NCBI GenBank assembly: GCA_965223155.1
Contig: CBDCVR010000014.1
Coordinates: 608,001 to 672,000, forward strand
DNA length: 64,000 bases
Source: Candidatus Multivoradales bacterium
GTDB lineage: Bacteria; Acidobacteriota; Thermoanaerobaculia; Multivoradales; JAHEKO01
Direction of reading: 5' to 3'
Below the pieces are notes generated by a model, which saw nothing but the letters and a program-made list of their open reading frames with translations, made no database searches and was not told the DNA's origin. A program made the position numbers and the translations under genes. This document shows positions 1-64,000 of this stretch, piece by piece. Position 1 is the stretch's first letter, and every line of letters begins with the position of its first letter.

Positions 1-2
1 CC

Positions 3-449
3 GATCTCGCCGGCGCAAGCCATGCCTGGCCGGGACGGGTCGTCCGCACCGGCAGCCGCATCGATCCGGCGACCCGAATGCTGACCCTGATCGCGGTCGT
101 GGACGACCCGTATGGCCTACGCTCGGATGACATCGAACCCCTGCCCATGGGCCTCTTCGTCGATGCCGAGATCGAGGGTCGCGTCGCTCGAAGCGTGATC
201 GTGCTGCCGCGCTCGGCCCTTCGCGCGGGAGATCGCGTCCTGGTCGTGGACGGCGACAGCCGCCTGCGCTTCCGGGACGTCGAAGTTCTGCGTCTCGACG
301 CCGATCAGGCCGTCGTCTCCTCCGGATTGAGCGACGGCGAAGAGGTCTGCGTTTCCCCGCTGACTGCGGCGGTGGACGGCATGCTGGTACGGGCACGGTC
401 CGAATCCACGCCCCCGGCCGCGCCCGCGATCGCCGAGGACTTGTCGTGA
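3..449 (+). CDS. RND efflux periplasmic adaptor (membrane fusion protein), 5'-truncated by the window edge
   Basis: Frame is open from position 3 (…GRVVRTGSRIDPATRM…). It has the MFP C-terminal motifs GLFVDAEI, VLPRSAL and SGLSDGEEV, and its stop overlaps the RND start (GTGA). Confidence 0.85.
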   Translation, partial: DLAGASHAWPGRVVRTGSRIDPATRMLTLIAVVDDPYGLRSDDIEPLPMGLFVDAEIEGRVARSVIVLPRSALRAGDRVLVVDGDSRLRFRDVEVLRLDADQAVVSSGLSDGEEVCVSPLTAAVDGMLVRARSESTPPAAPAIAEDLS

Positions 450-3400
450 ACGGCGCCATTCGCTGGTTCGCCAAGAACGGCGTCGCCGCCAACCTGCTGA
501 TGGTGTTCATCATCGCCACCGGCCTCTTGACGATCCCGCGCATCAGGCAGGAGGTCTTTCCCGAGTTCTCCATCGACATGATTCAGATCGCCGTGCCGTA
601 TCCGGGAGCCGCGCCTGAGGAGGTGGAAGAGGGGGTGGTGGTGCGCGTCGAGGAGGCGATTCAGGATCTCGAGGGCGTCGATACGCTGCGCTCGACCTCG
701 GCCGAGAACATGGGCGTGGTGCTGGTCGAGGCGCTCGACGGCGCCGACCTGGAGCGGCTCCTGAACGACGTCAAGTCCCGCGTTGACGCCATCGACACGT
801 TTCCGCTGGAGGCTGAAGAGCCGGTCGTCGAGGAGATCATCCGCCGCACCCAAGTCATCGAGGTGGCGATCTCCGGCCCCGCCGATGAGCGCACCCTGAA
901 AGCCCTCGGCGAGCGCGTCCGGGACGACCTTTCGAACGTGCCCGAGATCACCCAGGTGGAGCTCGTGGCCGCGCGCCCCTACGAGATTGCGGTCGAGGTC
1001 TCCGAGACCGACCTGCGCCGCTACGGACTTACCTTTGACGAGGTCGCGGCCGCGGTCCGGCGATTCTCCATTGACCTGCCCGGTGGCAGGATCCGGAGCA
1101 GCGACGGTGAAATCCTGCTGCGCACCGAAGGTCAGGCCTACGTCGGACGAGAGTTCGAGGCGCTGACCCTGCGCACGCTGGAGGACGGCACGCAGCTTCG
1201 CCTGGGCCAGATCGCCAACGTCGTCGACGGCTTCGCCGACGCCGACAAGTGGGCCCGATTCAACGGTCAGCCGGCGGTTCTCGTCCAGGTCTTCCGGGTC
1301 GGCGACCAGAGCGCGCTCAGCGTCGCCAACGCGGTCAAGAGCTACATCCAGGACAAGCAGCCGCAGATGCCCGCGGGCATTCGCCTGGAAGCCTGGAAGG
1401 ACGACACCGTGATCCTGCGCAGCCGGCTCGATCTTCTCAAGCGCAACGGCCTGGCCGGCTTCGCCCTGGTGCTCCTGGTCCTGGCCCTGTTCCTGAAGCT
1501 CCGGCTGTCGGGCTGGGTCGCCTTAGGCATTCCGATTTCGTTTCTGGGCGCCGTCATTCTGATGCCCACGACCGACGTCAGCGTCAACTTGATCTCACTG
1601 TTTGCTTTCATCGTGGTACTGGGCATCGTCGTTGACGACGCCATCATCGTCGGCGAGAACATCTACACTGAGTTCGAGTCCGGCAAGGTCGAGCTCGAGG
1701 CCGCGGTCGAGGGGGCGACGAGCGTCGCCAAGCCCGTGGTCTTCGCCGTCCTCACCAGCATCGCGGCCTTCGCTCCGCTGCTCTTGGTGACTGGACCGTT
1801 CGGCAAGATCATGCGCGTCATCCCGATCATCGTGATCTCGACCTTGCTGTTCTCGCTGATCGAGTCTCTTCTGATTCTGCCCCACCATCTGTCTCATCTC
1901 CGTCCCGCGAAATCCGAGGCCAGGGGCTTCTGGAGCCGGCTTCAGGAGCGCTTGGCTAAAGGGCTTCAGTTCCTGATCGAGCGCAGCTACCGGCCGACCC
2001 TGCGCTGGGCCTTGCGCTGGCGGTACCTGACCGTGGCCCTGGGACTCGCCGGCCTGATGCTCACCTTCGCGGTCATCCGGGGCGGCTGGGTCAAGTTCAA
2101 CTTCTTGCCCAACGTCGAGGCCGACAACGCGGTCGCGATGTTGACCATGCCGCAGGGCACGCCGGCCGAAGTGACCGCTCTCGCGGTCGAGCGCATCGAG
2201 ACCGCCGCTCTGGAGCTGGCGGCCGAGCTCGACCAGGGCGAGGGCAGCGCCATCCGCCACGTCTTGACCTCGGTCGGCGATCAGCCCTTCCGCACCTTGC
2301 AGTCGCGCGGCGTCGCCGGCGACAGCGGCAGCTTCGACGCCCCGCACCTGGGCGAGGTCACGCTCGAGCTGATGCCGGCCGAGACGCGCTCAATCACCTC
2401 GCCCGAGATCGCCGACCGCTGGCGGCAGAAGGTGGGTGAGATCCCTGACGCGGTCGAGCTCATCTATAGCTCGTCGCTATTTACCGCCGGCGAGGCGGTC
2501 AATGTGGAGCTCTTCGGCCCAAGGCTGGACGAGCTCGCCCAGGTGGCCGAGAAACTCAAGACGGAGCTGCGCGCCTATCCCGGCACCCGCGACATCGCCG
2601 ATTCGTTCCGGGCCGGCAAACGCGAGATCGAGCTCGAGCTCACCGCCGAGGGAGCGCTGGCCGGCCTGACCCAGGCGGACCTCGCGCGCCAGGTGCGTCA
2701 GGCCTTCTTCGGTGAGGAAGCGCAGCGAATCCAACGCGGTCGCGATGACGTCAAGGTCATGGTCCGGTTCCCGGCCGCAAACCGCCGCTCGCTCGCCGAC
2801 CTCGAGACTATGCGCATCCGGACTCCGACCGGCGGCGCCGTGCCGCTGTCCACCGCAGCCGAGATCCAGCTCAGCAGGGGTCCTGCCTCGATCCAGCGCA
2901 CCAACCGCAACCGGGTTCTGAACGTCACGGCCGACGTCGACGCGAACGTCGCCAACGCCACCGAGATCGTCAACGACCTGGCAACATCCGTCCTGCCTTC
3001 CATCCTGGCCGATCACCCGGACGTTCGCTTCTCTTTCGAGGGAGAGCAGGAGGAACAACGCAGCGTGCTCTCGGAGCTGGGCCGCGGCTTTACTCTGGCG
3101 CTACTGGTGATCTACGGGCTGCTGGCCATTCCGTTCCGCTCGTATCTCCAGCCCCTGATCGTCATGAGCGCGATCCCCTTCGGCCTCATCGGCGCGGTCT
3201 TCGGCCACGTGGTGATGGGCCTCGATCTCGCGATCCTGTCGATGTTCGGCATCGTCGCCCTGACCGGCGTCGTGGTCAACGACAGCCTGGTCTTGGTGGC
3301 CTTCATCAACCGGGCGACCCGCCAGGGCGAGACCATTCGGCAAGCGATTCAATCCGCCGGAGTGGCGCGCTTTCGACCGATCCTCTTGACCTCGCTGACC

Positions 3401-3619
3401 ACGTTCGCAGGACTCACACCGCTACTTCTCGAACGCAGCGTCCAGGCCCAGTTCCTGGTGCCGATGGCGGTCTCGTTGGCCTTCGGCGTCCTCTTTGCTA
3501 CATTCATCTCGCTTCTCTTGGTCCCGGCTCTCTACGCGATCGTGGAGGACGTCAAAGACGCGGTAGGCCGCTGGCTCGCCGCCGTCCGCGGCTCCCAGGT
3601 CGAGGAGGCTTCGACCTAA
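446..3619 (+). CDS. RND efflux transporter permease, AcrB/AcrD/AcrF family
   Basis: 1057 aa with two large periplasmic loops and TM blocks; motifs GIVVDDAIIVGENI, GVVVNDSLVLV and RFRPILLTSLTT. Confidence 0.95.
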   Translation: MNGAIRWFAKNGVAANLLMVFIIATGLLTIPRIRQEVFPEFSIDMIQIAVPYPGAAPEEVEEGVVVRVEEAIQDLEGVDTLRSTSAENMGVVLVEALDGADLERLLNDVKSRVDAIDTFPLEAEEPVVEEIIRRTQVIEVAISGPADERTLKALGERVRDDLSNVPEITQVELVAARPYEIAVEVSETDLRRYGLTFDEVAAAVRRFSIDLPGGRIRSSDGEILLRTEGQAYVGREFEALTLRTLEDGTQLRLGQIANVVDGFADADKWARFNGQPAVLVQVFRVGDQSALSVANAVKSYIQDKQPQMPAGIRLEAWKDDTVILRSRLDLLKRNGLAGFALVLLVLALFLKLRLSGWVALGIPISFLGAVILMPTTDVSVNLISLFAFIVVLGIVVDDAIIVGENIYTEFESGKVELEAAVEGATSVAKPVVFAVLTSIAAFAPLLLVTGPFGKIMRVIPIIVISTLLFSLIESLLILPHHLSHLRPAKSEARGFWSRLQERLAKGLQFLIERSYRPTLRWALRWRYLTVALGLAGLMLTFAVIRGGWVKFNFLPNVEADNAVAMLTMPQGTPAEVTALAVERIETAALELAAELDQGEGSAIRHVLTSVGDQPFRTLQSRGVAGDSGSFDAPHLGEVTLELMPAETRSITSPEIADRWRQKVGEIPDAVELIYSSSLFTAGEAVNVELFGPRLDELAQVAEKLKTELRAYPGTRDIADSFRAGKREIELELTAEGALAGLTQADLARQVRQAFFGEEAQRIQRGRDDVKVMVRFPAANRRSLADLETMRIRTPTGGAVPLSTAAEIQLSRGPASIQRTNRNRVLNVTADVDANVANATEIVNDLATSVLPSILADHPDVRFSFEGEQEEQRSVLSELGRGFTLALLVIYGLLAIPFRSYLQPLIVMSAIPFGLIGAVFGHVVMGLDLAILSMFGIVALTGVVVNDSLVLVAFINRATRQGETIRQAIQSAGVARFRPILLTSLTTFAGLTPLLLERSVQAQFLVPMAVSLAFGVLFATFISLLLVPALYAIVEDVKDAVGRWLAAVRGSQVEEAST

Positions 3620-3634
3620 CCGGAGCCAGCGCAC

Positions 3635-5050
3635 ATGACGCCGCACGGCAGACGAGCGACCGACGCCCTGCTCGCCGTTGACGGCGTGCTCGAAACCTAC
3701 CTGCAGAACACCGAGCTGGGTGGCCGGCGCATGGCCAACCTAGCCGCCACCATTGCCATCGAGAACTCGGGCGCCGCCGAGGGCTCGTTGCTCCTGGACC
3801 AGGGGCAGGGCCTGGAGGCGGTCTTCGCCATCCGCGAGGATCTGTCGCCGGCCACTGGCGGCGGCGGGCCGGATGCCAACACTCTGAACCGGCTGCTCGA
3901 GACCGCGGAGCCGGTGGCCGACGGCGACAGCCTGGCCGTTCCGATCCTGGTCGAACGGACCGTCCGCGGGGTCTTGTACCTAAAAAGCTTTCGCTCGCCA
4001 CCAGGCAAGCTAGCGCGCAACCTCGCGAACCGAGCGGTGGGACGGATCGCCACGCTCTTGCAAAACGCCGAGCTGGTCGAAGCTCTGGACCGCAGCCAGG
4101 CGGACCTGGAAGTCCTGGCCCGCCTCACCGAGACGCTGTCCTCCGGTCGCTTGACCGCGCCGCAACTGGATGTGGCGGTGGGCGACCTGGCGCGATCCAC
4201 CGGAGACAGCTCGGCGGCGATCGTCCTCTTCGGCCCGGACGGAAGCCTGGAATCGAGTCATCTCGCGGGGGTGCGCGACGAAACCCTCGCGCGGCAGCTT
4301 GCCGAGGCCGACTCCGGCACGATCGATAGCCTCCGGCGGGCACTGCCGGAGCCGGCCCTCGTCTCGGTCCTCCAGTCCGAGGAGAAGGCCGCAACCCAGC
4401 CCACGCCGGCAGGCTTGGTCTGCGCGTTTCGCGCGAGCCCGGCCTACCGGCCGGCCGAGTCGTCATTTTTCCAGGCCTTCACCCATCTTCTCAGCGGCAC
4501 GCTGGCTCGGCACCGGTACTTCCGCCAAGCGGCGCGCGACGCGCTGACCGGCACTGGATCCAGGATGGCGCTCCAGCTTCAGCTCGCCGACGCCGAAGAC
4601 CGGAGCCGGACCACGGAACTCCCGTACTCCCTCCTCCTGGTGGACGTCGATCATTTCAAGACGGTCAACGACACCCTCGGTCATCTGGTCGGTGACCGGG
4701 TGCTTCGAACGGTCGCGAAGACCCTGCGCGGGCGGCTGCGGGCACTCGACACCATCGCTCGCTATGGCGGCGACGAGTTCGTCATCCTGCTGCCCGACAC
4801 TCCGCTCGAGGCTGCCGCCGAGCTCGCCAACGAGCTCACCCGGCTGGTCCGGGACCTGCCGATCGCGGTGCTTCCGGAGGGCATCTCGCTCTCCATCGGA
4901 GTCGCCGACTCGGCCGGTGTTCGAGACACCGAGGAGCTGATGCGCCGGGCCGACTCGGCCCTCTACCGGGCCAAGGCCGAGGGACGCAACCGAGCGACTG
5001 CCTACGACCCCGAGATGGATACCGGCTCCGACCCGGAAGGGCCGGGCTAG
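3635..5050 (+). CDS. Diguanylate cyclase (GAF-like N-terminus + GGDEF)
   Basis: [23 protein letters not shown] and RYGGDEF; RxxD I-site (RALD) five residues before GGDEF; ADSALYRAK. Confidence 0.92.
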
Positions 5051-5061
5051 AATCGCTTTCG

Positions 5062-5856
5062 ATGCGGCAGTACCTCGAGCTTCTGGACAGGGCGCTCACA
5101 GAGGGCGTCGAGCGGCCCGACCGCACCGGTACCGGCACCCTGGCCGTTTTCGGCCACCAGATGCGCTTCGATCTCGCCGACGGCTTTCCGGCACTGACGA
5201 CCAAGAAGCTCCATCTGCGCTCGATTCTCCACGAGCTCCTGTGGTTCCTGGCTGGCGATACCAACGTCAAGTACCTGAACGACAATGGCGTCCGCATCTG
5301 GAACGAGTGGGCGGACGACAACGGAGAGCTGGGGCCGATCTACGGCGCGCAGTGGCGCTCCTGGCGCACCGCCCAGGGCGGATCGATCGACCAGATCGAG
5401 CATCTCGTCACCGCGCTTCGTGAGGATCCGTACTCCCGGCGCCATATCGTCAGCGCTTGGAACGTCGGCGAGCTCGAGCGCATGGCCTTGCCACCCTGCC
5501 ACACCATATTCCAGTTCTTCGTCGCCGGCGGCCGGCTCTCGTGCCAGCTCTACCAGCGCAGCGGCGATGTCTTTCTGGGGGTACCGTTCAACATCGCCTC
5601 CTATGCGCTGCTCACCATGATGCTGGCCCAGGTCGTCGACCTCGAGCCCGGCGACTTCGTTCTGACGCTGGGGGACGCCCACCTCTACGCCAATCACCTG
5701 GACCAGGCCCGCACCCAACTCGAGCGCACGCCGCGCGCTCTTCCCAAGATGTGGATCAACCCCAACGTGGGGTCGATCTTTGCCTTCGGCCCAGACGACT
5801 TCGAACTCGTGGACTACGATCCGCATCCCCACATCAAAGCGCCGATCGCGGTGTGA
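5062..5856 (+). CDS. thyA: Thymidylate synthase
   Basis: [38 protein letters not shown] and GDAHLY; 264 aa. Confidence 0.98.
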
Positions 5857-5869
5857 GGCGAGCCCATCG

Positions 5870-6394
5870 ATGAAGGTTTCGATCCTCGTCGCCATGGCCG
5901 CCAACGGCGTCATCGGACAGGACAACGGCCTGCCCTGGAAACTCTCGGCCGACCTCAAGCGCTTCAAGGCCCGCACTCTGGGTCATCACCTCCTCATGGG
6001 CCGCAAGACGTACGAGTCGATCGGACATCCCCTGCCGGGGCGCACGACGATGGTCTTGAGCCGGGGAGCCCCCTCGCTACCCGAAGGAGTCGAGCTCGCA
6101 TCCAGTCTCGAAGAGGCGCTCGAGACCGCCCGAAGTCGGGGCGAGACCGAGGCCTTCGTGGCCGGCGGCGCCGAGGTCTACCGCGGCGCCCTCGGGCTCG
6201 CCGACTGTCTCTACCTGACCCGGCTGGAGAATCCGTTCGAGGGCGACACCCGCTTCCCGCCCTGGTCGCCCGAGGACTGGCGCCTGACCGCGGTCGAGAC
6301 CTGCCCCAACCGCCCGGGCGAGCCCGAGGCGGTCTTCGAAACCTGGCTCCGCCGCTCCTCGAACGAGGCGAACCCAGGCGGCTCCGGCCGGTAG
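5870..6394 (+). CDS. folA: Dihydrofolate reductase
   Basis: Start trimmed to ATG 5870 (MKVSILVAMAANGVIG); LPWKLSADLKRFK, MGRKTYESIG, PLPGR, GGAEVY and GDTRFP; directly follows thyA. Confidence 0.96.
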   Translation: MKVSILVAMAANGVIGQDNGLPWKLSADLKRFKARTLGHHLLMGRKTYESIGHPLPGRTTMVLSRGAPSLPEGVELASSLEEALETARSRGETEAFVAGGAEVYRGALGLADCLYLTRLENPFEGDTRFPPWSPEDWRLTAVETCPNRPGEPEAVFETWLRRSSNEANPGGSGR

Positions 6395-6401
6395 CGGGCT
6401 C

Positions 6402-7586
6402 TCAGAAAGCGCGCCCGAGCGCGAAGTGAACGGCCAGGTCCGGGCCGTTCTCGAAGTGCACGAAGTTCTCGGTGACCGCGGCCGAGACCTCGTAGGACGA
6501 GCCCACCAGCAGGTGGAAGCCAACGCTCAGCTGGAAGGCAAGCTCCTCCAAGTCGTCGATCTCGGAGCTTCGGAAGGGCGTCTCGAACAGAATGCCCTGG
6601 ATGACCCAGGTTGCCTGGGTCCCGATGCGACGCTCGTGGCCCGCATAGATCGCCGGCAGCACCTCGGAGCCCACGCCCAGAAGCCGTGAGGCCGACGCGC
6701 GGCGCAGATGGCCGCCCAGAAAGTTGCAGGAGCGTTGGCGGCAGCCCAACCACATCGCCTGGAACGCACCCTCGGCCGATCCGGTGGCGGCCAGGGTGTC
6801 GTCTCCGGCAAGCGGAATCTTGACCGACGCCTCGGCGATCAGCCTCCCGCCACCCCCGAGCTCGTAGCCCTTGCGCACGGCGAGCTCCGGATCCACCAGT
6901 CCGAACGAGGACCGGGTGGCAGGAAACAGCACCGAGCCGCCGCGCTCGAGAAAGGCCAGCGTCTCACCGCGCCGGACTCCCAAACGACCGTCCTGATCCG
7001 CCCCGACCACGCGGTGAAAGGCCTCGAGGAAGCGATCCATCACACCGCCGTTGATCTCGAGCGCCGACACCGTCAGCTCGAGCTCGTAGCCGCGGCGCAA
7101 TCCGCGCCGCAACCGCAACTCGGTGCGCAGAGTCTCCCCATCGAACAGGAAGAGCGGATCCATGACCCCCATCTTGCGTTGGGCTTCGGCGGCCTCGGCG
7201 AAGACCGCCGGCAGCACCGGCAGCCGCGCATCGCGCATCTCGAGAGCCTGCTGCACCGAGCGCGAGCGAGCGAAGGTATTGCCCATCGAGGCCGACAACC
7301 CAAAATGCCAGCGCCCTTCCTCCAGGACGCCGCCGGGCAGAGGCCGCACCGGCTGCAGGCCGGCGGTCGGTAGGAACTGGTCCGCGAACCGGAGCGGCCC
7401 GGAAAAGCGAGAGGCGTCCTCGCTCCCGACCGGGGCCGGCCCGTCGGCACGCTCGTCGGCCGACTTCTGGCTGAGCTCGCGCGAGACCTCGGCCAGGACC
7501 GGAGCGGCCAGGGCCAGCGCCCATGCGGCCGCCAGCAGCGCGGGAAGCCGCCGGCCGGGCGGCCGAGCTGTGTCGCGACTCTTCAC
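6402..7586 (-). CDS. Exported protein, DUF3187-like (probable outer-membrane beta-barrel)
   Basis: Signal peptide (…LALAAPVLA), LFDGET, GGVMDRFLEAFH, amphipathic strands and C-terminal Phe. Confidence 0.6.
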   Translation of the reverse strand: MKSRDTARPPGRRLPALLAAAWALALAAPVLAEVSRELSQKSADERADGPAPVGSEDASRFSGPLRFADQFLPTAGLQPVRPLPGGVLEEGRWHFGLSASMGNTFARSRSVQQALEMRDARLPVLPAVFAEAAEAQRKMGVMDPLFLFDGETLRTELRLRRGLRRGYELELTVSALEINGGVMDRFLEAFHRVVGADQDGRLGVRRGETLAFLERGGSVLFPATRSSFGLVDPELAVRKGYELGGGGRLIAEASVKIPLAGDDTLAATGSAEGAFQAMWLGCRQRSCNFLGGHLRRASASRLLGVGSEVLPAIYAGHERRIGTQATWVIQGILFETPFRSSEIDDLEELAFQLSVGFHLLVGSSYEVSAAVTENFVHFENGPDLAVHFALGRAF

Positions 7587-7590
7587 GAGC

Positions 7591-8079
7591 TCAGGCGCTC
7601 AAATGCTCGAGCACCGCGGCGGCGCTCGACACGCCCACGTCGCGACCCGCTTCGACTCCCAGATACTCGACCACGCCGTCCCGGCTCACCAGGGCGAAGC
7701 GCCGCAGCCGGCGGCCCATGCCGGCGATCTCGAGATCCAGCTCGAGACCGGCGGCCCGCGCCAGCTCGCCGTTGCCGTCGGCCCAGAAGAGCACGTGGCC
7801 AGCGGCACCGGTCTGCCGCCCCCAAGCGGCCATGACGTCGGCGTCGTTCACCGAGACACAGGCGATCTCGTCGGCGCCCGCAGCCCTGAGCGCGTCTGCC
7901 TGAGCCAGGAAGCCCGGCAGGTGCACGTCCGAGCAGGTCGAGGTGAAGGCTCCCGGGACACCGAACAGGGCCAACGTCTTGCCGGCCCCGAGCTCGGCCA
8001 ACGAGGCCTTCCGGACACCTTCTTCCGTTCTCCACCGAACGTCGACATCCGGCAGACGATCCCCTACAGCAATGCTCAT
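7591..8079 (-). CDS. Peroxiredoxin, Prx5/Redoxin type
   Basis: Start at ATG 8079 (MSIAVGDRLPDV); FGVPGAFTSTCSDVHLPGF, CVSVND, ADGNGE and RRFAL. Confidence 0.93.
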   Translation of the reverse strand: MSIAVGDRLPDVDVRWRTEEGVRKASLAELGAGKTLALFGVPGAFTSTCSDVHLPGFLAQADALRAAGADEIACVSVNDADVMAAWGRQTGAAGHVLFWADGNGELARAAGLELDLEIAGMGRRLRRFALVSRDGVVEYLGVEAGRDVGVSSAAAVLEHLSA

Positions 8080-8168
8080 CAGCGACCTCCAGATTCCGCA
8101 CCGAACAGCGCGCAAACCTATCAAATCGAGTTTGCGTACCGGCACCGCTCAGCCGATAGAATCCGCCG

Positions 8169-9251
8169 GTGCGGGAACTCACCGAACTGATCGAGGCCTG
8201 GGACGGTCTCGCCGTCCTGGCCAGGCACGACCGGCCCAGCGGCGCGTGGATGTTCATCTGCATTCACGACAACACGCTCGGCCCATCCACCGGCGGCACT
8301 CGCATGGCCGAATACGCCTCGCCCGCCGACGGCCTGCGGGACGCCATGCGCCTGTCCGAGGGCATGACCCACAAGTGGGCGGCCGTGGATCTCGGCTTCG
8401 GCGGCGCCAAGGCCGTGATCGCCGTTCCCGGACCGATGGAGGGCCGCGAGCGCCGGGAGCTGCTCGAGCGCTACGCCCGCCTGCTCGAGCTCCTGGGCGG
8501 CTCCTTTCACACCGGTGAAGATTTGGGAACGACCTCGGAGGACATGGCCTTTCTGGCCCGCCACACCCGACACATTCACGGCGTTGACCGGGACGGACGC
8601 AAGATCGACCCCAGTCCCTATACAGCCCACGGCGTTCTGACCGGCATCCAAACCTCCCTCGAGCGAGTCTTCGGGAATCCCTCGCCGTCGGGCCGTTTGG
8701 TCCTGATCCAGGGCGTCGGCAACGTCGGCGGGCATCTCGCCCGCATGCTGACCGCCCGGGGTGCCCTGGTGTCGGTCTTCGACGTTGACCGCGAGCGGGC
8801 GCGCACCGCGGCCAGCGAGATCGGGGTCACGGCCTTCAACGACGAAGACGTCTACTCCGCGACCTGCGACGTCTTCGCCCCGTGCGCGATCGGCGGCATC
8901 CTGGATGAGTCCACGATTGCCCGGCTCGGATGCCGGATCATCGCCGGTTCCGCCAACAACCAGCTAGCAACTCCGGCGGACGCCGCCCGCCTGCACGACC
9001 GCGGCATCCTCTACGCTCCCGACTTCATCATCAACGCCGGCGGCGCCATCTCGTTTGCTCACATCACGCGCGGCCTCTCCGACCACGACGGCTTGCTGGA
9101 CAAGGTCGCAGGCATCGGCGCCACACTCGCCGAGGTCTACCGGGACGCCGAGCAAGTTGGCGGCACCACTCTGGAAGCCGCCTCCCGAATGGTGGAGCGC
9201 AATCTAGCGCGCGGGCGCCGGCACGAAGCGGCCTCTGGCCAAGCGGACTAG
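8169..9251 (+). CDS. Leu/Val/Phe dehydrogenase family
   Basis: LGPSTGGTRM, GMTHK, GGAKAVI, TGEDLGT, IQGVGNVG, PCAIGG, GSANNQL and YAPDFIINAGG. Confidence 0.93.
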   Translation: MRELTELIEAWDGLAVLARHDRPSGAWMFICIHDNTLGPSTGGTRMAEYASPADGLRDAMRLSEGMTHKWAAVDLGFGGAKAVIAVPGPMEGRERRELLERYARLLELLGGSFHTGEDLGTTSEDMAFLARHTRHIHGVDRDGRKIDPSPYTAHGVLTGIQTSLERVFGNPSPSGRLVLIQGVGNVGGHLARMLTARGALVSVFDVDRERARTAASEIGVTAFNDEDVYSATCDVFAPCAIGGILDESTIARLGCRIIAGSANNQLATPADAARLHDRGILYAPDFIINAGGAISFAHITRGLSDHDGLLDKVAGIGATLAEVYRDAEQVGGTTLEAASRMVERNLARGRRHEAASGQAD

Positions 9252-9254
9252 CCC

Positions 9255-10892
9255 CTAGAGCCTGCGGGCGGTATTGATGACGTTGACGCCCGCGAAGCGG
9301 GTCGTCGGGCAGCCGTGGGACACGGCGCTGACCTGGGGAGGCTGGCCCTTGCCATCGAAGAAGGTCCCGCCCAAGCGGTAGTCCTCCGGGCCGCAGAGCT
9401 GGACGCACGAGTTCCAGAACTCCTGGGTGTTGGACTGGTAGGCGACGTCGCGCAGCATCCCCGTAATCCGGCCGTTCTGGATCTCGTAGAAGACCTGCCC
9501 GCCGAACTGGAAGTTGTACCGCTGCTGGTCGATCGAGTAGGAACCGCGTCCGCAGATGTAGATGCCCTTCTCCACGTCCTGGATCATCGCGTCCACGCCC
9601 AGGGGCTCGACGCCAGCCGCCAGCGACACGTTGGGCATGCGCTGGAACTGGACCGAATCCCAGCTATCGGCGTAGCAGCAGCCGTGAGACTCCTCTTCGT
9701 CCAGAACGTGCATCTGGTCCCGGATCGCCTGGTACCCCACCAGGGTCCCGTCCTTGACCAGGTCCCAACGCTTGGTGCGAACGCCCTCGTCATCCCAGCC
9801 CACGGCGCCGAGTGAGCCCGGCTGGGTTTTGTCGGCGAAGAAGTTGACGATGTCGCTGCCGTACCGAAATGACTTCGAGCGCCACTTGTCGAGGGTGGCG
9901 AAGCTGGTACCGGCGAAGTTGGCCTCGTACCCCAGCACGCGGTCCAGCTCTAGCGGATGGCCCACAGATTCATGGATGGTCAGGAACAGGTGGGTCGGAT
10001 CCAGCACCAGGTCGTACTTGCCCGCGGTCACGGACTTGGCCGTCAGCTTCTCGCGAGCTTGGGTCGCCGCCGCGCGGGCGTCCGCCACCATGTCGTAGCT
10101 CTTGCCATAACGCACCACCGGAACGCCCGGACTCGCGATGGTCTCCCCCGCCGCAGGGGTCATGTACTCCCAACCCAGGCCGATCGGCGTCGAGAGCGCG
10201 TTGCGGCTCTCGAACTTGCCGCTCTCCGCGTCAACGGCGGTCACGGTGAAGGTCGGCCAGATGCGGTGGATGTCCTGATCCGCGTAGGTGCCCTCGGTCG
10301 AAGCAAAGTACTTCTGTTCGTTGACCATGAAGAGATTGGAGTTGACGAAGCTGGCGCCGGCCTCGAGCGCCGCGGCGTTGACACCCAGGAGCAGCTCGAC
10401 CTTCTCGCCGATCGGAACGTCGAAGCAGCTCGTCTGGATGGGAGTCGCCCACGAAACCTCGCCGTAGCCCGGAACGGGCGCCAGCCGTACCGGCTCCCGC
10501 TGAAGCCCGGCGTTGGCCTTGGCGATCGCCACCGCCCGGCGGGCGGCCCCAGCGAGGCCGTCGCGGCTGACGTCCCGAGTCGCGGCGAATCCCCAGGTGC
10601 CGGCCGCCAGAACGCGTACCCCGGCGCCAAACGATTCGGTATCGACCACGTTCTGGACCTTGTCCTCGCGGGTGAAGACGAATTGGTTGAGGTAGCGGCC
10701 GATGCGGACGTCGACGTACGAAGCGCCAGCTCCCCGGCCCGCCTCCAGGGCGACATCGGCCAGCACCTTGCGGTCGGCGCCGGAAACGGTACGAGCTGCG
10801 GCGGCAGCCGGACTCGGCGAGGTCAAGACGCCGGGCAGGGCCAGCGCACCCAGGCCGACGCCGCTGTGCTGGAGGAATTGCCGTCGATTCAT
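9255..10892 (-). CDS. TldD/PmbA-family metalloprotease with twin-arginine signal
   Basis: Start MNRRQFLQ (Tat) at 10892; GVRVL..G.WGFA, HESVGH, WDDEG, RMPN and DGKGQP. Confidence 0.9.
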   Translation of the reverse strand: MNRRQFLQHSGVGLGALALPGVLTSPSPAAAAARTVSGADRKVLADVALEAGRGAGASYVDVRIGRYLNQFVFTREDKVQNVVDTESFGAGVRVLAAGTWGFAATRDVSRDGLAGAARRAVAIAKANAGLQREPVRLAPVPGYGEVSWATPIQTSCFDVPIGEKVELLLGVNAAALEAGASFVNSNLFMVNEQKYFASTEGTYADQDIHRIWPTFTVTAVDAESGKFESRNALSTPIGLGWEYMTPAAGETIASPGVPVVRYGKSYDMVADARAAATQAREKLTAKSVTAGKYDLVLDPTHLFLTIHESVGHPLELDRVLGYEANFAGTSFATLDKWRSKSFRYGSDIVNFFADKTQPGSLGAVGWDDEGVRTKRWDLVKDGTLVGYQAIRDQMHVLDEEESHGCCYADSWDSVQFQRMPNVSLAAGVEPLGVDAMIQDVEKGIYICGRGSYSIDQQRYNFQFGGQVFYEIQNGRITGMLRDVAYQSNTQEFWNSCVQLCGPEDYRLGGTFFDGKGQPPQVSAVSHGCPTTRFAGVNVINTARRL

Positions 10893-11062
10893 GGTGAGAT
10901 CCTCTCCGGACGGACCGGAGCGAGCGTCCAAGGAAGGCCGGAGAGCCATCACCGCGGCCGGTTTCGTCCTCGAGCCGCGACGCTACCAGACCGCGACCGA
11001 GGGTCCCGCGGACGGGCCATCAAGCCTGCAACGGGCCGCCACCGTATAGTGTCGGGAGCCGC

Positions 11063-12190
11063 ATGACGCCCCGTCCGGCACAGGCCTTACCCGGCACGAT
11101 CCTCCTCGGCTGCCTGGGCGCCGTCCTGACCTCCGGCGGCTGCCTGCCCAAGACCGTGCAGCCGTTCGACCCCGGCGCCACCGGCCGGATCGCCCGATCG
11201 GCTGACTCGCGCGCGCTCTTCCGACCGGCGCAGCGTCTCCTGTCGGCGCCCGCCATCGAGGTCCGAACCCTGCGCACCCTCGACGGCTACGAGATCACCG
11301 ACTTCGACTTTCCCTCCGTGGGCGAAAACCGCCAACCCGAGAATCGGGTAGCGGCCAGCTACTATCGGGCTGAGTCGCCGGGCAAGCGCGGCCTGGTGCT
11401 GATCCTGCCGATTTGGGGGAGCGCCACCTTTCCTTCGAACGCCCTGCGGCGCGAGCTCCAAGCGCGCGCCCTCGACCCTGGGGTCGATGTCTTGATGGTG
11501 CACGGCAAGCACTATCTCTTCGACTGGGACGGAATCGCCCTAGCCTCGTCGCCGGCGATCCTGGAGCGGCGCATCGGCCGCTCGGTCCAGGCCGTCCAGA
11601 ACACGGTTCAGGACCTGCGCCGGCTGGTGACGTGGGCACTCGACCAGAACGACGTGGATCCCGGCCGGCTGGCCATCGTCGGCTTCAGCTTCAGCGCTCT
11701 CGCCGGCGCCATGACCGTGGGACTCGACGACCGGTTGGAGACCGGAGTCTTCATCATGGGCGGTGGCGATCTTCACGAGATCTTCGCCTCCTGCTCCAGC
11801 TTCGCCGGCAAGACCCGGCGCGCGGTCCAGCGCACGCTGGGCTGGAGCGCCGACGAACTGGCGCGCCGAACGCGGGACGTGCTCGCTCCGATCAACCCCA
11901 ACCACTACGTTCGCGAGGTCGATCCGGCCGGCATCCTCCTGGTCAACGCCTCCCGCGACTTCTGCATCCCGGAGCCCGCCCGCGACGGCTTCTGGCACGC
12001 CCTCGGCCGGCCGGAGCGTATCCTGATCCAGGCCGGACACCGGCACGCGTTTTTCACCATGACGCCGCTCGGCAGGCATTGGACGACCCGCCGCGTCGCC
12101 GACTTCCTGACCGCCCGGCTGGCCGGTCCGGGATCCGGCCAGGAGCCCGATCGGCCCGGCGACGTGGTGCGGGTAGGCGGGCCCGGCTGA
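11063..12190 (+). CDS. Alpha/beta-hydrolase, probable lipoprotein
   Basis: Lipobox-like LTSGGC; nucleophile elbow IVGFSFS; candidate Asp (RDFCIP) and His (AGH). Confidence 0.7.
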   Translation: MTPRPAQALPGTILLGCLGAVLTSGGCLPKTVQPFDPGATGRIARSADSRALFRPAQRLLSAPAIEVRTLRTLDGYEITDFDFPSVGENRQPENRVAASYYRAESPGKRGLVLILPIWGSATFPSNALRRELQARALDPGVDVLMVHGKHYLFDWDGIALASSPAILERRIGRSVQAVQNTVQDLRRLVTWALDQNDVDPGRLAIVGFSFSALAGAMTVGLDDRLETGVFIMGGGDLHEIFASCSSFAGKTRRAVQRTLGWSADELARRTRDVLAPINPNHYVREVDPAGILLVNASRDFCIPEPARDGFWHALGRPERILIQAGHRHAFFTMTPLGRHWTTRRVADFLTARLAGPGSGQEPDRPGDVVRVGGPG

Positions 12191-12267
12191 CTCGGGTCAC
12201 CCCCCCAGACGGACGACGAGATCGAGTCCCGAGGCGCCGGCGCCGAGACCTCTTGCGCGGCAGGCTG

Positions 12268-13914
12268 CTAGTGCTGCAGCTCGTCCTGGGAGACACTCCC
12301 GTCCGGCGCTCCCTGGGCCCCGGGACTCAGCAGATCGACACCGCGCGCCGACGCCGGAGGCTCGAGGCCCAGCCACGCGGCCAGGGTGGTGGCGACGTCC
12401 ACTGTCTCGACGGGCCGGTTCGACACGCCCGGCTCGAGGCCGGGCCGCCAGAAAATCAGTGGCACGTGGGTATCGTGCCGATACGGCGACCCATGGGAGC
12501 TCGGTACCCCCCGGTTCCGGAGCACGTCCTCGCGCCACTGCACCAGGAAGTCCGGACTCCTGTCCGGGTGGAAGCTCCGAGCGAAGCGGCGCTTCATGGC
12601 GGTGCCTTCGACGCCGTCGGTCAGCTCGTCCGCCGGCCAGACCCGCTCGATCGCGGCGCAGCCCTCGAGGTAGCGGCGGACGGCGGCCGACACAGCGGCT
12701 CGATCGACCGCCGGAAACTCACGCTCGTCCAAGTCGAAGAACGGCCCCGGAAGCAGCCAGTCCCGGTTGCCCAACTCCTGGCGCAGCGCGCGGTCCAGCC
12801 CCTGGACGCAGGCGATGTCTTGGGCGCTCGCCCGCCGGCCGGGAAGCCCCCGGGCCTCTTGGAGCTCCGGTACCGGCACGGCACCGTGGTCGCTGGTGAG
12901 CGCCACCCCGACCGTGTCGAGCCCAATCGTCCGGTCGAGCTCGGCGAAGAGCTCGGCCAGGAGATGGTCCAGTGCCAGCAAGACGTCCAACATTTCGCGG
13001 CTGTCCTGGCCGTATTCGTGCCCGACGTAGTCGGTGGTCGACACGGCAAGTGCAAGCAGATCGGGCGCGGCGTCCCGGCCGAGCTCTTCGGCCGCGAGTG
13101 CCGAGCGGACCAGCTCGAAGAGCTTCTCGTCCAGCCATGGCGTGTAGCGGAGATCCGAATAGACGGATTCGTCGGGAGAAAAGGTCACTCCACCCGGAGC
13201 GTGCGGAAAATCCTCCTCGAGGGGGCCCAGGTCGAAGTCGAAGACCGCTGGCGGCTCGACCGCCGCCGCGCGTTGCGATGGTCGCCACAAGCGGCCCAGA
13301 TACTCGTCAAAGGGCGCCAGGGCGTTCCAGCCTTCCAGCCAGTCCGGCCGGTCCTCACGGTAGTACGCCGACGAGACGAACGCACCCACTTCATAATCGA
13401 ACCAGTAGGCGCCGTCCGCCTTCTTGCCGCCCAAGAGGACCGCCGCGCGGTCTTTTGTCGAGAAGGCGAATACCCGGCTTCCCGAGTACCGGCGTTTCAT
13501 CCAGTCCCCGAGCGCGGTGCATTCGAGCCGGCGTGGAGAGACCTCGTACCGATCGTCACCCACCGAGTACTGAAGATCGTCATCGCCTCGACGGTAGAAA
13601 TAGTTCGCCACGACCCCGTGCTCGGCTGGATCGCACGAGCTCGCGATGGTGGCATGGCCCGGGGCCGTGGTGGTGAGCGCGTGCCCGTGATGGGCCTCGC
13701 GAAACACCCGACCTTCGTCCAGCAGCCGGCGTAGCCCGCCGTCGAAGAGCGGCGCGTGGCGGTCGAGGAGATCGGCCCCGAGCTGATCCACAACCACCAG
13801 CAGCACCAAACGAGGCGCGCCGGCAGGGGGTGCCACCGGGGGCGTACAGCTCACGAGCACAGCGGCCGCGAGCGCAGCGAGCGAGGGTCCGGTCAAACGG
13901 AGTACGGATTGCAA
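12268..13914 (-). CDS. Alkaline phosphatase family (PafA-like) lipoprotein
   Basis: VVVDQL, TAPGHATI (Thr nucleophile), KDRAAVL, DYVGHEYG, TSDHG and HGSPYRHD; lipobox LVSC. Start uncertain (TTG 13914 chosen). Confidence 0.88.
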   Translation of the reverse strand: MQSVLRLTGPSLAALAAAVLVSCTPPVAPPAGAPRLVLLVVVDQLGADLLDRHAPLFDGGLRRLLDEGRVFREAHHGHALTTTAPGHATIASSCDPAEHGVVANYFYRRGDDDLQYSVGDDRYEVSPRRLECTALGDWMKRRYSGSRVFAFSTKDRAAVLLGGKKADGAYWFDYEVGAFVSSAYYREDRPDWLEGWNALAPFDEYLGRLWRPSQRAAAVEPPAVFDFDLGPLEEDFPHAPGGVTFSPDESVYSDLRYTPWLDEKLFELVRSALAAEELGRDAAPDLLALAVSTTDYVGHEYGQDSREMLDVLLALDHLLAELFAELDRTIGLDTVGVALTSDHGAVPVPELQEARGLPGRRASAQDIACVQGLDRALRQELGNRDWLLPGPFFDLDEREFPAVDRAAVSAAVRRYLEGCAAIERVWPADELTDGVEGTAMKRRFARSFHPDRSPDFLVQWREDVLRNRGVPSSHGSPYRHDTHVPLIFWRPGLEPGVSNRPVETVDVATTLAAWLGLEPPASARGVDLLSPGAQGAPDGSVSQDELQH

Positions 13915-13940
13915 GGGCCGCCGAGTATACCGTCGGTCCG

Positions 13941-13976
13941 GGCGCCGGCCGGGGCGCCGGCCGGGGCGCCGGCCCG
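13941..13976. repeat. Short tandem repeat (GGCGCCGGCCGG)x~3
   Basis: Read directly from the sequence between the aminopeptidase and phosphatase genes; followed by CCCGGCAGCGG x2. Confidence 0.6.
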
Positions 13977-14030
13977 GCAGCGGCCCGGCAGCGGGCGGGT
14001 CGGGCAGAAGCCCGAGACGGGCCCGCCCGC

Positions 14031-15098
14031 TCACTCGACGCACTCCGACCAGTCCCGGTCCGCAAAGAGGCGGCCGCGGCGGTTGGCGTCGAGCGCCGCC
14101 AGACAGCGCACCGCGGCATAGAACCCGTCGAGTTCGCCGCCCATGGACCGGTAGACGCTCGCGAAGTCCTCGACCCGGTCCTCATAAGTCCCGAGCGCGA
14201 CCAGATCGGCGTTGTTGAGGGTCCGTCCGGACCAGGCGAGCGCCAGGGGCGAAGCGGTCTGACGGCCCAGATCCGCGAGCTCATCGCGTAGAGCCTCGAA
14301 AAGCTCGGCCTTCTGGGCGAGCTTGATCTGGTCCGAGTCAGCGGAGCCGTAGACCTCGGTCAGCGCGGCCCGAGTCGTGGCGATGGCGGCGAGCGCCGCG
14401 CGGTCCGAGCTCCAGGCCGCCTCCAGACGGCGCTGCTCCGAAACGCTGCCTCGAACCTCGAGCCAGCGCCGGACCCCTTCCCGCTCGACGAAGGTGGCAA
14501 GGGACTCGTTGAACGAGCTGTCGTCCCGGACGTAGGCCACGCCGTGGGCAAGCTCGTGGACCAGGAGCCCGGCCAGCTCGACCTCACCCAATGCCAGAAA
14601 CGTGCTGAGCAGCGGGTCTCGAAGCCAGCCCAGGGTCGAATAGGCGCGTACGCCGTCCACCGAGACGTCGAAGCCCCGGGCCTCGAGCCGGGCCGCGAAC
14701 CGACGCGCTCGCTCCTCATCAAAGAAACCCCGGTAGGAGACGCAACCCGCGATGGGAAAGCACCAGAGGCGCGGATCTAGTGACAGCTCAGGGGCCGCTA
14801 CGACGGTCCACACCACGTAGGGCCGATCCAGGGCCACGTACTTGCGGTACTTGCCGTCCACTGGCAGCGACAACTCGCCGCCGGCGAATGTCAGGATGTC
14901 CCGCGCCAGCTCCAGATGCTCGCGCAATTGCGGCGAGGTCTCGGAGTCGCCCAACAGCTTCTCGACGGTCTCGCCTCCCACCGCCAGGCGAGCGCCGCCC
15001 CAGGTGACGTGGGCGTAGTAGCCCAGGCTCGAGCAGGCACCGGTGCCCAACCAAAGCGCCAGGACGAGCGGAAGCCGAATGGCGAAGGACCCTCGCAT
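14031..15098 (-). CDS. Putative zinc aminopeptidase lipoprotein (DUF2265-like)
   Basis: Lipobox TGAC; WCFPIAGCVSYRGFF, AYSTLGW, HELAH, FNESLATFVE and LNNA. Confidence 0.85.
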   Translation of the reverse strand: MRGSFAIRLPLVLALWLGTGACSSLGYYAHVTWGGARLAVGGETVEKLLGDSETSPQLREHLELARDILTFAGGELSLPVDGKYRKYVALDRPYVVWTVVAAPELSLDPRLWCFPIAGCVSYRGFFDEERARRFAARLEARGFDVSVDGVRAYSTLGWLRDPLLSTFLALGEVELAGLLVHELAHGVAYVRDDSSFNESLATFVEREGVRRWLEVRGSVSEQRRLEAAWSSDRAALAAIATTRAALTEVYGSADSDQIKLAQKAELFEALRDELADLGRQTASPLALAWSGRTLNNADLVALGTYEDRVEDFASVYRSMGGELDGFYAAVRCLAALDANRRGRLFADRDWSECVE

Positions 15099-15242
15099 AA
15101 GCTACGGACGATTATCCTCGAAGCGGCCGCCACGAGTTCCAACGAACTCAGCCGAGTCCCACCGGATCATCCGGCCGAGGTCGATTCGGATGGGATCGCC
15201 TGGAGGACGATCGTTTCGGAGCCGAACGCGCCACGCCGAACC

Positions 15243-16343
15243 ATGCCTTCCAACCAAGCACCCAGCTCGAGCCCTCTCCCGGACGCCGCGACGATCCTGG
15301 AGCGGAATCCGAGGACCTTTGAGGCCAAGGCGATCGAGCTCGGAAGGTCCCGCGAGGGCCGTCCGGTCCTGGGGCGTGTGCTGGGACGCGGTCCGATCCA
15401 GGTGAGCTTGATCGGTGGCTGCCACGCCGACGAGCCGGTGGGGCCGGCTCTGCTCCGGCGGTTGGCGGTGGCGCTGGATCGCCTGCCCGCGGGGCACCCG
15501 ACCCTCGAGCGCTTTTCCTGGTGGATCGCTCCGCACGTCAACCCGGACGGGGAGGCCCGCAACCGCGCCTGGTGGCGGGGGGCGGCACCCGGCCCTAAAG
15601 CCCCGTACGAGCTCGATGAGTACCTGAGACTGGCGGTCCGGGAGCGGCCCGGCGACGATCTGGAATTCGGCTTTCCGGAGCCGGCCGGTGACGACTCGCG
15701 GCCGCTCCCGCCGCGGCCCGAAGCCCAAGCCATCGCCGACTTCCTCCGTCCGGGGGCGCCCTTCGCCGTCCACGGATCGTTCCACGGCATGAGCTTCGCC
15801 ACCGGCCCCTGGTTTCTGCTCGAGCCCTCCTGGAGTGAGCGGATGGCGGACTCGAGGACACGCTTGGCAAGCAGCGTCGAAGCGCTCGGCTATCGCCTCT
15901 ACGACGTGGATCGCAAGGGCGAGAAGGGCTTTCATCGCATCGCTCCGGGATTCTCGACCCGGCCCGATTCGGGCGCCATGGGCCGCTACTTCCTGGAGGC
16001 TGGGGATCCGGACGAGGCGGCCAAGTTCCGGCCCAGCTCGATGGAGTTCGTGTGCGGTCTGGGCGGCGATCCGCTCACCTTCGTCACCGAGATGCCCCTC
16101 TTCCTCTGGTCGCCCGACCGGCCGGGCCGCCGACCGGGTCCGATAGAGCCGTCCGAGGCCGCCGCCGTCCGCTCCCGGTTGGCACTGGCGGCGCGGGCCG
16201 GCCGCCAAGGGCTTGCCGCCGTCGCTCGGGACCTCGCCATCCGGCCCATGCCCGTCCACGACCAGATGACCCTCCAGCTGGCCCTTCTGGAGGAGGCTGT
16301 GGCGTTGGCGGCCCGGATCGAAACCGGCTCCAGAACAGGTTGA
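15243..16343 (+). CDS. M14-family zinc carboxypeptidase
   Basis: GRSREGRP, GGCHADEPVG, PHVNPDG, SFHGM and VTEMP. Start uncertain (ATG 15243). Confidence 0.8.
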   Translation: MPSNQAPSSSPLPDAATILERNPRTFEAKAIELGRSREGRPVLGRVLGRGPIQVSLIGGCHADEPVGPALLRRLAVALDRLPAGHPTLERFSWWIAPHVNPDGEARNRAWWRGAAPGPKAPYELDEYLRLAVRERPGDDLEFGFPEPAGDDSRPLPPRPEAQAIADFLRPGAPFAVHGSFHGMSFATGPWFLLEPSWSERMADSRTRLASSVEALGYRLYDVDRKGEKGFHRIAPGFSTRPDSGAMGRYFLEAGDPDEAAKFRPSSMEFVCGLGGDPLTFVTEMPLFLWSPDRPGRRPGPIEPSEAAAVRSRLALAARAGRQGLAAVARDLAIRPMPVHDQMTLQLALLEEAVALAARIETGSRTG

Positions 16344-16387
16344 CAACCCCTGAGTCTCTATATATCCTTTCATCCGGATGAACGGAT
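16340..16387 (+). promoter_or_regulatory. Sigma70 promoter with overlapping palindromic operator for sahR-ahcY
   Basis: TTGACA (16340-45), 17 bp spacer, TATCCT (16363-68); palindrome ATCCtTTCATCCGGATGAAcGGAT at 16364-16387. Confidence 0.75.
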
Positions 16388-17373
16388 TAAACTCTTCCGA
16401 GCTCTCCGACGCAGGCATTTTGAGCCGCATGAACGTTCTGGGCGACCCGGTTCGCTGCCGGCTGCTCTTGCTGTGCGAGAGCCAGCCGCTCCGCGTCTCG
16501 GAGCTCTGCGACGTCGTCCAGCTTCCCCAGTCGACCGTCAGCCGGCACTTGAAGACGCTGTCCGAGGACGGCTGGCTGGAGTCGACGAAGGACGGCACCA
16601 GCCGGCGCTACTCGGCCCGCGATCTCAGCCCGGGGCCGGCACTCGAACTCTGGCATATCGTCCGCTCCGAGCTTGCCGACAGCGCCCGCGCCCGCGAGGA
16701 CTTGCGCCGGCTGGGAGGGGTCCTGGCTCGCCGCAAGAGCCGTTCGCAGCAGTTCTTCTCGTCCTCGGCCGGCCGCTGGACCGAGCTTCGCAAGGAGCTC
16801 TTCGGCCAGCGTTTCGACCTCGAGGCGGCTCTGGCCTTCTTGGACGAGAGCTGGGCGGTCGGCGACTTCGGCTGCGGCACCGGCAATCTGGCCGCGGCCC
16901 TCGCGCCGCACGTCCGCCGGGTCGTGGCGGTCGATGAGTCGCCCGAGATGCTGGCCGCCGCCGGCGAGCGCCTGGCGAGCTTCGCCAACGTCGAGGTGCT
17001 GGAAGGCACGCTCGAGAAGCTGCCCGTCGTCGACGGAGCGCTCGACGCCGCCGCCATTGTCCTGGTGTTGCACCACCTGGAAGACCCGGCCGCGGCTCTA
17101 TCCGGAGCCGTGCGCACGCTACGAGCCGGCGGCCACCTGCTCGTGGTGGACATGCTGCCGCACGAGCGCGCCGAGTTCCGGATCGAGATGGGCCACGTCT
17201 GGATGGGCTTCGGCGAGGAGCAGATTCGGGAGTGGCTGGACGAAGCCGGGCTCGAACGAGTCCGCATCCGGACGCTCACCGGACGGCCGGAGGCCAACGG
17301 CCCTTCCCTCTTCGTGGCCCGCGGCACGAAGACCACGAAACCCGACACTTCCGAGAATCGATCGAATCAATAG
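16378..17373 (+). CDS. sahR: ArsR-HTH + SAM-methyltransferase-domain regulator (SahR-like)
   Basis: ArsR HTH (LGDPVRCRLL…PQSTVSRHLKTL) fused to a class I MTase domain (DFGCGTG, LVLHH, GHVWMGF); immediately upstream of ahcY. Confidence 0.85.
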   Translation: MNGLNSSELSDAGILSRMNVLGDPVRCRLLLLCESQPLRVSELCDVVQLPQSTVSRHLKTLSEDGWLESTKDGTSRRYSARDLSPGPALELWHIVRSELADSARAREDLRRLGGVLARRKSRSQQFFSSSAGRWTELRKELFGQRFDLEAALAFLDESWAVGDFGCGTGNLAAALAPHVRRVVAVDESPEMLAAAGERLASFANVEVLEGTLEKLPVVDGALDAAAIVLVLHHLEDPAAALSGAVRTLRAGGHLLVVDMLPHERAEFRIEMGHVWMGFGEEQIREWLDEAGLERVRIRTLTGRPEANGPSLFVARGTKTTKPDTSENRSNQ

Positions 17374-17406
17374 ACCGGAGATACCGATCCCGAAAAGGAG
17401 ACTTCG

Positions 17407-18903
17407 ATGACTCTGATGACCGAAACCGAACCGAAAGCCCGAGCCGAAGAATCGGCTCGCCCCCTCTACAAGGTCGCCGACCTCAACCTGGCCGAGGCCG
17501 GCCGCAAGGAGATTCGCCTGGCCGAGCACGAAATGCCCGGACTCATGGCGCTGCGCGCGAAGTACGCCGAGACCAAGCCGCTGGCCGGCGCCAAGATCAT
17601 GGGCTCGCTCCACATGACCGTCCAGACCGCGGTCCTGATCGAGACCCTGACCGACCTGGGCGCCGACGTGCGTTGGGTGTCTTGCAACATCTTCTCGACC
17701 CAGGATCCGGCGGCCGCCGCGGTCGTGGTCGGCCGGCCCGAGACCGGCGGCACCGTCGAGAGCCCGGCCGGCACGCCGGTCTTCGCCTGGAAGGGCGAGA
17801 CCCTCGAAGAGTACTGGTGGTGCACCAAGGAGGCTCTGGCTTGGCCGGACGGCAGCGGCCCGGACCTCATCGTGGACGACGGCGGCGACGCCACGCTTCT
17901 GGTGCACAAGGCCCGCGAGTTCGAGCAGGCCGGTGCCGTGCCCGCGTTCGACGCCGACAACGAACCGGAGGAGTGGGGCATCATTCTGGACACCATCCGT
18001 GGCGAGTTGGCTGAGAACCCCGGCCGCTGGACCGCCATCGCCGACGGCATCCAGGGCGTCTCCGAGGAGACCACGACCGGCGTCCACCGGCTCTACCAGA
18101 TGGCCACCGAGGGCTCGCTGCTCTTCCCGGCGATCAACGTCAACGACTCCGTGACCAAGTCCAAGTTCGACAACGTCTACGGCTGCCGCCATTCGGTGGT
18201 GGATGGCCTCAACCGGGCCACGGACGTCATGATCGGCGGCAAGGTCGCCGTGGTCTGCGGCTACGGCGAGGTCGGCAAGGGCTGCGCCCAGGCCCTTCGC
18301 GGCCAGGGCGCGCGCGTGGTGGTGACCGAGATCGATCCCATCTGCGCTCTGCAGGCCGCGATGGAAGGCTACGAGGTCACCACCCTCGAGGACGTCCTCG
18401 AGGAAGGCGACATCTTCGTCACCACAACCGGCAACTTCGACATCATCACCGCCGAGCACATGGCGCGCATGAAGGACAAGGCCATCGTCTCCAACATCGG
18501 CCACTTCGACAACGAGATCGACATCGCCGGGCTCAAGAAGATGGACGGCGTCAGCGCCGAGAGCATCAAGCCGCAGTACGACGAGTGGAACTTCCCGGAC
18601 GGGCACTCGGTCCTCATTCTGGCCGAGGGTCGGCTGATGAACCTGGGCTGCGCCACCGGCCATCCCTCGTTCGTCATGTCGGCGTCGTTCACCAATCAGG
18701 TGCTGGCCCAGATCGATCTCTGGGCCAATCGCGGCGCCTACGAGAACCAGGTCATGATGCTCCCCAAGAAGCTGGACGAAGAGGTCGCCCGCCTGCACCT
18801 CGACCAGCTCGGCGTCCGGCTCACCCGCCTGACGAAGGAGCAGGCCGACTACATCGGCGTCGACGTGGACGGCCCGTACAAGCCCGACCACTACCGCTAC
18901 TAG
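17407..18903 (+). CDS. ahcY: Adenosylhomocysteinase
   Basis: [52 protein letters not shown] and [10 protein letters not shown]; SD AGGAG. Confidence 0.98.
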
Positions 18904-18992
18904 GCCGATCGTCGTCACAAGAGATCTGGTGCCAAGGTTCGGCCAGCCGTATGGTCCGGCGAGCCGCGCGGATCGGCTTCCCGACATCCACG

Positions 18993-19027
18993 AGGGCGCG
19001 GGGCCAAAGCCCCGCGCCCTTTCTTCT
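18993..19027 (+). terminator. Intrinsic terminator after ahcY
   Basis: AGGGCGCGGGGC-CAAA-GCCCCGCGCCCT 12-bp stem followed by TTCTTCT. Confidence 0.8.
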
Positions 19028-19060
19028 GTGCCCCGTCCGCGCGGCCCGCGACGCCTGGCC

Positions 19061-19543
19061 TCAGTCGAGCTCGCGCAATTCCAGGCGGCGGATCCGCCAC
19101 TCCCCCGCCTCACGCACCATCCGCGCCTCGACCGGGTAGAGCTCGGTTCCCGCCAGGTCTCCGAGGTCGTTGACGAAGGTCACGGTCGCAAAGACCCGGG
19201 CGTGCTCCTTGCCCTCCAGCAACACCTCCATCGGCCCCAGTGACACCACCAGGCTCCGCGAGCGCGAGCGGTAGGCCAGGATGGCGCGGATGAGATCCTG
19301 GCGGTTCGAAGTGGCGTAGCCCTCGGGCTCGGCTTCGAGTAGGAATTCGCCGGCAAAGAGATCCGCGATCTTGCGCGCCCGACCTGCCCCCTCGAGCTCG
19401 CTCTCGAACGGCGACTTGGTGCCGAGCTCGGCCAGCTCCTCGAGCTGCCGCGCGATCGCTCGCTCAGGACTCGACCACGCGCCCCAGGCCAGCCACAGAC
19501 CCACCGCCACCGAGACCACGACCAAGAGCGTGCGCGGGGTCAT
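19061..19543 (-). CDS. Membrane-anchored NTF2/SnoaL-like protein
   Basis: Start MTPRTLLVVVSVAVGLW (N-terminal TM), overlapping the upstream stop; NTF2-like end MVREAGEWRI. Confidence 0.6.
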   Translation of the reverse strand: MTPRTLLVVVSVAVGLWLAWGAWSSPERAIARQLEELAELGTKSPFESELEGAGRARKIADLFAGEFLLEAEPEGYATSNRQDLIRAILAYRSRSRSLVVSLGPMEVLLEGKEHARVFATVTFVNDLGDLAGTELYPVEARMVREAGEWRIRRLELRELD

Positions 19544-20778
19544 CGCTGCCTCGAGCTCTGAGCCGCTTGGGATGCTGGAGCTGGCTGAGATGGCTGAGAT
19601 GGCCGAGACGACCGAACGGGCCGGTCCGGGCCGGCGCGCCAGCCAAGTAGGCGCAGGTAGCTGCCGGGACGCGACACCAGGGAGCGCACCGAGCGGGTGC
19701 CGGCGAAGACATCGGCCATGACCTCGCACAGCTCGTCGCGAAAGCGGCCCAAGGCCCGACGGCGCAGGCGGGGGTGGCGGTAGAGCGCTTGCGCCAGCCA
19801 GCGCGCCGAGCGCAGCTCGGGCAGCAGGTGCCGTTCCAGGCTTCGCTCGTAGGTTCGCTCGACCCCTCCGGGTCCCGGCCGGGCCACCGCCTCGGCCGCC
19901 AGCCGTCCGGACAGGACGGCGTTGCTGATCCCCTCGCAGGCGATCGGATCGGCCAGGCCGGCGGCATCGCCCGTCAAGAGGACGCCGTCGCGAGCGAGGC
20001 TCCGCGCCCGGGGCCGTACCGGGATCACCCAACCGCGATCGGCGCGCTCCGCGATCGGTTCCAGAGCCAGGAACTCCAGGTACCGGTCGAGCGAGCTCCT
20101 GAGCGGCGGATTCGGACGGCGGTCGGTTGACATGCAGCCGACCGAAAGATGCCCGGCCTTGGGAAAGACCCAGGCGTAGCCGGCCGGCACCGGGCCGAAG
20201 TCGAAGCGCGCGGTGCCCGCGAAGCGCGCGTGGACCGCGGGCGGAACCCGGATCTCGCTCTCGATGGCGGGCACCAGGTGGCGATGACGAGGCCAGCCCG
20301 CGGCTCGGGCCACCGGGCTCGAGGCTCCGTCGGCGGCGATCAGCCAGCGAGCGCGGCGCTCCTCCCTGTCGGTGCGCACGATCCAGCCACCGCCGGTCCG
20401 GCGCGACAGTCCCTCGACAGTCGTCGGCGCATCGAGCTCAGCTCCCGCAGCCACCGCGGCCTCGACCAGATATCGATCGAAGTCCGCCCGCATCATCATC
20501 CCGACCCGGGCGTCGTCGCGCTCGACCGTTGCCGGCCGGTCCGAGTCCGCCAGATGGAGCTCGAGCCGCTTGCAGCTCGTCTCGAGCGCGGGCGACACGT
20601 CCAAGTCCAGATGGCGCAACGCCCGGCCCACCAGGCCGCCGCCGCAGGTCTTGTACCGGGGCGGCCTGGCCCGGTCGATCAGGGTCACTTCCCTGCCGCC
20701 TTCCGCCAGCACCCGCGCGCAGGTGGCGCCGGCGGGGCCGGCTCCGACCACGATCACGCTCCCGATCGAGGCGTTCAT
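19540..20778 (-). CDS. Geranylgeranyl-reductase-family FAD oxidoreductase
   Basis: VIVVGAGPAG, KTCGGG, RADFD, AADGASS, YAWVFPK and GDAAGLADPIACEGI. Confidence 0.9.
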   Translation of the reverse strand: MNASIGSVIVVGAGPAGATCARVLAEGGREVTLIDRARPPRYKTCGGGLVGRALRHLDLDVSPALETSCKRLELHLADSDRPATVERDDARVGMMMRADFDRYLVEAAVAAGAELDAPTTVEGLSRRTGGGWIVRTDREERRARWLIAADGASSPVARAAGWPRHRHLVPAIESEIRVPPAVHARFAGTARFDFGPVPAGYAWVFPKAGHLSVGCMSTDRRPNPPLRSSLDRYLEFLALEPIAERADRGWVIPVRPRARSLARDGVLLTGDAAGLADPIACEGISNAVLSGRLAAEAVARPGPGGVERTYERSLERHLLPELRSARWLAQALYRHPRLRRRALGRFRDELCEVMADVFAGTRSVRSLVSRPGSYLRLLGWRAGPDRPVRSSRPSQPSQPAPASQAAQSSRQR

Positions 20779-20833
20779 CGCAATGCCGCTTGCCAGGCGG
20801 TCTCGGACCGAGGCGCCGGAACTCCGAGGCTCG

Positions 20834-21688
20834 TCAGGTTCCGACCCCCAGCTCTTCGACCCGAAACTCGTAGCGGGCCCCGCAGAACGAACACGTGGTC
20901 TCGATCTCGGTCCCGTCCTCGACCAGGTGGTCGCGATCTTCCTGGGGAAGCAGCGCGAGCGCATCCAGGAAGCGCTCGCGGCGGCACCGGCAACGGTACT
21001 CCAGCTCCTGGCGCTCCAGCAGCTCGACATCGAAGTCTCGAAATACGGAAGCCACCAGACCCGAGACGCCCTTCGCCTCCAGGATCCGGCTGACGCCTTC
21101 GAGCGCCGCCAGATTCGCCTCCAGCCCGGAAACGTCTTCGTCCGGCGTCCCGGGTAACGCTTCGACGACCAGACCGCCGGCCGCCCCGATACCCAGCGGC
21201 TTGGGCAAGACGCCCAGTAGCACCGCCGAGCGGATCTGCCGGCTCTGTTCCAGATAGTGCGCCAGATCGTCACCGATCTCGCTGGTGGTCAGGGCCACTC
21301 GGCTGGTGTACCGCTTGCCCTCCCTCTCGCGCGTCACGTGCAGGAAGCCCTTGCCGATCGCGTCCGCGATCCGGATCTTGTCCGCCTCCGGAGTTTCCAG
21401 CAACGGGTTGCCGATCGTCCCGCGCAGAGCGCCGCCGCCCTCGACCTCGGCCCGGACCGTACCCGCGGGCCCGTCACCCCGTGCCTCGAGAATAAGCCGC
21501 GCGGGCACCTTGAAGGAGAGACGGGACAAGAGCACCGCGCCGGTCAAGAGGCGGCCCAAGGCCACCGCCGCCACCGGCGAAAGATCCAGACGCCGGCGGG
21601 CTTCTTCGAGAACGAAGGCACTGTCCACGGCCACCCAGCGAAAGGCGCCCCGGGCTCCGAGCCCCGTCTGCAAGAAGGACCGTTCCAC
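20834..21688 (-). CDS. hslO: Hsp33 redox-regulated chaperone
   Basis: ALGRLLTG, GDGP.G, YLEQSRQI, AAGG and Zn motif CRC…CSFC. Confidence 0.92.
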   Translation of the reverse strand: MERSFLQTGLGARGAFRWVAVDSAFVLEEARRRLDLSPVAAVALGRLLTGAVLLSRLSFKVPARLILEARGDGPAGTVRAEVEGGGALRGTIGNPLLETPEADKIRIADAIGKGFLHVTREREGKRYTSRVALTTSEIGDDLAHYLEQSRQIRSAVLLGVLPKPLGIGAAGGLVVEALPGTPDEDVSGLEANLAALEGVSRILEAKGVSGLVASVFRDFDVELLERQELEYRCRCRRERFLDALALLPQEDRDHLVEDGTEIETTCSFCGARYEFRVEELGVGT

Positions 21689-21732
21689 GGCGCAAGCTTA
21701 CTCGGTGGCACGGTACAGTGCCGCTCAGGTCG

Positions 21733-22425
21733 ATGCGCTTCGAAACCCGGGTCAAACAGGCGATCTACGAGTACCTCGCGCGCGAGGCGCGGGCGCCCGA
21801 GCTGGCCGAGGTCGCCAGGCTCCTGGACACCGATCACGCCTCGGTCCGGGCCGCCTACGCCGAGCTCGCGGCCCAGCGCCTGCTGGTTCTCGAAGAGGAC
21901 GGCGTCTCGATTCGAATGGCGCCTCCCTTTTCGGGAGTCCCTACGCAGCACGTGGCCCACGTCGGTGGCCGCAGCTACTTCGCCAACTGCGCTTGGGACG
22001 TCTTCGGAATCGTCGCCGCCTTGGGCTCGGACGGACGGGTAGGGTCGCGCTGCGAGCAGTCGGGCGAGCCCCTGGAGCTCAATCTCACCGCCGCCGGCCC
22101 GGACGACCGCTTCGCCGACGGCTCGTGGCGCTTCCACTGCGCGCTCCCGGCCCGCCACTGGTGGGACGACATCGTCTACACGTGAAGCACCATGCTGTTC
22201 TTCCGGTCGGAAGACGACGTCGCAACCTGGTGCCGAGCGGCGGGAATCCCGGTGGGACCTACCACCAACCTGGCACAGCTCTGGGGACTTGCGCATGCCT
22301 GGTATGCGAACCGCCTGGAACCCGAGGCCGTCCGTCCAAGCGCCGAAGAGATCCCCGGGATCTTTCGGAATCTGGGCCTCACCGAAGACTTCTGGAACCC
22401 CCTGGCAAACAACCCGGTCCTCTGA
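21733..22425 (+). CDS. MerB-like organometallic lyase with in-frame TGA (22183-22185), probably read as selenocysteine
   Basis: ORFs 21718-22185 and 22192-22425 share a frame. N-terminal wHTH, YFANCAWD (MerB C96/D99), SRCEQSG (C117), then IVYT-TGA-STMLFFRS matching MerB C159-xxxx-FF. SECIS hairpin follows. Confidence 0.8.
22186..22218 (+). other. Bacterial SECIS element (candidate)
   Basis: Stem TCTTCC (22199-204)/GGAAGA (22209-214), loop GGTC 20-23 nt after the TGA, and a bulged U below the stem closed by G22197-C22215. Confidence 0.75.
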
Positions 22426-22486
22426 GCCGTAGGAACCGTATCCCGAGTATCGACGGTCCGACCGATCCCCCACCGAGAACCCAACG

Positions 22487-23256
22487 ATGAAACCACCCGA
22501 CAGAGCCATCCGACAGAACCATCGGATCGAACGGAGCACACCCCGAGAGCGCACCGGTCCGACGTCCAGCGCCTCGTCTCCGAGACGCCGATCCGGGGTT
22601 CCGGCCGTGGTCCTGGTCTTGCTGGCCAGCGCCCTGTCCACGGCGGCCGCCCAGGAGGCTCCGGACGGCTCGAACGGAGAGACTCCGCCGCCGGTCCTGG
22701 CCTCCTTCGAGCTCGCCGCCGGCAGCTCGGCTCCGCGTCCCGGTCAGGTCGTCGGCCACCGCGGCGGCGCCGTTTCCCTCCGGACCTCCGATGCCGACGG
22801 CGTGTTCGTGGCGGCCGAGGCGGCGGACACGGCCGAGACCCCCGCGCCGATCGGGTCACGCCGGGTTCCCGTGCTCCTGCTCGGCCGCACCGCGGTCCGT
22901 GTCTCAGGGCCGGTCGCGGCCGGGGACTTCCTGGTCCCGAGCGGTCGGGATGACGGCCTGGCCAGGGCCGTGGCTCCGGGCCAGATGCGCGCCGAAGACG
23001 CCGGGCGGATCCTGGGCAGGGCGCTTGCCGCCTCGCAAGGCCGGAACCGGGTCCAGGCTCTCGTCGGCTTCCCGCCCTGGGTCTTTGGGCCGAGCTCCTC
23101 AGGGCTCGCGATGCCGAGATCGCCGACCTCAAGACCCTGGTGACCGACCATGCCCGGCAGACGGTCGACTTCGCCGCCCGCCTGGCGATTCTGGAGGCCT
23201 GGCGCGATACCGTCGAGGGCCGCGATCTGGCTCCCGTCCCGCCGGAAGAGGACTGA
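22487..23256 (+). pseudogene. Secreted protein with tail-fibre/peptidase-G2-like C-terminal module and coiled coil; apparent -1 frameshift near 23075-23090
   Basis: Signal-like ASALSTAAA and GRTAVRVSGPVAAGDFLVPSG..G.A…GRILGRAL. The -1 frame continues AELLRARDAEIADLKTLV…RLAILE to TGA 23254-56. May be a sequencing error. Confidence 0.5.
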
Positions 23257-23291
23257 CCCCGCAACTAGAAACCGAAGCCCAAGGAGTCGAA

Positions 23292-23765
23292 ATGCTGCAC
23301 CCCATTCGAAAGTTCGTCCCCAGGTCCCTTGGTCGGGCCCTCGGTACCGCCGTCGCGCTCGCCCTCGTGCTGGGGACTCTGCCCGTCGCGGCGCTCGAGG
23401 ACGAGACCGCGCCCAGCCAAACGGCGCCCAGCCAGACGGTACCCAGCCAGACCCTGAGCGGCACCTACATGTCCCAGTTCCAGGACGCGCCCGAGCACCT
23501 GCGAGCCGTCTTTACCGAAACCGAGGAAACCGGCGAGTGGACCGTGGTCTTCTATTTCAAGTTCAACGGCAAGAACCACGAATATGCCGGCACCGCGAGC
23601 GGCAGCCTGAGCGAAGGCCCGCTCCAAGGCACCGTCCACAACGAATCCGGCCGCCGCTCGTTCACGTTCGACGGCGATGTGGCCGAAGGCACGTTCCGAG
23701 GCGAGACCGCCGAGACCACCCGCGGCCGTCGCCGGGACACCGGCACCTTGATCCTCGGCAGCTAG
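23292..23765 (+). CDS. Secreted hypothetical protein
   Basis: SD AAGGAG, ATG 23292, signal peptide …LPVAA, (TAPSQ)-type repeat x3 and a beta-rich mature domain. Confidence 0.7.
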   Translation: MLHPIRKFVPRSLGRALGTAVALALVLGTLPVAALEDETAPSQTAPSQTVPSQTLSGTYMSQFQDAPEHLRAVFTETEETGEWTVVFYFKFNGKNHEYAGTASGSLSEGPLQGTVHNESGRRSFTFDGDVAEGTFRGETAETTRGRRRDTGTLILGS

Positions 23766-23860
23766 CCTCTAGCTCTCGCCGAGGTTCGGCCCTTGGTCGG
23801 AAACGACAACCAAGAGTCACGAATCAGCGCTGCCAGCCTCGGAACCGCCCGGGCACCGGC

Positions 23861-24826
23861 CTAGCCACTGGCACCCGCTGACGGCAGTGGGAAGATCCGC
23901 TCCGTCCACTCTTCGATCGCCAACCGCGTCTCATCCGGCGCCTCGGTCAAGGGCCAATGGTTGGCGCCAAGAGTGACCACCTCGGCCGCGGCAAACCGCC
24001 TGATCTCCTCTCGGGTCACGGCGGCATCGGCCATGGTGCTCGACCCCGACAGCAGCACCAGCACGGGACAGCGAATCGTTTCGAGCGGCGGCGGCTCCGA
24101 GACCACGGCCAGCACCTGGCGCAAGTAATTCGCCACCGGCGTGTGTCGCAGGATCGGCCCGAGGGCGCCGTAGCGTTTCGCGATCCCCGCGACCGTCTCG
24201 CCGCCGGCGAGATCGGCACGAGTGGCTTCGTCCAGGGCTCGAATGTCCCGGTTGGGAATCGTCCGCCGGTAGAGGCCCAGGTGATTGAGCCCGGCAATGG
24301 TGGCAGCGGCGATCCCCACCAGCCAGCGCAGCCGGCGCAACCGGCGGTACTTGCCCCGCAGCGCGCGCCGGAAGACCGGGTCGAGCAGTACCAGCCCGGC
24401 AACCCGCATGGGCGCCTCGTGCGCAATCCTCATCGCAATCTGAGCTCCCAGGCTATGCCCCACGACCGGCACCCGGTCCAACCCCTCCCGGTCCAGAACG
24501 GCGAGCTGGTCCCGGCTCCAGGCCGCCAGGGTCTGGCCGGAACGGGTCATCGACTCGCCGTTGCCCCGAAGATCCGGAGCGATCAGGGTCCGGTCCCGTC
24601 GAAGCCGGGTCCGTTCCGCGAATTCGGACCAGCGCGTGTGATTGCTGGCCGCGCCGTGCAGCAGCAACACCGCCGGCCTGGCAACTACAGGCTTGGCGAC
24701 CTCGGGCCCGCCATCCCCGGCAGGCTGGCCTGGCTCAGATCGGTCGGCTGGCTCGGCAAGCCAGTAGCGAAGCTCGACGCCGTCGGCCCTCGTGAGCGAG
24801 ACGACTCGGTTCCATTCGCGAGACAT
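23861..24826 (-). CDS. Alpha/beta-hydrolase
   Basis: LLLHG, APDLRGNG, GHSLG and C-terminal His (ANHW). Confidence 0.85.
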   Translation of the reverse strand: MSREWNRVVSLTRADGVELRYWLAEPADRSEPGQPAGDGGPEVAKPVVARPAVLLLHGAASNHTRWSEFAERTRLRRDRTLIAPDLRGNGESMTRSGQTLAAWSRDQLAVLDREGLDRVPVVGHSLGAQIAMRIAHEAPMRVAGLVLLDPVFRRALRGKYRRLRRLRWLVGIAAATIAGLNHLGLYRRTIPNRDIRALDEATRADLAGGETVAGIAKRYGALGPILRHTPVANYLRQVLAVVSEPPPLETIRCPVLVLLSGSSTMADAAVTREEIRRFAAAEVVTLGANHWPLTEAPDETRLAIEEWTERIFPLPSAGASG

Positions 24827-24975
24827 CGCCTCCTAGGATAGAGGGCCTCGCCGGGTACCGCCAAAGTCCGAGCCGGCCGCCGAGTAGCCCGACCTGTCGT
24901 CCGCTCTCTCGCCTAGCCGAGAAACCGTCGGCCGGGCGTGCCGGAGCCGGCACCCGCGTCTGATAGATTTTCGCT

Positions 24976-26043
24976 ATGCAGCCGAGCCGAACGACGATGC
25001 ACCTGGCACTTGCCGGAATGATTCTCCTCGCCACGGGGGCCGCGACAGCGGCGGGCCTCGACTACACGAAGATCGTCGAGAACTCCGAGGGAGTCTCGTC
25101 CTTCACGGACGGAACCTTGCCGCTCGAGGCGCGCCCGGATCTGGCCCAGGTGTTCGCGGGCGGCGCGGGCGCGGTCGAGGGACTCCGCTTTCTCCAAGTC
25201 GGGGCCGGCGTGGAGCTCGACTTCCACGCCTCGCCGCGCCGGCAATGGGTGTTGATTCTCTCCGGCACCGTGGTCATCGGCACCGGAGACGGGGACTCGA
25301 GGACCCTGGGGGCCGGGAGCATTCTCTGGCTCGAGGACGTCGAGGGGCGGGGCCACAGCGCCCGTTTTGCGGAGAACACGTTGATGGCGTTGGTGCCGGC
25401 GAGCACCTCGGCCGGACACCCCATAGTGGCCGCCGAGACCGAACCGCCGGCCGCCCGGGACCACGCGCCGGTCGAGGACGCCGGCGCGGACCCGGCACCG
25501 AGTGCCGCCGCAACCGCGCCGATAGCCCCAACCCCTGATTCCCAGCCGCCTGCCCGAGTCGTGGAGGGAGAGCCTGCCGAGGCCGGCGAGCGAGCAGTAC
25601 CAGCAGAGCCGGCGGAAGAGGCGGAGCCGGCCCGGACGCTCTCCGGCTTGGTGCTGGTGGGCAGTTTCGGCACGCCGTTCTCGGCCGCCGAGGAGACCGG
25701 GATCAAGGTCCAGGACGCGCTCGCCGAGGCCGGCGTCGAAACCCGTTTCTTCACCAGCGCCGCCGAAGCCCTACGGGGTGACGACGCGGTACTTGCCCTG
25801 CTGATCAAAGAGGCTCGGGAAGCGGGCGCGGACTCGGTTCTCTGGGTGCGAAGCCGTTGGGGGTTTCGCGAGTTCGTCCAGATCTCGGCCTTCCGGGTCG
25901 CGGACGGATCGCTCCTCTGGAAAGAAAAGGTCACCGGCGGGCTGGCGCACCGGTCCGAGGAGATCACGCCGGTGATCCTGGACAAGGCCCTGGCCAAGCT
26001 GGCGCCTCGCATCGGCGGTCCCGGCCTGCCGGTCAGCCAATAG
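24976..26043 (+). CDS. Secreted cupin-domain protein with Pro/Ala linker and C-terminal domain
   Basis: Signal peptide; cupin motifs FHASPRRQWVLILSG and LEDVEGRGH; low-complexity linker. Confidence 0.65.
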   Translation: MQPSRTTMHLALAGMILLATGAATAAGLDYTKIVENSEGVSSFTDGTLPLEARPDLAQVFAGGAGAVEGLRFLQVGAGVELDFHASPRRQWVLILSGTVVIGTGDGDSRTLGAGSILWLEDVEGRGHSARFAENTLMALVPASTSAGHPIVAAETEPPAARDHAPVEDAGADPAPSAAATAPIAPTPDSQPPARVVEGEPAEAGERAVPAEPAEEAEPARTLSGLVLVGSFGTPFSAAEETGIKVQDALAEAGVETRFFTSAAEALRGDDAVLALLIKEAREAGADSVLWVRSRWGFREFVQISAFRVADGSLLWKEKVTGGLAHRSEEITPVILDKALAKLAPRIGGPGLPVSQ

Positions 26044-26114
26044 AGTCCGCGCGGACCACGGCTCCTGTCCCGGCGCAAACGGGCTTCGCTGCCCACACCG
26101 GCCGCCGCGCGCGA

Positions 26115-27335
26115 TCAATAATCGACGTAGCCGCCACGCGTCCGGATCTTGAGGCCCGGGCGCCGGACCCGCACCCGTACCTCGTGCCAGCGGCCGTCGT
26201 TCGCGTCCACCGTCGGGTAGTAGCCCAGGACGTACTGCTCCCGAAGCTCGGCCAGGATGTCGGCGAAAGCGCCGGCCGCCTCGCCGGCCCCGGCGATGCG
26301 AACGACCCGTCCGCCGGTCTCCCGGACAAGCTGGCGAAGACCCTCGAGCTCGACCAAGTGCGCCTCCCGGTTGCGCCAGGCCGAGGTCACCTGCTCGGAG
26401 TCCCCGGCATCGCGCAACTCGATCCAGTACACGATCGAGCGGGAACGTCGGGCCACCCAGAGAACGTCTGAGATTTCCAGGGCGCTGTGGATATCGACGC
26501 CGTCGGAGAGCAGCACGACGACTCGCCGCCCCTGCCGGTCCTCCAGCTCGCGCAAAGCCCGGTAGAGCGCGTCGTTGATCGCCGTGCCACCGCCCGCGCG
26601 TGCCGAGGAGAGCTCGCCCACCAGCTCGGCGGGGCTCTGGGAGAACAGCGAGCGCGAGCGCACGCCGTCGGCGAAGAGAACGACCGACGCCTCGTCCAGG
26701 TCCTGCATCCCGTTCAGAAAGGCTCCGGCGCCGCCGAGGGCCGCCGCCAGCCGGCCTCCCGCCATGCTGCTGCTGGCGTCAATCAAGACCGCCACGGTGA
26801 GAGCGGCATCGCCGCCTTCGAACGTCACGATGGTCTCGTCCACCCCCTGGTCCCGGATCTCGAAGTCCGCCACCGTAAGCTCCGCCGCCGGCACCTCGGA
26901 CTCGATCGAGACGTAGAGCTGCTGGAGCGCCAAGTCGATCGACTCATCGACGGCGATCGCGGGCGTCACTCGGAGCGCCCGCCCCAGCTCGCCGCCGGGT
27001 CCGAAGGCGATGGCCTCGATCTCGTGGGACCCGTAGTCGCCTCCAAGGGAAACCTGCCCCCGAAATGGCACCCGATCCAGGACCAGAGCCTCGCGGCCAT
27101 CGATCCACACCACCACCCGCTCGACCTCGGGATAGAACGCCTCGACCTCGACGGTGATCTCACCGAACGCGGGCTTGCCGTGCTCGGGCGAGACGATGAA
27201 GACCATCGAGTCAGTGGACGCGGCCTCCTCGGCACCGGCTGCCTTGCTAGCCGTCTGGCCAAACGCCGGCACTGCGAAGGCCAGAAGGCAGGCGAGCAGG
27301 AAGGGCTTCGGATGCCGCAAGATCCCCCACCTCAT
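26115..27335 (-). CDS. Secreted VWA-domain protein (acidobacterial type) with Ig-like N-terminus
   Basis: MIDAS IDASSSM, GGTAINDAL, LLSDGVD, ETGG and QYVLGYYP…DGRWH…RGGY. Confidence 0.88.
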   Translation of the reverse strand: MRWGILRHPKPFLLACLLAFAVPAFGQTASKAAGAEEAASTDSMVFIVSPEHGKPAFGEITVEVEAFYPEVERVVVWIDGREALVLDRVPFRGQVSLGGDYGSHEIEAIAFGPGGELGRALRVTPAIAVDESIDLALQQLYVSIESEVPAAELTVADFEIRDQGVDETIVTFEGGDAALTVAVLIDASSSMAGGRLAAALGGAGAFLNGMQDLDEASVVLFADGVRSRSLFSQSPAELVGELSSARAGGGTAINDALYRALRELEDRQGRRVVVLLSDGVDIHSALEISDVLWVARRSRSIVYWIELRDAGDSEQVTSAWRNREAHLVELEGLRQLVRETGGRVVRIAGAGEAAGAFADILAELREQYVLGYYPTVDANDGRWHEVRVRVRRPGLKIRTRGGYVDY

Positions 27336-29497
27336 CGGCGCCCTCCTTTGCGCTCTTGGCGCTTGCTCCGTTTCGCCCTGTCGCTTCGCTTCTTGCGTTT
27401 GCCTCGCTTGGCTCCGCCCGCCTCGAGCTCCGCAAGGGCCGCGCCCAGTCGAGCCGTGCGCACCCGGGCGGCCCGATCCAAACGTCGGTCCACTCTCGCG
27501 GCCAGAGCGCTCGCCGACTCCGTGTACAGATACCGTGGAGAGTGAACTTCCGAACGACTTGCATCGGCCGAGCGGGCCAAGAGCCGCGAGGCCTCCCGGG
27601 TCCGGCCCAACCGGTCCAGGCCATAAGCCAGAGCGAGCTCGAGCGTCGGCTCTTCGGGAAGCAGCCAGCGTCCCTCCTGCAGCAAACGCACACCCTCGCC
27701 GTGGCGCGCCCTCGCGAACGAATGCATCGCCAGCGCTTCGAAAGCCACCGCGTGCGGCCAGGCCACGGGCCTGAGATCCAGGACCCGTCGCAGCGCGCGC
27801 CGGCCGGCGGCCGCCTCGCCCAGGCGGAGGCGCGCGAGACCGAGCCGCAGCCAGCCTTCGGGCAGGGCCGGCGAAGACTGGACCAGGGCCGCCAGATGGT
27901 CGCGCGCGCTCTCGTACTCGCCCAGCTTCTCGTAGAGCATCGAGGCCAGCAGGCGTCCGGAGCGGGTTTCCGGATCGACCTCGACGGCGCGTTCCAGGAG
28001 CGCGCCCGCGGCAGCGAACATCCGGTGCCGGTCGGCAACCGCGGCCAGGCCGGCCATGCCGGCGGCGAGCAGCCGGCGGCCCTCGTCACGGGTCTCGTGC
28101 TCGATCCAGGCGTCGAACATCGCGGTCGCCGCCCGCCGCGAATGTCCCGCCAGCGCGTACTGGCCTCGACGATAGTGTTCCTCATAGGCCAGGGTGTGGA
28201 AGCGGACCAGAGGCAGAGCGGTCTCGACGTCGGCTGCGATGAGCTCGCGCGCCACCGCCAGCTCGGAATCGAACAAGCTCTGAACGCGGCTCGGGTCTTC
28301 GGCCACCGAGCTCTCCTCGAGCTCGAGCAAGGCGGCAAGAGCGTCACGCTCCGCCCGGCCCAGACCGGCCAGCACCGTCCGGTACCCAGAGCGAATCGCC
28401 TCGGTGCCCCCACTCCGCACCGGGCCCGCCGGTGGAGTGCCTCCCACCGGCCCGGCAGCCACCGCAGTCAGGGCGTTCAAGACTTGGGGCCAGCCGCAAG
28501 CTCGTTCCGGCCCAGCGGCGCGCACCCGTTCGGGCAGCTCACCGGCGGCCGCCAGGACCCAGACCTCGAGCGGCGGAGACTCGACGCCCTCCCGCCGGCT
28601 TGCGATCGAGAGGCGGTAGGCGCCCGACGGCAGCTCGGGAACGACGAAGGCGCCGGTCCAGGACCCGCCGTCGCTCGTCCTGGCGACGTCGCCGAGCTCC
28701 GCGGTCGAAACGATGTCTTCCAGGGTCGCGAAGCGGACTTCGAAACCGGCCGCCTCCGGCGCCCAGGGCGCACCCGGTGGAACCGGCCACGCGATCGAGG
28801 TCCGCTCGCCCGAGATCCAGAGTGGACGCCCGGCGCGGTTGCCGGTTTCCGACTCGGGCTCAGCCACCAGCTCGAGCCAGGCCGGGCAGTGCGCCACCGG
28901 CGCCGGCCGGCCCAAACCGGCGGCTCCAGCCGCCGAAATCTCGACCGGCGTCACCACCAGCCCAAAGCGGTCGCTGCCGCGAACGGTGGCCAGAACCCGG
29001 ATCGAGATCGTTCCAGGCGGCACGCGAATCTCCGGCGCCCAGCGCAAACCGGTCTCGGTCAGCACTTCGCCCCAGCGATCGAGGGCGACGGCAACCGCGT
29101 GTGCCCGGTGCGCCGCTACCGCGCCAGTCTCGGTGAGCGCGTAGAGATAGAGCTCGACCGTCAGCCGATTCTCTCCGGTGGCGGTCACCGCCTCGGCCAG
29201 CCGGCTACCCGGAATCTCGACCACGACCTCGAGATTGGCGTCACCGGCCCCGCCGGACCCGGCTCGCACGATTTGGGGAACCACGGCCAGAGGAAGATCG
29301 CCGCCAGCGGCGCCTTGCACGATCAGGGTTGCCACGTTGGCGCGCAGGCCCGGAAGCTCGACCAGCCGCACCCGTCCTCCGGCCTGAGCCTCGAGTCCGG
29401 AGGGGGTGAGGCCGGCGAGTACAGTGAGCGCGACGAGCGCTCGCTGGACTGCCGCCCCAAGCCGGAACCCGGCGGCAAGGCAGCGGCGGCAGCTCAT
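27332..29497 (-). CDS. Secreted TPR-repeat protein
   Basis: Signal-like N-terminus, beta-rich middle, several TPR-like helices in the C-terminal third; its end overlaps the downstream VWA gene. Confidence 0.65.
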   Translation of the reverse strand: MSCRRCLAAGFRLGAAVQRALVALTVLAGLTPSGLEAQAGGRVRLVELPGLRANVATLIVQGAAGGDLPLAVVPQIVRAGSGGAGDANLEVVVEIPGSRLAEAVTATGENRLTVELYLYALTETGAVAAHRAHAVAVALDRWGEVLTETGLRWAPEIRVPPGTISIRVLATVRGSDRFGLVVTPVEISAAGAAGLGRPAPVAHCPAWLELVAEPESETGNRAGRPLWISGERTSIAWPVPPGAPWAPEAAGFEVRFATLEDIVSTAELGDVARTSDGGSWTGAFVVPELPSGAYRLSIASRREGVESPPLEVWVLAAAGELPERVRAAGPERACGWPQVLNALTAVAAGPVGGTPPAGPVRSGGTEAIRSGYRTVLAGLGRAERDALAALLELEESSVAEDPSRVQSLFDSELAVARELIAADVETALPLVRFHTLAYEEHYRRGQYALAGHSRRAATAMFDAWIEHETRDEGRRLLAAGMAGLAAVADRHRMFAAAGALLERAVEVDPETRSGRLLASMLYEKLGEYESARDHLAALVQSSPALPEGWLRLGLARLRLGEAAAGRRALRRVLDLRPVAWPHAVAFEALAMHSFARARHGEGVRLLQEGRWLLPEEPTLELALAYGLDRLGRTREASRLLARSADASRSEVHSPRYLYTESASALAARVDRRLDRAARVRTARLGAALAELEAGGAKRGKRKKRSDRAKRSKRQERKGGRR

Positions 29498-29498
29498 G

Positions 29499-31223
29499 TC
29501 AGGGCCGGCCGCTGGGATCGACGGAAAGCCGCAGCGCCGAATCCCGCTGCGCCACTTCGTCCCGGACCCCAATGGCGATGATCTGCTCGCCGGATGCGAT
29601 GCGGAGCTCCAGACGGTAGCCGGCGAGGCCGCCCAGGGCGGTCAGAAGCTCCTCGTTCTGGATCTCGATCGGCACCACTCCCTGAGCGGGCGGCGACAGC
29701 TCGCCGGTCGCGCTCTGCGCCTGCACCGCCACCGAGAGACGGCCGACGTGGGCGGTTTCCTGCGGCAGCAGCATGAGCGAGGCGATCGGCACCTTGACCA
29801 GCAGTGGAACGACGAAGGTGTCGTCCTTCTGACGGCGCGCCGGGTCGAGCTGGATCTCCACCCCAAGCGGATTCTCGGCGGTCTCGGTCAGCAGAGCTCC
29901 CAGGGTAAGCGCTTCCAGCCCGCGGCTGCCTTGTCGAGCGACCACCCGATCGAAGTGGCGCACCTCCAGCCCGTCGGTCGCCACGGCGACCTCCAGCCGG
30001 CCGGCCTCGGGCCGGTCGTCCGCCGGCGTATAACCCAGCGAGTAGTAGTAGCGGAACCCGTCGGTCATGCGCCGCAAGAGTGGCGACAGCTCGGTCGAAT
30101 GAACCTGGCCGATGCCGCCGGTGCCACGGGCAAGCGCCAACACCCACTGCTGCTGGTTGTAGGCATCCTGGGCGCTGAAGGTGGACGCCGCCACTCCGGA
30201 AAATTCGGCATCGGAGCCGCGAGTGCGCGAGCCACCGGGATCGTGGCCGTAGAACGACACCTGCCGTTCCTTGGCATCCTCCAGCAACCGGGTCAATTGG
30301 GGCAGCGCCTGATCCAACCCCATCTCGGCCTCCGGCGACGTTACGTTGAGCTGGCGCGCCACCGATCCGTACTTGCTCCACCAGGTACGAAACAGGGCCT
30401 CGCCGGGCATTGGCTCGAAACCGGGACCGATGTAAAGCACCGCCTTGCGGCCGGGAAGTGCGGCCACGGACCCCACCAGGGAGCGAAGCTGCTGCACCGC
30501 CCGCAGGGTCGCCAAGCGCTCGGTCTGGGCCTGGATCCGCACCTCGGCGAGAAGCTGGACGGCCTCTTCCAAGACCCCCTCATCGTCCTCGGAGAGGAGG
30601 GCCAGAACCGGATCGACGGCATTCTCGAGGCGGCTCATGAGCAGCCTCCGATCGGCCGCGAGCGCCGACGGACGCTTCAGCCCGGCCCAGCGCTCCACCA
30701 CCCCCATCAACCGCTCGCTATCGCGGGTGAAGCCTTGATCCACGGACAGGTTCCGCTCCTGGCGGACCATCATGACGCCCCGGGTGGAAGCCAGCAGATC
30801 GCCCATCGACACCCGCAGCGCCTCGAGTGAAGTCTGGAGCCGGCGGGGTCGGGTCTCGCGCGCGTCGAGGTACACCACCAGCATCGGCAGCTGGGACGAG
30901 ATCGTCCGGTCCTCCCGCGCCGCGTCGGCAAGTTCGGATGCGCCGCCTGAGCCCCCGGCCGCCACTCGCACCTCCGAGAAGTACTCGATCGGTACCTCGC
31001 GGCCATCCACGCGCAGGCTGAAGTCCCCTCGGGACAGCCCCATGACCGGAACGCCCTGTCCATCCTGCACCACCACGTCCACGTTGACGACCCGAACGTC
31101 GAGTTCCTCCAGGATCGGCAGCGGCGCCCGGCCGGCGCCGCCTGCTTCCTGGGCTGGCAGCGGCAACGCGGCCAGACCGGCGCCCAGCAACCAGGAGGCC
31201 ACGCGCCGGAAGCGGTGGGTCAT
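29499..31223 (-). CDS. VWFA-related acidobacterial domain protein
   Basis: VRVVNVDVVVQD..G.PV.GL…DF, LPGRKAVLY, LARGTGG and YYSLGYTP. Confidence 0.85.
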   Translation of the reverse strand: MTHRFRRVASWLLGAGLAALPLPAQEAGGAGRAPLPILEELDVRVVNVDVVVQDGQGVPVMGLSRGDFSLRVDGREVPIEYFSEVRVAAGGSGGASELADAAREDRTISSQLPMLVVYLDARETRPRRLQTSLEALRVSMGDLLASTRGVMMVRQERNLSVDQGFTRDSERLMGVVERWAGLKRPSALAADRRLLMSRLENAVDPVLALLSEDDEGVLEEAVQLLAEVRIQAQTERLATLRAVQQLRSLVGSVAALPGRKAVLYIGPGFEPMPGEALFRTWWSKYGSVARQLNVTSPEAEMGLDQALPQLTRLLEDAKERQVSFYGHDPGGSRTRGSDAEFSGVAASTFSAQDAYNQQQWVLALARGTGGIGQVHSTELSPLLRRMTDGFRYYYSLGYTPADDRPEAGRLEVAVATDGLEVRHFDRVVARQGSRGLEALTLGALLTETAENPLGVEIQLDPARRQKDDTFVVPLLVKVPIASLMLLPQETAHVGRLSVAVQAQSATGELSPPAQGVVPIEIQNEELLTALGGLAGYRLELRIASGEQIIAIGVRDEVAQRDSALRLSVDPSGRP

Positions 31224-32359
31224 CCCGTCGCTCCCGGAGCCCTGTCGCCCAGGTCCGCAACCCAGCCGGCCCCGGGCCGGTCATCCGGCCCCATCGCCGC
31301 CAACCGCTCGGCGAGACTCCGGATATCCTGAGCCAGGGGCGCCTCGAGACGAACCGGCCCGCGGTAGTGCGAACATGCAAACTCCAGGCGCCAGGCGTGG
31401 AGAGCGTGCCGGCTCAGCACCAGCTCGGCCCGATCGGCCGGCGTCAGCCCACCCTCGAGCGATCTCAAGAACGCGCCGCCGTCGCCCGCATAGATCTTGT
31501 CCCCGACGATGGGGTGGCCGGCCGCGGCCAGGTGGGCACGGATCTGATGCTGGCGGCCGGTACGCGGCGTCACCTCCAACAGGCTGAAGGCTCCCAGCCG
31601 ACGTTGCAGACGCCAGGCCGTCAGCGCCGCGGCGCCGTCCGAGCGGGGCGCCTGGCGAATGGCAACCGCGGACTCTTCGTCCGCTCCCAGCGGCAGGTCG
31701 ATCCGCCCCGCCAACTTGGCCGGCACACCGGCGACGAGAGCCAGGTAGGTCTTGGCGACCGAGCGCTCCTCGAACCGGGCGCCCAGCTCCGCCCGCACGG
31801 CCCGATGCTTGGCAAAGAGCACCAGCCCGCTGGTCTCGCGGTCGAGCCGGTGACACGGCGTCGGGAAGTAGCCGCCCGGACCCTGACGCCGGCGGTGACG
31901 CGAGTGAACCCATTCGATAAGCGAGCCAGCCTTGTGCCGCCGGCTGGGATAGACGGTAGACCCAGGCGGCTTGTTCACCGCCAGCAAGTGCTCGTCCTCG
32001 AAGACGATCCCGGGCTCGAGGGTCCCGGCCCCCATCTCGACAGGACGCTGGCCGGCAGCGCCGGGCTCATGCTGGGCGGCCGGCAGGCGCACCACCACCT
32101 CCTGGCCTCGACGCAGCTTGAGACCGGTCCGGATCCGTCCCACCGCCGCCGGCTGAGGGTCCTTGAACGGCTCGACCGCGACCCGGCCTTGCCGGACCGC
32201 CGCCTGCACTCCATTGCGAGATCGCCAACGCAGCCGGTTCGCGAGGAACGCGTCTAGCCTGGAGCCGTGGTCCGGACGGCCGACCTCGAAGCGCCATTCC
32301 TGGACCGGAGCGCTCATGTCGCGCTGCCCACGCGGCGGCTTGGCGGGCGAGGCTCTCAC
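31220..32359 (-). CDS. RluA/RluD-family pseudouridine synthase
   Basis: S4-like RLDAFL, VNKPPG, HRLDRETSG, KTYLALV, TGRQHQIRAHL, GDKIY and ALHA. Start GTG 32359 or ATG 32317. Confidence 0.93.
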   Translation of the reverse strand: MRASPAKPPRGQRDMSAPVQEWRFEVGRPDHGSRLDAFLANRLRWRSRNGVQAAVRQGRVAVEPFKDPQPAAVGRIRTGLKLRRGQEVVVRLPAAQHEPGAAGQRPVEMGAGTLEPGIVFEDEHLLAVNKPPGSTVYPSRRHKAGSLIEWVHSRHRRRQGPGGYFPTPCHRLDRETSGLVLFAKHRAVRAELGARFEERSVAKTYLALVAGVPAKLAGRIDLPLGADEESAVAIRQAPRSDGAAALTAWRLQRRLGAFSLLEVTPRTGRQHQIRAHLAAAGHPIVGDKIYAGDGGAFLRSLEGGLTPADRAELVLSRHALHAWRLEFACSHYRGPVRLEAPLAQDIRSLAERLAAMGPDDRPGAGWVADLGDRAPGATG

Positions 32360-32485
32360 GAGCGGACTCTAGCAGCCCGTCGTCGAGGTTCAGGGCCCGT
32401 CGGAAACCGTCCAAGAACGGAACCGCGCCCTTCTTTCCGCCCCGCCCTGGTGCCCGATAGACTTGGTTCGGGCGGGCAAATCGTC

Positions 32486-33526
32486 ATGAGCGAGCGCATC
32501 ATTCTTCAGGACAACCTCTGGTTCCGAGGCAAGCCTCACTACGCCAACTATCGGCTGAACGGCCGCCCCATGATCTCGCTCCAGCCCCGGCTGGGCCTGA
32601 CTTCGAGCAACGATCCCGTGGCCAAGCGTCAGGAGTTGCGCTGGCTGAATGAGTACACGGGCCAGAACGGGCGCGGCCTCGTCATCGCGCTCGAGTGGAT
32701 CACCCGTGGTGACCGCATCGACCGCAACCTCAACCGAACCTGGCTACCGGTCTTCGAGCGCGCATGTCCACGCGGCAAGTGGTGCCTCTTCTATGACCCG
32801 ATCCTGGCCATGATCCGCCACGATCTCATCCGGCCCAACCAGCCCGTCGACTTCAGCCGCCGGGAGGTCCTGCGGGTCTGGCGGCGCGATCTGCGCTACT
32901 TCCGCAGGTACTTCGACCATCCTCAGTACTGGCGTCTGGGCGGCCAGCCGGTGCTCTACGTGTGGGCCGCCTTTGCTCTGGAATCGGTCGATCGCGCCTT
33001 CCGGCTCGCCCGCAACCGGGGTATCTACGTCCTCGCCGACGCCCTCGGCGGGCACGGCCTTCCCGACTCGGCCAGCGGCGTCACCGGCTTCATTGCCGCC
33101 TATCCGGGCCTGAAACGCAAGCTCTATCACTGGAACGACCTGCTCCCCGACTACCGAGCGGAGCTCGTCAGTCTCTCCGGAGCCGCACTCAGAGCCGGCG
33201 TCGACTTCATCCCAGCCGGCTCGTTCCAGTACGACGACGCGCAGTTCATGAAGGCGCGGGGCCGGGGCGAGAAGGCCCTGAAGATCGTCGCCCGCGACGG
33301 CGGCCAGCTCGAAACGGTGCTGGACCTGGCTTGGAAGATGGCCGTTCCCGTCGACGGGACCCGCTACCTGTTCTGGGGCACGCTCAACAACTGGGCCGAA
33401 TCGACGACGGTGCTTCCGACCTTGCGCGTGGGCCCGACGTTCCCGTCAAACCGGGTGGGCAACTACGGTTTCGCCCACCTCGAGGCGATCGGCAACGTCA
33501 TGTTCCCGGACCGCAAGACCGGCTAG
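32486..33526 (+). CDS. GH71/GH99-like glycoside hydrolase domain protein
   Basis: YFDHPQYWRLGGQPVLYVW, FIPAGSFQYDD and TLNNWAESTTVLP resemble GH99-like barrel motifs. Confidence 0.55.
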   Translation: MSERIILQDNLWFRGKPHYANYRLNGRPMISLQPRLGLTSSNDPVAKRQELRWLNEYTGQNGRGLVIALEWITRGDRIDRNLNRTWLPVFERACPRGKWCLFYDPILAMIRHDLIRPNQPVDFSRREVLRVWRRDLRYFRRYFDHPQYWRLGGQPVLYVWAAFALESVDRAFRLARNRGIYVLADALGGHGLPDSASGVTGFIAAYPGLKRKLYHWNDLLPDYRAELVSLSGAALRAGVDFIPAGSFQYDDAQFMKARGRGEKALKIVARDGGQLETVLDLAWKMAVPVDGTRYLFWGTLNNWAESTTVLPTLRVGPTFPSNRVGNYGFAHLEAIGNVMFPDRKTG

Positions 33527-34062
33527 CTGCCGGCGCCGATCTCGAAGGCCACGGCAAGCCGCTCCCAGCGCAGGACGACCCGGCCTTCGTCGATCGCGAA
33601 CGACAGCGACTCGACGAACTCGGCATCTTCGGGCACGGCCTGGATCCTGAGGGCATCCTCCCCGGCATCGTAGCCGTAGGCACCCCACTGGTCCGCGACT
33701 CGATTCAGGATGACGGTCCACTCCCCCTCTCCCGGAATCGTGAAGAGACCGTAGCGGCCAGCGGCCAGGGCCTGTCCTCCGACCATGACCGGACCCGCAA
33801 AGGCGATCGTCGTGGCCTCGTCGGCACCGGTTCGCCAGACGCGGTCGTAGGGAACCAAGGCTCCCCAGATCTCGCGGCCCTTGACGTTGGGCCGGCCGTA
33901 CTCGATCGTGATCTCGACGCCATCGACCACCCCGTCAGTGCGGCCGTTCTTGCTGGCTCGATTGGCGTCATCCCCGCGCTCGGCCGCCGCGGCCCCGCAA
34001 AACGCGGCAGCAACGAGAAGACCCGCGGTAATCGTTCTGGAACTTGGCAGTCTCCGGCGCAT
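33523..34062 (-). CDS. DUF2911-family secreted protein
   Basis: RAS, YGRPNVKGREIWGALVPYDRVWRTGADEAT, YGLFTIP and WGAYGYD; SD AAGGAG. Confidence 0.88.
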   Translation of the reverse strand: MRRRLPSSRTITAGLLVAAAFCGAAAAERGDDANRASKNGRTDGVVDGVEITIEYGRPNVKGREIWGALVPYDRVWRTGADEATTIAFAGPVMVGGQALAAGRYGLFTIPGEGEWTVILNRVADQWGAYGYDAGEDALRIQAVPEDAEFVESLSFAIDEGRVVLRWERLAVAFEIGAGS

Positions 34063-34072
34063 CCTCATCTCC

Positions 34073-34600
34073 TTACTCACGCTGTCCGGGGCCGGACCGC
34101 ACCGCGGCGGCGGCCACCATTTTGGGCGTCATCATCCATGCTAGTACACCGGCACCAAAGTTGACCTCCGACCAGTTGACCACGGCGAAGTCCAGTCGCG
34201 CCAGAGCGGCCGTAACCATCTTGATCCGAGCCTCCCCCGCGAAAGCGCCGGCCGCGGCCGACCAAGTCGGCTCGTGGCCCACCACCAGGAGACGCGCCAC
34301 GCTCGGCTCCTGGCGCTGGATCTCCTCCAGAAGCACCCTTCGGGACGGCAAGTAGAGCCGATCGACGCGCTCGATCGGGCAGGCCCACCCTCCGGCCTCG
34401 GCGGCGCGCTCGGCGGTACGCCGGGCACGCTCGGCGGTTGACGTGAGGACTCGGTCCGGCACCTGGCCGGCGGCCGCCAACAGTTCTCCCACCAGGGCCG
34501 CGGCCTTCTCCCCCCTGGGGGCCAGCGGCCGATCGTGGTCCGAGGCCGCGCCCGCCGACCAATCCGATTTGCCGTGCCGCAAGAGATAGAGGTGCTTCAT
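34073..34600 (-). CDS. sixA: Phosphohistidine phosphatase SixA
   Basis: LLRHGKS, DHDRPL..RG, STAERARRT and VVGHEP. Confidence 0.88.
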   Translation of the reverse strand: MKHLYLLRHGKSDWSAGAASDHDRPLAPRGEKAAALVGELLAAAGQVPDRVLTSTAERARRTAERAAEAGGWACPIERVDRLYLPSRRVLLEEIQRQEPSVARLLVVGHEPTWSAAAGAFAGEARIKMVTAALARLDFAVVNWSEVNFGAGVLAWMMTPKMVAAAAVRSGPGQRE

Positions 34601-34676
34601 CGCGAGGGCGCCATTCTAGTGGGAATACGCCTGCCGCTTGCCAGAGGCGCCGGCCGTTCGTACCATGGTCGGTCCC

Positions 34677-36866
34677 ATGACGACTCTGGAACTCATTCCG
34701 CAGCCTAGCGCGCTGGACGCGTCCGAGCTCTTCTTCAATCGGGAGCTGAGCTGGCTGGAGTTCAACTCGAGGGTCTTGGACGAGGCGGCCCGAAGCTCCA
34801 CGCCGTTGCTCGAACGGGTCAAGTTCCTGGCCATCTTCGGCTCCAACCTGGACGAGTTTTTCATGGTTCGGGTCTCGGGCCTGCGCAACCAGCTCGAATC
34901 GGGAGCCCTCCAGGCTCCGCCCGACGGCATGAGTCCGTCCGAGCAGCTCGCCGCCATCCGGCAGCGAGTTCTGCCCGACCTGGATCGAGCCTCGACCTGT
35001 TTCGGCGAGGAGATCCTTCCCGCCCTGGACAAGGCCGGGATCCATCTGCACCGCTACGACGGGTTGAAGAAGAAGCAGAAACGGCTGCTCCGCAAGCTCT
35101 TCAAGAAGGAGATCTATCCCATCCTGACGCCCCTGGCCGTGGACCTCAGCCACCCCTTCCCGCACATCTCGAACCGCAGCATCAATCTCGCGGTCGTCAT
35201 CCACGATCCCGAGCACGGCGAGCGCTTCGCCCGGGTCAAGGTGCCTTCGCTGATCCCGAGGCTGCGCCGGATCCCCAGTGAGGACCGCGCCGACGAGTAC
35301 GACTCGCTGGGACTCGTGGACAGCGGCGAGGCCCATTTCGTGTGGCTCGAAGAGGTCATCGCGGCCAACCTGGACCGGCTCTTTCCGGGATTCGAGGTGG
35401 TCGCTTCCTACCCATTCCGGGTCACTCGGGACGCCGACCAGGAAATCGAGCAGGACGAGGCCGCCGACCTTCTGGCAGCCATGCAGGAAGTCGTCGATCA
35501 GCGCCACTTCGGCTCGGTCGTCCGGCTGGAAGTGGACCGCGACATGCCGGACACGATCCGCCAGCTCCTGGTCCAGAACCTGGGACTGGCGCCGTATCAG
35601 GTCTACGAGAGCGCCGGACCACTGGGCCTCTCCGACCTGCTGCAGCTCACCGGCCTCGACCGCCCCGACCTCAAGGATGTCCCCTTCCTGCCCGACTTCC
35701 CGCACGACCTGACCGGCGACGCCGACATCTTCCGCGTGCTGCGATCCCGGGACGTCGTCCTCTACCACCCGTACGACAGCTTCCGCCCGGTGGTCGACTT
35801 CCTGAGCCAGGCCGCCGAAGATCCGCAGGTCGTGGCCATCAAGCAGACCCTCTACCGGGTCGGAGCCAATTCCCCGATCGTCGCGGCCTTGATGGAAGCG
35901 CGCGAGAACGGCAAGCAGGTGGCGGCGCTGGTAGAGCTTCGCGCCCGCTTCGACGAGGAGAAGAACATCACCTGGGCCCGCGCCCTGGAACGAGCCGGGG
36001 TCCATGTGGTCTACGGCGTGCCCGACCTCAAGACCCACGCCAAGGTTTGCTTGGTGGTGCGCCAGGAAGAGCACGGCATCCGGCGGTACGTCCACATCGG
36101 AACCGGCAACTACAACCCGGCGACCGCCCGGGTCTATACGGACCTGGCCTTCTTCACGATCGACGAGAAGATCGTCGCCGACGTCTCGGACCTGTTCAAC
36201 GCTCTCACCGGCTACTCGCGCAAGACCGAATACCGCAAGCTGCTCGTCGCTCCGCACGGTCTGCGGAGCGAGCTCCTGGCCCGGATCGACCGGGAGATCG
36301 AGGTTCACCGGGCGACCGGCGACGGCTACATCGCCTTCAAGATGAACGCCCTGGTCGACAAGGACTGTATCCAGGCCCTGTACCGCGCTTCCCAGGCGGG
36401 CGTCCGCATCGATCTTCTGGTGCGCGGCATTTGCTGCTTGCGCCCGGGTGTCGCCGGCGTCAGCGAGACCATCCGAGTGGTCTCGATCGTGGGCCGGTTC
36501 CTGGAACACTCGCGAATGTACTACTTCCGCAACGGCGGCGACGAAGAGCTCTTCGTGGGCAGCGCCGATCTCATGCCGCGCAATCTGGACGGCCGGGTCG
36601 AGGTCCTGGTGCCGATCGAGGATCCGGCCTTGCGCAGAGCCTTGGTCGAGGAAGTCCTCGCGCTCCATCTGGACGACCGGACGCAGGCCGCTGAGCTCAG
36701 GCCGAACGGTAGCTACCGGCGGCTAGGGAACCAAGACGAGGACGGCGGTCTCGACTCGCAAGCCCACCGGCTGGCCAACCGCGGCACCTGGCTCTTGGAA
36801 GAGCCGCAGCTGGCCGAGCCCGCCCGGGAGGTTGACTCGGAGCCTCCGTCCACGCCGAAGACCTAG
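34677..36866 (+). CDS. ppk1: Polyphosphate kinase 1
   Basis: NRELSWLEFNSRVL, SNLDEFFMVRV, HPFP, HPYDSF, KQTLYR, ARFDE, KTHAK, TGNYN, GRFLEH and SADLMPRNLD. Confidence 0.97.
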   Translation: MTTLELIPQPSALDASELFFNRELSWLEFNSRVLDEAARSSTPLLERVKFLAIFGSNLDEFFMVRVSGLRNQLESGALQAPPDGMSPSEQLAAIRQRVLPDLDRASTCFGEEILPALDKAGIHLHRYDGLKKKQKRLLRKLFKKEIYPILTPLAVDLSHPFPHISNRSINLAVVIHDPEHGERFARVKVPSLIPRLRRIPSEDRADEYDSLGLVDSGEAHFVWLEEVIAANLDRLFPGFEVVASYPFRVTRDADQEIEQDEAADLLAAMQEVVDQRHFGSVVRLEVDRDMPDTIRQLLVQNLGLAPYQVYESAGPLGLSDLLQLTGLDRPDLKDVPFLPDFPHDLTGDADIFRVLRSRDVVLYHPYDSFRPVVDFLSQAAEDPQVVAIKQTLYRVGANSPIVAALMEARENGKQVAALVELRARFDEEKNITWARALERAGVHVVYGVPDLKTHAKVCLVVRQEEHGIRRYVHIGTGNYNPATARVYTDLAFFTIDEKIVADVSDLFNALTGYSRKTEYRKLLVAPHGLRSELLARIDREIEVHRATGDGYIAFKMNALVDKDCIQALYRASQAGVRIDLLVRGICCLRPGVAGVSETIRVVSIVGRFLEHSRMYYFRNGGDEELFVGSADLMPRNLDGRVEVLVPIEDPALRRALVEEVLALHLDDRTQAAELRPNGSYRRLGNQDEDGGLDSQAHRLANRGTWLLEEPQLAEPAREVDSEPPSTPKT

Positions 36867-36925
36867 CCTGCCCTTCTCACCAACCCTGGCGATCGGCGCG
36901 GCCGCCTCCGGAGGGAATGGACTGC

Positions 36926-38155
36926 TCAGTAGAGCTTGTCCAGAAACGCCCGGTCCAAGTCCGTCAGATCGGCGCCGCGGCCGTCTCGATGGAAGGTGGC
37001 CCGCATCAAGGCGTTCCGCTTGGCCGGCGTATCGCAGTCTCCGGAACCGTCGTCGCCGCAGATGTGGCCGATGCCCAGAGTGTGCCCCAGCTCGTGGCCG
37101 AACACCTGCTCCTTGGCCTTGCGGTCGCCCTTGAAGAGGCACTTGGTGCCGTCGTTGGTGATGATGTCGGCTTCCACCGCCACGTTGGCCTTACCCTTGC
37201 CGATCTTTGCCGGGATCTTCTTGATCGCCGGAAAGCGACCATTGAACCAGGGCCCGCCAACCGCGATCACGCCACCGAAGAAACACGAGAACGAGCCCTC
37301 GATCTCGAAGTTGGGGTCCTCGAAGATCAGCGCGTTGACGCCGTCGGTGGTTCCGAAGCCCGTCTTCGACGGAGTGCGGCCGCCGAACTTGAGGTCCACG
37401 ATGGTGTCCGGATCCTGAGTCCAAGCCTTGAGAGCCGCCCGAAACGGCCGGCGAGCGCCGGCCAGGCCGCGCGCCTGGCGCCAGACCACCTTGCCGCCGT
37501 CATCGAACTCGAAGAAACGGATGGGCTTGTTCTTGGGGCCGCGAATCAACGTGGCCTGGGCGGCGTGGGACGCCGTCGAATCGTCGCCGACCAGATAGTC
37601 GCGGGCGCGAACGATGCCACGCGACCGGTCGGCGAGCCAGTCGGCAAATCGGTCGAAGTCGCGCACTCCCCGCTCGGTCGCGTCCTCGGCGCGTCCCAGC
37701 TCGAGCGTGCCTTCCAGATTCCGGAGCGCCATGCGCGAGCCCAAGACCTCCCGCTCCAGAAACGAGCCCAGCATCATGTGCAGGACGCCGTAGGTGCCGT
37801 CGGCGCGCGGATTCAGAAACACGATCGCCCGGTCCCCTTCGCCAAATTCGGGCGCTCCGAACACTTGCAGAACCATTCCATCCGGCCGGCTTCCGCCGGG
37901 GACCCGGACGACGATGGTGGTGCCGCTGACCTCTCCTTTGAGCAACCGCTCGACCAAGACAATGGAGTCGGTGGAGGGGGTCCCCAAGATGGGTGCCGGC
38001 GAGACCGTCAGGACCTCGACTTGAGCGATCACCGCGGCCTGGGAGTGGAGGGCCGCGTCCGACATCATGACGTAGCTCGTGGCTCCGAGCGGCGCGGCCA
38101 GCGCCAAGGCCGCAACGAACAAACTAGCGAGGCTTCCGAGCGGGAATTTTCTCAT
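36926..38155 (-). CDS. Secreted metzincin metallopeptidase (matrixin-like)
   Basis: Signal peptide; HELGHTLGIGH zinc motif and Met-turn NALM; SD AGGAG. Confidence 0.85.
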   Translation of the reverse strand: MRKFPLGSLASLFVAALALAAPLGATSYVMMSDAALHSQAAVIAQVEVLTVSPAPILGTPSTDSIVLVERLLKGEVSGTTIVVRVPGGSRPDGMVLQVFGAPEFGEGDRAIVFLNPRADGTYGVLHMMLGSFLEREVLGSRMALRNLEGTLELGRAEDATERGVRDFDRFADWLADRSRGIVRARDYLVGDDSTASHAAQATLIRGPKNKPIRFFEFDDGGKVVWRQARGLAGARRPFRAALKAWTQDPDTIVDLKFGGRTPSKTGFGTTDGVNALIFEDPNFEIEGSFSCFFGGVIAVGGPWFNGRFPAIKKIPAKIGKGKANVAVEADIITNDGTKCLFKGDRKAKEQVFGHELGHTLGIGHICGDDGSGDCDTPAKRNALMRATFHRDGRGADLTDLDRAFLDKLY

Positions 38156-38476
38156 CGAGGTCTCCTTTGGGCCCGGGCATCCTACCGTACGAGCGGGGGC
38201 CGCCGGGCTGATACGGTTTCAGCAATCGCCCCACGGGTTCCGGGGCGGATCGGAGCCGATCCGTACGCCTAGAGTCTGTGGTAGGCGAAATGGAGGTCGC
38301 GGGTGGGAAAGTTAGTTCTTGCTACACTGACTGGCGGAGAGTGGTCGACTCGAACTCGACCGTTTTCTTGGGCGCCCTCACGCGGACTTGAGTCCGCGAA
38401 TCCGACCAACAAGCCCCTTTGGTGTTACGATCCAGCGCGGTTTTCCCGCGCCGTGTCCAAAGGGAGGATTTGTGCC

Positions 38477-38839
38477 GTGGAAAAGAAGCCCGAAAGTGTA
38501 GAGTTCAGGTTCGTCAATAGCAACTACTGGAGAGTGATCCACGCGGACGGCGTTTACGGAGGGGTTACACCCCGGGGTGACATCCTCATGTCCGTGTGGA
38601 GTCAGAGGACAGCACTACCAACTAGCGTTACGCACGAGATCCTCGCCGACGGACTGGGGAAAGAAATTGCAAGAGAGAGTAGCGGTGCTGTGATTCGAGA
38701 ACTTGAGGCCGGTATCGTTCTCGACGTGGAGCTTGCGAAAGTGGTCGTCAAATGGCTCCAAGAGAAGATCAAAGATCACTCGAAGCTTGTGCAGTCCCTG
38801 GGAGACGAGAATGATCCTGGAAGCAACGAGTCAGAGTAG
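38477..38839 (+). CDS. Hypothetical protein (DUF3467-like architecture)
   Basis: SD GGAGG, GTG 38477; RVIHADGVYGGVTPRG…AKVVVKWLQEKI; lies in the AT-richer islet. Confidence 0.65.
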   Translation: MEKKPESVEFRFVNSNYWRVIHADGVYGGVTPRGDILMSVWSQRTALPTSVTHEILADGLGKEIARESSGAVIRELEAGIVLDVELAKVVVKWLQEKIKDHSKLVQSLGDENDPGSNESE

Positions 38840-38843
38840 CGCG

Positions 38844-39122
38844 ATGGCAGGATTCGCTCTGAACCTGACCGCGAGCGGTACACAGGCGGTGCGGGGAGCG
38901 TTCTTCAAGGACAAGTGGCGTTTCGCCAGTACTCGACGAGCGGTCCAGGTGGTCAAGTTCGCCAGCAAGATCGAACAGCTTACCGCTCGAATCCGGGAGC
39001 TGGAGACTCAAAACACTGAGTTGCTGCACCTGCAAGCAGTTCAAGAGGCTACGCGCGCATCGGCTCGGTCTCTTGCCGAAGGCTGGGACAACCCGCTAGA
39101 TGCCAAGTACGACGACCTATGA
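38844..39122 (+). CDS. Putative antitoxin
   Basis: ATG 38844; coiled coil and acidic tail WDNPLDAKYDDL; overlaps the toxin start by 23 nt. Confidence 0.6.
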   Translation: MAGFALNLTASGTQAVRGAFFKDKWRFASTRRAVQVVKFASKIEQLTARIRELETQNTELLHLQAVQEATRASARSLAEGWDNPLDAKYDDL

Positions 39123-39468
39123 GCCAGGTCAGGTTCTGACTGTTGATTACCGCCATACAGACGGTAGCTCTGGGGGTAAACGGCCGGTAGTCGTTCTCAG
39201 CACCAAGAAACACAACTCTCGTGACGTAGTCGTCGCCCAGATTAGTACCCAACTCCACCAGCTTCGCTTGCCCGGATCGGTGGAGCTGAAGGACTGGCAG
39301 CAAGCGGGTCTATTCGACCGCTCACTTGTGAAGCCGGTCTTTGCGAGCTACCAACTCGCCGATGTCAGGAAAATCCTGGGAAGCCTGAGCAATCGGGACT
39401 GGCGGGCGGTCAAGCTGAGCGTCGCAGAAGTGCTCGGTTTCGCCATAGTCAAGAGGAAGCCAAGCTAG
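39100..39468 (+). CDS. PemK/MazF-family toxin
   Basis: YEPGQV…YRHTDGSSGGKRPVVVLS, AQIST, DWQQAGL.DRSLVK and LGSLS..D. Confidence 0.85.
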   Translation: MPSTTTYEPGQVLTVDYRHTDGSSGGKRPVVVLSTKKHNSRDVVVAQISTQLHQLRLPGSVELKDWQQAGLFDRSLVKPVFASYQLADVRKILGSLSNRDWRAVKLSVAEVLGFAIVKRKPS

Positions 39469-39506
39469 CTGAAAACGAAACTACTTTCCCGGCTTGGCAG
39501 CCCCTG

Positions 39507-40724
39507 CTACGCCGTGTGCCGGCTCGCCACGCGCGTGGCCCGTTCGGGCCGGCGGGCCAGGCGCAGATGGTCGGCCGCCTCCGCCACCCTCCGGTACCCG
39601 AGGAGGTGGAAGAGCTCGAGCGGCAGCACGCGGGCGATCCGCCGGTTGACCTCGACCTCGCGCAAGCCCGGATCCAGGGCACGGACGCCGGGCAGCCAGC
39701 CGACGCCCCGGTCCAGGCGCAGGCGCCGGAGCGCCGCCGACACGCTCAACCAGACGGTCTTGATCGGCCGGACGACGAAGTAGCCGTCTTCGCCCTGGGG
39801 CTGATACAGGGGCATGAGGAGCAGGCCGCCGATCGGCACGTCCACCGGCTGGCCGTTCTCACGGGCCACGGTCCGGCCCACATCGACCGGCTGGAAACCC
39901 CGGAAGTTGGGCAGCATCTCGAAACCCGATCCAGGGCGGATGGCATGCCGGTGGCGCACTTCCACCACTGCCGGCAGACCGCGGCTCTCGGTCCGCAGCC
40001 GGCGCCGGCTGGCGCGCACGCGCGGATGACCGCGCTCGAGCAGGCCGCAAGCCGCGAGCGTCAGCCAGATGGCGCATTCGGCGCGCTCGACCGAGCGGGG
40101 ATCGTCGTGCTGTCCGGCTTCGAAGCCCACCGTCCGCACCCCGACCGAGCTCAAGAAGTCGAGCATCGTGCCCTCCAACTCTTCCTCGATCCCGAGGATG
40201 AGCGGCACCTCGAGCGAGCGGGCCAGACGGCGATTGGCCAGCGTGTCGTCGAAGACCACGAAGGCCGGTCCCCAACCGGAGGTCGAGTGCAGATCCAGCG
40301 CGGACACCGGTCCCACGGCCCGGTCCAGAACCGTCCGAACCTCGGCCCACAGCTCCCGTGTTTCTCGATCTTCGCTGACTTGAGCGCCGGCTTCGTCACC
40401 GGCCTCGCCGGTTACCGATTCCTGGCACCAGACTCGGTTCAGATCCTGATCCACGAACCGGACGCCGCGGGCCAAGGCTCGCCGGTTGCCGGTCAGTCCG
40501 ACGACGTAGCCGGCCAGACCACCCCCGGCAGTCTCGAGATCCGCCAGCACCCGCCGGAAGGCGTGGTACCCGGACGGCTCGTTGCCATGGATGGCGGCGA
40601 TCACGATCAGAGTCGGGCCGGCCGTGGGATCGCCCACCGCGCCCAAGACGCGCGGCGGCAGCTCCACGGGCTCAGGCGGCGGGCTCGCCGCCGGCGCAGG
40701 AGCGGATTCTGTCCTGATCTCCAA
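39507..40724 (-). CDS. Succinylglutamate desuccinylase/aspartoacylase-family protein
   Basis: IHGNEPSG, RFVDQDLNR, DLHST and FEAGQH. Start uncertain (TTG 40724). Confidence 0.85.
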   Translation of the reverse strand: MEIRTESAPAPAASPPPEPVELPPRVLGAVGDPTAGPTLIVIAAIHGNEPSGYHAFRRVLADLETAGGGLAGYVVGLTGNRRALARGVRFVDQDLNRVWCQESVTGEAGDEAGAQVSEDRETRELWAEVRTVLDRAVGPVSALDLHSTSGWGPAFVVFDDTLANRRLARSLEVPLILGIEEELEGTMLDFLSSVGVRTVGFEAGQHDDPRSVERAECAIWLTLAACGLLERGHPRVRASRRRLRTESRGLPAVVEVRHRHAIRPGSGFEMLPNFRGFQPVDVGRTVARENGQPVDVPIGGLLLMPLYQPQGEDGYFVVRPIKTVWLSVSAALRRLRLDRGVGWLPGVRALDPGLREVEVNRRIARVLPLELFHLLGYRRVAEAADHLRLARRPERATRVASRHTA

Positions 40725-40776
40725 GGGCTCTCTGGCTCGAAAAAGGCTCGGCCGGGAAGCCGAGCTGGCGGCTATT

Positions 40777-41625
40777 CTAGCAGGAGTCGGAGCCGTCTTC
40801 GGGGCCCGCCGGACCGAGCCAGCCGGCATAGAGCTCCGGGCGGCGGTCGCGTAGAAAGAGTCGCCGCGCATGGGATGCGGCCACCCGCGACCGGTCCACT
40901 TCGGCGTACAGAATCTCCTCACCGGTGCCGGCCTGGGCGATCACCTCGCCGGAGGGATTGCAGACGTAGGACTCACCGGCAAACTCGAGACAGGGCTCGA
41001 CACCGACGCGGTTGCAAAGCGCCGTGAAGTAGCCGTTCTGAAACGAGGCGACCCTAAGCTCGGCCTCGAACAGCCCGTCGGGCCACTCGCCCACCGACCC
41101 GGCCTGGGGCACCACCACGAGCTCGGCACCCCGCAGCGCCAGGGCGCGCATGTACTCCGGATAGTGGCGATCGTAGCAAATCGCCACGCCGACCCTACCG
41201 GCGCGAGTCTCGTAGACCTGGACGCCGTCCGGGCTGGGCGCGTAGTAGCCCTGCTCATGGAAGCAGGCGTACTCGGTGATGTGGACCATGCGGGTTACGC
41301 CGAGAAGCGTTCCGTCGGCGTCGATCACCGGCGAGCTGTCGTAGGTCGCGTCCCCGGCGCGCTCGAAAAGATTCAGAACCACAACCACTCCGAGCTCGGC
41401 GGCGAGCCGCTGAAACCGCTCGGTCGTGGGGCCGGGAATCGGCTCGGCCAATGAAGCAACGTCCGACCCGGCCGGCTCCTGCGGATAGAACGGCGAGAAG
41501 GCGAGCTCGGCAAAGCCCACCAACCGGGCGCCCTCGCCGGCGGCCCGGCGTACCGCCTCCAAGCCCCGCTCGACGTTGGCCTCGAGATCCACCGTCCCCC
41601 GCTGCTGCACCAGAGCGATCTTCAT
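40777..41625 (-). CDS. Carbon-nitrogen hydrolase (nitrilase superfamily)
   Basis: FAEL (Glu), ICYDRHYPE (Cys), FHEQGYY, NRVG and FAGES; the Lys motif reads RMVH. Confidence 0.9.
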   Translation of the reverse strand: MKIALVQQRGTVDLEANVERGLEAVRRAAGEGARLVGFAELAFSPFYPQEPAGSDVASLAEPIPGPTTERFQRLAAELGVVVVLNLFERAGDATYDSSPVIDADGTLLGVTRMVHITEYACFHEQGYYAPSPDGVQVYETRAGRVGVAICYDRHYPEYMRALALRGAELVVVPQAGSVGEWPDGLFEAELRVASFQNGYFTALCNRVGVEPCLEFAGESYVCNPSGEVIAQAGTGEEILYAEVDRSRVAASHARRLFLRDRRPELYAGWLGPAGPEDGSDSC

Positions 41626-41645
41626 CGACGTCTCCTCCCCGCCGC

Positions 41646-44600
41646 CTACGGCTGGATGCGCACGCGCGCGCCCGAGGAATAGGCCGCGAACTCCGGGGCG
41701 TACATGGACTGAAGAGTCGCCGGCGCCGCCTGGAAGGTCCCGGCCATGGTCGCCCGGAGACGATGGCGCAACACATACTCGCCGGTCGGCAACGCCTCGA
41801 AAAAGAAGTTCATGCCGCTGTCGCGAACCTCCTCGTACCGGATCAACCCCAGATCGAACCGGTATCCGGAGCTCTGGCGAACCGGCTCGAATCCCGCGGG
41901 CCGGGGATCGCGCAGATGCACGTGCTCGGCGGCGTGGGCGCTCCTGAGGACGAGCTGCACCTCGACTTGATCGCCGACCTCGATGGCCGTCCCCTCGTCC
42001 AGCGGTTCGAGCTGCCAGCCGTCTCCGGAGGAAACCCGGCGGAAGTAGCGGCGCTCGACGCCGAAAAGATCGCCCCGTGCCGCCTCGGGCAACCGTTCGG
42101 TCGAGAAATGCCAGGTCGCCGACGCGAACGCAAGCCCGGCCGTCTCCTTCGCCACTCGCACCACCCCGTCCTGTGGGGGCCGGATCTCGGCACCCGCGAC
42201 CACGAGCTGGGCGCCACGTCCCGTGTATTCGTCCGGCTCGAAGACAAAGCGCTGCTGCCGGTCACCGACGGCGACGTCTACGACCTCGCGTCCGGCCAGC
42301 TCGCCGTCGGCTTCGAGGTGATGTACCAGCGCGTAGAGAACCTCGGCGGTGGCGCGGGTCGACTTCCAGTGGTTGAGCTTCTTGTTGAGCAAGAGCCACT
42401 GCACCAGGCCGTCTCGCCGCGAATCCTCGGGGTTCATCTCGGTCAACACCCTGAGCGCAAAGGCGTGGCCTTCGATGGTGTCGTTGTACCAGAGCCAGCT
42501 CTTGTCCTCGGCCGCCCAGTAGGTACCGAGGTCTTCGCTCGTGCGCGCCGAGTCCATGACGCTGTCGAAGACGAGCTCGGCGTCCTCAGTCCTACCGGCG
42601 CGCTCTAGAGTCAGGGCCAGCATCCCCTTGACCAGCGGCGCATGCTCGCGCCAGTGCCGCATCGAGAACTCCAGCATCGCCCCGCGGTCTGCTTCGCTGA
42701 GGGTCTCCCCGGTCCAGGAAGCGTCCGGGTAGCTCGACAGCACGTAGTTGAGGAAGGTCACGAGCTCCCAGCAGCAGTCGTCTTCGCTCATGCGGCGGGC
42801 GGTCTCGGACACGTGATGACGGTAGAGGTAGTCCCAGGCGCGCTCGATCATCGGCCGGGGCACCTCGACGCCGAACTCGAGAGCCCGGGAAAAGCCGCTC
42901 AGCAGATAGAGGGTCATGTACGGCGACGGCGGTCCGCCCGGAAACCACGGGAACCCGCCGCTCGCGGTCTGAGACGCCTCCAGCTTGGCCAGTGCGCTCC
43001 GGCGCTGGGCGCCCGCGATCTCGGGCACGAGGACGTTGATCAGATCCTCTTCCGGCGTGCCCCCGCGCGAGGTCACCAGCCACGGCGTCTCCTCGAGCGC
43101 CATGCGCCGGTTGGCGTCCTCGGTTCGCCAGGCCTCGAACCGCGTTTCGCGTTGGGCAAAGGACGCGGCCATGCGGCGCACCGCCGGGTAGCGGTCGTAG
43201 AGACTGGAGACGATGCCGGTCGAGAGAAAGCGGTTCAGAGTCTGCTCGGTGCACTCGTAGGGGTACGACACCAGATACGGCAGGGCCGACAGCACGCTGT
43301 AGAAGAGCTGGGTGTCTAGAGTCACGACCAGCCGGTCGTGGATGCGGGTGGGATCCTCGTCGAGGACCAGATCCTCGAAGGTCAACTCCCGGCTGGCGGC
43401 GTCGCGGAGTGACCCGAACCGCGACTGCACCAGGTGCATGCGCCCGGGAACCAGAGGCAGGATCCGCCGCTCGCCGTCCGAGAGATCCCCGGCCACGCCC
43501 ACCGTCTCCACCTCGATCGACCCCAGCCGCGCCGGCGCGCGGAGCGGGATCGACCGGCTCCAGCTCCCTCCCGGCGCCACGCGAAACGCCGACTCCCGAT
43601 CGGCCGGATCGAGGCCCAGCTCGGCGGCCAGATCGGCTCCGGTCTCCGGGTCGCGAAGCCGGAGGCCGAGGCTGCCCTCGAGCTCGGTCCCGCCCGCGTT
43701 CTGGACCACGACCCGAAGATCCACGCGATCGCCCTCGCGTAGGAAGCGCGGCAAGTACGGGCGCACCAGGAGCTCCTTGACGGTGCGACTCGACAGCTCG
43801 AGCCTGCCACTACGCAGATCCCGGGTCAGAGCGTGAGCCCACACGCTCCACTCCGTGACCGAGTCGGGCACCTCGAACGAGAAGCCGACCGAGCCGTCGG
43901 CTTCGAGCACGAGATGGGGCTCCCAGAAGGCAGTCTCCGAGAAGTCCGAGCGGATGCCGTCTCCGCCTTCCGCCGAGCCCTCCGGGACGTCGGCGTCTTT
44001 CCGAGCCCCACCCGCCTCAAGCCGAGCCTCAACGACCTCTCCGGCCGCCTCGGGCGACGCCGGCATGTCGGCGACCGCGCCCTCGGCGCTCGCCATCATC
44101 GGCGCGCTTGCCATGACCCGGCGACGCAGGAGGTTGCCGCCCGGGCCGCCGATGCCGTAGCCGCTGAGCTGGAGCAGGCGATCGCCGCGAAGCGCCGGAT
44201 ACGCCGGCAGCGCGCGCTCGCGCCCCGCGTGCCAAACAGGACCGTTCCGGCCCAGGGTGGTCCAGGCCGGAGCCGGCATTCGGAAGAAGGGCAGGAAGCG
44301 TTTCGGATCCGGGGGATTGTGGGCCGCGAAGAGATCCAGGCTGCGGTCGTACATATAGGCCAGGAGCTCGGCCGAGCCCGCCTCGAGCGCTCCCTCCGCG
44401 CCCCGCACCCGCACCGTCCAGCGCTCGCGCGCGCTCGGCCGTAGACGGTCCCGGAACGAGGCGAAGGAGACGTCGAGCTCCTTGTTCTCCCACGGAACCC
44501 GGAGGGCGCGATCCACGCTCAGGATCTGATGGTCCCGAACCAGCGACACCCGCAGACCCAGCCCGCCCCGATCGGCCCCGCTCACCGGAAACTCGAGCAC

Positions 44601-47600
44601 CTGGACTCCATCGGCCGAGGTCAGGAGCTGGCGCCGCAGACGCCGATCGCCCCGAAACCACTCGACCAACATTTCCTGGCCGGACAGACCGGAATGCACC
44701 AGGACACGGGCGGTGGAACCCACCGGCACGAGATTCCGCTCGGTCTCGACGACCAGCGGCAAGGCCGGGCCGGCGGCACCGGGGGCCGCCACAACAAAGT
44801 CCTGAAAGGTCTCGAAGGCGGCTCCGTAGGCGTCCTCGGTGCGGTAGCGCAGCCGGTAGGCGCCGGCGGCGAGACCGGCCAGCTCGATCTCGGCTTGGCC
44901 GTCCGCGTCGTGGACCAGCTCGCCGGAGGCCACCTCGCCGCCGTCGGGCCAGTCCCGCATGATGCGCTCGGAGCCCGTCCCGGTTTGCCAGCGCGGCCGC
45001 AGCGCGTCTCCCGGAGTTCGGTAGGCGGGCCGCTCTGTTTCCTCGAGGTCGTCTGGATCGGTTGCCGCCACCATCGGCGAGTTGGGGAACGGATCGGCCG
45101 GCAGATCGGCGGGCAGAGCAACATCCTCGGGCTGGTCCAGCGCCACCAGCCGCCAGGTTCCGGAGCCGGTCTTGCCGATCCCGTCGAGATCGGCGCGCAG
45201 CACCGAAACGGAAAAGCCGCTGCGCGCGCGGACAAAGTTGACGCTCCGCTCCAGGCGAGCCTCGACGGCGACGAATCCCAATCGATAGCTGCGGACGGCG
45301 CTTCGCGTCTCCCCGCCCGCGTCGGTCACGTCGGCCTCGATCCGGAATCTGTAGGTCACCCCGCGCTCGGCTTCCCGAGGGTCGGCCTCGGGCTGGAACT
45401 CGAACGAGAAGAAGCCGTCAGGACCCAGCTCGGCGCTGCCCGAGGCCACCGCCTCCGAGCCGCCGCCCCGGATCGGCCGGATCGGGTGGTACCAGCCCCA
45501 CCAGCGCGGGTAGACCGGCTCGCGGTAGACCCGCCACGCCGCCTCGGCTTCCACCACCGGCAGTCCAAAGTAGTACTGGGCGCTACCGCGCACCGAAGCC
45601 TTGCGGTTGAGCCTCAGCTCCGGATCGGCGTCTTCCAACTCGACGGTAAAGGTCGGCCTCTTGTACTCCTCGACCCGTACCGAGGCACCGCCGCCCACGG
45701 CCGCTCCCAAGCGCCACGAGCCCAGCAGCCGGCCCTCGGGAATCGAGAACTCGCCCGAGGCCGAACCGAAGGCGTTGGTCCGGATCGCCGCTTCGGCCAC
45801 GGTCTCGCCATTGGCGTCTCGAAGCGTCACCTTCGTACGCACGCCGGCCTGAGGCTGCATCAGCCGCTCGCCCTCGTCTTCACTCGCGCGGCCAGCGGCC
45901 TTCTCGAAGACCACCGCTTTCCAAAGCAGCTTCTGACCCGGCCGGTAGACGGCGCGGTCCGTGTAAAGCAAGGCGACCCGCTGCCGTCGGGAGGGCTGGG
46001 TCCGGCCGAAGCCGCGCCGGCGCGGATCGAAGCCCACCGAGTCTCCCGAGCGCGCGAGCAGGAAGTACGACTGCGAGGGATCTCCGGCGAACGAGACTCC
46101 GCCGTCACCCGCGGTGGCGCGGAACTCGACCCGCTCGTGCCCGCCGCTCCTGTAGTCGAAGCGATAGAGATCCACCTCGACGCCGGCCAGAGCGGCTCCG
46201 GTCCGGCCCGAACGGACCTCCACTTCCAGGAGATTCTCGAGGTGCTGGGTCACGAGCACCAGGTCGGTCAGGTTGAGATAGACCGCCTCGAGGTCATTGT
46301 TGCGCTGGCCGAAGGACGCCTCTCTCGAGGCCACGATCAAGTAGTAGCCCTCTCGATCGAGCGGCGGGGTGACGTAGGTGCGATGGTCCCTGAGATCGGG
46401 AGTGGCGGGGAGCTCGACCGACCAGGCTGCCGCCGGCTCGCGACCACGCAGGATGCGCTCGATCTCATCCGCCCGGGGCAGCAAGCTGAAATCGTTGCTG
46501 GTCTCGACGACGCGGGCCAGATCCAGCCGGAAAGCGCGAAAGTGGAGAGCCCCGACGTTCCGATGGACCACCTCGACCGAGCGCCGCTCGAGACCGTCGG
46601 AGATCATCGACGCTAGAGAAAAGGCCGGCCGTTCGAGGGCGGCGATGCGGTGCCGGGCCCGGCGGCCCCCCAAGCTCTCCGGGTGGGCCTCGAAAGCCTG
46701 GTGGGCCAGATCGCGAGCTCGGAGGCGCGCCCACGGATCGGACTCCGACTGCACCAGCTCGGCCAGGTAGTCCATACCCACCGACCACCAAGGCAGATCC
46801 TGGCCAAGGGTCTCCAGGCGCCGCTCGAGGTCCCGGCGCAGAAGAGCGCGGTCCTGGTCGGCCGAGAACGCCCCGTTGAGCAATCGCAGCCGGGCCAGCC
46901 GGGCCTCGAAGGCTGCTTCCTGCCGCTCCTGGGAGCGGTGCCAGCTTTCGAGATCAGCCAGGAGGGCGACCGACCTCTGGACCGGATGGCGGCTCGCGTC
47001 GTCCGGAATCTCTCCGGCGGCGTCGAGCGCGATGAGGTCTTCGACCCGCAGCCGGTAGAGCCGGTTCGATTCCGACGGCGTCCAGTGGGCGGAGTTGGCC
47101 AGGAGCTCCACCCAAAGGTAGGTCACGGCGTCACGCAGGGTGTCGCGAATTCCGGCCGGATAGTTGTTGGGCTGGAGGTACCGGTCGAGGGTAGCCAGCG
47201 ACTCGCTGCCCAAGGCCCGCCGCCCTGCCCAGGCGGCACCGAACGCGGCGTGGGCTCGATCCAGGATCTGCTCCGAGGTCCAGGCGTCAAGGTCCACGTC
47301 GGCGCTCGACGCGACCCGCTCTCGGGAGGAGATCTCCCAGGAGTAGGCCTCCAGGTACTCGGTCAGCGTCTTCGCCAAATACAGGTCGAGGACCAAGCGC
47401 GAGCGGACGCGGCCGGTCTCGGACGCTTCGGCCGGAGGCCGGCTGTCGAGTAGCAGGCGCACGGCCTTCTCGTAGCCATGGAGCGCGGTTTCGAGCTTGG
47501 CTCGTTCCACCGTCGCCCGGGTCCAGTTGGAAGGCGCGCTGGCGGCGGCCGCCTCGGACCGGATCGCATCGACGATCTCGACGGCGGCGCGGAGCTTCTG

Positions 47601-47825
47601 CTCGTCCACCAGACGTTCGACTTCGAGCCAGCGCTCGGCGTAGGCGTCATCGCTCACGGTCCAATCTTCTCCCGCCGCCGCCTCCAAGTCCCGACCGTCA
47701 CCCGCCGGAGCCGAGATCGCGGGCGAGCAGCCTGGGGCCGCAATCCCGATCGAAGCCACCAGGCCGAAGAGGAATACCCAGCAGGCAAGTCGCGTTAGGG
47801 GGATCGTACGGGGCAGTGTACGCAT
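41646..47825 (-). CDS. Bacterial alpha-2-macroglobulin family protein
   Basis: 2059 aa; TDRAVYRPG, EEYKRP, RSDFSETAFW, PRFLREGD, thioester motif YPYECTEQ, GFPWFPG and MYAPEF. Confidence 0.93.
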   Translation of the reverse strand: MRTLPRTIPLTRLACWVFLFGLVASIGIAAPGCSPAISAPAGDGRDLEAAAGEDWTVSDDAYAERWLEVERLVDEQKLRAAVEIVDAIRSEAAAASAPSNWTRATVERAKLETALHGYEKAVRLLLDSRPPAEASETGRVRSRLVLDLYLAKTLTEYLEAYSWEISSRERVASSADVDLDAWTSEQILDRAHAAFGAAWAGRRALGSESLATLDRYLQPNNYPAGIRDTLRDAVTYLWVELLANSAHWTPSESNRLYRLRVEDLIALDAAGEIPDDASRHPVQRSVALLADLESWHRSQERQEAAFEARLARLRLLNGAFSADQDRALLRRDLERRLETLGQDLPWWSVGMDYLAELVQSESDPWARLRARDLAHQAFEAHPESLGGRRARHRIAALERPAFSLASMISDGLERRSVEVVHRNVGALHFRAFRLDLARVVETSNDFSLLPRADEIERILRGREPAAAWSVELPATPDLRDHRTYVTPPLDREGYYLIVASREASFGQRNNDLEAVYLNLTDLVLVTQHLENLLEVEVRSGRTGAALAGVEVDLYRFDYRSGGHERVEFRATAGDGGVSFAGDPSQSYFLLARSGDSVGFDPRRRGFGRTQPSRRQRVALLYTDRAVYRPGQKLLWKAVVFEKAAGRASEDEGERLMQPQAGVRTKVTLRDANGETVAEAAIRTNAFGSASGEFSIPEGRLLGSWRLGAAVGGGASVRVEEYKRPTFTVELEDADPELRLNRKASVRGSAQYYFGLPVVEAEAAWRVYREPVYPRWWGWYHPIRPIRGGGSEAVASGSAELGPDGFFSFEFQPEADPREAERGVTYRFRIEADVTDAGGETRSAVRSYRLGFVAVEARLERSVNFVRARSGFSVSVLRADLDGIGKTGSGTWRLVALDQPEDVALPADLPADPFPNSPMVAATDPDDLEETERPAYRTPGDALRPRWQTGTGSERIMRDWPDGGEVASGELVHDADGQAEIELAGLAAGAYRLRYRTEDAYGAAFETFQDFVVAAPGAAGPALPLVVETERNLVPVGSTARVLVHSGLSGQEMLVEWFRGDRRLRRQLLTSADGVQVLEFPVSGADRGGLGLRVSLVRDHQILSVDRALRVPWENKELDVSFASFRDRLRPSARERWTVRVRGAEGALEAGSAELLAYMYDRSLDLFAAHNPPDPKRFLPFFRMPAPAWTTLGRNGPVWHAGRERALPAYPALRGDRLLQLSGYGIGGPGGNLLRRRVMASAPMMASAEGAVADMPASPEAAGEVVEARLEAGGARKDADVPEGSAEGGDGIRSDFSETAFWEPHLVLEADGSVGFSFEVPDSVTEWSVWAHALTRDLRSGRLELSSRTVKELLVRPYLPRFLREGDRVDLRVVVQNAGGTELEGSLGLRLRDPETGADLAAELGLDPADRESAFRVAPGGSWSRSIPLRAPARLGSIEVETVGVAGDLSDGERRILPLVPGRMHLVQSRFGSLRDAASRELTFEDLVLDEDPTRIHDRLVVTLDTQLFYSVLSALPYLVSYPYECTEQTLNRFLSTGIVSSLYDRYPAVRRMAASFAQRETRFEAWRTEDANRRMALEETPWLVTSRGGTPEEDLINVLVPEIAGAQRRSALAKLEASQTASGGFPWFPGGPPSPYMTLYLLSGFSRALEFGVEVPRPMIERAWDYLYRHHVSETARRMSEDDCCWELVTFLNYVLSSYPDASWTGETLSEADRGAMLEFSMRHWREHAPLVKGMLALTLERAGRTEDAELVFDSVMDSARTSEDLGTYWAAEDKSWLWYNDTIEGHAFALRVLTEMNPEDSRRDGLVQWLLLNKKLNHWKSTRATAEVLYALVHHLEADGELAGREVVDVAVGDRQQRFVFEPDEYTGRGAQLVVAGAEIRPPQDGVVRVAKETAGLAFASATWHFSTERLPEAARGDLFGVERRYFRRVSSGDGWQLEPLDEGTAIEVGDQVEVQLVLRSAHAAEHVHLRDPRPAGFEPVRQSSGYRFDLGLIRYEEVRDSGMNFFFEALPTGEYVLRHRLRATMAGTFQAAPATLQSMYAPEFAAYSSGARVRIQP

Positions 47826-47967
47826 GGCATGAGTTTAGACCGTTGCCGGCCGCCGACCGTTCCTCGAACGGCAAACCGCACCGAGAACCGCCGCGTACAT
47901 GGAAACAAGACGACACCTGGGCCGCTACCCAACGGCCCATGGCAATTCAAACGATAGGAGACTCTTC

Positions 47968-48609
47968 ATGCCGAACGTTCAAGGAAACCGGCGCCCGGCG
48001 GGCGCGATTCGCTCCACCCTGACGGTCCTGGCCAGCCTCGCGGTCGTCGCCCTCGCTCCCGTTGCGGCCTCCGCAGAGGGTTGGAGCGTGGACGCCGCGC
48101 ACACCGAGGTCAACTTCTCGATCAATCATTTCTTCACGCCGGTCACCGGCAGCTTCTCCGACTTCGAGATCGATCTGGACTACCGGCCTGACGACATCTC
48201 GGCCAGCTCGGTCGAGGCGACGATCCAGGTCGCGAGCCTCGATACCGGCAACGAACGCCGCGACGGCCACGTCGCGTCGGCCGACTTCTTCAACGCCGAG
48301 GAACACCCGACCATCACCTTCAAGAGCACCTCGGTGGCCGAGACCGAAGACGGGATCGTGGCGCGCGGAGAGCTCACCATCAAGGGTCAGACCCAGGAGA
48401 CCGAGCTGGGGATCAAGATCCTGGGGGTCAAGGAGATCCCGGAAGAGATGCGAGAAATGTTCGGGGGCACCCAGGAGGTGGCGAGCTTCGCGGCTTCGAC
48501 CGCAATCGACCGGAACGACTTCGGCGTCGGCGTCGGCAACTGGGCCGCCACCCTGGTCATCGGCGGCGAGGTCTCAATCGAGATCCTGCTCGAAGCGCAC
48601 CGCAAGTAG
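47968..48609 (+). CDS. YceI-family periplasmic protein
   Basis: SD AGGAG; signal peptide; VDAAHTEVNF, SLDTGNERRDGH, DFF…HPTITF, GELTIKG and IDRNDFGV. Confidence 0.92.
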   Translation: MPNVQGNRRPAGAIRSTLTVLASLAVVALAPVAASAEGWSVDAAHTEVNFSINHFFTPVTGSFSDFEIDLDYRPDDISASSVEATIQVASLDTGNERRDGHVASADFFNAEEHPTITFKSTSVAETEDGIVARGELTIKGQTQETELGIKILGVKEIPEEMREMFGGTQEVASFAASTAIDRNDFGVGVGNWAATLVIGGEVSIEILLEAHRK

Positions 48610-49131
48610 TCGTCACCGCCGAGCCAGGCCGACGAGACCGAGCGCGGCCTGGGCTCCGGGACCGTCGAGAGGCACTGGGTTCCCCCCTCGGGGGGGTCCC
48701 TCCGGCGTCGCACAGCGACCTGGAGACTCCCCGCTACCGGGGGCCACCTCCATCAAGCCGCATCCAACGAACCCGTCGGACGTCCTCGACGGGAATTCCT
48801 TCCGATCGTGTGGTCTCCAGAGGGATCCAGGAGAGAGGAGACAGGTCATGCACGTACAGCGCCTCCGTTTTCGGCGAGGCTATACTGCGTGCCAAACGCG
48901 CCTTCGGCCACAGGATGTTCGTAGAAACCTACAACCTACTCTGTGACCCTGCGTTGCCTGTCACGCCGACGAACCGGTCAACTCCCTCCGACCCAAGTCT
49001 CGACGCCGGGACTCACAACGGCGGCTAGATGCCCGTCGGAAGCCGGTCGCTCTCAGGGCCCCGAGTAATCCTCTCAATCGTCCGGCGCGATCGACCGCGA
49101 CGAATTCGGCCTCGTCGCCCGCGTGCTTTGA

Positions 49132-50691
49132 CTACCAGGGCAGATTGCGAACGACGCGCTCTTCCCGGATCTTCCAGGTGCCGCCTTCCCAACCCAAGCG
49201 CAGCACCTTGCGTACCCGGTCCCGGTAGGTGACCGACTGGTACGACTGGGTGAAACGCACGATCCTCTCGTCGGGCCCGGTCTCGTCAACTTGCATCGCT
49301 ACGACGCTGACCCGAATGGCCCCGGCGGACTCGATCCGGGACCGGCGGCGCTCCTCCCAGCGGCGGCGGCCAACACCGCTCGTGGGAGCAAACTCGCCCG
49401 CGTAGAACGCCAGATAGTCGTCCACGCGCCGGTCCGACCAGGCTCGCGCCCAGGCGCTCACCGTGGCGCGCGGATCGACCGCATCGGGCGCGCTCGCCTC
49501 CCCCGGTAGCGCGACCGAGGAGGACGATCTCTCGCCGGCCACGGGCGCACTTGCCGAGGGTGCGATCGCTGATCCGGTTCTTGGCCCGGTCGCCGAGTCG
49601 GTTCGCGATTGCGTCCCCGACTCGGCGGGCACCGCCGGGCCTTGCTCGAGTCGCTCGACCTTCGGACGCACCCAAAAGAGCTGGAACACGAGGAGGGCGA
49701 AAGCGCCCAGGACCACGGCCAGAATCGTCAACTCGAAAACCCTGCGCCCGGCCAGCGGCGGCTCCTCCGGAGCGGCAACCGCAACCCGGGCCAGGGTATC
49801 GTCCGGCGCCCGCTCGGGCTCCGGCAGCGCCGACGGACGGTTCTCGAGGCCGAGCGACGCCGCCGTGGGCAACTCGGCCTGGACGCCGCCCGGGCGCGGC
49901 ACCGACACCTCCGGCTTGGGAGGGGCCGCGGCTTCAAGGTCTTCGAACTCCTGATCCGCCGGGTCTACCGGCTCGATTTCAGACTCTGGAGCGGCATCGT
50001 CTGTGCCGCTCTCGGAGATTCCGGAGTCCATTCCGCCCGCCGCGGCCGACTCTTCGACCCGCGATCTGAGCTTGCGGTCCACCAGGTCCCGCACGTGCGC
50101 CTCGAAATCGAGCGGAGCTTCGACCGGAGGTACTGGAGCGCCTGGAGCCGTCGGAGACATCGGAGGTATCGGAGGCAGGGCGACCTCGATCGGTCGAGCC
50201 CCGTCGGGCTCCGACCCCTCGGGCTCGGGTCTGTCCGACTCGGGTCTGGCCGACTCGAGTCTGGCCGACTCGCGAGGGGCCTCCCGGGGCTCGACGGAGT
50301 CGCTCTCGTGAACGTCTCGCTCCAGAGCGAACCGATCGGCCTCGGTCTTGTGGTTCTCGACGACGCGATCGATCAGGGCCTGGCTGTCGCCGAGAAGACG
50401 GTTGAAGCGGATGCCGACACCGGCGGGCTTGCCCGGACCGAGCGGCCGATCGCGGCGCCAGACGACCTCCCCCTCGCCTTCGACCAGGGTGAACCCGTCG
50501 GCCAGCGAAAGCACGAAATCCAGCGCCTCACCGACCGCCAGATCGCGATCGGACTCGAGGAACATGCCGCCGCGCGACAGGTTCGCCGCCACCTCGGTCA
50601 GAAAGTCCCGGAAGCTCGCGTACTTGACCCGGACCGGTTGGCGCAAAGGAACGCGCGCTTCGTCGCCACGCTGCCTCTGAACTCCACTCAT
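49132..50691 (-). CDS. PilZ (TIGR02266-like) + acidic linker + TM + NTF2-like periplasmic domain
   Basis: ARVPL…NLSRGGMF…GEVVW…GVGIRF; TM LTILAVVLGAFALLVFQLFW; C-terminal WARAWS…YLAFY…FTQSY.S…K.L…WKI. Confidence 0.8.
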   Translation of the reverse strand: MSGVQRQRGDEARVPLRQPVRVKYASFRDFLTEVAANLSRGGMFLESDRDLAVGEALDFVLSLADGFTLVEGEGEVVWRRDRPLGPGKPAGVGIRFNRLLGDSQALIDRVVENHKTEADRFALERDVHESDSVEPREAPRESARLESARPESDRPEPEGSEPDGARPIEVALPPIPPMSPTAPGAPVPPVEAPLDFEAHVRDLVDRKLRSRVEESAAAGGMDSGISESGTDDAAPESEIEPVDPADQEFEDLEAAAPPKPEVSVPRPGGVQAELPTAASLGLENRPSALPEPERAPDDTLARVAVAAPEEPPLAGRRVFELTILAVVLGAFALLVFQLFWVRPKVERLEQGPAVPAESGTQSRTDSATGPRTGSAIAPSASAPVAGERSSSSVALPGEASAPDAVDPRATVSAWARAWSDRRVDDYLAFYAGEFAPTSGVGRRRWEERRRSRIESAGAIRVSVVAMQVDETGPDERIVRFTQSYQSVTYRDRVRKVLRLGWEGGTWKIREERVVRNLPW

Positions 50692-50925
50692 CTCCGGCTT
50701 TTCTCGAGCGATCCGGCCGCCACTCTCCCCGCTCCGGCCGGCCACCGACCTGCCGCCGAACCCTCAATGTGTTTGTCAGATTTCAAGACTAGCATGCGCC
50801 TGCCACCGCGCCCGGTCCGCACCGGCGCCGCCACTTCGCCAGGCGTGGCAAGGATCGGAGGCTTGCCGTATAATCCCGCCCACACAGCCCACGGGGCTTC
50901 GACAACGCAAGAGGAGAGTGACGGA

Positions 50926-51267
50926 ATGGCCTACGTAATCACCGAAAAGTGCCTGGGCGAACGCTATGCGACCTGCGTCGAGGTCTGTCCTGTGGACTGC
51001 ATCCACCCCGGCGACTACGAACACGACGGCGACTACGGTAACGAGTTCATGGTCATCGACCCCGATGCCTGCATCGATTGCAGCCTGTGCAAGCCGGAGT
51101 GCCCGATCGACGCCATCGTCGAGACCGAGGACGAGGATCCGGAATGGGCCGAGATCAATCGCCGCTTGGCCATCGACGAGGGCTGGAACGAGAACGATCC
51201 GGTCGATCCGCGCGAGCGCTCCGACGAGCCCAAGCGTCCCGACGTCAACGAGATCGTCAACCCGTAA
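50926..51267 (+). CDS. 7Fe (FdxA-type) ferredoxin
   Basis: MAYVITEKC…CVEVCPVDCIH…IDPDACIDCSLCKPECPIDAI; SD GAGGAG; TATAAT at 50869-74. Confidence 0.92.
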   Translation: MAYVITEKCLGERYATCVEVCPVDCIHPGDYEHDGDYGNEFMVIDPDACIDCSLCKPECPIDAIVETEDEDPEWAEINRRLAIDEGWNENDPVDPRERSDEPKRPDVNEIVNP

Positions 51268-51291
51268 ACGCCTCGACAGGAATCAAGCACC

Positions 51292-51323
51292 AGGCCGGCG
51301 CGTGAAGCGCGCCGGCCTTTTTT
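51292..51323 (+). terminator. Intrinsic terminator after ferredoxin
   Basis: AGGCCGGCGCG-TGAAG-CGCGCCGGCCT followed by TTTTT. Confidence 0.9.
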
Positions 51324-51341
51324 GTGCCCGGGCTAGCCAGG

Positions 51342-53177
51342 CTAGGATCCGTAGACGATCTCGATCTGCCGATCCACCCCGGGCACCTCGACCGGCTGTT
51401 CGGAGCCGTCGGGCCAGATCACGACCAACGACTCGACCGCTTCCGAAGCGCCTAGACCGAAGGTCACCGGCAGCTCCGAGTGGGACTGGTAGCTCTTGGC
51501 GGGCCCAACCAGCCGCACCTGGGTCATCCCCCCGGCGGTCAGGACCACCCGCGCGCCGATCGCCTCCGGGTTCTCGGGCGCGCCTTCCAGGCGCACGCGC
51601 AGCCAGTGGTGGCCCGAGGCCTGGTCGTTGCGGAGGAGCAACGGCCGGTCGCCGGTCTGGGTCAGAACAACGTCGAGGTCGCCATCGCCGTCGGCGTCGG
51701 CATAGGCGCTGCCCCGCCCGACGATCTGACGCGCCAGGTCGCCGGTGGACTCGCCCGGCAGTAGCTCGAATCCCACCCGGGCGTCCGGCCCGGCATTCCA
51801 GAAGAGCTGGGTCTCCTGGCGATAGGTCTGGCTCGGATCCACTGTATTGATCTCGCTCTCGAGATGACCGTTGGCCTGGAGGACGTCCAGCCGCCCGTCC
51901 AGATCCACGTCCAGAAACAGCACGCCGAAGGACAGCGCCTGCCTGCTGGGCGCGCCGATGCCCTCGCCGATCGCCTCGTCGGCGAACAGGGTCGGATCCC
52001 CCTGGGCCAGGTAGAGCGAGGTCATCTCGTTGGCGAAGTTGCCGATGGCAAAGCCCAGCTCGGGGTCGTTGCGGAAGTAGGCAGCGTCAACCCCCATGGC
52101 GCCGGTGGCCTCGCCCTGGCGGCCATAGGCGACGCCCCAGTACTCCCCGACCTCCTCGAACTTGCCGTCACCCAAGTTGTGGAAGAGAAAGTTTCGCACG
52201 GTGTCGTTGGCGACGAAGAGATCCATGCGGCCGTCCAGGTCCACATCCACCGGCGCCACGCCCAGCCCCTTGCCGACCGGCACCCCGGTGGCCTGGTTGG
52301 CGACCCGGATGCCGGCTTCTTCGGAAACGTCGGTGAAGGCTCCGCCGCCGTCGTTCCGGTAGAGCCGCGAGTGGGTACCCTCGTAGTTGACCGGCGGTCC
52401 GTAGGCCTTCCCGACGCCGGTTAGACGGTAGTCCACCTCGCGATCGATATCGCGCGACCAGGTGACGTAGTTGGCGACAAACAGGTCCAGATCGCCGTCG
52501 CCGTCGGAATCGAAGAAGGCCGCCCCGGTGGACCAGTCGGTTTCGTCGCCGGAGACACCTGCTTGATCGGTGACATCGACGAACCCCGCGGGAGTGTTCC
52601 GGTAGAGGCGGTTCGACCCCACCGCCGCCAGAAACAGATCGCTCCGGCCGTCGCCGTCGTAGTCGCCGATGGCCATGCCCGTGCCGTAAAGCGGCTGGTC
52701 GAGGCCCACCGCCGCGGTGACGTCTTCGAAGGCGCCACCGCCGTCGTTCGCGTAGAGCCGGCTGGTCGTGCCCGAGCCGCCAGTGCCCGAGTGGGGCCAG
52801 GGCTTCGAATTGACCAGCAGGAGATCCTGGTCCCCATCGCCGTCGTAGTCGAAAAACGCCGCGCCCGACCCCATCGTTTCCGGCAGGAGCTTCTCGCCGG
52901 TGGCGCCGTTCTCGTGGACGAAGTCGATGCCCGCGGCCGCGCCGATCTCGGTGAACTCCAAGGTGGGACGATCCGTCAGGACCGCCACCTCGCGCGGAGC
53001 CTCCTTCTGAATGGTGACCTCGGGAGCCTCGTCGCCGGCCCTCCCGCCGAACCAAACCAGCCCCAGAACGACGGCGGCGAGCAGACCGAAGATCACGAGC
53101 GACCGCCGAAACCAGACGCCGATGACCTCGTCGTCGGATTCGTGGAGATCGTTTCGTTCGTCTTCGTACTCGGTCAT
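51342..53177 (-). CDS. CRTAC1-family protein (FG-GAP repeats + ASPIC/UnbV), N-terminal TM anchor
   Basis: Repeated D.DGDG..DL motifs, ETMGSG, GMG, GRG.A..D.D.DGD.D, AIGARV and FGLG…WPDG. Confidence 0.92.
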   Translation of the reverse strand: MTEYEDERNDLHESDDEVIGVWFRRSLVIFGLLAAVVLGLVWFGGRAGDEAPEVTIQKEAPREVAVLTDRPTLEFTEIGAAAGIDFVHENGATGEKLLPETMGSGAAFFDYDGDGDQDLLLVNSKPWPHSGTGGSGTTSRLYANDGGGAFEDVTAAVGLDQPLYGTGMAIGDYDGDGRSDLFLAAVGSNRLYRNTPAGFVDVTDQAGVSGDETDWSTGAAFFDSDGDGDLDLFVANYVTWSRDIDREVDYRLTGVGKAYGPPVNYEGTHSRLYRNDGGGAFTDVSEEAGIRVANQATGVPVGKGLGVAPVDVDLDGRMDLFVANDTVRNFLFHNLGDGKFEEVGEYWGVAYGRQGEATGAMGVDAAYFRNDPELGFAIGNFANEMTSLYLAQGDPTLFADEAIGEGIGAPSRQALSFGVLFLDVDLDGRLDVLQANGHLESEINTVDPSQTYRQETQLFWNAGPDARVGFELLPGESTGDLARQIVGRGSAYADADGDGDLDVVLTQTGDRPLLLRNDQASGHHWLRVRLEGAPENPEAIGARVVLTAGGMTQVRLVGPAKSYQSHSELPVTFGLGASEAVESLVVIWPDGSEQPVEVPGVDRQIEIVYGS

Positions 53178-53470
53178 CGTTCGTACTCCTCTTGGGGAGC
53201 TTGGCGCATCGCGTCCGGACGTCTGCGTTCGCCAGCCCGGAAGAACCCAGAATCGGGCCCGCCGGCGATTCTAGCCGGATCCTCCGGAACCCTGCCTACC
53301 CGCCCAGACGGGATCCGGACCGAGCGCCGGACGGAAACAACTCCTGCCCTCGAGACGCCTCGGCACCGTGGCCGAAGCCGCCTCCCGGCTATACAATGAC
53401 GCGTTTCCGCGCCGCCGGATCGCTACGGCGACCGGCCCGAGCACCGGTCCACCCAAACCTCAACGCCACG

Positions 53471-54664
53471 ATGATCCGTCTACTGCTCGACGCCGAGGTC
53501 TTCGCACCCGAACCGCTTGGGCAATGCACGGTCGCCGTGTGGGGTTCGAAGATCCTCTGGGTTGGCGACTCCACCTGGCCGGAGATCCCCGGCGGCCCGG
53601 CGGTGGAGCGCGTCCATCTCGACAGTCTGCGGCTCGTTCCCGGCCTGATCGACGGCCACGTCCATGTCACCGGCGGCGGCGGCGAGTCGGGCCCATCGAG
53701 CCGGGTGCCACCGCTCGGGCTATCCGAGTTCACCCGCCACGGCATCACCACCGTGGTCGGGCTCCTGGGCACCGACGATCTCACCCGCACCCCGGCCTCG
53801 CTGGTGACCGCGGTGCGCGGGCTGGCCGAGCAAGGACTGACCGCCTACTGCTACACCGGCGGCTACCATCTGCCGCCGGCCACCATCACGGGCAGCGTGC
53901 GCGGCGACATCGTCTTCGTGGACCCGGTGATCGGCCTTGGCGAGCTCGCGATCAGCGACCATCGCTCCAGCCAACCCACACTCGACGAGCTGCTTCGCCT
54001 GGCCAGTGAGACCCACGTGGCCGGCCTCATGACCGGCAAGGCCGGTATCGTGCACCTCCACTTGGGCGACGGCCCGCGCGGCTTGGACTTGGTGCGCCGG
54101 GCGCTGGAGGGCTCCGAGCTGCCTCCCCGGACCTTCCACCCGACCCACGTCAACCGGCGCCAGGCCCTCTTCGAGGAGGCTTTGGAGCTCGCTCGGCGAG
54201 GGGTCACGATCGACGTCACCGCCTTCCCCGAGGACGCCGCCAGCACGGCACCCGATGAGCTTGCGGCCGCCGCCGCCATCGAGGCCTTTCTCGAGACCGA
54301 CCTGCCGCGCGAGCGCCTGACGGTAAGCTCGGACGGCGGTGGCTGCCTGCCCGCCTTCGACGCCGACGGCGGGTTGCGGGCGATGGACGTGGCCCGACCC
54401 GGGGCCCTGCTCGAGTGCCTCGTGAGACTTCTCGCCCGCGGCCGCACGCCCGAGGAAGTGCTTCCCATGTTCACCAGCAACGTCGCCCAGCTTCTGCGGC
54501 TACCGGCCAAGGGCCGCATCGATGTTGGCGCCGACGCCGATCTGATCGCGCTCGACGCGGACGGAGCGGTACGCTACGCCATGGCGCGCGGTGTCTGGCA
54601 CGTGAAAGCCGGAGCCCCGGTCCGTTTCGGCCCCTTCGAGCACCGGCCCGAGGAGGCATCGTGA
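53471..54664 (+). CDS. iadA: Isoaspartyl dipeptidase (metal-dependent)
   Basis: PGLIDGHVHVTGGGGE, GITTVVGLLGTD, GELAISDHRSSQP, HLGDG, PTHVNR and SSDGGG. Confidence 0.93.
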   Translation: MIRLLLDAEVFAPEPLGQCTVAVWGSKILWVGDSTWPEIPGGPAVERVHLDSLRLVPGLIDGHVHVTGGGGESGPSSRVPPLGLSEFTRHGITTVVGLLGTDDLTRTPASLVTAVRGLAEQGLTAYCYTGGYHLPPATITGSVRGDIVFVDPVIGLGELAISDHRSSQPTLDELLRLASETHVAGLMTGKAGIVHLHLGDGPRGLDLVRRALEGSELPPRTFHPTHVNRRQALFEEALELARRGVTIDVTAFPEDAASTAPDELAAAAAIEAFLETDLPRERLTVSSDGGGCLPAFDADGGLRAMDVARPGALLECLVRLLARGRTPEEVLPMFTSNVAQLLRLPAKGRIDVGADADLIALDADGAVRYAMARGVWHVKAGAPVRFGPFEHRPEEAS

Positions 54665-55515
54665 CGCGGGGAGCGATCGTCCCGATCGGAGGGGCCGAGG
54701 AGAAGTTCCGGGATCCCGAGATCCTGCGCCGCTTCGCCGAGCTATGCGGCGGCCGGCGGGCCCGCATTGCTATCATCCCGACCGCCTCGCAACTCGAGGA
54801 CACGGGTCCCGGCTACGAGCGCATCTTCCGGGATCTCGGCGTCGGAGCCACCAGATCCCTACCCCTCGAGACCCGGCAGGACTGCAGCGACCCAAAGTGG
54901 CTGCGCCGCATCGAGCGGGCCGACGGGGTGTTTCTGACCGGCGGCAACCAACTCCGGCTCTCGACCACCATCGGCGGAACCGAGCTCGCCGACCTCATCC
55001 GCGAGCGCAACCGCGACCAGGGCCTGCACGTCGCCGGCACTTCCGCCGGCGCGGCCTTCCTGTCCGAACACATGATCGCCTTCGGCGCCGAAGGCTCGAC
55101 CCCGCAGGCCGATCTGGTCACCCTGGCTCCGGGGCTGGGACTCACGACTTCGGCGATCATCGATCAGCATTTCCGGCAGCGGGATCGTCTGGGGCGCTTG
55201 CTCTCGGCGCTTGCGTACAACCCGCGGCCCATCGGCATCGGCCTGGACGAGGACACGGCGGCATTCATCGACGGCTCGGAGCGGCTCGAGGTCCTGGGCA
55301 GCGGCGCCATCACCGTCGTCGACCCGTCTGACCTCGAGTACTCCTCGATGGACTCGGCCCACCAGTCCGACAGCGTTTGCATGCTCAACGTGCGCCTGCA
55401 CATCCTGACCGATGGCGCCGCCTTCGACATCCGTTCCCGCCGAGCCTACCCGCCGCGCGTGCGAGAGCAGAAACAAGAGAGCCCTCGGCGTGGCCGCCAG
55501 GTGTTGACCACATGA
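54661..55515 (+). CDS. cphB: Cyanophycinase
   Basis: GTG 54661 overlaps the iadA stop; IGGAEEK, IPTAS, TGGNQLRL, AGTSAGA, DQHFRQRDRLGRL and GLDEDT. Confidence 0.95.
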   Translation: MTRGAIVPIGGAEEKFRDPEILRRFAELCGGRRARIAIIPTASQLEDTGPGYERIFRDLGVGATRSLPLETRQDCSDPKWLRRIERADGVFLTGGNQLRLSTTIGGTELADLIRERNRDQGLHVAGTSAGAAFLSEHMIAFGAEGSTPQADLVTLAPGLGLTTSAIIDQHFRQRDRLGRLLSALAYNPRPIGIGLDEDTAAFIDGSERLEVLGSGAITVVDPSDLEYSSMDSAHQSDSVCMLNVRLHILTDGAAFDIRSRRAYPPRVREQKQESPRRGRQVLTT

Positions 55516-58289
55516 AGATCCTCAGCCGCTCGGTCTATCTGGGCCCGAGCCTCTACGCTCACTTCCCGGTCATCCGGTTGGTCGTGGATCTGGAGGAGTT
55601 GGAGGACTGGCCGAGCGGACGGCTCGGGGCACCTTTTGTCGACTCTCTCCTCGAAGCACTGCCCGGTCTCAGCGAGCACGGCTGCTCCTACCGCACCCCC
55701 GGCGGCTTCGTGCGCCGGTTGACCGAGGACGACGGCACCTGGATGGGCCACGTCCTCGAGCACGTGGCCATCGAGCTCCAGAACGTCGCCGGCGCCAGGG
55801 TCACCTTCGGCAAGACCCGGAGCACCGGCGAGCCAGGACACTACGACGTCGTCTACCAGTACGAGCAGGAGGACGTGGGCCTGGCCGCCGGCCGGCTCGC
55901 CCTGGAGCTGATCGACCACTTGCTGCCGGAGGAGCTTCGGACCGGCGGCGCCGAATTCGACTGGCCCGAAGCCCGGGACGGCTTCATCCGCTCGGCCCAA
56001 CGCCGGGCCCTGGGACCCAGCACCGCCGCTCTGGTAGCGGCCGCCGAAGAGCGCGACATCCCTTCCCTGCGGCTCAACCGCTACAGCCTGGTCCAGCTCG
56101 GCCATGGCAAGTACGGCAAGAAGATCCAGGCCACGGTGACCGGCGAGACCCGGCACATCGCGGTGGAGATGGCCTCCGACAAGGAAGAAACCAACAAGCT
56201 TCTGGGCGACCTGGGCCTACCGGTCCCCAAGCAGCGCCTGGTCTACAGTCCGCGCGAGGCGGTGCGGGCCGCCGAACGGGTCGGCTACCCGGTCGTGGTC
56301 AAGCCACTCAACGCCAACCACGGCCGCGGCGTCTCGATCAACCTGGACACGGCCGAGGCGGTCGAGACCGCCTTCGCCAACGCTCGCGAGCACGGCCGCA
56401 CGGTTCTGGTCGAAAGCTTCATCACCGGCCTCGACCACCGCCTGCTGGTGGTCGATGGTGAGCTCATCGCGGCCTCGAAGCGCGTGCCCGGTCACGTCGT
56501 CGGAGACGGCCGGCACACCATCGAAGAGCTGGTCGAGATCGTCAACTCGGATCCGCGCCGCGGCATCGGCCACGAAAAGGTCCTGACCCGGCTGGAGTTC
56601 GATCACCAAGCCGAGAGGCTGCTGGCGCTCGCCGGGTTGGAACGCGACAGCGTGCCCGAGGAAGGCCGCACCGTCTATCTGCGATCCACCGCGAATCTCT
56701 CCACCGGCGGCACCGCGGTTGACGTCACCGACGAGGTTCATCCCGACAACCGGCAGATGGCGATTCGCGCCGCCGGCGCCGTCGGGCTGGACGTCGCCGG
56801 CGTCGACTTCCTGACCGACGACATCTCGCGCTCGTTTCATGAGACCGGAGGCGCCATCTGCGAGGTGAACGCGGCGCCCGGCTTCCGCATGCACGTCGCA
56901 CCGAGCGAGGGCACGCCGCGGGACGCCGCCGGACCGGTCATGGACATGCTGTTCCCACCGGGTGCCCCGTCGCGCATCCCCATCGCCTCGATCACCGGCA
57001 CCAACGGCAAGACGACCACCAGCCGGATGGTGGCGCACATCCTCAAGCTCTCGGGCCATACCGTGGGGCTGACGACCTCGGACGGCGTCTACATCGATGG
57101 GCACCTGACGGTGCCGGGTGACATGACCGGACCGGTGGCGGCGCGCATGGTTCTGCGCGATCCGACCGTTGACGCCGCCGTCCTCGAGACCGCCCGCGGC
57201 GGCCTGCTGAGAGCCGGCATGGGCTACCGGCGCTGCAACGTCGGCGCCGTGCTGAACGTCGAGGCCGATCATCTCGGCTTGCGTGGCATCGACACCATGC
57301 AGGACCTGGCGCGAGTCAAGAGGATCGTCGCCGAGGTCGCTCGGGACACCGCGGTGCTTAACGCGGACGACCCCCTGTGCCTGCAGATGGGCGACTACAC
57401 CAAGGCCGAGCACCTCTGCTACGTCACCATGAACGCCCGTCATCCCCTGGTCCGGGAACACATCCGTGCCGACGGCCGCGCCGTCGTCCTGGAAGAAGGC
57501 ATGAACGGGCACATGATCGCCATCTATGACGGCGGCACCCACATCCCGCTGCTCTGGACCCATCTCATCCCGGCCACCCTCGAGGGCCGGGCTCTCCACA
57601 ACGTCCAGAACGCCATGTTCGCGGTCGCCGTCGCCTACAGCCTGGGCGTGGTCCTGGACGACATCCGGCAGGGCCTGCGCACCTTCGACAGCTCCTACTT
57701 TCAGGCTCCCGGGCGCATGAACGTCTTCGACCAGCATCCGTTCAAGGTCGTGCTCGACTACGCCCACAACCCCCATGCCGTGCGGGCGATCGTGCGTCTG
57801 GCCGACAATCTGGACGCGGTCGGGAAAAAGCTCTGCGTCGTGGCCGCGCCGGGCGACCGCCGGGATGAGGACATCGAGGCCATCGCCCAGGCCTGCGCGG
57901 GCCACTTCGACCGCTACATCTGCCGCCGGGACGACAACACCCGCGGCCGGGACGGCGACGAGGTGCCGCGGCTCCTGAAGCGAGCCCTGGTCGGGGCCGG
58001 CGTGGACGAGTCGGTCATCGAGGAGATCCCGGACGAGCAGACCGCGATCCATGCGGCCCTGTCCGAGGCCGGGCACGGCGATCTGCTGCTGATCCTGGGC
58101 GACGACATCAAGCGATGCTGGGATCAGATCACCCGCTTCTCGCCCGATCTCGAGGCACCGGCGGCGGCGGCGCCCTCACCACGGGTTCCGGAGCCGGTGG
58201 ACCTGCCCGAGTTCGAGCTTCCCGGCGCCGACAAGCTGATCCGCGACGGGCGCGGCGTGCGCCTGGCCCGCGAGGAAGAGAACGACTGA
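55512..58289 (+). CDS. cphA: Cyanophycin synthetase CphA1
   Basis: N domain (CSY…GTWMGHVLEH), GPST, ATP-grasp (VVKPLNANHGRGV, ANLSTGG, EVNAAPG) and Mur domain (ITGTNGKTT, ETARGG, DHLG, DYAHN, GDRR). Confidence 0.96.
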   Translation: MKILSRSVYLGPSLYAHFPVIRLVVDLEELEDWPSGRLGAPFVDSLLEALPGLSEHGCSYRTPGGFVRRLTEDDGTWMGHVLEHVAIELQNVAGARVTFGKTRSTGEPGHYDVVYQYEQEDVGLAAGRLALELIDHLLPEELRTGGAEFDWPEARDGFIRSAQRRALGPSTAALVAAAEERDIPSLRLNRYSLVQLGHGKYGKKIQATVTGETRHIAVEMASDKEETNKLLGDLGLPVPKQRLVYSPREAVRAAERVGYPVVVKPLNANHGRGVSINLDTAEAVETAFANAREHGRTVLVESFITGLDHRLLVVDGELIAASKRVPGHVVGDGRHTIEELVEIVNSDPRRGIGHEKVLTRLEFDHQAERLLALAGLERDSVPEEGRTVYLRSTANLSTGGTAVDVTDEVHPDNRQMAIRAAGAVGLDVAGVDFLTDDISRSFHETGGAICEVNAAPGFRMHVAPSEGTPRDAAGPVMDMLFPPGAPSRIPIASITGTNGKTTTSRMVAHILKLSGHTVGLTTSDGVYIDGHLTVPGDMTGPVAARMVLRDPTVDAAVLETARGGLLRAGMGYRRCNVGAVLNVEADHLGLRGIDTMQDLARVKRIVAEVARDTAVLNADDPLCLQMGDYTKAEHLCYVTMNARHPLVREHIRADGRAVVLEEGMNGHMIAIYDGGTHIPLLWTHLIPATLEGRALHNVQNAMFAVAVAYSLGVVLDDIRQGLRTFDSSYFQAPGRMNVFDQHPFKVVLDYAHNPHAVRAIVRLADNLDAVGKKLCVVAAPGDRRDEDIEAIAQACAGHFDRYICRRDDNTRGRDGDEVPRLLKRALVGAGVDESVIEEIPDEQTAIHAALSEAGHGDLLLILGDDIKRCWDQITRFSPDLEAPAAAAPSPRVPEPVDLPEFELPGADKLIRDGRGVRLAREEEND

Positions 58290-58346
58290 GCGGGACCCGG
58301 CGCCGTACCCGAGATCGAAGACCCCAGATCCGCCGAAGGTCTGCAG

Positions 58347-60071
58347 ATGAAAGTCCACGACTCGCGCCGCCTGACCGGTCCCAACCTGTTGACGGATCGG
58401 CCGGCGGCGGTACTGGACGTCGCCCTGACCCAAGACGCCGATCCGGACCGAGAGGCCGAGACGGTGGCGAGATGGCGCCGTCAGGCGACGCGCATGCTGG
58501 AAGCGGTGGACTGGAGCGCACAGCTTTTCGACCGGTCGTTTCCGGGCGGCTTGAGCGTCGCCCTCCAAGCTCCGATCGATGCGCTCTACGCCGCCACCGA
58601 GATCAACGAATGGGCCTGGGCGGCAGCGGTCGCCAGCGGCCCAGACGCCGCTGATGGCGAGGCGCCCGAACCGTTCGAGGCCGCCCGCGGCCGGTTGCTC
58701 GAGACCATCGCCGAAGAGCGCAATCCCGCGCTTCTCGCGCTCGCCGCCGAAGCCGATGCGCGCGGGACTCCCTTCCTGTCCGACGACGACGTCGCGTCGG
58801 TCGGGCTGGGCACCGGCTCGCGAAGCTGGCCGGTGTCCCGGCTTCCGGCCGCCGGCGAGGTTCCCTGGGAAAGCTGCCACGCCGTCCCGGTCGCCCTCAT
58901 CACCGGCACCAACGGCAAGACCACGACCGTGCGTCTGCTGGCCTCGATCGCCCGAGCCGCCGGCCACCTTCCGGGAGTCTCGTCCACCGACTGGATCGCC
59001 GCCGGCAATGACGTCCTCGACCGAGGAGACTACTCCGGACCCGGCGGCGCGCGCCAGGTGCTCCGGGACCGGAGGGTCGAGATCGCCTTCCTGGAGACCG
59101 CCCGCGGCGGCATGCTGCGCCGGGGCCTGGCGGTGTCCGACGCCGATGTCGGGCTGGTGACCAACGTGGCCGCCGACCACCTCGGTGAGTTCGGCATCCA
59201 CGATCTCGAGGCGATCGCCGGTTGTAAGTTCCTCGTCGCCAAGGCCGCCCGGCATCTCGTCCTGAACCTGGACGATCCGGTCGTGCGCCGCCGAGGCCTC
59301 GAAGCCGACCACGGCCGGCCCGTCACCTGGTTCTCGGTCCAGCCGACCGCCGGGCCGGCGGCGACGATCTTGGCCGAGCACCTGGAGGCCGGCGGCCGAG
59401 CGTGCGTGCTCGAGCGTGGCCGCCTGCTGCTTAAGGACGCTGATCGCTCGGTCGCCCTAGCCGAGATCGCCGAGATCCCGATCGCACTCGGCGGCGCGGC
59501 GCGGCACAACGTGGCCAACGCGCTGGCCGCGGCCGGGGTCGCTTGGCTCTTGGGACTCGACCCGCGCTCGATCGCCGAGGGCCTGAGACGGTTCGAGAGC
59601 ACGCCCGATACCAATCCCGGCCGCCTCAACCTGTTCGACTTCAACGGCGCCCGGCTTGTGGTCGACTTCGCCCACAACCCGCACGGCATCGATGCCCTCT
59701 TGACCATGGCCGCGGAGCTGCCCGCGTCCCGCCGGCTGATCTCGATCGGCCAGGCCGGAGACCGGGACGACGAATCGATCCTGGAGCTGGCACGCACCGC
59801 CTGGCGCGCCCGGCCGGACCGGATCCTGGTCAAGGAGCTCAGCGAGTACCTGCGCGGCCGCGCCGAAGGCGAGGTCGCGGAACTGCTCGAGACCGAGCTG
59901 CGCCGGCTCGGCGCCGGCGACGACCATCTGGCGCGAGCGGCCACCGAGCTCGACGCCGCCGGCCAGGCGCTGGACTGGCTCCAGCCCGGCGACCTCGCGC
60001 TCCTGATCGTCCATTCGGGCCGGGACGAAGTTCTCGACCTTCTGCGCCAGCGCGGCGCCACTGCCGGCTAG
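58347..60071 (+). CDS. CphA-derived Mur-ligase protein lacking the ATP-grasp domain
   Basis: CphA-like start (SRRLTGPNL), then directly ITGTNGKTT, ETARGG, NVAADHLG, GRLN, DFAHNP and GDR; 574 aa. Confidence 0.85.
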   Translation: MKVHDSRRLTGPNLLTDRPAAVLDVALTQDADPDREAETVARWRRQATRMLEAVDWSAQLFDRSFPGGLSVALQAPIDALYAATEINEWAWAAAVASGPDAADGEAPEPFEAARGRLLETIAEERNPALLALAAEADARGTPFLSDDDVASVGLGTGSRSWPVSRLPAAGEVPWESCHAVPVALITGTNGKTTTVRLLASIARAAGHLPGVSSTDWIAAGNDVLDRGDYSGPGGARQVLRDRRVEIAFLETARGGMLRRGLAVSDADVGLVTNVAADHLGEFGIHDLEAIAGCKFLVAKAARHLVLNLDDPVVRRRGLEADHGRPVTWFSVQPTAGPAATILAEHLEAGGRACVLERGRLLLKDADRSVALAEIAEIPIALGGAARHNVANALAAAGVAWLLGLDPRSIAEGLRRFESTPDTNPGRLNLFDFNGARLVVDFAHNPHGIDALLTMAAELPASRRLISIGQAGDRDDESILELARTAWRARPDRILVKELSEYLRGRAEGEVAELLETELRRLGAGDDHLARAATELDAAGQALDWLQPGDLALLIVHSGRDEVLDLLRQRGATAG

Positions 60072-60103
60072 GCCCGCGGTCCGGCGAATCGGACGAGAGC
60101 CGG

Positions 60104-62920
60104 CTACCGACCCGAAGCGTCGAGGCCGAAGGCGCTCTCGCGCCCGAGATCGTAGATCGCGATGGCCTCGGCGGCATGGTCGGCGGCGGGATTCGCCGCG
60201 CGGTGCTTGGCGATGGCCCGCCCGCGGGCGTTGTCGTCCGGCTTGTACTTGCGATAGAGCGCGAAGTGCTCGGAGGCCTTGTCGCGCTCGCCCAACTGCT
60301 TGTAGATGAGATCCAGGTTGTAGTGGGCGGTGACGTTCTCCGGGTCGATCTCGAGCACGCGCGCGAACTGATCCAGGGCCTCGCGCAGCAGCCGCTCGCG
60401 TTCCCCGCCGGCCTGACGACGCTCCAGCTTGGCCCGCTCGAACAGAGTCTGGCCGAGCTCGTTCAGCAGCCGGTAGTCCAGGCTGAAGTCGAACTCCCGC
60501 CGCCGGGTCTCGGCGTCGTCCAGCTCGAGAATGGAGCGGAAGTTGGCGATGGCTTCGTCCAAGAAACCGTTCTGCTTGTTGACCAGGCCGGTGAACCAGG
60601 CGACCGACCAGGCCGGAGCCGGCGGGTCGAAGCCGGCGGCGCGATCCAGCGCGGCGATCGCGGCGTCCCGGACCGTCCCCTGGGCGAGATAGACGCGAGC
60701 CAGATTCAAGGGTCCGTCCGGACGCCCCAACGCTTCGACCCGGGCGAAGGCGGCTTCGGCCTGGCGCAGCTCGCCCTTGGTCTTGCCGCCCTTGCGCAGG
60801 AGCCCGATGCCGTAGTCGTTCCAGCGCTGCCACTCGGGAATCTCGCTCGCGGCGTTCTCGACCGCGGTCACAGCTTGCCCGGCGATCGGAAACACCAGAG
60901 AGTCGGTCGCCAGCGTCATGATCGGCAGGTCATTGACCCAGTCCTCGCCCAGCACGTGCTGCATCACCCGGGTGTCGAACTTGCGATAGCGCAGAGCCAG
61001 GTCCACCCGTATCGGTCCGACGGCGTCGGCGGGGACATCCAGCCGGTAGTGCACGACCTCGGCCGCTCCCGGCGGGATCTGGTGGTCGTAGAGCGACACG
61101 AAGATATCCTGCGGATTGCGGCGTTCGATGCGGTCGCCGTGCCGGTCCAGGATGTAGGAATTCACGAAGAACGACCAGGGATCGACGCCGCCTTCGGCGT
61201 CCACGGCGCCGCTACGGCCAACCACCCGGCCGCTCTCGGCCACCGTGACGTCCAACCACGCTTCGTTCGAATCGGTCGTGCCCTGGGTGAAATGGTGCCC
61301 CATCTTGACCGTGCGAATCACCGCCTCGAGCAGATAGCTGCGGCCCGGCACCAGGGCCGGGACCTCGGGCCGGAGCGGAGCCACCAACTCGCCTTCGATG
61401 GTGCCACCCTCGCGCAACCCGAACAGATCGACGCGCATCACGCCCTCGTTGAATCGCTGGTGCGCCTCGACCGCCTCCGAGGGCATATCCAAGAGGTACG
61501 GAATTGCGGTGTTGGCGCTCGGGAACTGGTGGTCGTGGGTCGAAAGCTGACCCGAGCCGTCGAAGTCTTGAGCCCCGAATTCCTCGGAGGGCGTAAGCGG
61601 CATGTGGCAGCCGTTGCAGTTGTGCTCGGCCTTTTCCGGGTAGTAGAAGCTCTGCACGCCGTGTCCCGAGACTCCGCTTAGCAGATACGAGTCGTAGTGG
61701 TTCTGACCTCGCAGCCACTTGTACTTGTTGAGCTCCTCCGGGAGGTGCACCTTGTGGCAAGCGCCGCAGAACTCGGCAGTCTTGTGAAAGGGCTTCAGGA
61801 AGGTGCGCTTGTGGAACTCGGGCTTGGCTTTGACCAGTTGCTCGTTGGTCCAGCGCAGCAAGGCGCTGTCGCTGAAAGCGAAGGGATAGTGCTGCGGCTC
61901 CTCGATGGTGAAATCGGCATTGCCGCGCGGTGAGTTGACGTTGGTGATGGCGTGGCACACGGTGCAGGTCACACCCGCCCCCGCGGTCGGGTCGTGGAGG
62001 TCGTCGAAGTCGGGGTCGTCGAACTTCCCGGTAAAAAACGGTACCGGGTCGTGGCAGCCGGCGCAGAAGCGGGAGGCCTGGACGTCGCCGTCGCGTTCGA
62101 AGGCCACTTGGCGGGTCTCACGCACCGAAAAGAGATAGACGGGGTTGTTGAACGAGCTCAGCCGGTGGGCGCTGGCCTTCCAGGAGTCGTGCGCGTCTTC
62201 ATGACACGCGCGGCAGTACTCGTCGTTCATCAGGACCCGCTCTGGGATGAAGTCGCCGGTGGCCGTCCGCGCCAGCGACGGGAAGAAGTACTGCTCGCCC
62301 GACGCCGGTCCCTCCACGTTCCAGCTCCTCGGGTCCTGCGCTTGCAGCAGCAGGAGACCGATCGAAACCACGCCGGCGACCGCGGCCCAGCGCAGTCCGA
62401 TGCGCCACTTGATGCGGGGACCCGCCAGGCGATGCAGGATGAAGAGCCACACGGCCACGAGCGGGGTCAACACATGGATCCAGAAGGCCACCGACCGGAC
62501 CGCGGGGTCCTTGACCACGATGATGCCCTCGAGCCGGGTCAGGACCACTCCGGAGGCGACCAGGGCCAGGGCCACGGCGAACAGGCCCCAACCGACCCAG
62601 ACCGCCCGTCGATTCGGCCGGTTGTAGGTGTTGCGCGCGTGCATCAGCGCGAAAGCCAGGAGCGGCAGGATCAACACCAGGCCCAAAACCAGGTGTCCCA
62701 GGAACATGATCATGTAGAACCAGTTCTGGTAGACCTCGTCTCGAGCCCACTCCAACACCCGGACCCCTACGAGATAGGCGGAGTTCACGACCAGCAAGGC
62801 AAAGAGCCCGAAGACTCCGGCCAGGACCCGGCGCAGACGCGGTCCGATCGCGCGCCGTTGCTTGCCTTTGGGCTTGCCCGCCGTCCGGGGCCGCGAAGTG
62901 GATGGGGTTGAATCGGCCAT
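60104..62920 (-). CDS. Membrane protein: His-containing TM bundle + pentaheme cytochrome c + TPR
   Basis: About five N-terminal TM helices; CxxCH x5 (CRACH, CAGCH, CTVCH, CGACH, CNGCH); TPRs from RWNDYGIG onward. Confidence 0.88.
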   Translation of the reverse strand: MADSTPSTSRPRTAGKPKGKQRRAIGPRLRRVLAGVFGLFALLVVNSAYLVGVRVLEWARDEVYQNWFYMIMFLGHLVLGLVLILPLLAFALMHARNTYNRPNRRAVWVGWGLFAVALALVASGVVLTRLEGIIVVKDPAVRSVAFWIHVLTPLVAVWLFILHRLAGPRIKWRIGLRWAAVAGVVSIGLLLLQAQDPRSWNVEGPASGEQYFFPSLARTATGDFIPERVLMNDEYCRACHEDAHDSWKASAHRLSSFNNPVYLFSVRETRQVAFERDGDVQASRFCAGCHDPVPFFTGKFDDPDFDDLHDPTAGAGVTCTVCHAITNVNSPRGNADFTIEEPQHYPFAFSDSALLRWTNEQLVKAKPEFHKRTFLKPFHKTAEFCGACHKVHLPEELNKYKWLRGQNHYDSYLLSGVSGHGVQSFYYPEKAEHNCNGCHMPLTPSEEFGAQDFDGSGQLSTHDHQFPSANTAIPYLLDMPSEAVEAHQRFNEGVMRVDLFGLREGGTIEGELVAPLRPEVPALVPGRSYLLEAVIRTVKMGHHFTQGTTDSNEAWLDVTVAESGRVVGRSGAVDAEGGVDPWSFFVNSYILDRHGDRIERRNPQDIFVSLYDHQIPPGAAEVVHYRLDVPADAVGPIRVDLALRYRKFDTRVMQHVLGEDWVNDLPIMTLATDSLVFPIAGQAVTAVENAASEIPEWQRWNDYGIGLLRKGGKTKGELRQAEAAFARVEALGRPDGPLNLARVYLAQGTVRDAAIAALDRAAGFDPPAPAWSVAWFTGLVNKQNGFLDEAIANFRSILELDDAETRRREFDFSLDYRLLNELGQTLFERAKLERRQAGGERERLLREALDQFARVLEIDPENVTAHYNLDLIYKQLGERDKASEHFALYRKYKPDDNARGRAIAKHRAANPAADHAAEAIAIYDLGRESAFGLDASGR

Positions 62921-63016
62921 GGGTATCCGCGGATCCGGAGCGATCTTAGCAGCGCTCCGGACACCCAGAGATCGTGGCCCGGTTACTTTCTTGCTTGCTT
63001 CCGTGTCTAAGGAGGT

Positions 63017-63757
63017 ATGGAGAGCGCCCAAAGACCTGCACGGACGCCCAAACAGATGCCCAAACCGTCATCGCAGCCTGCCCAGACCGGAGCCCGCGCG
63101 AACACGCCGTCCCCAAGAGACGACGAAGATCGACTCTCGCGGCGGGCCGCTCGGGGCGACCGCGAGGCCGCCGGACGGCTCGCCGAGCTCACCTACGGTC
63201 GAACCTTCGCCGGACTCGTCCAGCTCTCCGGCGATCCCGAGCTCGCGGCCGACCTGACCCAGGAAACCTACCGGCGGGCCTGGTCGGCGCTGGCGAGCTT
63301 TCAGGGCAAGGCTCGATTCTCGACCTGGCTCTACCGGATCGCCTACACCACCTTTCTCAACCACGTTCGCAAACCCCGGAGGCTGGCCCCGCTTGACGAG
63401 ACCCAGGTCGACAACATCGTGGACCCGAGTCCGAGTGCCGACGACAACGTCCTGCGCGCACGCCGAGCCGCACGCCTCCGGCGAGCGGTCCTGGGCCTTC
63501 CCGACGAGCTCCGCTTCGCCGTCACCGCCCGCTACTGGGGCGAAGTGCCGGTGCGGGAGATCGCCAGACAAGAGGGGCTAAGCGCCGTCGGCATTCGCAA
63601 GCGGCTGCTCCGAGCCTACGACCGCTTGGCCGAGGACCTGGGCACCGATCTCGAACGCCTCAACAACCGCGCCGGAGCGGAAGCCGCTGGCCCAGCTGGC
63701 CCAGCTAGCCCCGGTGGCCCCAGTGGACACGAGAACCCCGGGAAGGAGTCGCGATGA
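63017..63757 (+). CDS. ECF RNA polymerase sigma factor
   Basis: Region 2 (AADLTQETY…FSTWLYRIA) and region 4 (LPDELR…EIA…IRKRLLRA). Confidence 0.9.
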   Translation: MESAQRPARTPKQMPKPSSQPAQTGARANTPSPRDDEDRLSRRAARGDREAAGRLAELTYGRTFAGLVQLSGDPELAADLTQETYRRAWSALASFQGKARFSTWLYRIAYTTFLNHVRKPRRLAPLDETQVDNIVDPSPSADDNVLRARRAARLRRAVLGLPDELRFAVTARYWGEVPVREIARQEGLSAVGIRKRLLRAYDRLAEDLGTDLERLNNRAGAEAAGPAGPASPGGPSGHENPGKESR

Positions 63758-64000
63758 ATCGTTCCAAACGCCAACTCGTGGAGGAGCTCCTCGAGCGTCC
63801 TCCGATCTCCGAGGTGGATCCTCCAGCCGAACTGCTGGACCGGATCCGAGCGGACATTCCGGAAGCGCTGGACGCCGCCGAAGCCGCCGCCGAAGCCGCC
63901 GCCGAGTCCTCCACCGCACCTCCCGAGAACGGCGAGGGAGCTTGGCCAGCTTCCGGCTCCGGGTCCGAAACCAGGCATGGGCGCGGCGGCATGCGCTGGC
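63754..64000 (+). CDS. Probable anti-sigma factor or partner protein, 3'-truncated by the window edge
   Basis: SD AAGGAG; ATGA overlap with the sigma stop; MNRSKRQLVEELLE…PPAELLDRIRADIP; open to the window end and absent from the ORF track. Confidence 0.6.
   Translation, partial: MNRSKRQLVEELLERPPISEVDPPAELLDRIRADIPEALDAAEAAAEAAAESSTAPPENGEGAWPASGSGSETRHGRGGMRW

What the first reader, a model, noticed from the sequence alone, without database searches (positions are those of the whole stretch)
21733..22425. Hidden selenoprotein: stand-alone MerB-like lyase with UGA at the catalytic Cys and an fdhF-like SECIS
Seen: the ORF ending at TGA 22183-85 and the ORF starting at 22192 are in one frame. 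Readthrough gives 230 aa with …YFANCAWD…SRCEQSG…WWDDIVYT*STMLFFRSEDDV…. Right after the TGA is a hairpin TCTTCC-GGTC-GGAAGA with a bulged U, loop 20-23 nt downstream. Established: MerB uses Cys96, Asp99 and Cys159, the last in a CxxxxFF context, so the stop sits exactly on Cys159. The E. coli fdhF SECIS has a GGUC apical loop at almost the same distance plus a bulged U. Sec-containing MerB-like proteins (SaoL) are known from clostridial SAO cassettes. Inference: this is a Cys/Asp/Sec lyase that gene callers split in two. The window has no mer or sao genes, and the protein has an extra C-terminal tail (WYANRL…GLTEDFW). It may therefore be a separate family acting on an unknown organometal(loid) substrate.
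Basis: partly seen in the sequence, partly recalled or inferred. Interest (0 to 1): 0.92.

Follow-up and report, generated by a model that had tools for sequence, protein, structure and literature searches.

The report
Overlooked selenocysteine MerB-like enzyme family
This gene, which databases cut in two at a TGA codon, most likely encodes one 230-residue selenium-containing relative of the mercury-detoxifying enzyme MerB, and the same family is found, equally mis-cut, in soil bacteria of many phyla.

Summary
Window 21733-22425 (+) is one reading frame with a single in-frame TGA (22183-85). The readthrough protein matches Pfam MerB across the TGA and folds as MerB. The TGA aligns with MerB Cys159. 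Cys86, Asp89 and Cys107 match MerB Cys96, Asp99 and Cys117.

All 100 homologues I examined carry TGA at this column: 20 from related genomes and 80 from MAGs of 11 named phyla. More distant homologues have Cys there. Sixteen bases after the TGA lies a 6-bp hairpin with a GGUC loop. Its 16 core bases are identical in 90 of 100 genes. They are frozen at synonymous sites, and one pair shows compensatory change. The hairpin meets the published bacterial SECIS model. The genome has selA, selB, selD and tRNA-Sec, plus a Sec-type formate dehydrogenase-like gene with a similar hairpin.

The family is not SaoL: it scores 36.7 bits against a cut-off of 140, has TU rather than CU, and has no SAO locus. 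It is not in a mer operon and has no conserved neighbours. Public gene calls truncate it.

The selenoprotein status is near certain. Lyase chemistry is inferred and the substrate is unknown. This is a new variant of a known kind.

The parts
21733..22425 (+). Whole coding sequence of the MerB-like selenoprotein (230 aa plus terminal TGA at 22423-25). Start ATG 21733 is preferred over GTG 21718 because of the alignment with homologues.
21733..21921 (+). N-terminal helical / winged-helix-like part (residues 1-63)
   Evidence: AF2 secondary structure. Weak sub-threshold GntR and IclR hits. Foldseek hits to DtxR-type N-terminal domains with E above 0.1.
21928..22305 (+). Pfam MerB domain (residues 66-191), running across the TGA
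   Evidence: PF03243, 86.7 bits, profile positions 1-125 of 126
21988..21999 (+). C-A-W-D: Cys86 (TGC 21988-90) and Asp89 (GAC 21997-99), equivalent to MerB Cys96 and Asp99
   Evidence: alignment. Among the 100 Sec forms, C86 is kept in 100 and D89 in 99.
22051..22053 (+). Cys107, equivalent to MerB Cys117 (buried, structural)
   Evidence: alignment; kept in 97 of 100; signature as given in PMC8261052
22183..22185 (+). In-frame TGA read as selenocysteine 151, equivalent to MerB Cys159
22199..22214 (+). SECIS core: 6-bp stem TCTTCC/GGAAGA with GGTC loop (loop at 22205-22208), encoded by the codons for F156-F157-R158-S159-E160-D161
22300..22422 (+). Family-specific C-terminal extension (residues 190-230; conserved W190, Y191, R194, E206, F220, W221) that is longer than MerB's C-terminus

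Best explanation
The region is one gene for a 230-residue cytoplasmic selenoenzyme with the MerB fold.

Recoding. When the ribosome reaches UGA 22183-85, SelB with Sec-tRNA(Sec) binds the hairpin 16-31 nt downstream. The hairpin has a 6-bp stem and a GGUC loop, with 19 nt between the UGA and the loop. Selenocysteine is inserted instead of termination.

Catalysis (inferred). Sec151 sits where MerB has Cys159. Together with Cys86 and Asp89 (MerB Cys96 and Asp99) it forms the MerB catalytic triad. By analogy with MerB, the selenolate of Sec151 and the thiolate of Cys86 would bind the metal of a carbon-metal(loid) compound. Asp89 would then deliver a proton to the leaving carbon, releasing R-H and leaving the metal bound to Se and S.

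The enzyme works outside any mer or SAO gene cluster, so the metal would have to be taken over by cellular thiols or stay bound.

Shown: a single frame, the fold, the triad, the conserved UGA, the SECIS-type hairpin and the Sec machinery.
Inferred: actual Sec insertion, lyase activity and the substrate. My split: selenoprotein about 0.93; carbon-metal(loid) lyase about 0.55; an organomercurial as the natural substrate about 0.3.
For: (1) One frame with a single TGA. Pfam MerB reaches 86.7 bits across the TGA, against 46.3 and 20.4 bits for the two halves.

(2) HMMER alignment to MerB chains puts U151 on C159, C86 on C96, D89 on D99 and C107 on C117. These four residues are the signature used in PMC8261052 (passages).

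(3) The AF2 model has pLDDT 95.2 and pTM 0.92. The 11 best Foldseek PDB hits are all MerB or MerB2, with E from 1.3e-11 to 1.7e-6.

(4) TGA sits at the same column in 20 of 20 family members from related genomes and in 80 of 80 best loci from 11 named phyla. Thr precedes it in 100 of 100.

(5) Cys homologues exist. Of the 150 best cluster representatives, 79 have Cys at the column and 57 end just before it.

(6) The hairpin's 16 core bases are identical in 90 of 100. Its codons have 0 to 0.40 bits of synonymous entropy, against 0.56 to 2.34 bits at other conserved residues of the same genes. Glu160 uses GAA 92:8 where Glu206 uses GAG 72:25.

(7) 97.4% of pair cells are paired, against 45-72% in the slid controls. 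Pair 22-27 is C-G in 97 and A-U in 2 sequences, a compensatory change.

(8) All four criteria of the bacterial SECIS model in PMC13188914 are met (Fig. 2 legend). The MFE is at or below -7.5 kcal/mol in 100 of 100.

(9) selA scores 455 bits, selB 325 bits and selD 253 bits, all above their cut-offs. tRNA-Sec scores 73 bits and has anticodon TCA.

(10) The genome's own FDH-like gene has an in-frame TGA followed by a 6-7 bp hairpin with a GGUCU loop that starts 18 nt after the UGA.

(11) Five of 100 genes have Ile, not Met, three codons after the TGA, so no second gene could start there.
Against: There is no experimental evidence of selenium incorporation or of any activity.

The hairpin's energy in this sequence is not better than shuffles (z = -0.82). 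Only 75 of 100 minimum-energy folds contain exactly this hairpin.

The stem varies little, so covariation rests on two pairs. The F-R-S residues also occur in some Cys forms, so part of the conservation is at protein level.

Against a MerB-like role in mercury resistance:
- The best MerA-type hit in this genome scores 384.8 bits against a cut-off of 454.
- MerA above cut-off was found in 5 of 61 related genomes, and in none of the 20 that carry the Sec form (only 22 candidates per genome were scored).
- NCBIfam MerB equivalog scores are 35 bits against cut-offs of 193-200.
- No neighbouring gene family recurs in more than 7 of 81 loci, so context gives no hint of the substrate.

A Hg-Se bond is very strong (general chemistry, recalled), which would hinder product release.
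Confidence: 0.62

Rival explanations
1. It is a selenoprotein but not a lyase. The MerB-fold domain with its Cys/Sec site binds or senses a soft metal(loid) such as Hg, As, Cd, Cu or Se, either as a chaperone or buffer, or as the sensor of a regulator that uses the N-terminal winged-helix-like part.
For: The N-terminal part gives weak GntR and IclR hits (E 0.027 and 0.19, below cut-off), and Foldseek matches to DtxR-type DNA-binding domains with E above 0.1. Many Cys-type relatives have Cys instead of the proton-donor Asp, giving a C-C-C site in 30 of 60 Cys rows in the tree. That fits binding better than protonolysis. There is no partner gene to take over a released metal. MerB variants are reported to bind other metals (PMC8261052 passages).
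Against: Sec forms keep Asp89 in 99 of 100, which is the residue needed for protonolysis. The N-terminal helices are part of the MerB and SaoL fold itself: the NCBIfam MerB and SaoL alignments start at residues 24 and 6. The HTH hits are below every cut-off. MerB itself has this architecture and is an enzyme.
Confidence: 0.25
2. These are two separate genes. The TGA is a true stop, and a second small protein starts at ATG 22192, giving a split MerB with translational coupling.
For: ATG lies 9 nt after the TGA in 95 of 100 genes. Public gene callers annotate the 146-150 aa product: 115 of the 120 best clusters end at the column.
Against: The frame and the 2-codon spacing are kept in 100 of 100, and 5 of 100 have Ile codons instead of ATG. 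The split would delete the residue equivalent to catalytic Cys159, while Cys homologues are continuous with Cys exactly there. Synonymous sites in a SECIS-type hairpin are frozen at the canonical distance. Met at that position is also common in continuous Cys forms.
Confidence: 0.03
3. It is a pseudogene, a sequencing or assembly error, or TGA is read by another genetic code.
For: Two public gene calls show W or G at the column (P0153, P0154), as if TGA were read by tables 4 or 25.
Against: TGA is at one column in 100 of 100 homologues from 11 named phyla, with conservation on both sides. Contigs of runs X1 and X3 show the same letters (they come from the same sample and may be the source). 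The gene's own terminator is TGA in this and many homologues. selA, selB and selD have no internal stops.
Confidence: 0.01

Closest known systems
SaoL (MerB-like organometallic lyase of the SAO locus; NCBIfam NF040728; Haft & Gwadz preprint 10.1101/2022.07.06.499078)
   Same: It has the MerB fold and Pfam PF03243. Sec lies at the position structurally equivalent to MerB Cys159, with Cys and Asp equivalents of Cys96 and Asp99. Databases truncate it at the TGA (passages).
   Different: The score against NF040728 is 36.7 bits (cut-off 140), and only residues 6-118 align. The motif is T-U in 100 of 100, not C-U. There is no nine-gene SAO neighbourhood and no conserved neighbours at all, and no SaoB or SaoC hit in the genome (which had no positive control). 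It has a ~27-residue longer, Trp-rich C-terminus. Carriers are labelled Acidobacteriota, Gemmatimonadota, Verrucomicrobiota and others, whereas SaoL is reported only from anaerobes such as Firmicutes, spirochaetes and deltaproteobacteria.
MerB organomercurial lyase (EC 4.99.1.2; PDB 3f0o, 3f2f, 5c17; NCBIfam NF033555 and NF009710)
   Same: The fold is the same: Foldseek E down to 1.3e-11 and TM-score by target 0.55-0.72. The residues equivalent to Cys96, Asp99 and Cys117 are kept.
   Different: Sec replaces Cys159 and there is no Cys160. The equivalog scores are 35 bits against 193-200. Identity in the structural alignments is about 20%. There is no MerA and no mer operon. The C-terminus is longer.
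Cys-type members of the same tailed MerB-like family (e.g. L041-L043, P0002-P0050)
   Same: They have the same length, the same N-terminal part and the same Trp-rich C-terminal tail. They are 25-31% identical to the window protein.
   Different: They have Cys at the Sec column and lack the hairpin-forming codons in L041-L043. Many have Cys in place of Asp89, giving C-C-C. In a FastTree tree, 55 of 60 Sec rows form one clade (support 99) that is separate from the C-C-C clade.

Membership tests
Bacterial selenoprotein (UGA decoded as Sec) | In-frame UGA conserved at one column among orthologues, with coding conservation on both sides | tested here: met
   100 of 100. In a phylum sample, 17 of 17 near full-length matches carry an in-frame TGA, but I did not check the column there.
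Bacterial selenoprotein (UGA decoded as Sec) | Homologues with Cys at the same column | tested here: met
   79 of the 150 best representatives have Cys, as do L041-L043.
Bacterial selenoprotein (UGA decoded as Sec) | bSECIS model: loop of 3-9 nt, stem of 4-16 bp, G in the first two loop positions, 16-37 nt spacing, MFE at or below -7.5 (PMC13188914 Fig. 2 legend) | tested here: met
   The loop is GGUC, the stem is 6 bp and the spacing is 19 nt. The MFE is at or below -7.5 in 100 of 100. Synonymous sites are frozen and one pair is compensatory.
Bacterial selenoprotein (UGA decoded as Sec) | selA, selB, selD and tRNA-Sec in the genome | tested here: met
   selA is above cut-off in 59 of 61 related genomes.
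Bacterial selenoprotein (UGA decoded as Sec) | Selenium shown in the protein | not testable with these tools
   This needs 75Se labelling or mass spectrometry.
MerB organomercurial lyase | Pfam PF03243 above the gathering score, and the MerB fold | tested here: met
   86.7 bits against 27. The 11 best Foldseek hits are all MerB or MerB2.
MerB organomercurial lyase | Signature Cys96, Asp99, Cys117 and Cys159 (PMC8261052) | tested here: not met
   C86, D89 and C107 are present, but position 159 is Sec, not Cys.
MerB organomercurial lyase | NCBIfam equivalog cut-off (NF009710 at 193 bits; NF033555 at 200 bits) | tested here: not met
   35.2 and 34.7 bits
MerB organomercurial lyase | mer operon context or MerA in the genome | tested here: not met
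MerB organomercurial lyase | Protonolysis of the Hg-C bond | not testable with these tools
   This needs an enzyme assay.
SaoL | NF040728 cut-off of 140 bits | tested here: not met
   36.7 bits, residues 6-118 only
SaoL | C-U dipeptide at the Sec site | tested here: not met
   T-U in 100 of 100
SaoL | Nine-gene SAO neighbourhood (SaoB, SaoC and others) | tested here: not met
   No neighbour family recurs in more than 7 of 81 loci. There is no SaoB or SaoC hit in the genome (no control genome matched either, so this is a weak negative).
SaoL | Sec equivalent to MerB Cys159 | tested here: met
   here; for SaoL

The most novel reading that the evidence does not exclude
This is a second, much more widespread selenocysteine branch of the MerB superfamily. 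It would be a stand-alone Cys/Asp/Sec carbon-metal(loid) lyase of mostly soil-dwelling phyla that works without MerA or any dedicated partner. The selenolate would let it capture trace organometal(loid)s. It would then be a candidate for mer-independent methylmercury demethylation, or for cleaving an organo-arsenic, -tin, -lead or -selenium compound that no known enzyme family handles. It would also mean that metagenomic merB surveys both miscount and miss these genes.
Probability: 0.3. Interest if true: 0.85.

Novelty: new variant of a known kind. Interest (0 to 1): 0.7.

Why it matters
Annotation. A whole selenoprotein family is truncated in public data. Of the 120 closest protein clusters, 115 end at the TGA, and several are named 'organomercurial lyase' or 'alkylmercury lyase'. 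At least 580 stretches in species-representative genomes matched the family pattern. These include Cys forms, and only the best 80 were examined. In an even sample of the window's phylum, 18 of 201 genomes have a match.

Mercury cycling. merB surveys that require Cys159 exclude these genes, while HMM-based counts include catalytically headless fragments. The carriers lack MerA, so the family bears on how organometals are handled outside the mer system.

Selenium biology. It extends Sec-assisted organometallic chemistry, known so far from the anaerobic SAO system, to phyla not discussed in that work. It also offers a very uniform SECIS for testing recoding.

Tried and rejected
Rfam scan of 22100-22330: only a ZMP-ZTP hit of 17.7 bits against a gathering score of 39, which I take as chance. 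No bacterial SECIS family matched.

Folding energy of the hairpin region alone is not significant, so I relied on comparative evidence instead.

Conserved neighbourhood. ORFs of 81 loci with up to 6-kb flanks were clustered. Apart from the gene and its shadow ORFs, no cluster occurs in more than 7 loci. The small clusters are an ABC ATPase, a class I methyltransferase, an amidohydrolase, a PLP decarboxylase, an SDR, a PEMT/ICMT-type methyltransferase and an FAD oxidoreductase, with no metal theme. The flanks of one Cys form (L041) hold DinB_2, a weak AhpC/TSA hit and AllG, which is uninformative.

Co-occurrence with selA does not discriminate, because 59 of 61 relatives have it.

Sequencing runs: no RNA holder is listed, so nothing can be said on expression. 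Only assembled contigs, not raw reads, could be laid.

Literature. I found no description of this T-U family in these sources:
- search listings;
- passages of the two selenoproteome reviews (PMC9312934; PMC13188914, where 'MerB', 'mercur', 'lyase' and 'PF03243' find only SaoL);
- the SaoL preprint;
- the deep-Sep paper and the BSepDB paper (no 'MerB', 'mercur' or 'lyase').
I did not read whole texts. Supplementary tables are closed and were not requested, and they may list it. So may the groundwater-MAG study mentioned, which I did not see.

The taxon of the window's genome was not determined. I did not compute the active-site geometry of the AF2 model, because no coordinates were available to scripts. 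The comparison with the E. coli fdhF SECIS is from memory only and was not used as evidence.

Claims resting on unpublished genomes:
- G005 (L044): canonical MerB-like gene about 6 kb from a MerA above cut-off.
- G082 and G202: 2 of the 17 TGA-bearing rows.

Full report
WHAT IS THERE. Window 21733-22425 (+) is a single reading frame interrupted only by TGA 22183-85. The two ORFs that a gene caller would list are 21718/21733..22185 and 22192..22425, and they share that frame. With TGA read as U the product has 230 residues. Pfam MerB (PF03243) matches residues 66-191 over profile positions 1-125 of 126 at 86.7 bits. The two halves alone reach only 46.3 and 20.4 bits. HMMER alignment to solved MerB chains places C86 on Cys96, D89 on Asp99, C107 on Cys117 and the TGA on Cys159. 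Those four residues are the signature used to define MerB in PMC8261052 (passages). An AlphaFold2 model built on an alignment of 23 family members has mean pLDDT 95.2 and pTM 0.92. Its 11 best Foldseek matches in the PDB are all MerB or MerB2, with E from 1.3e-11 to 1.7e-6 and TM-score by target from 0.55 to 0.72. The protein is about 27 residues longer than MerB at the C-terminus. That tail is well modelled and conserved (W190, Y191, R194, E206, F220, W221).

IS THE TGA A SELENOCYSTEINE CODON? Comparative evidence. In 61 genomes of the same order, 24 had a match, giving 25 matches in all. The 20 that belong to this family and contain a TGA all have it at one alignment column, in the context W-W-D-D-I-V-x-T-U-x-x-M-L-F-F-R-S-E-E. 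Three more distant members have Cys there, and so do two canonical MerB-like genes. Of these, 580 were confirmed by tblastn. I examined the best 80, which come from MAGs labelled with 11 phyla: Acidobacteriota 22, Gemmatimonadota 18, Verrucomicrobiota 14, Eiseniibacteriota 8, Chloroflexota 7, Planctomycetota 3, one each of five other phyla, and 3 unplaced. All 80 have exactly one in-frame TGA at that column. In an even sample of 201 genomes of the window's phylum, 18 had a match at E <= 1e-20. All 17 near full-length match rows carry an in-frame TGA, although I did not inspect the column there.

A profile search of 1.84 billion cluster representatives found 4662 proteins at E <= 1e-3 and 365 at E <= 1e-30. 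Of the best 150:
- 79 have Cys at the column;
- 57 end immediately before it;
- 7 are gapped there;
- 2 have W;
- one each has A, H, Y, R or P.
So the Sec/Cys alternation that defines selenoprotein families is present.

THE HAIRPIN. Sixteen bases after the TGA lies TCTTCC-GGTC-GGAAGA (22199-22214). This 16-mer is identical in 90 of 100 Sec-type genes. Seven have a G·U-compatible A-to-G change, one has a terminal A-to-G, and two have a changed closing pair.

The hairpin is built from the codons for F-F-R-S-E-E/D, so protein conservation alone could not freeze it. The codon counts in 100 genes show that it is frozen:

| Codon position | Counts |
|---|---|
| +5 | TTC 95, CTC 5 |
| +6 | TTC 100 |
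| +7 | CGG 98, AGG 2 |
| +8 | TCG 98 |
| +9 | GAA 92, GAG 8 |

As a within-gene control, other residues conserved in at least 85 of 100 genes have codon entropies of 0.56-2.34 bits (Phe 0.56-0.92, Arg 1.67-2.26, Ser 1.46-1.66). Glu206 prefers GAG 72:25. The five hairpin codons have 0, 0, 0.14, 0.08 and 0.40 bits.

On the 100-sequence alignment, 97.4% of pair cells are standard pairs, against 45-72% when partners are slid by 1-3 columns. The closing pair is C-G in 97 sequences and A-U in 2, a change on both sides that in one of the two also changes the amino acid. The extra pair 16-33 is U-A 61, U-G 17, C-G 3 and unpaired 18.

The element meets all four constraints of the consensus bacterial SECIS model quoted in PMC13188914 (Fig. 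2 legend): a 4-nt loop, a 6-bp stem, G in loop positions 1 and 2, and 19 nt of spacing. The MFE of UGA+42 nt is at or below -7.5 kcal/mol in 100 of 100.

Against this evidence: in this G+C-rich sequence the fold is no more stable than shuffles (z = -0.82). Only 75 of 100 minimum-energy folds contain exactly this hairpin, because CTC-TTC-TTC allows a second register. No Rfam family matched.

THE MACHINERY AND AN INTERNAL CONTROL. The genome is 98.66% complete. It has selA (455 bits), selB (325 bits) and selD (253 bits), all above their curated cut-offs. It has a tRNA-Sec of 73 bits with anticodon TCA. It also has an FDH-like molybdopterin oxidoreductase gene with an in-frame TGA in the context C-A-A-T-U-H-A-P-T. 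That TGA is followed by a 6-7 bp hairpin with a GGUCU loop starting 18 nt after the UGA, nearly the same geometry and loop as here. Contigs assembled from two public runs of one sample carry the stretch with no differing letter. They may be the source of this assembly, so this only excludes a private assembly error.

RIVALS. A split gene with a restart at ATG 22192 is contradicted in four ways. The frame and spacing are invariant. Five of 100 genes have an Ile codon at that place. The split would lose the Cys159-equivalent residue. Met at that position is also common in continuous Cys forms. Pseudogene, sequencing error and an alternative genetic code are excluded by the conservation across phyla and by the use of TGA as the gene's own terminator. 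The two public full-length calls with W or G at the column look like gene callers that applied another code.

WHAT IT IS NOT. It is not SaoL, the known MerB-like selenoprotein. The SaoL model gives 36.7 bits against a cut-off of 140, and only over residues 6-118. The Sec is preceded by Thr in 100 of 100, not by Cys (SaoL's C-U motif is described). There is no SAO locus. It is not a canonical MerB either: the equivalog scores are 35 bits against 193-200, and this is the only PF03243 match in the genome. The best MerA-type hit is below the cut-off. MerA above cut-off occurs in 5 of 61 related genomes, none of which carries the Sec form. In one of the five (unpublished G005) MerA lies about 6 kb from a canonical Cys-type MerB-like gene. 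Clustering all ORFs in 81 loci found no neighbour family in more than 7 loci. In the window the neighbours are a divergent Hsp33 gene, an FAD oxidoreductase, two proteins with no Pfam match and an alpha/beta hydrolase.

HOW IT PROBABLY WORKS. Recoding: SelB-GTP-Sec-tRNA(Sec) docks on the GGUC-loop hairpin while the UGA is in the A site. This follows from established knowledge of bacterial Sec insertion, and the parts are shown here. Catalysis is inferred from the retained Cys/Asp/(Se)Cys triad and the MerB fold. The selenolate of Sec151, which is ionised at neutral pH, and Cys86 would bind the metal of an R-metal compound. Asp89 would protonate the leaving carbon. Asp89 is kept in 99 of 100 Sec forms, whereas many Cys-type relatives have Cys at that position. 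This suggests that the Sec clade in particular keeps the lyase chemistry. In a FastTree tree of 121 rows, 55 of 60 Sec rows form one clade (support 99) apart from the C-C-C clade (support 95). The tree is coarse and rooted on one long branch. The substrate cannot be named from sequence. Organomercurials are the only substrates known for the fold, but the lack of MerA and the strength of Hg-Se bonding argue for caution.

NOVELTY. The principle of Sec at the Cys159 position of a MerB-like protein was published for SaoL. This family is distinct in sequence, motif, tail, gene context and carriers. I found no description of it within the limits stated under Tried and rejected. The 2026 inventory lists only SaoL under MerB-like, and NCBIfam 20.0 has no model that captures it. 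Public protein sets truncate it: 115 of the 120 closest clusters end at the column, and the window's own product is on record as 150 aa.

VERDICT. The region is a genuine, widespread, mis-annotated selenoprotein family of the MerB fold. It is a new variant of a known kind, and its substrate is open.

Noticed in passing
own genome G000:C13:453800-455821 (-), locus L128: An FDH-like molybdopterin oxidoreductase gene has an in-frame TGA (context C-A-A-T-U-H-A-P-T). A 6-7 bp hairpin with a GGUCU loop starts 18 nt after the UGA. It is a second selenoprotein gene of this genome with nearly the same SECIS geometry.
   Followed up: partly
G006:C282:16389-17741 (-), related genome: A MerA-like pyridine nucleotide-disulfide oxidoreductase (408 bits, below the MerA cut-off) has one in-frame TGA. 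It may be another selenoprotein.
   Followed up: no
L041-L043 and representatives P0002-P0050: Many Cys-type members of the same tailed family have Cys instead of the Asp99-equivalent, giving a C-x-x-C plus C three-thiol site. Every representative that ends at the TGA column keeps Asp.
   Followed up: partly
P0153, P0154: Two public full-length gene calls show W or G exactly at the Sec column. Their gene callers had probably read TGA by another genetic code on short contigs.
   Followed up: partly
window 22158-22222 (records 4 and 9): Short contigs of runs X1 and X3 match only the TGA-plus-hairpin segment, with 4-5 differences. They are probably homologues from other organisms in the same sample, which illustrates how conserved this DNA segment is.
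   Followed up: no
window 20834-21688 (-): An Hsp33 (redox-regulated chaperone) gene is transcribed divergently, 44 nt from the start of the MerB-like gene. This pairing is not conserved in other loci.
   Followed up: partly
G139:C200:27047-27715 and G139:C181:19739-20413: One genome of the phylum carries two TGA-containing copies of the family.
   Followed up: no
window 22223-22311 (+): A weak ZMP-ZTP riboswitch hit lies inside the coding sequence (17.7 bits against a gathering score of 39, E 0.64). I take it as chance.
   Followed up: no
window 17119-19113 (-) and overlapping frames: A 664-aa ORF has no Pfam match, and several long ORFs overlap it in other frames. Which frame is the real gene was not resolved.
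   Followed up: no
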